DNA of 10,253 nucleotides from Coleofasciculus sp. B1-GNL1-01 (GTDB taxonomy: Bacteria > Cyanobacteriota > Cyanobacteriia > Cyanobacteriales > Coleofasciculaceae): the NCBI GenBank assembly GCA_040220235.1, contig JAVJTO010000054.1, one strand, 5' to 3'. The notes beneath the pieces are model-generated. The model was not told where the DNA came from. It did no database searches and worked only from the letters and a program-made list of their open reading frames with translations. Shown here one piece after another: positions 1 through 10,253 of the stretch. The position numbers were made by a program, and so were the translations under genes. Numbering within the stretch: position 1 is the stretch's first letter; the number at the start of each line of letters is the position of its first letter.

Positions 1-144
1 GCAAGATGCTTAATGTAGCGAGCAAGATGCTTAATGTAGCGAGCAAGATGCTTAATGTAGCGAGCAAGATGCTTAATGTAGCGAGCAAGATGCTTAATGT
101 AGCGAGCAAGATGCTTAATGTAGCGAGCAAGATGCTCGCACTAC
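1..144 (+). repeat. 21-bp tandem repeat (GTAGCGAGCAAGATGCTTAAT)n ending in a complete REP-like palindrome GTAGCGAGCAAGATGCTCGCACTAC
   Basis: Partial unit at 1-14, then units starting at 15, 36, 57, 78, 99. The last one (120-144) is the full hairpin (CGAGCA-AGA-TGCTCG). Units are identical with no spacers. The array is truncated by the window start. Confidence 0.95.
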
Positions 145-193
145 AACCCGGATTTTACCATTCTTGACATTAAGGTTTAAATGCCAAATAGCT
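1..193 (+). mobile_element. MITE family A, copy 1 (left end outside window)
   Basis: Ends in ...TTGACATTAAGGTTTAAATGCCAAATAGCT (193), matching the right end of the copies at 2487-2630 and 6297-6419, and has the same internal REP. Confidence 0.8.
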
Positions 194-195
194 GA

Positions 196-1176
196 TTAAG
201 AGGAACACAACAACTTGATCAGGGATTGGGGTAACTCTTCAAAATGCTCTAACAAAAAGTCCAGGATTGCCAGATGGCGTAAATCTACGGGTTGAGGGGT
301 GTAGTATCCTTTACCTCGTTTGAACCAACACTGCACTGTCCCCAGGGAACGGGAACAGATATGAGACAGTTGTTCATAGGTGACATCCCATTTGCTATAA
401 AACTGCCTTGGCGTCATCCCTAATTCACAGTAACTATAGAGGTCAATAATGTATTTTTCCCGCTGGTTTATCGGGCGGAGATTGTGTCGCCGACGGGGAT
501 TATAGCGTCCAGTTGAGCTATGCACAGATGGGGATGCGATCGCGCCAGGAGAATGGGTGGGATAACGGTAGGGGTTGCCATTATTTTCGGTTGGTTCAAC
601 GGTATCGGGTATTTTTTCTAAATCCGCTTCAGACGCTGTATCTGTGCTTACCCAAGCCGCACTGGGAGAATCCGGGGCGAGTTGGATGATGTAGTAAACC
701 ATCCACTGATTGTGATGGTGGTTGTAGTCATAAAAGCGTCCCAAAATTACGCCCCAGTCTGTTTTATTGGTTTTCCACTGAACGCGATCGCCTTCTTGGT
801 AACGAGGAGTAGGAATTGGCAAAGTGTTGAATTGTGTGTAGGGGCGGGTTTCACTATTATCGTTTCTTTTTTCCCCAGATGTAACTAAACCCGCCCCAAC
901 TAAGTGTTGAGTCTCCATCTCTTCACCATGACGCAGGGCGTTTAATGCGCCAGCGATGAGTTTACCGTCGATGCTTCGAGTCAACTCCTGGATAAATAGG
1001 TTCGCGATCGCATTCACTTCTGCATCGGTTAGGTGCATTTGCGACGCATCGAAGTCAATGTCGCGGTAGTGCTTGATCAGATCGAGGAGTTGGGTAACAC
1101 CAAATTCCGCTAACGCTTGCTGGGCAGTGGTTTCAGCGGTCAGGGATTTGTCAAGTTGAGGGAATAAAGGTTTCAT
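196..1176 (-). CDS. Multidomain protein: N-terminal unknown region, central SH3-like cyanobacterial domain (PRYQEGDRVQW...WGVILG...YIIQL), C-terminal XRE-like helix-turn-helix (MTPRQFYSKWDVTYEQLSHICSRSLGTVQCWF)
   Basis: 326-aa ORF with an AGGAG RBS at 1186-1190 (minus strand) and 3 HIP1 sites. The C-terminal ~90 aa have an HTH pattern typical of small cyanobacterial regulators. Domain names are by eye. Confidence 0.75.
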   Translation of the reverse strand: MKPLFPQLDKSLTAETTAQQALAEFGVTQLLDLIKHYRDIDFDASQMHLTDAEVNAIANLFIQELTRSIDGKLIAGALNALRHGEEMETQHLVGAGLVTSGEKRNDNSETRPYTQFNTLPIPTPRYQEGDRVQWKTNKTDWGVILGRFYDYNHHHNQWMVYYIIQLAPDSPSAAWVSTDTASEADLEKIPDTVEPTENNGNPYRYPTHSPGAIASPSVHSSTGRYNPRRRHNLRPINQREKYIIDLYSYCELGMTPRQFYSKWDVTYEQLSHICSRSLGTVQCWFKRGKGYYTPQPVDLRHLAILDFLLEHFEELPQSLIKLLCSS

Positions 1177-1215
1177 TTGGTTCTTCTCCTTGTGTTGGGT
1201 TTGGTCTATCAGGTA

Positions 1216-1245
1216 TTTGTAACAATGTTATAACAAAACAGTCAA
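1216..1245 (-). promoter_or_regulatory. Putative sigma70-type promoter (TTGACT-N18-TACAAA with extended TG) overlapped by palindromes, a possible operator
   Basis: TAACA-A-TGTTA (1220-1230) and the perfect palindrome TGTTATAACA (1226-1235) lie between the putative -35 (1240-1245) and -10 (1216-1221), about 40 bp upstream of the HTH gene. Confidence 0.35.
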
Positions 1246-1276
1246 AATAAAAACCCCTTTATCTCAAAAAAAAAGA

Positions 1277-1304
1277 GTAGAGACGTTGCATGCAATGTCT
1301 CTAC
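1277..1304. repeat. GTAG-type REP palindrome GTAGAGACGTTGCATGCAATGTCTCTAC
   Basis: 28-bp near-perfect inverted repeat (one G/T mismatch) bounded by GTAG/CTAC. A truncated right half (CGTCTCTAC) recurs at 2312-2320. Confidence 0.85.
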
Positions 1305-1455
1305 AATGGTGCTTGGATTTCAAAAACGTAGGGTGGGTTAGGCGGGTTTTAAACCGAAGCGATAACCATTCAATGAAGTATCCGCTGTAACCCACCACTA
1401 TTAACGGGGAGGTGTATTATTTAGGGCTTGCTGAATTAATCGGGAAGCTATACTA
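1300..1455 (+). repeat. 156-bp direct repeat, copy 1 (contains the REP GTAGGGTGGGTTAGGCGG...GTAACCCACC and the left end of a second MITE type)
   Basis: Co-linear and the same length as 2321-2476, with only scattered substitutions or small indels (TCTACAATGGTGCTTGG...GGGAAGCTATACTA). Confidence 0.93.
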
Positions 1456-1640
1456 TATAATGGGGTGAAGCAATTTTATCGCCCAACAAGTGCAAGGTTT
1501 TTACACCCTTACGCTCAAAATCATGGGATTGTAAGCCTGTCCGACTACTTATCATTTGCTGAGATAGATTTATCGGTATCTTTGATCCACCTTTTCCTAT
1601 CAATCTGATCTGTTTTGAAGGGCGACTTTTATTCAAGCCT
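1423..1640. mobile_element. MITE family B (~218 bp), IS5-like terminal inverted repeats
   Basis: Left TIR AGGGCTTGCTGAAT (1423-1436). The right end TTATTCAAGCCT (1629-1640) is the expected ATTCAGCAAGCCCT with small deletions. The interior has no credible coding capacity. The IS5 assignment is from memory of cyanobacterial GGGCTTGCTGAA-ended elements. Confidence 0.6.
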
Positions 1641-2235
1641 GAACGCTTTTAAATAAAATGCCTAAAATTTTATTGATATCTTTAATGTAATAATTGCTCA
1701 AGTCGATACAGACATCAGAATCCTCTAACTTTAGAAACTTCCAAATATCTCCTGTCGTCACCGCTCCATAAATCGTCTGAATATTATTTTCTTCCTGCTG
1801 ATTAAATAACTGGGCTGCTAACATTGCTGCCGCACACTGTCCCAATCCGCCTTTAATGTTTTCATTCTTAGCTTCTACAATAATCGCCACCGGAGCATTA
1901 ATTGTCAGTTGCTCTTTAAAGCGACTGATAATAAAATCGCAATATCCATTTAACCCTTTTTCAAAATCAACATTAAAATCTGAGCCTGAGAATAAACTAA
2001 TTTGATAATTTACTCTTCTTCTCAACTCCAATAGAATCGGCGTAATTATCATTTCGGATCGGGCTTTTTCTGTATTAATTGCCAGAGCCAGTTCAACTGT
2101 TTCCGCTAAAGTAGCGGCGAGTGATTCACTCGGCTGTAGGGGTTCTACAGTGACAAACAAATCAGATTCTTCGTCAATCCGTAAATTAAACGCTTTCTTA
2201 AATTTACTTAATGTAGTAAAGTCACTATAAGCCAT
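1633..2235 (-). CDS. PD-(D/E)XK restriction-endonuclease-fold protein, HsdR N-terminal-like; conserved cyanobacterial hypothetical family (MAYSDF...)
   Basis: 200 aa with motifs EKARSE, GYCDFII, IVEAK, GLGQCAA(M) and IYGAVTTG..WKF, i.e. the D...ExK...Q arrangement of HsdR_N-like nucleases. Confidence 0.75.
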   Translation of the reverse strand: MAYSDFTTLSKFKKAFNLRIDEESDLFVTVEPLQPSESLAATLAETVELALAINTEKARSEMIITPILLELRRRVNYQISLFSGSDFNVDFEKGLNGYCDFIISRFKEQLTINAPVAIIVEAKNENIKGGLGQCAAAMLAAQLFNQQEENNIQTIYGAVTTGDIWKFLKLEDSDVCIDLSNYYIKDINKILGILFKSVQA

Positions 2236-2265
2236 TTTTAGCGCCTCAATCCGCCAAGCATTTTA

Positions 2266-2320
2266 AGCTGTTATGCATTTAAATATTGATATTATAGCAA
2301 CCGCCATGGCGCGTCTCTAC
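2266..2320 (+). repeat. Scar of fragmented elements: solo family-A left TIR (AGCTGTTATGCATTTAAA), a further element-like end (TATAGCAACCGCCATGGCG) and a half REP (CGTCTCTAC)
   Basis: 2266-2283 matches the left TIR at 2487 and 6297, including the preceding TA. 2312-2320 matches the right arm of the 1277-1304 REP. Confidence 0.6.
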
Positions 2321-2476
2321 TCTACAATGGTGCTTGGATTTCAAAAACGTAGGGTGGGTTAGGCGGGTTTTAAACCGAAGCGATAGCCATTCAATGAACA
2401 ATCAGCCGTAACCCACCGATGTTAACGGAGAGGTGTATTATTTAAGGGTTGCTGAATTAATCGGGAAGCTATACTA
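2321..2476 (+). repeat. 156-bp direct repeat, copy 2
   Basis: See 1300-1455. Here the family-B MITE is truncated after ~30 bp and followed closely by a family-A MITE. Confidence 0.93.
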
Positions 2477-2486
2477 CACAAGAGTA

Positions 2487-2630
2487 AGCTGTCATACATT
2501 TAAATTGGGAATGGGTAGCGAGCAAGATGCTCAATGTAGCGAGCAAGATGCTCAATGTAGCGAGCAAGATGCTCGCACTACGGCAAGGATTTCGCCATTA
2601 TTGACATTAAGGTTTAAATGCCGAACAGCT
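2487..2630 (+). mobile_element. MITE family A, copy 2 (144 bp, TA-flanked, 3 internal REP-derived units)
   Basis: Imperfect 18-bp TIRs AGCTGTCATACATTTAAA / TTTAAATGCCGAACAGCT, with TA on both sides (2485-86, 2631-32). Internal 21-bp units start at 2515, 2536, 2557. Confidence 0.85.
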
Positions 2631-2657
2631 TATAAAACTCCCTACAGCAGCCCCTAT

Positions 2658-5630
2658 CTACTTTTCCGTTTCTCGCCACAGGAATCGCTCTAAGGGAACT
2701 AACCGCATGAGTTCTCGCCCTAAACGTTGATACAGGGGAATCCGTTCTGAGTAGATTTTTGCATATCCTGTCGCTCCCGGATAGAGTTTACCATCACTAT
2801 TATCCACAACAATTTCCACTTGGGCGATGGGTTGGGGTTGGGAGGGTTCATGCTGGATTTGGGGCAGAATTCGTTGTACGGTGGCGGTGTACGGTCTTAG
2901 TTTAGCTTGGCGGGGACGGAAGGTAACGGGTTTGTGGTTTTCTACATATTCTAAGTCTTCTTCCTTAATGTCTACCGTGGCGGTGAGGCTGCTGAGTTCA
3001 GCAATTTCTAGGAGAAAGTCTTCGGTGGGTTTGAGTTCTTGATTTTGCCGTAAGTCTAAATCATTGGTGAGGATAACGCCTGCAATGGGAGAACGTAGGG
3101 TAAGATTTTGTTTAAGGGTTTTTAGTTCAGATAAGCGGTTTTTTAGAGTCGCGATCGCTTGTTGTTGAGTTACCATTTGGGATTCCGCCTGGGCAATCAT
3201 TTCAGAGGCGTCAATGGCGGCAAATTGAGACGCGGTTTCGGTTTGTAAGTCACGGGCGGTGTCGGTTTGGTTTTGTTTGGCGGCGGCGATTTCTTGGGTT
3301 TTGGCGACTAGATTGCTTTCAACGTTGTGGAGTTCACTTTCTACCTCGTCGCGGCGGTTGCGGGAAATTGCGCCTTGTTCGTAGAGTTGGTGATAGCGTT
3401 GGAGTTTTTCCTGGAGTTCGGGGATGCGTTCTTGCAGGCGTTGGCGTTGGGTGTTTAAGACTTGAATTTCGGGGGTAAGTTGTCCTTGAGTTACGGCTTT
3501 TGCGCGTAAGCTTTCTCGACGGGTTTTTGCCATCATCGCTTCGGCTATGGCTTGGACTTCTACCAGTTGGGCTTCGGCGCGGATGCGTTGTTTCTGGGCG
3601 GTGTCTAAGACTTGATGGGCTTGGACGAGTTGTTGTTCGATGGTGGCGATTTCTCGGTCTAATTCTAAACTGGATAATTGTGCCAGAATTTGTCCGGGTT
3701 GGACGGTTTGTCCGGGTTTGACGTAGATTTTTGTAATGACTCCGGCTATGGGTGTGCGGACAATGCTTCTGGCGCCTTGGCGGGTTTCGAGTTCGACGGA
3801 ACCCCCGACTTCAAAGGAGGTGGGGATGAGGCTGATTAGGCTTAAGCTGGTGGCGATGGTGAGGAGGATGGCGATTCGTTTTAGGGGGAGGTGGGGTTTG
3901 CTGGTTGGGGGGGCGAGTGGTAAGGGTTGGGAGGGGTTCATGGGGGTTAGGGGTTGGGGTTGGGGCTTTTTTTGAAACGCAGAGGTTCGCAGAGGTTGGC
4001 GCAGAGGAACGCAGAGGGGTTTAGAGGAGGGATTTTTTGGTTTGTTTTTCTTGTCTGTGTGTACCTCGGTTGGTTTTTGGGGGAAGTAGTAGTAAATTGC
4101 CCAAAGGGTGAGTAGGGTGATTGTCCAGAAGGGGATGTTGGTTAATGTCCAATTTGTGATTAGGGTGAAGAGGCTACCGAAGACGAAGAGGATATAGAGG
4201 AGGCTGAAGGGGGCGTAAGTGGCGAGGATTAGGCGATTGTGGCGGGGTTCGCGGTTGGGGTGTCGGCGTAGTAGGTTTCCGTAGAATTGGAAGGAACGAG
4301 TGCGGAGGTTGTTGATTCCGGTGAGGGCGACGGCGAGATAGTAGCCGTCAAATTTTGCCAGGGGATTGAGGTTGAGGGCGATGGTAAAGAGTGCGGCTAC
4401 CATGAGGAGATAGCTGGCGGTGGCTAACCAATTGGCTGAGGATTGCCATAACCAGAAGGCGGTGGCGGCGATAATTAATTGACAAATAATGCCTGCGCCG
4501 ACGACTAAGATTCGTTTAAATCGCGATAGGCAATAGGAATCTGTGGTATTGGTATAAGCGGCTGGCATTAAAAACATGAAAAGTAGCCCAAATTCGGGGA
4601 CAATGCCGTTGTAATGTTTCAGGGTAAAGGCGTGTCCAAGTTCGTGTAGAGTAACGACTAACATGGCGAGTAGGGCAAAGGGGAATAGGAGAGAAATGCC
4701 ATGATTTGCGACTAATTGTTGTCCGGTGAGGAGAATTTCGGGACGTTGGGATAAACCAATAAATAGAGAAAAGGCTAAAAAAAAGCACAGGATGAGACCA
4801 ATTGAACGAGTCCAAATCCAGTGCAGTTTAGTGATATGTCGAGTTAACCAGGTGTCGGGATTAAATAGGGGAACTTTGAAAAAGAGGAGTTGTAGCGGGG
4901 TGAATTTTCGTTTGGGGGGTTTGGCGGGTTGGGTTCCGGCTAACATCCCGGTGGCGGTGAGGAGTTGTAGGAGATAGCGGAGTTGTTCAAGGGTTAGGTT
5001 ATTGTTTTTGGCGATATCGGCGGGGGGATGTTTTCCTAGTTGGTTGATGGCGGCTTTACTGTGAGAATCAACTTGGAGAAAGGTGACATCTTCGGGATTG
5101 CGTAGTATCCAGTAGCCATCGGAGTGAGGAATCCATTGAACGCAGGATTTGAGTTGAAGTTTGGCGGAATTGGCGGGGTGAGAATTTGGCTGTTGTTCTG
5201 TGTTATCGGTGTCTACTATCTGATTATCTAGCAGTGGCTGAGAATGGGTTGAATTGGGAATTTCTCTGGCATTGTTTATGTTTTGCCCTCTGTCGGCTGC
5301 AACGGGTGGGTTAGGTGGAATGGATTCATCGGATGTGAGAATGCCAAGGGTAATCAGTTTTTGCCATAAATCCCAGATAAAATTCGGGGAAATTGCTGAA
5401 CCATATTTTTTCTGACATTGCTGTTGAAGTTGAGTAACCGTGAAATTTCCGGTGAAATGGCTGAGGGCGTAAACCTCGGCTGGAGATAGGGGAAAATAAC
5501 GATTATCGTGGCGCGATCGCAGAGTATACTGTTTGGATGACGCCTGTTGGCTGAGTTGCCAGTGGGGACTGATGTCTGGGCATATCCAGTCGGGTTGTTC
5601 CTTGGCTGTGAGTTCGTTTCCAACCTGCAT
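2658..5630 (-). CDS. Tandem PqqD/RRE-like domains + M50 (site-2) zinc metalloprotease + HlyD-family periplasmic adaptor fusion protein
   Basis: 990 aa. Two ~75-80 aa beta3-alpha3 units ending in L...G(I/M)L (aa ~17-99 and ~158-231). HELGH at 4632-4646 and NLNPLAKFDG at 4344-4373 lie among multiple TM helices (M50 HExxH...NxxPxxxxDG). These are followed by a TM helix, a lipoyl half-motif (VRTPIAGVITKIYVKPGQTVQPGQILAQL), a long coiled coil, LRSPIAGVI and a beta-barrel ending LYPGATGYAKI. Confidence 0.9.
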   Translation of the reverse strand: MQVGNELTAKEQPDWICPDISPHWQLSQQASSKQYTLRSRHDNRYFPLSPAEVYALSHFTGNFTVTQLQQQCQKKYGSAISPNFIWDLWQKLITLGILTSDESIPPNPPVAADRGQNINNAREIPNSTHSQPLLDNQIVDTDNTEQQPNSHPANSAKLQLKSCVQWIPHSDGYWILRNPEDVTFLQVDSHSKAAINQLGKHPPADIAKNNNLTLEQLRYLLQLLTATGMLAGTQPAKPPKRKFTPLQLLFFKVPLFNPDTWLTRHITKLHWIWTRSIGLILCFFLAFSLFIGLSQRPEILLTGQQLVANHGISLLFPFALLAMLVVTLHELGHAFTLKHYNGIVPEFGLLFMFLMPAAYTNTTDSYCLSRFKRILVVGAGIICQLIIAATAFWLWQSSANWLATASYLLMVAALFTIALNLNPLAKFDGYYLAVALTGINNLRTRSFQFYGNLLRRHPNREPRHNRLILATYAPFSLLYILFVFGSLFTLITNWTLTNIPFWTITLLTLWAIYYYFPQKPTEVHTDKKNKPKNPSSKPLCVPLRQPLRTSAFQKKPQPQPLTPMNPSQPLPLAPPTSKPHLPLKRIAILLTIATSLSLISLIPTSFEVGGSVELETRQGARSIVRTPIAGVITKIYVKPGQTVQPGQILAQLSSLELDREIATIEQQLVQAHQVLDTAQKQRIRAEAQLVEVQAIAEAMMAKTRRESLRAKAVTQGQLTPEIQVLNTQRQRLQERIPELQEKLQRYHQLYEQGAISRNRRDEVESELHNVESNLVAKTQEIAAAKQNQTDTARDLQTETASQFAAIDASEMIAQAESQMVTQQQAIATLKNRLSELKTLKQNLTLRSPIAGVILTNDLDLRQNQELKPTEDFLLEIAELSSLTATVDIKEEDLEYVENHKPVTFRPRQAKLRPYTATVQRILPQIQHEPSQPQPIAQVEIVVDNSDGKLYPGATGYAKIYSERIPLYQRLGRELMRLVPLERFLWRETEK
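3978..4017. repeat. Four CGCAGAGG units (cyanobacterial short dispersed repeat) inside the M50-HlyD linker
   Basis: CGCAGAGG at 3978, 3988, 4000 and 4010. Translated on the minus strand as PLCVPLRQPLRTSAF. Confidence 0.8.
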
Positions 5631-5807
5631 GATGTTTGTAGTAGATGCCTATTTGCAGGGTAAACGGAAATGTTAAGGAAAATCAACCATTTTTTAATAC
5701 CTTTATCAAATCTTTAAACAGAGAGTTATGGGGTTCTACGCTAAATGGCTGAAATAGAGAGTTAAATTTTTAGCCATTTTACTGAGGACAGGCTGAACTG
5801 GCGCGTG

Positions 5808-5904
5808 GTCGATTCGGCATTCAAACCTTAATGTCAATTAGGGTGAAATCCTGGTAGTGCGAGCATCTTGCTCGCTACTCATACCCGATTAAGGCATGAC
5901 CGCT
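5808..5904 (-). mobile_element. MITE family A, copy 3 (inverted, degenerate TIRs, single REP)
   Basis: The reverse complement reads AGCGGTCATGCCTTAATCGGGTATGAGTAGCGAGCAAGATGCTCGCACTACCAGGATTTCACCCTAATTGACATTAAGGTTTGAATGCCGAA, co-linear with copies 2 and 4. Confidence 0.8.
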
Positions 5905-6296
5905 TCCCTAGAGTGGGTTAAGTGAAAAACTGTCACATTTACGACCTATTGCTGATCATCAGGAAGAAGTTCCCAGCTTTATGAAAACTTAATAAAAAAC
6001 TACAGACAAAGTTTATTATTTTGGGATAGGATAGTGAACAAGCTAGATTTACGTTCAGGTGATTTCCCCTTCAACTTAATAGGTTTTCTGTCCGAGTTTG
6101 CTGCTGGCAATTGCTGCTCTATTCAGTAACAGAATTTGCTGGACAATTTGTTGACATTGACTGGCAGCAGCGTTTGGGTTTCAGCGTGCTTATCCAGTGT
6201 TTCCTTAATTCATCGTCATAATGGTGGGCTGGGCTAAAGTCGAACTTACCTGCCAATTTGAATCGGTTTAACCCCTTAGCTAATCAGAACATCATA

Positions 6297-6419
6297 AGCT
6301 GTCATGCATTTAAATTAGTATTAGTAGCGAGCAAGATGCAAAGCCTGCGGCATGGCTTCGCTTAACGCACTACAAGGCTTTCGCCATTATTGACATTAAG
6401 GTTTAAATGCCGAACAGCT
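6297..6419 (+). mobile_element. MITE family A, copy 4 (123 bp, TA-flanked) with a 26-nt insertion in its REP
   Basis: TIRs AGCTGTCATGCATTTAAA / TTTAAATGCCGAACAGCT, with TA at 6295-96 and 6420-21. The REP is interrupted at 6340-6365. Confidence 0.85.
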
Positions 6420-6470
6420 TAGAGATTTTGCCGCTTGGCTTAATCTGTAATTTTACCTGCACTATTCCAC

Positions 6471-6477
6471 AAGAGGG
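6471..6477 (+). promoter_or_regulatory. Shine-Dalgarno site of the giant ORF
   Basis: AAGAGGG ends 6 nt before the ATG at 6484. Confidence 0.6.
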
Positions 6478-6483
6478 TCATCT

Positions 6484-9400
6484 ATGTCTTGGTTTAATTT
6501 TTCCTCAAAGAAACGTCCTGCTGCTCAAGGATTTGCGTCGAAAAAGAAGCGTCAGGAGTTACCGCAAGCCTTTATATTAGAACCGATTTTAACGCCCAGT
6601 GGTTTATTAGATGGCACGGATAATCCCATAGATATCGTGGATATCGATATCTCGGCTGACCAAATTGCTGATATTGATATTCCGGAGTTTGAGGAAGGGT
6701 TTGAAACTATTTCAGATAATAATTTAGAGGAGATTGCCTTCGTTATCTCGGTTGAAGGAGAGGAAACCTTAGAAGAGATTCCCTTTGTTACCTCATTGGA
6801 TGACGCGGCGGAGAGTGAAGCCACTGATGAGGTGCTGACGGACGAAACGCCGTTAAATGAATCGCTATTAACTGGGTTAGACAGTTCCAGTGTGACCTTT
6901 GAATCCGGTGTATTTACGGTTGGAAAAACTGGGGACGTTAGTGTTGATTTCCTCTTTGATGGTGGGGGATATGAAGGTGAACTCGCCGTCTTTAGTTTAG
7001 AGGGGATGGAGGAGTTTGAACCGGGTTCAGAGGCGTTTATTCAGGAAGCCGCCTCTCGTGCGTTGAGTGATTCGGAGTTAGGTCATGTGGTGATTAGTGA
7101 CCAAACCGATGGGGCGCGGTTCGTTGGCGAATTAGGAGAAAGTGACCGAAATTCTGGAGAGTATTTGGGAGTTAAAACAGTCCAAATGCGTCCAGGGGAT
7201 GAGTTTGGCTTCATGCTGGTTCCCAATAATACAGTGCAACGGGTGTTTGATAATCCCGATGTGGGAGGGGCGGCGCGTCCCCTATTTTCTATGGCAACGG
7301 CGAATCCAGATGATGGGTTTCATGTCGGGCAAATTGCCGATGTTACGGGCGATGGAAGTACCTTTGTGATGGAAGATTTGCGGGTGGATACCAAGTCAGA
7401 TGGGGATTATAACGATGTTATTTTCCAAGTGCGCGGGGCGACGGGTGAAGCGGCTTTGATGGATGAGGTGATTGAGTCTGGAAAGGATTGGCGGGAGACG
7501 GATTTGGGTCAAGCGTTGATTGATTATGCGATTGAAAATTTAGCCGATACCGACACGGGAAATACTGATTCTGGCGATATCGACACAGGAGATACCGACA
7601 CGGGAGATAGTAATTCTGGCGATATCGACACAGGAAATACCGACACGGGAGATAGTAATTCTGGCGATATCGACACGGGAGATACCGATTCTGGCGATAT
7701 TGATTCTGGCGATACAAACCCAGACGAGACTGACCCCGTTGAACCTGTGGTAAGCTATGAGTTTCCAGAGGAAGACCAGCCGCTAATTGGGGTAATTGAT
7801 ACAGGGTTTAGTGATGATAATCCCGATATCGATTATTCTCAGATTACGTTAGGGAGCGATCGCGTCGATAATGATTCTAACCCCTTATTGGTATCTGGAG
7901 AGGGGAATGAGCATGGGACTCATGTTTTAGGAATTATTGCGGCACAACAGGATAATGATATCGGCATCGATGGGATTAATGATGATGCGCCCTTATGGGT
8001 AGGACGTGCGGTTGGTTCTGGAGAATGGGCAGATTCGTTAGTTGAGTTTGTCGATACCGCCAAGGAATCAAGTCAACCGAATGCGGTTGTGAATCTGAGT
8101 TTGGATTTAACCCAAGTGAACTCCGATGGTAGTGTAACTACCCGTTATGAGTTTACACCCGAAGAACGGGCGGCGATTGAATATGCCCGTCAGAATGGGG
8201 TGTTAATTGTCGCCGCCGCCGGGAATGATGGGGATGTAATGTCCGTTTTGGGTCAAGCATCTCAGGAGTTTGACAATATTATTACCGTAGGTGCAGCGCA
8301 ACAGGTAGAAACCGATACGCCCTCTCCAACCTATCAACGGGCGTATTATTCCAGTTATTGCAGGGGTTTAGATATTTTAGCCGAGGGAGGTACATCTGAG
8401 AATCCAGTTGTGTCTACCGTCGAGGATAGTGTTGGCACAATGGCGGGAACCTCGGTGGCGACAGCCAAAGTAACGGGGGCGGCTTCTCAAGTGTGGGCGG
8501 CGAATCCCCAGTTAAGTTATCGCCAAGTGATTGAAGTTCTTAAGTCTACGGCGACTGATTTAGCAGAACCCGGTTGGGATGCAGAAACAGGAACGGGATT
8601 ATTGAATTTGGCCGCCGCCGTGGGATTGGCGCAGGTAACGAAACCTGAAGACTATGCCATTCCTGCTATCGATATTCCTGAGACTTGGAGTGGTGAGGAT
8701 GTAGTCACACCGATGGAACGGGCAGCTGGTTTATTTAATCAGTTACCCTCTGGTGGCGTAACTGCGATCGCGTCTAGTGAGCTACAACGACTCAATAGCA
8801 TTAAAACCATTATTAGCACTGTTGCCAATCGTTTCAACATCCTCCCAGAAATTATTGCAGGTATCATTAGCCGAGAAACCAATACCCGGAACATCCTTGG
8901 CGATAATGGACACGGACATGGATATATGCAACTTGATATTGGTACTTTCCCGAATATCAAGTTTCAACCTTGGTATGACGCCGCTTGGAATATTGAACAA
9001 GGTGTCAATCTGTTAATCAATGATAAATATGCATATCTCAAACCAAGGTTGCCAGAGTCGTTACATTTGCGAGGTTCCTTAGCTGCTTATAACTCAGGTC
9101 AGAGTAATGTTGTTAAGGCATATCAGCGAGATTTAGATGTTGATGCCTATACCACAGGCAAAAATTACAGTGCTGATGTACTAAATCGCGCCCGTTGGTT
9201 ACTGCAAAATGGGTGGAATGGTAAGAGTTCTACACCGACTCCTTCACCTCAAGAAACTCGTCGTCCTTACATTGTCCGCCCAGATGAAACGCTTTGGGGA
9301 ATTGCTCAACGAGAACTCAACAATGGTAACCGTTGGCGGGAAATTCAGAAAGAAGATGGCAGCACATTTACTGAAGCTCAAGCAAGTCGTTTGCAGGTTG

Positions 9401-10253
9401 GTCAAACCATTTATCTACCTGTGAAATATCAGACGGGAACTGGCAAACCTGTGACACCTCCACCAATTAGTAACCCAATCATCATTAACAGCCAAATTGG
9501 TAGAAGTTCGCGTGCGCCTCATTTATTCCAGGAAGCTTATAGCCGAATTAATGGGAATGATCTCGGTTTAACGCCAACAAAAGATGCTTACCGTTGGGGT
9601 AACGGTTGGACACAAGAATTCCGTGATCGCAACGGGAACCGTGTACTCCTAATGTTAGAGGATGGCGCGACTAAAGCCTTCTCTGTATTAGGCAACAATT
9701 TAAATGAATATGAATTTATGGGGGGAGCCGTAGGTCGAGATTTAGACGGTCGGCAAGTGTATTTGGGTTATCCTCGGTCTGATGAAAATATCTTTACCAA
9801 AGATGGCAAACGAGCCGTTTGGCAAGCCTTTGCCGCTGAGAATGGGAAAGCTCGAATTCATAACCTTTATGGTCACGCCTCCGTTGTCACCTGGGGAACC
9901 ATTGGTGCATTTTACACCGATTTAGGTGGTGCTGGTCATTGGTTAGGAATGCCAACTCGTCGAGAATATATTCATAGTAGCGATACAATTTTCTCTGACT
10001 TCCAAGGAGGTCGTATTGCTTACAACCGGAACGATGGTCGCACTGAGGCACTACGATATGATGAACAACCATCTTGGTGGTTTCCTAATAATATCCATTT
10101 GAAACCTGGAAACAACAACTTAGATTTTGGTCGTGGACAGGAATGGATTACACCTGGAGGCTATAAGTTCCGCTTCCAGGAAGATGGAAATTTGGTTTTG
10201 TATGACCCACAAGGAAAACCCACATGGGCAACGGGGACAGTGAATATAGCTGA
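6484..10253 (+). CDS. Giant multidomain secreted-type protein (partial, >1256 aa): LEP-motif leader, DUF4114-like domain, S8 subtilase, g-type lysozyme (GH23), LysM, LGFP repeats, bulb-type lectin
   Basis: Manual translation from ATG 6484 ([12 protein letters not shown]...) shows no stop to the window end. The terminal TGA is out of frame, which is why the ORF track misses this gene. Domain motifs are listed as separate features. Confidence 0.95.
6895..7530 (+). other. DUF4114-containing domain of the giant ORF
   Basis: [29 protein letters not shown] ... [23 protein letters not shown]. The EDL...D.DYND motif is the DUF4114 signature (possible Ca2+ binding). Confidence 0.7.
7546..7710 (+). 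repeat. In-frame 15-bp tandem repeat: 11 x (D/N)-(T/I/S)-(D/N)-(T/S)-G pentapeptide linker
   Basis: [55 protein letters not shown], with a 45-bp higher-order period. Confidence 0.92.
7777..8630 (+). other. Peptidase S8 (subtilisin-like) domain
   Basis: IGVIDTG (Asp 7798), [11 protein letters not shown] (His 7912), VAAAGN (oxyanion Asn 8224), GTSVA (Ser 8452), ending [10 protein letters not shown]. Confidence 0.95.
8752..9216 (+). other. Goose-type lysozyme / GH23 domain
   Basis: [26 protein letters not shown] (Glu 8875), [13 protein letters not shown] (Asp 8902, 8935), [15 protein letters not shown] and [25 protein letters not shown] parallel the goose lysozyme motifs [34 protein letters not shown] and TTHDDYANDVVARAQ. 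Confidence 0.9.
9268..9420 (+). other. LysM domain
   Basis: [26 protein letters not shown]...[10 protein letters not shown]. Confidence 0.9.
9520..10050 (+). other. LGFP-like repeats (2 clear, 1 degenerate)
   Basis: YEFMGG...LGYPRSDE (9763) and [25 protein letters not shown]...DFQGGRIAY (9943). Confidence 0.75.
10120..10253 (+). other. Bulb-type (GNA-like) mannose-binding lectin domain, truncated by the window
   Basis: [28 protein letters not shown] contains the QxDxNxVxY motif at 10177-10203. Confidence 0.85.

Follow-up and report, generated by a model that had tools for sequence, protein, structure and literature searches.

A membrane protease and giant tagged proteins: a probable trimming and export route in filamentous cyanobacteria

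Closest described systems and the locus

In PCAT-type exporters an N-terminal leader is removed at the inner-membrane unit, and polymorphic toxin systems with autoprocessing, such as Rhs, CdiA and MARTX-CPD, swap their C-termini at a fixed motif. A family of M50-HlyD loci devoid of ABC transporters was noted computationally in 2015 (Kamneva, Poudel and Ward; PMC4452313), comprising a secondary SecA_DEAD, a Peptidase_M50-HlyD, a GAF-HlyD and an OEP, with the M50 proposed as the pore; its main text contains neither 'cyanobact' nor 'LEPR', and names no substrate as far as consulted. In daptide biosynthesis, MpaP is described as a leader peptidase, in clusters with their own ABC transporters, and MpaB/MpaC, which bear an RRE, cannot process the leader without residues L-7 and M-4 (10.1101/2023.03.08.531785). 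Giant proteins of the LEPR-XLL type (NF012209) are mentioned in 10.64898/2026.03.19.712371.

The window, meaning the whole stretch of DNA analysed here (10,253 nucleotides, from Coleofasciculus sp. B1-GNL1-01), is an entire contig, so the C-terminus of the cargo protein is absent from this assembly. Both ORFs lie where a first-pass annotation, made from the sequence alone, had placed them, and the features are as follows.

2658–5630, minus strand: RRE-RRE-M50-HlyD fusion gene, 990 aa
5334–5582, minus strand: RRE1, PqqD-like fold, aa 17–99 (AF2 model and structure comparison)
4938–5159, minus strand: RRE2, aa 158–231 (structure comparison, complex model and alignment)
4080–4898, minus strand: M50 site-2 protease domain, aa 245–517 (Pfam, alignment and structure comparison)
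4632–4646, minus strand: H329-E330-x-x-H333 of the M50; the third zinc ligand is D428
2661–3890, minus strand: HlyD-type periplasmic adaptor, with membrane anchor (aa 581–599), lipoyl, coiled-coil and beta-barrel parts
5631–6483, no strand: divergent intergenic region between fusion gene and cargo gene
6484–10253, plus strand: cargo gene, >1256 aa; the ORF (6484–10251) is open at its 3' end
6484–6606, plus strand: leader, a basic stretch and then an 11-residue motif at aa 30–40 (6571–6603)
7186–7437, plus strand: DUF4114, aa 235–318 (domain search)
7546–7714, plus strand: 15/45-nt tandem repeat encoding a D/T/G-rich pentapeptide linker
7777–8598, plus strand: S8 subtilase, triad D439/H477/S657 intact
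8683–8727, plus strand: conserved junction motif, aa 734–748, a candidate self-cleavage or recombination site
8767–9213, plus strand: goose-type lysozyme, aa 762–910
9268–10245, plus strand: LysM (aa 929–978), LGFP-like repeats and a lectin-like start (aa 1193–1254), all weak matches

The intergenic region holds two copies of a genome-wide interspersed repeat in opposite orientations (5813–5905 and 6290–6421). No ABC transporter occurs among the ORFs of the window, as the first-pass annotation had stated. Its head-to-head pairing of the two genes is real at this locus but is not a rule: at the paralogous locus (G000:C88) the genes run in one direction, and M50 and HlyD are encoded separately.

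Like the 2015 loci, as far as their main text describes them, the present one encodes an M50-HlyD protein and lacks an ABC transporter. Unlike them, genome G000 has no second SecA (a single SecA_DEAD match, and no ATPase found in the loci), the protein carries two RREs, its M50 belongs to a separate clade, and neither a GAF adaptor nor TolC is a recurrent neighbour in 72 cyanobacterial loci. The present system is a SecA-less cyanobacterial branch of that family (PMC4452313). The earlier proposal of a new system holds only in part, M50-HlyD loci devoid of ABC having been on record since 2015. A literature search, which covered few subscription journals, returned no test of this branch and nothing published on the system in cyanobacteria or on large proteins being exported by an RRE-M50-HlyD unit.

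The fusion protein and recognition of the leader

Pfam, alignment and structure comparison agree on the proposed fusion of two RRE-like domains, an intact M50 and a HlyD adaptor. Pfam places M50 at aa 318–509 and HlyD families at aa 624–953, and H329, E330, H333, N422 and D428 are invariant in 117/117 aligned homologues, providing the HExxH and N-x-x-P...DG zinc motif of a site-2 protease within a membrane bundle. In the AF2 model (mean pLDDT 84.7; it supersedes one from 8 sequences that reached only pLDDT 54 across the membrane part), each of the N-terminal domains has a sheet of three strands and then a bundle of three helices, the arrangement of RRE/PqqD. The best match of RRE2 (aa 156–232) is lasso B1 (6jx3; Z 10.2, rmsd 2.3, 76 aligned), and that of RRE1 (aa 12–100) is PqqD (5sxy; rmsd 2.9, 87 aligned) at a middling Z of 7.8, with which non-RRE winged-helix entries tie; the RRE fold predicted for these domains is borne out. 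The membrane part, modelled as a small helical bundle, resembles site-2 protease 3b4r (Z 8.0, rmsd 4.5, 124 aligned). The fusion is not an artefact, since 46 of the 120 protein clusters listed span at least 83% of the query. RRE1 is absent in one genus-level lineage, and a subclade lacks HlyD, part of it also RRE1, while retaining M50 and cargo. In a quick tree the cyanobacterial M50s form a separate clade (SH-aLRT 99); support for the relation among cyanobacterial, proteobacterial and daptide M50s is weak (76), and because of this no direction of origin is claimed.

The cargo has no hydrophobic signal (highest 15-residue hydropathy within the first 100 aa, 1.11) and starts with a LEP-type leader, both as annotated at first, with a strongly acidic spacer after it. 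The annotation had likened the protease to YydH, but MpaP is the closer analogue (131 vs 50 bits in NCBIfam, each below cut-off, which for the daptide family NF041824 is 300) and has the same leader register. Like daptide MpaP/DapP, the present protein fuses RRE to M50, and the leaders, as far as the daptide source describes them, have in common an L-[ED]-x-hydrophobic-x-x-P register ahead of the cut (10.1101/2023.03.08.531785). Cargo I31–P38 aligns with daptide E-8 L-7 D-6 P-5 M-4 E-3 A-2 P-1, placing L32..P38 on L(-7)..P(-1) in an ELExMEAP-like ending, a register judged by eye. Unlike daptides, the substrates measure 1000–4400 aa rather than ~50 aa, a HlyD adaptor is present and modifying enzymes are missing: no daptide-type dehydrogenase, aminotransferase, methyltransferase or Thr-ending short precursor recurs in the 72 loci (ORFs of at least 70 aa).

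Leader binding by the RREs, suggested earlier, is supported for RRE2 by a complex model, in which the leader sits on RRE2 and enters the M50 site (score 0.67, against 0.00 for the best control). The mark concerned is reached by 116/157 solved pairs and 2/215 mismatched ones; the score may mirror likeness to solved RRE-leader structures, and the job differed from the calibration set. Runs share at least 46% of contacts, with partner pLDDT of at least 42 but below 50. Modelled contacts include RRE2 strand 183–188 and helix 216–227 together with M50 E330, H333 and D428; L32 and I35 are those of lowest error, and RRE1 lies outside the interface, an added strand on beta-3 being suggested for RRE2 only. 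On this model, the F-I-L-E-x-I-x-T-P-S tag very probably binds RRE2 as an added beta-strand, and register and model together point with good confidence to a cut by the zinc M50 after P38 (predicted P38|S39), as in MpaP.

Distribution and the variable cargo

Among 401 genomes of the phylum, the leader is matched in 24/28 genomes with the M50 and in 2/373 without it, which bears out the co-occurrence expected at the outset. The profiles were built partly from surveyed genomes. Kin among the genomes are not independent, so a Fisher test overstates the association; in M50 genomes outside leader-profile training, 9/13 have a match. These counts omit nine distant M50 matches (E 1e-39 to 1e-21), which fall outside the clade in the quick tree, and a fragment in G212; at least 3 of 7 distant regions opened adjoin lipoprotein-type S8 genes without the leader. 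Four of the 28 genomes have no leader match. A leader gene lies within 20 kb at 21/34 M50 loci, and 28/50 leader matches are located elsewhere, up to 8 per genome; a single module would serve several cargos scattered over the genome. The cognate HlyD (at least 184 bits, every other HlyD scoring at most 119) is found in 18 genomes, all within the 28, one copy carrying a stop codon. The other 10 (all candidates were scored in 5 of them) mostly retain leader cargos of 1168–1780 aa, near or away from the M50. In three genomes (G008, G092 and G328) the cognate HlyD lies apart from the M50 yet adjoins leader genes.

In 134 of 139 library matches the leader motif lies no further in than residue 130, at a median position of 30; 56 matches are shorter than 500 aa, many resembling fragments. 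The leader heads unrelated bodies, including S8, calpain, M8-like, Ig/dockerin and Calx-beta. DUF4114 is present in 30/30 long leader proteins scanned, and S8 is missing from 6/30 and 5/17 of the cargos scanned.

The cargo S8 has D439/H477/N581/S657, and the goose-type lysozyme (E 2e-18) keeps catalytic E798 together with the Asp motifs; the LysM and lectin-like matches fall below curated cut-offs, LGFP alone exceeding its own (24.6 vs 22 bits). The junction motif occurs in 40/61 close-family S8 cargos and 0/15 distant ones. It forms the border between a conserved N-part and a variable C-part, an orthologue being 78% identical through aa 747 before diverging. This is the layout of Rhs, CdiA and MARTX-CPD, a conserved N-part and a fixed junction motif followed by a variable C-terminal enzyme, from which the present cargos differ in having an S8 as candidate processing enzyme, multi-domain C-parts and no immunity gene identified. 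An Atlas search with the last 276 aa of the cargo gave no usable match. As a separate observation, contigs from three metatranscriptome runs and one unlabelled run span both genes to ~8620 and cover almost nothing of 8744–10253; this break in coverage fits a swapped C-terminus but is given no weight here, since contigs show neither transcription nor its absence.

The cyanobacterial leaders recall LEPR-XLL proteins in their basic N-terminus followed by an L-E-P motif, and large neighbours of proteobacterial M50-HlyD genes begin LE[PA]RxxFD in 5/7 loci with N-termini read. NF012209 gives no score against cyanobacterial leaders, nor anything above cut-off in 5 genomes, a narrow test in that it also misses five proteobacterial LE[PA]RxxFD leaders; the leader profile likewise gives no score against proteobacterial N-termini, and a profile comparison by hhalign is not significant (probability 0.4%). 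We infer a kinship from register and context only.

Export, release and their alternatives

Leader-guided processing and export by one module is the best explanation overall, and one that we favour by a little. Export itself is what we infer: it is reasonably likely that HlyD would join the inner-membrane unit to the cell's TolC, letting 110–450 kDa cargo without Sec/Tat signal or RTX tail exit in one step. As in type I secretion, there are a HlyD adaptor, no Sec signal and presumably TolC; unlike it, there is no linked ABC ATPase, double-glycine leader or RTX repeat, and a zinc intramembrane protease stands in place of C39. The expected lack of an RTX signal was confirmed, with no nonapeptide in 37 complete cargo relatives (the C-terminus of the present cargo itself is missing). 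The weakest step, in which the M50 membrane domain would serve as entry site without a dedicated ATPase, is somewhat doubtful; the first-pass annotation had likewise given the role of the C39/ABC transporter to the RRE-M50 module. Against the export scheme count the 10/28 M50 genomes without the cognate HlyD and the failure to find a motor.

It is here that the strongest alternative applies. The RRE-M50 may only trim the leader, replacing just the C39 domain of a PCAT-type exporter, with HlyD as adaptor and pore and energy supplied by an ABC transporter or SecA elsewhere, which we consider unlikely though arguable. G000 has eight strong C39-ABC matches that could act in trans and one, unlinked, TolC; homologous M50s adjoin a SecA-like gene and some homologous loci include such an ATPase; and we know of no capacity of a small helical M50 bundle to translocate 100–450 kDa chains. 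HlyD-less lineages keep leader and cargo, and therefore parts can come in trans. Against this, no ABC exporter recurs among 856 ORFs in the 72 loci (inspection of the four that have ABC motifs showed no recurrence and no likeness to an exporter), fusions repeatedly join the adaptor to M50 and not to ABC, and in 6/10 proteobacterial regions opened the homologues lie in otherwise complete-looking operons that include TolC, adaptor and large or repeat-rich proteins but no ABC gene. A multi-repeat adhesin T1SS of Pectobacterium was considered as a precedent and dropped, the literature, as far as consulted, describing a LapG-associated system.

The fate of the exported cargo is a further matter. 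The S8 cutting near aa 734–748 outside the cell, to free the swappable C-part, is plausible given the conserved motif, with chances we put as even, and the freed lysozyme, with its cell-wall-binding modules, would somewhat probably attack neighbouring bacteria in the mat. The 'lysozyme effector' of the first-pass annotation holds for this copy and not generally: a Pfam peptidoglycan hydrolase is found in only 9/30 and 5/17 relatives scanned. Many others end in adhesin-like or protease domains, and no immunity-like gene is a conserved neighbour in the 72 loci, where clustering would overlook variable ones and DNA downstream of the present cargo is missing. Both observations suit a rather improbable variant in which export proceeds as above but the cargo is a surface or sheath protein, its hydrolases remodelling the producer's own wall or recycling mat debris; close orthologues, however, swap C-termini at the fixed motif, at least five peptidoglycan hydrolase families occupy the slot, and exit in one step would carry the cargo past the wall of the producer itself. 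Least probable, and quite improbable, is a pure maturation protease that removes a retention or inhibitory leader while cargo leaves by vesicles, lysis, type IV pilus or T2SS-like machinery and HlyD is a dispensable relic: this accords with the subclade that lost HlyD and with MpaP working beside dedicated ABC transporters, yet 18/28 genomes keep HlyD, many lineages have it fused to M50, and its linkage to cargo genes does not depend on M50.

The preferred reading can be extended to a daptide-type RiPP leader peptidase acting as inner-membrane core of a secretion system without ABC or SecA motor, in which RRE2 reads an eight-residue tag, the M50 cuts and 110–450 kDa chains pass to HlyD-TolC, deploying S8 self-processing polymorphic antibacterial hydrolases under a tag logic that would also explain the LEPR-type giants of other phyla; in this full form it is a tentative proposal, unlikely to hold in every part. 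Judged from sequence, the membrane protease and its giant tagged proteins probably form a trimming and export route in many filamentous cyanobacteria. This branch bears on how giant LEP-type proteins without a signal may exit, in the simplest form seen here, with one or two genes, no ATPase and an unlinked TolC, and with predictions at the level of residues (binding by L32 and I35, the P38|S39 cut and catalysis by E330). If correct, it would tie RiPP leader logic to protein secretion, point to polymorphic hydrolases as a cyanobacterial family serving competition within mats, and provide a short export tag usable for large proteins.

Locus layout and the RRE-M50-HlyD protein

The window spans an entire contig of 10,253 bp, and Coleofasciculus records, with protein identities of 86–96%, are its closest named relatives among the matches listed. 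Its features, and those of a second system in the same genome, are as follows.

1–199, 2480–2636, 5813–5905 (inverted) and 6290–6421: interspersed repeat of ~130 nt
196–1176, minus strand: 326-aa ORF, conserved 3' of the M50-HlyD gene in two other opened loci (L001, L003)
1299–1460 and 2320–2481: second direct repeat, 162 nt, 92% alike, flanking a 200-aa ORF (1633–2235)
2658–5630, minus strand: gene for protein A (RRE-RRE-M50-HlyD), 990 aa
From 6484, plus strand, divergent from the protein A gene: gene for protein B (the cargo), 1256 aa to the contig end
Contig C88, 19620–29015: second system, co-directional, with the cargo and a 402-aa gene followed by M50 and HlyD as separate genes

The ~130-nt repeat is bounded by terminal inverted repeats, encloses a 21-nt tandem unit (6.5 and 2.9 copies) and is probably a MITE/REP-like element; its 64-nt end has 227 matches in the genome, and the 162-nt repeat has two. 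Neither the 326-aa nor the 200-aa ORF matched a Pfam or NCBIfam family above cut-off, and the latter, being present in some orthologous loci and missing from others, behaves as if mobile. The C88 system encodes a complete cargo of 1178 aa, an M50 of 479 aa and an HlyD of 461 aa, and contig C167 holds a 229-aa DUF4114-region match that lacks the leader.

In protein A, Pfam places M50 at aa 318–509 with HlyD families C-terminal to it, and the top NCBIfam match is the daptide intramembrane metalloprotease, which scores 131 bits where the cut-off is 300. The N-terminal domains received no family name from any sequence library searched. An AF2 model built from 117 homologues (mean pLDDT 84.7) has two β3-α3 units there, which in structure most resemble leader-bound RREs (6jx3, Z 10.2, rmsd 2.3, 76 aligned; 5v1u, Z 9.7), with PqqD also among the best matches (Z 7.8, aa 12–100) and the tandem-RRE oxidase ThcOx matching likewise (Foldseek E 2e-4). 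The RRE-like fold proposed in the first-pass annotation is therefore upheld, as is its intact site-2 protease: the membrane part resembles site-2 proteases in structure (3b4r, Z 8.0), and H329, E330, H333 and D428 are invariant in 117/117 alignment rows. The M50-HlyD fusion recurs in 46 of 120 clusters among the matches listed; split forms are common, including the C88 paralogue. Elsewhere in the phylum, more remote M50 homologues (loci L081, L083 and L086) adjoin lipoprotein-type S8 genes and genes that look radical-SAM-like from their N-terminal motif; these may form a RiPP-like cluster of their own.

Predicted leader recognition and the cargo family

Protein B begins with a basic N-terminus, followed by the leader, [11 protein letters not shown], at aa 30–40, and an acidic spacer. 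The daptide leader, as described in passages of 10.1101/2023.03.08.531785, is E-8 L-7 D-6 P-5 M-4 E-3 A-2 P-1; RRE-dependent modification requires L-7 and M-4, and the peptidase that removes the leader is an RRE-fused intramembrane enzyme. The precursors of two daptide clusters inspected have the same pattern. As cargo residues I31–P38 sit in this register, a cut is predicted between P38 and S39.

A complex model of protein A aa 10–520, zinc and cargo aa 13–60 scored 0.67 against 0.00 for the best control, passing a mark reached by 116/157 solved pairs and 2/215 mismatched pairs, a pass to which the existence of solved RRE-leader complexes may have contributed. Run-to-run contact agreement was at least 46% and partner pLDDT at least 42. 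The earlier expectation that the leader binds the RREs is matched in this model for RRE2: cargo aa 26–41 would contact its strand 183–188 and helix 216–227 and continue to E330, H333 and 420–431, the surest contacts being L32 and I35. RRE1 lies outside the modelled interface and is absent in one lineage. Processing of the leader by the module is well supported. In most of 16 stand-alone HlyD proteins, a conserved cytoplasmic L-K-V-V-P-P motif (alignment columns 22–28) precedes a Pro-rich tail; it is not evident in the aligned part of the fused protein, and is possibly a docking motif, perhaps for RRE1.

Beyond the spacer, protein B contains DUF4114, S8 with an intact triad and a goose-type lysozyme (E 2e-18); its LysM, LGFP and lectin-like matches are weak. 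Its relatives share the N-terminal part and diverge after a fixed motif at aa 734–748, found in 40/61 close-family S8 cargos versus 0/15 distant ones; one orthologue is 78% identical up to aa 747 and then ends differently, in PA14, LGFP and M23 domains. Across three scanned, slightly overlapping sets, Pfam peptidoglycan hydrolases occur in 5/5, 5/17 and 9/30 cargos and S8 in 5/5, 12/17 and 24/30 (the second set omits two non-cargo rows; the third is 30 of the 49 leader matches sized 1000–2300 aa). The description of a lysozyme effector fits protein B itself, but not most of the relatives scanned. As the leader also heads calpain, M8-like, Ig, Calx-beta and nucleotidyltransferase bodies, it is the leader that defines substrates, not S8 or lysozyme.

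One leader cargo (L053, 9900–18092) has a C-terminal nucleotidyltransferase domain, which would require target-cell entry. At three loci (L048, 12659–13420; L066, 8096–8917; L067, 13761–14609) ORFs of 250–280 aa lie immediately 3' of the cargo and may encode foldases or immunity proteins. Small proteins of secreted type, which by eye resemble PEP-CTERM proteins, recur near L062, L063, L065 and L122, L068–L077, and L016 and L129–L131.

Co-occurrence across the phylum

One set of 401 genomes of the phylum was searched with M50, leader and cognate HlyD profiles. M50 matched 38 genomes at E ≤ 1e-20, 28 of them better than 1e-100; the ten weaker (one fragment and nine distant homologues) were excluded, and counts use the 28. 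The leader matched 26 genomes, 24 within the 28, bearing out the claimed co-occurrence, although kin are not independent and these figures are counts rather than a test. The two outside comprise one 68–74-aa frame and one match with stops. Leader training sequences came from 15 of the 28 genomes; among the other 13, nine have a match, one of them weak. A leader gene lies within 20 kb of M50 in 21/34 M50 loci, and 28/50 leader matches, up to eight per genome, lie away from them. Cognate HlyD (at least 184 bits, every other at most 119) occurs in 18 genomes, all inside the 28, and in three (G008, G092, G328) it is far from M50 yet adjoins leader genes, so that every pair among M50, leader and HlyD is linked.

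A leader search of 1.84 billion representatives gave 139 clusters, of which 63 are at least 1000 aa and 56 below 500 aa; the motif falls inside the first 130 residues in 134, the regular expression used itself fixing part of the consensus. In the complete genome G047, which has no M50 match, the leader heads an ORF of 68 aa, with one of 915 aa behind it (L147, 5500–8488), perhaps a cargo decayed after module loss. At L078, L079 and L065 (in G083, G212 and G104, respectively), M50 and HlyD genes are fragmentary or interrupted by stops; the system seems to decay often.

Probable export and relation to known systems

No Sec-like hydrophobic stretch was found in the cargos (highest 15-residue hydropathy 1.46, n=38), nor any RTX nonapeptide in 37 complete cargos. 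Among 856 ORFs at 72 loci, widespread recurrence is confined to M50/HlyD and the cargo families; ABC motifs are present in four ORFs, none of which is a recurrent exporter, and no energy source for export was found. In the genome itself, SecA and TolC each occur once, and C39-ABC gave eight strong matches. Cognate HlyD is missing in 10 of the 28 M50 genomes (all candidates scored in five); seven sampled HlyD-less members and one further row form one subclade (SH-aLRT 93, quick tree), which still keeps large leader cargos. The proposal that the RRE-M50 module replaces an ABC transporter thus gains from the missing exporter and loses on the missing HlyD and motor: the module probably takes part in export, and a pore that works without ABC is unproven.

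M50 homologues appear in 77 plasmid records, among them RRE-M50-HlyD fusions. Ten proteobacterial regions were opened. Six encode TolC together with two further adaptors and a protein that is large or rich in repeats, and contain no ABC gene; in two, a neighbouring gene is SecA-like or annotated as DEAD-box; one sits a few kb from a canonical type I system, and the remaining one is truncated where the record begins. A neighbour starting LE[PA]RxxFD, spaced as in LEPILTP, occurs in 5/7 such loci; profile comparison gave no link between these N-termini and the cyanobacterial leader.

M50-HlyD loci with a secondary SecA and without an ABC transporter were noted by Kamneva et al. 2015 (PMC4452313), who suggested M50 as the pore; the text seen mentions neither cyanobacteria nor LEPR, and its passages name no substrate. 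A 2026 preprint (10.64898/2026.03.19.712371) places giant proteins with LEPRxLL N-termini beside TolC, with no mention of M50 in the part seen. The literature searched yielded no published description of the cyanobacterial system. In its working it is likened to PCAT-type (peptidase-containing ABC) type I exporters and to MpaP, the daptide RRE-site-2 peptidase, yet under their definitions it does not qualify as canonical type I secretion, as a daptide cluster or as the SecA_DEAD locus. The full sequence of leader recognition, cleavage, export and cargo release is slightly favoured as its mechanism. The system is real and conserved: a SecA-less variant, found in cyanobacteria, of a locus family noted computationally, marked by a daptide-type tag, substrates scattered through the genome and exchangeable enzymatic tails.
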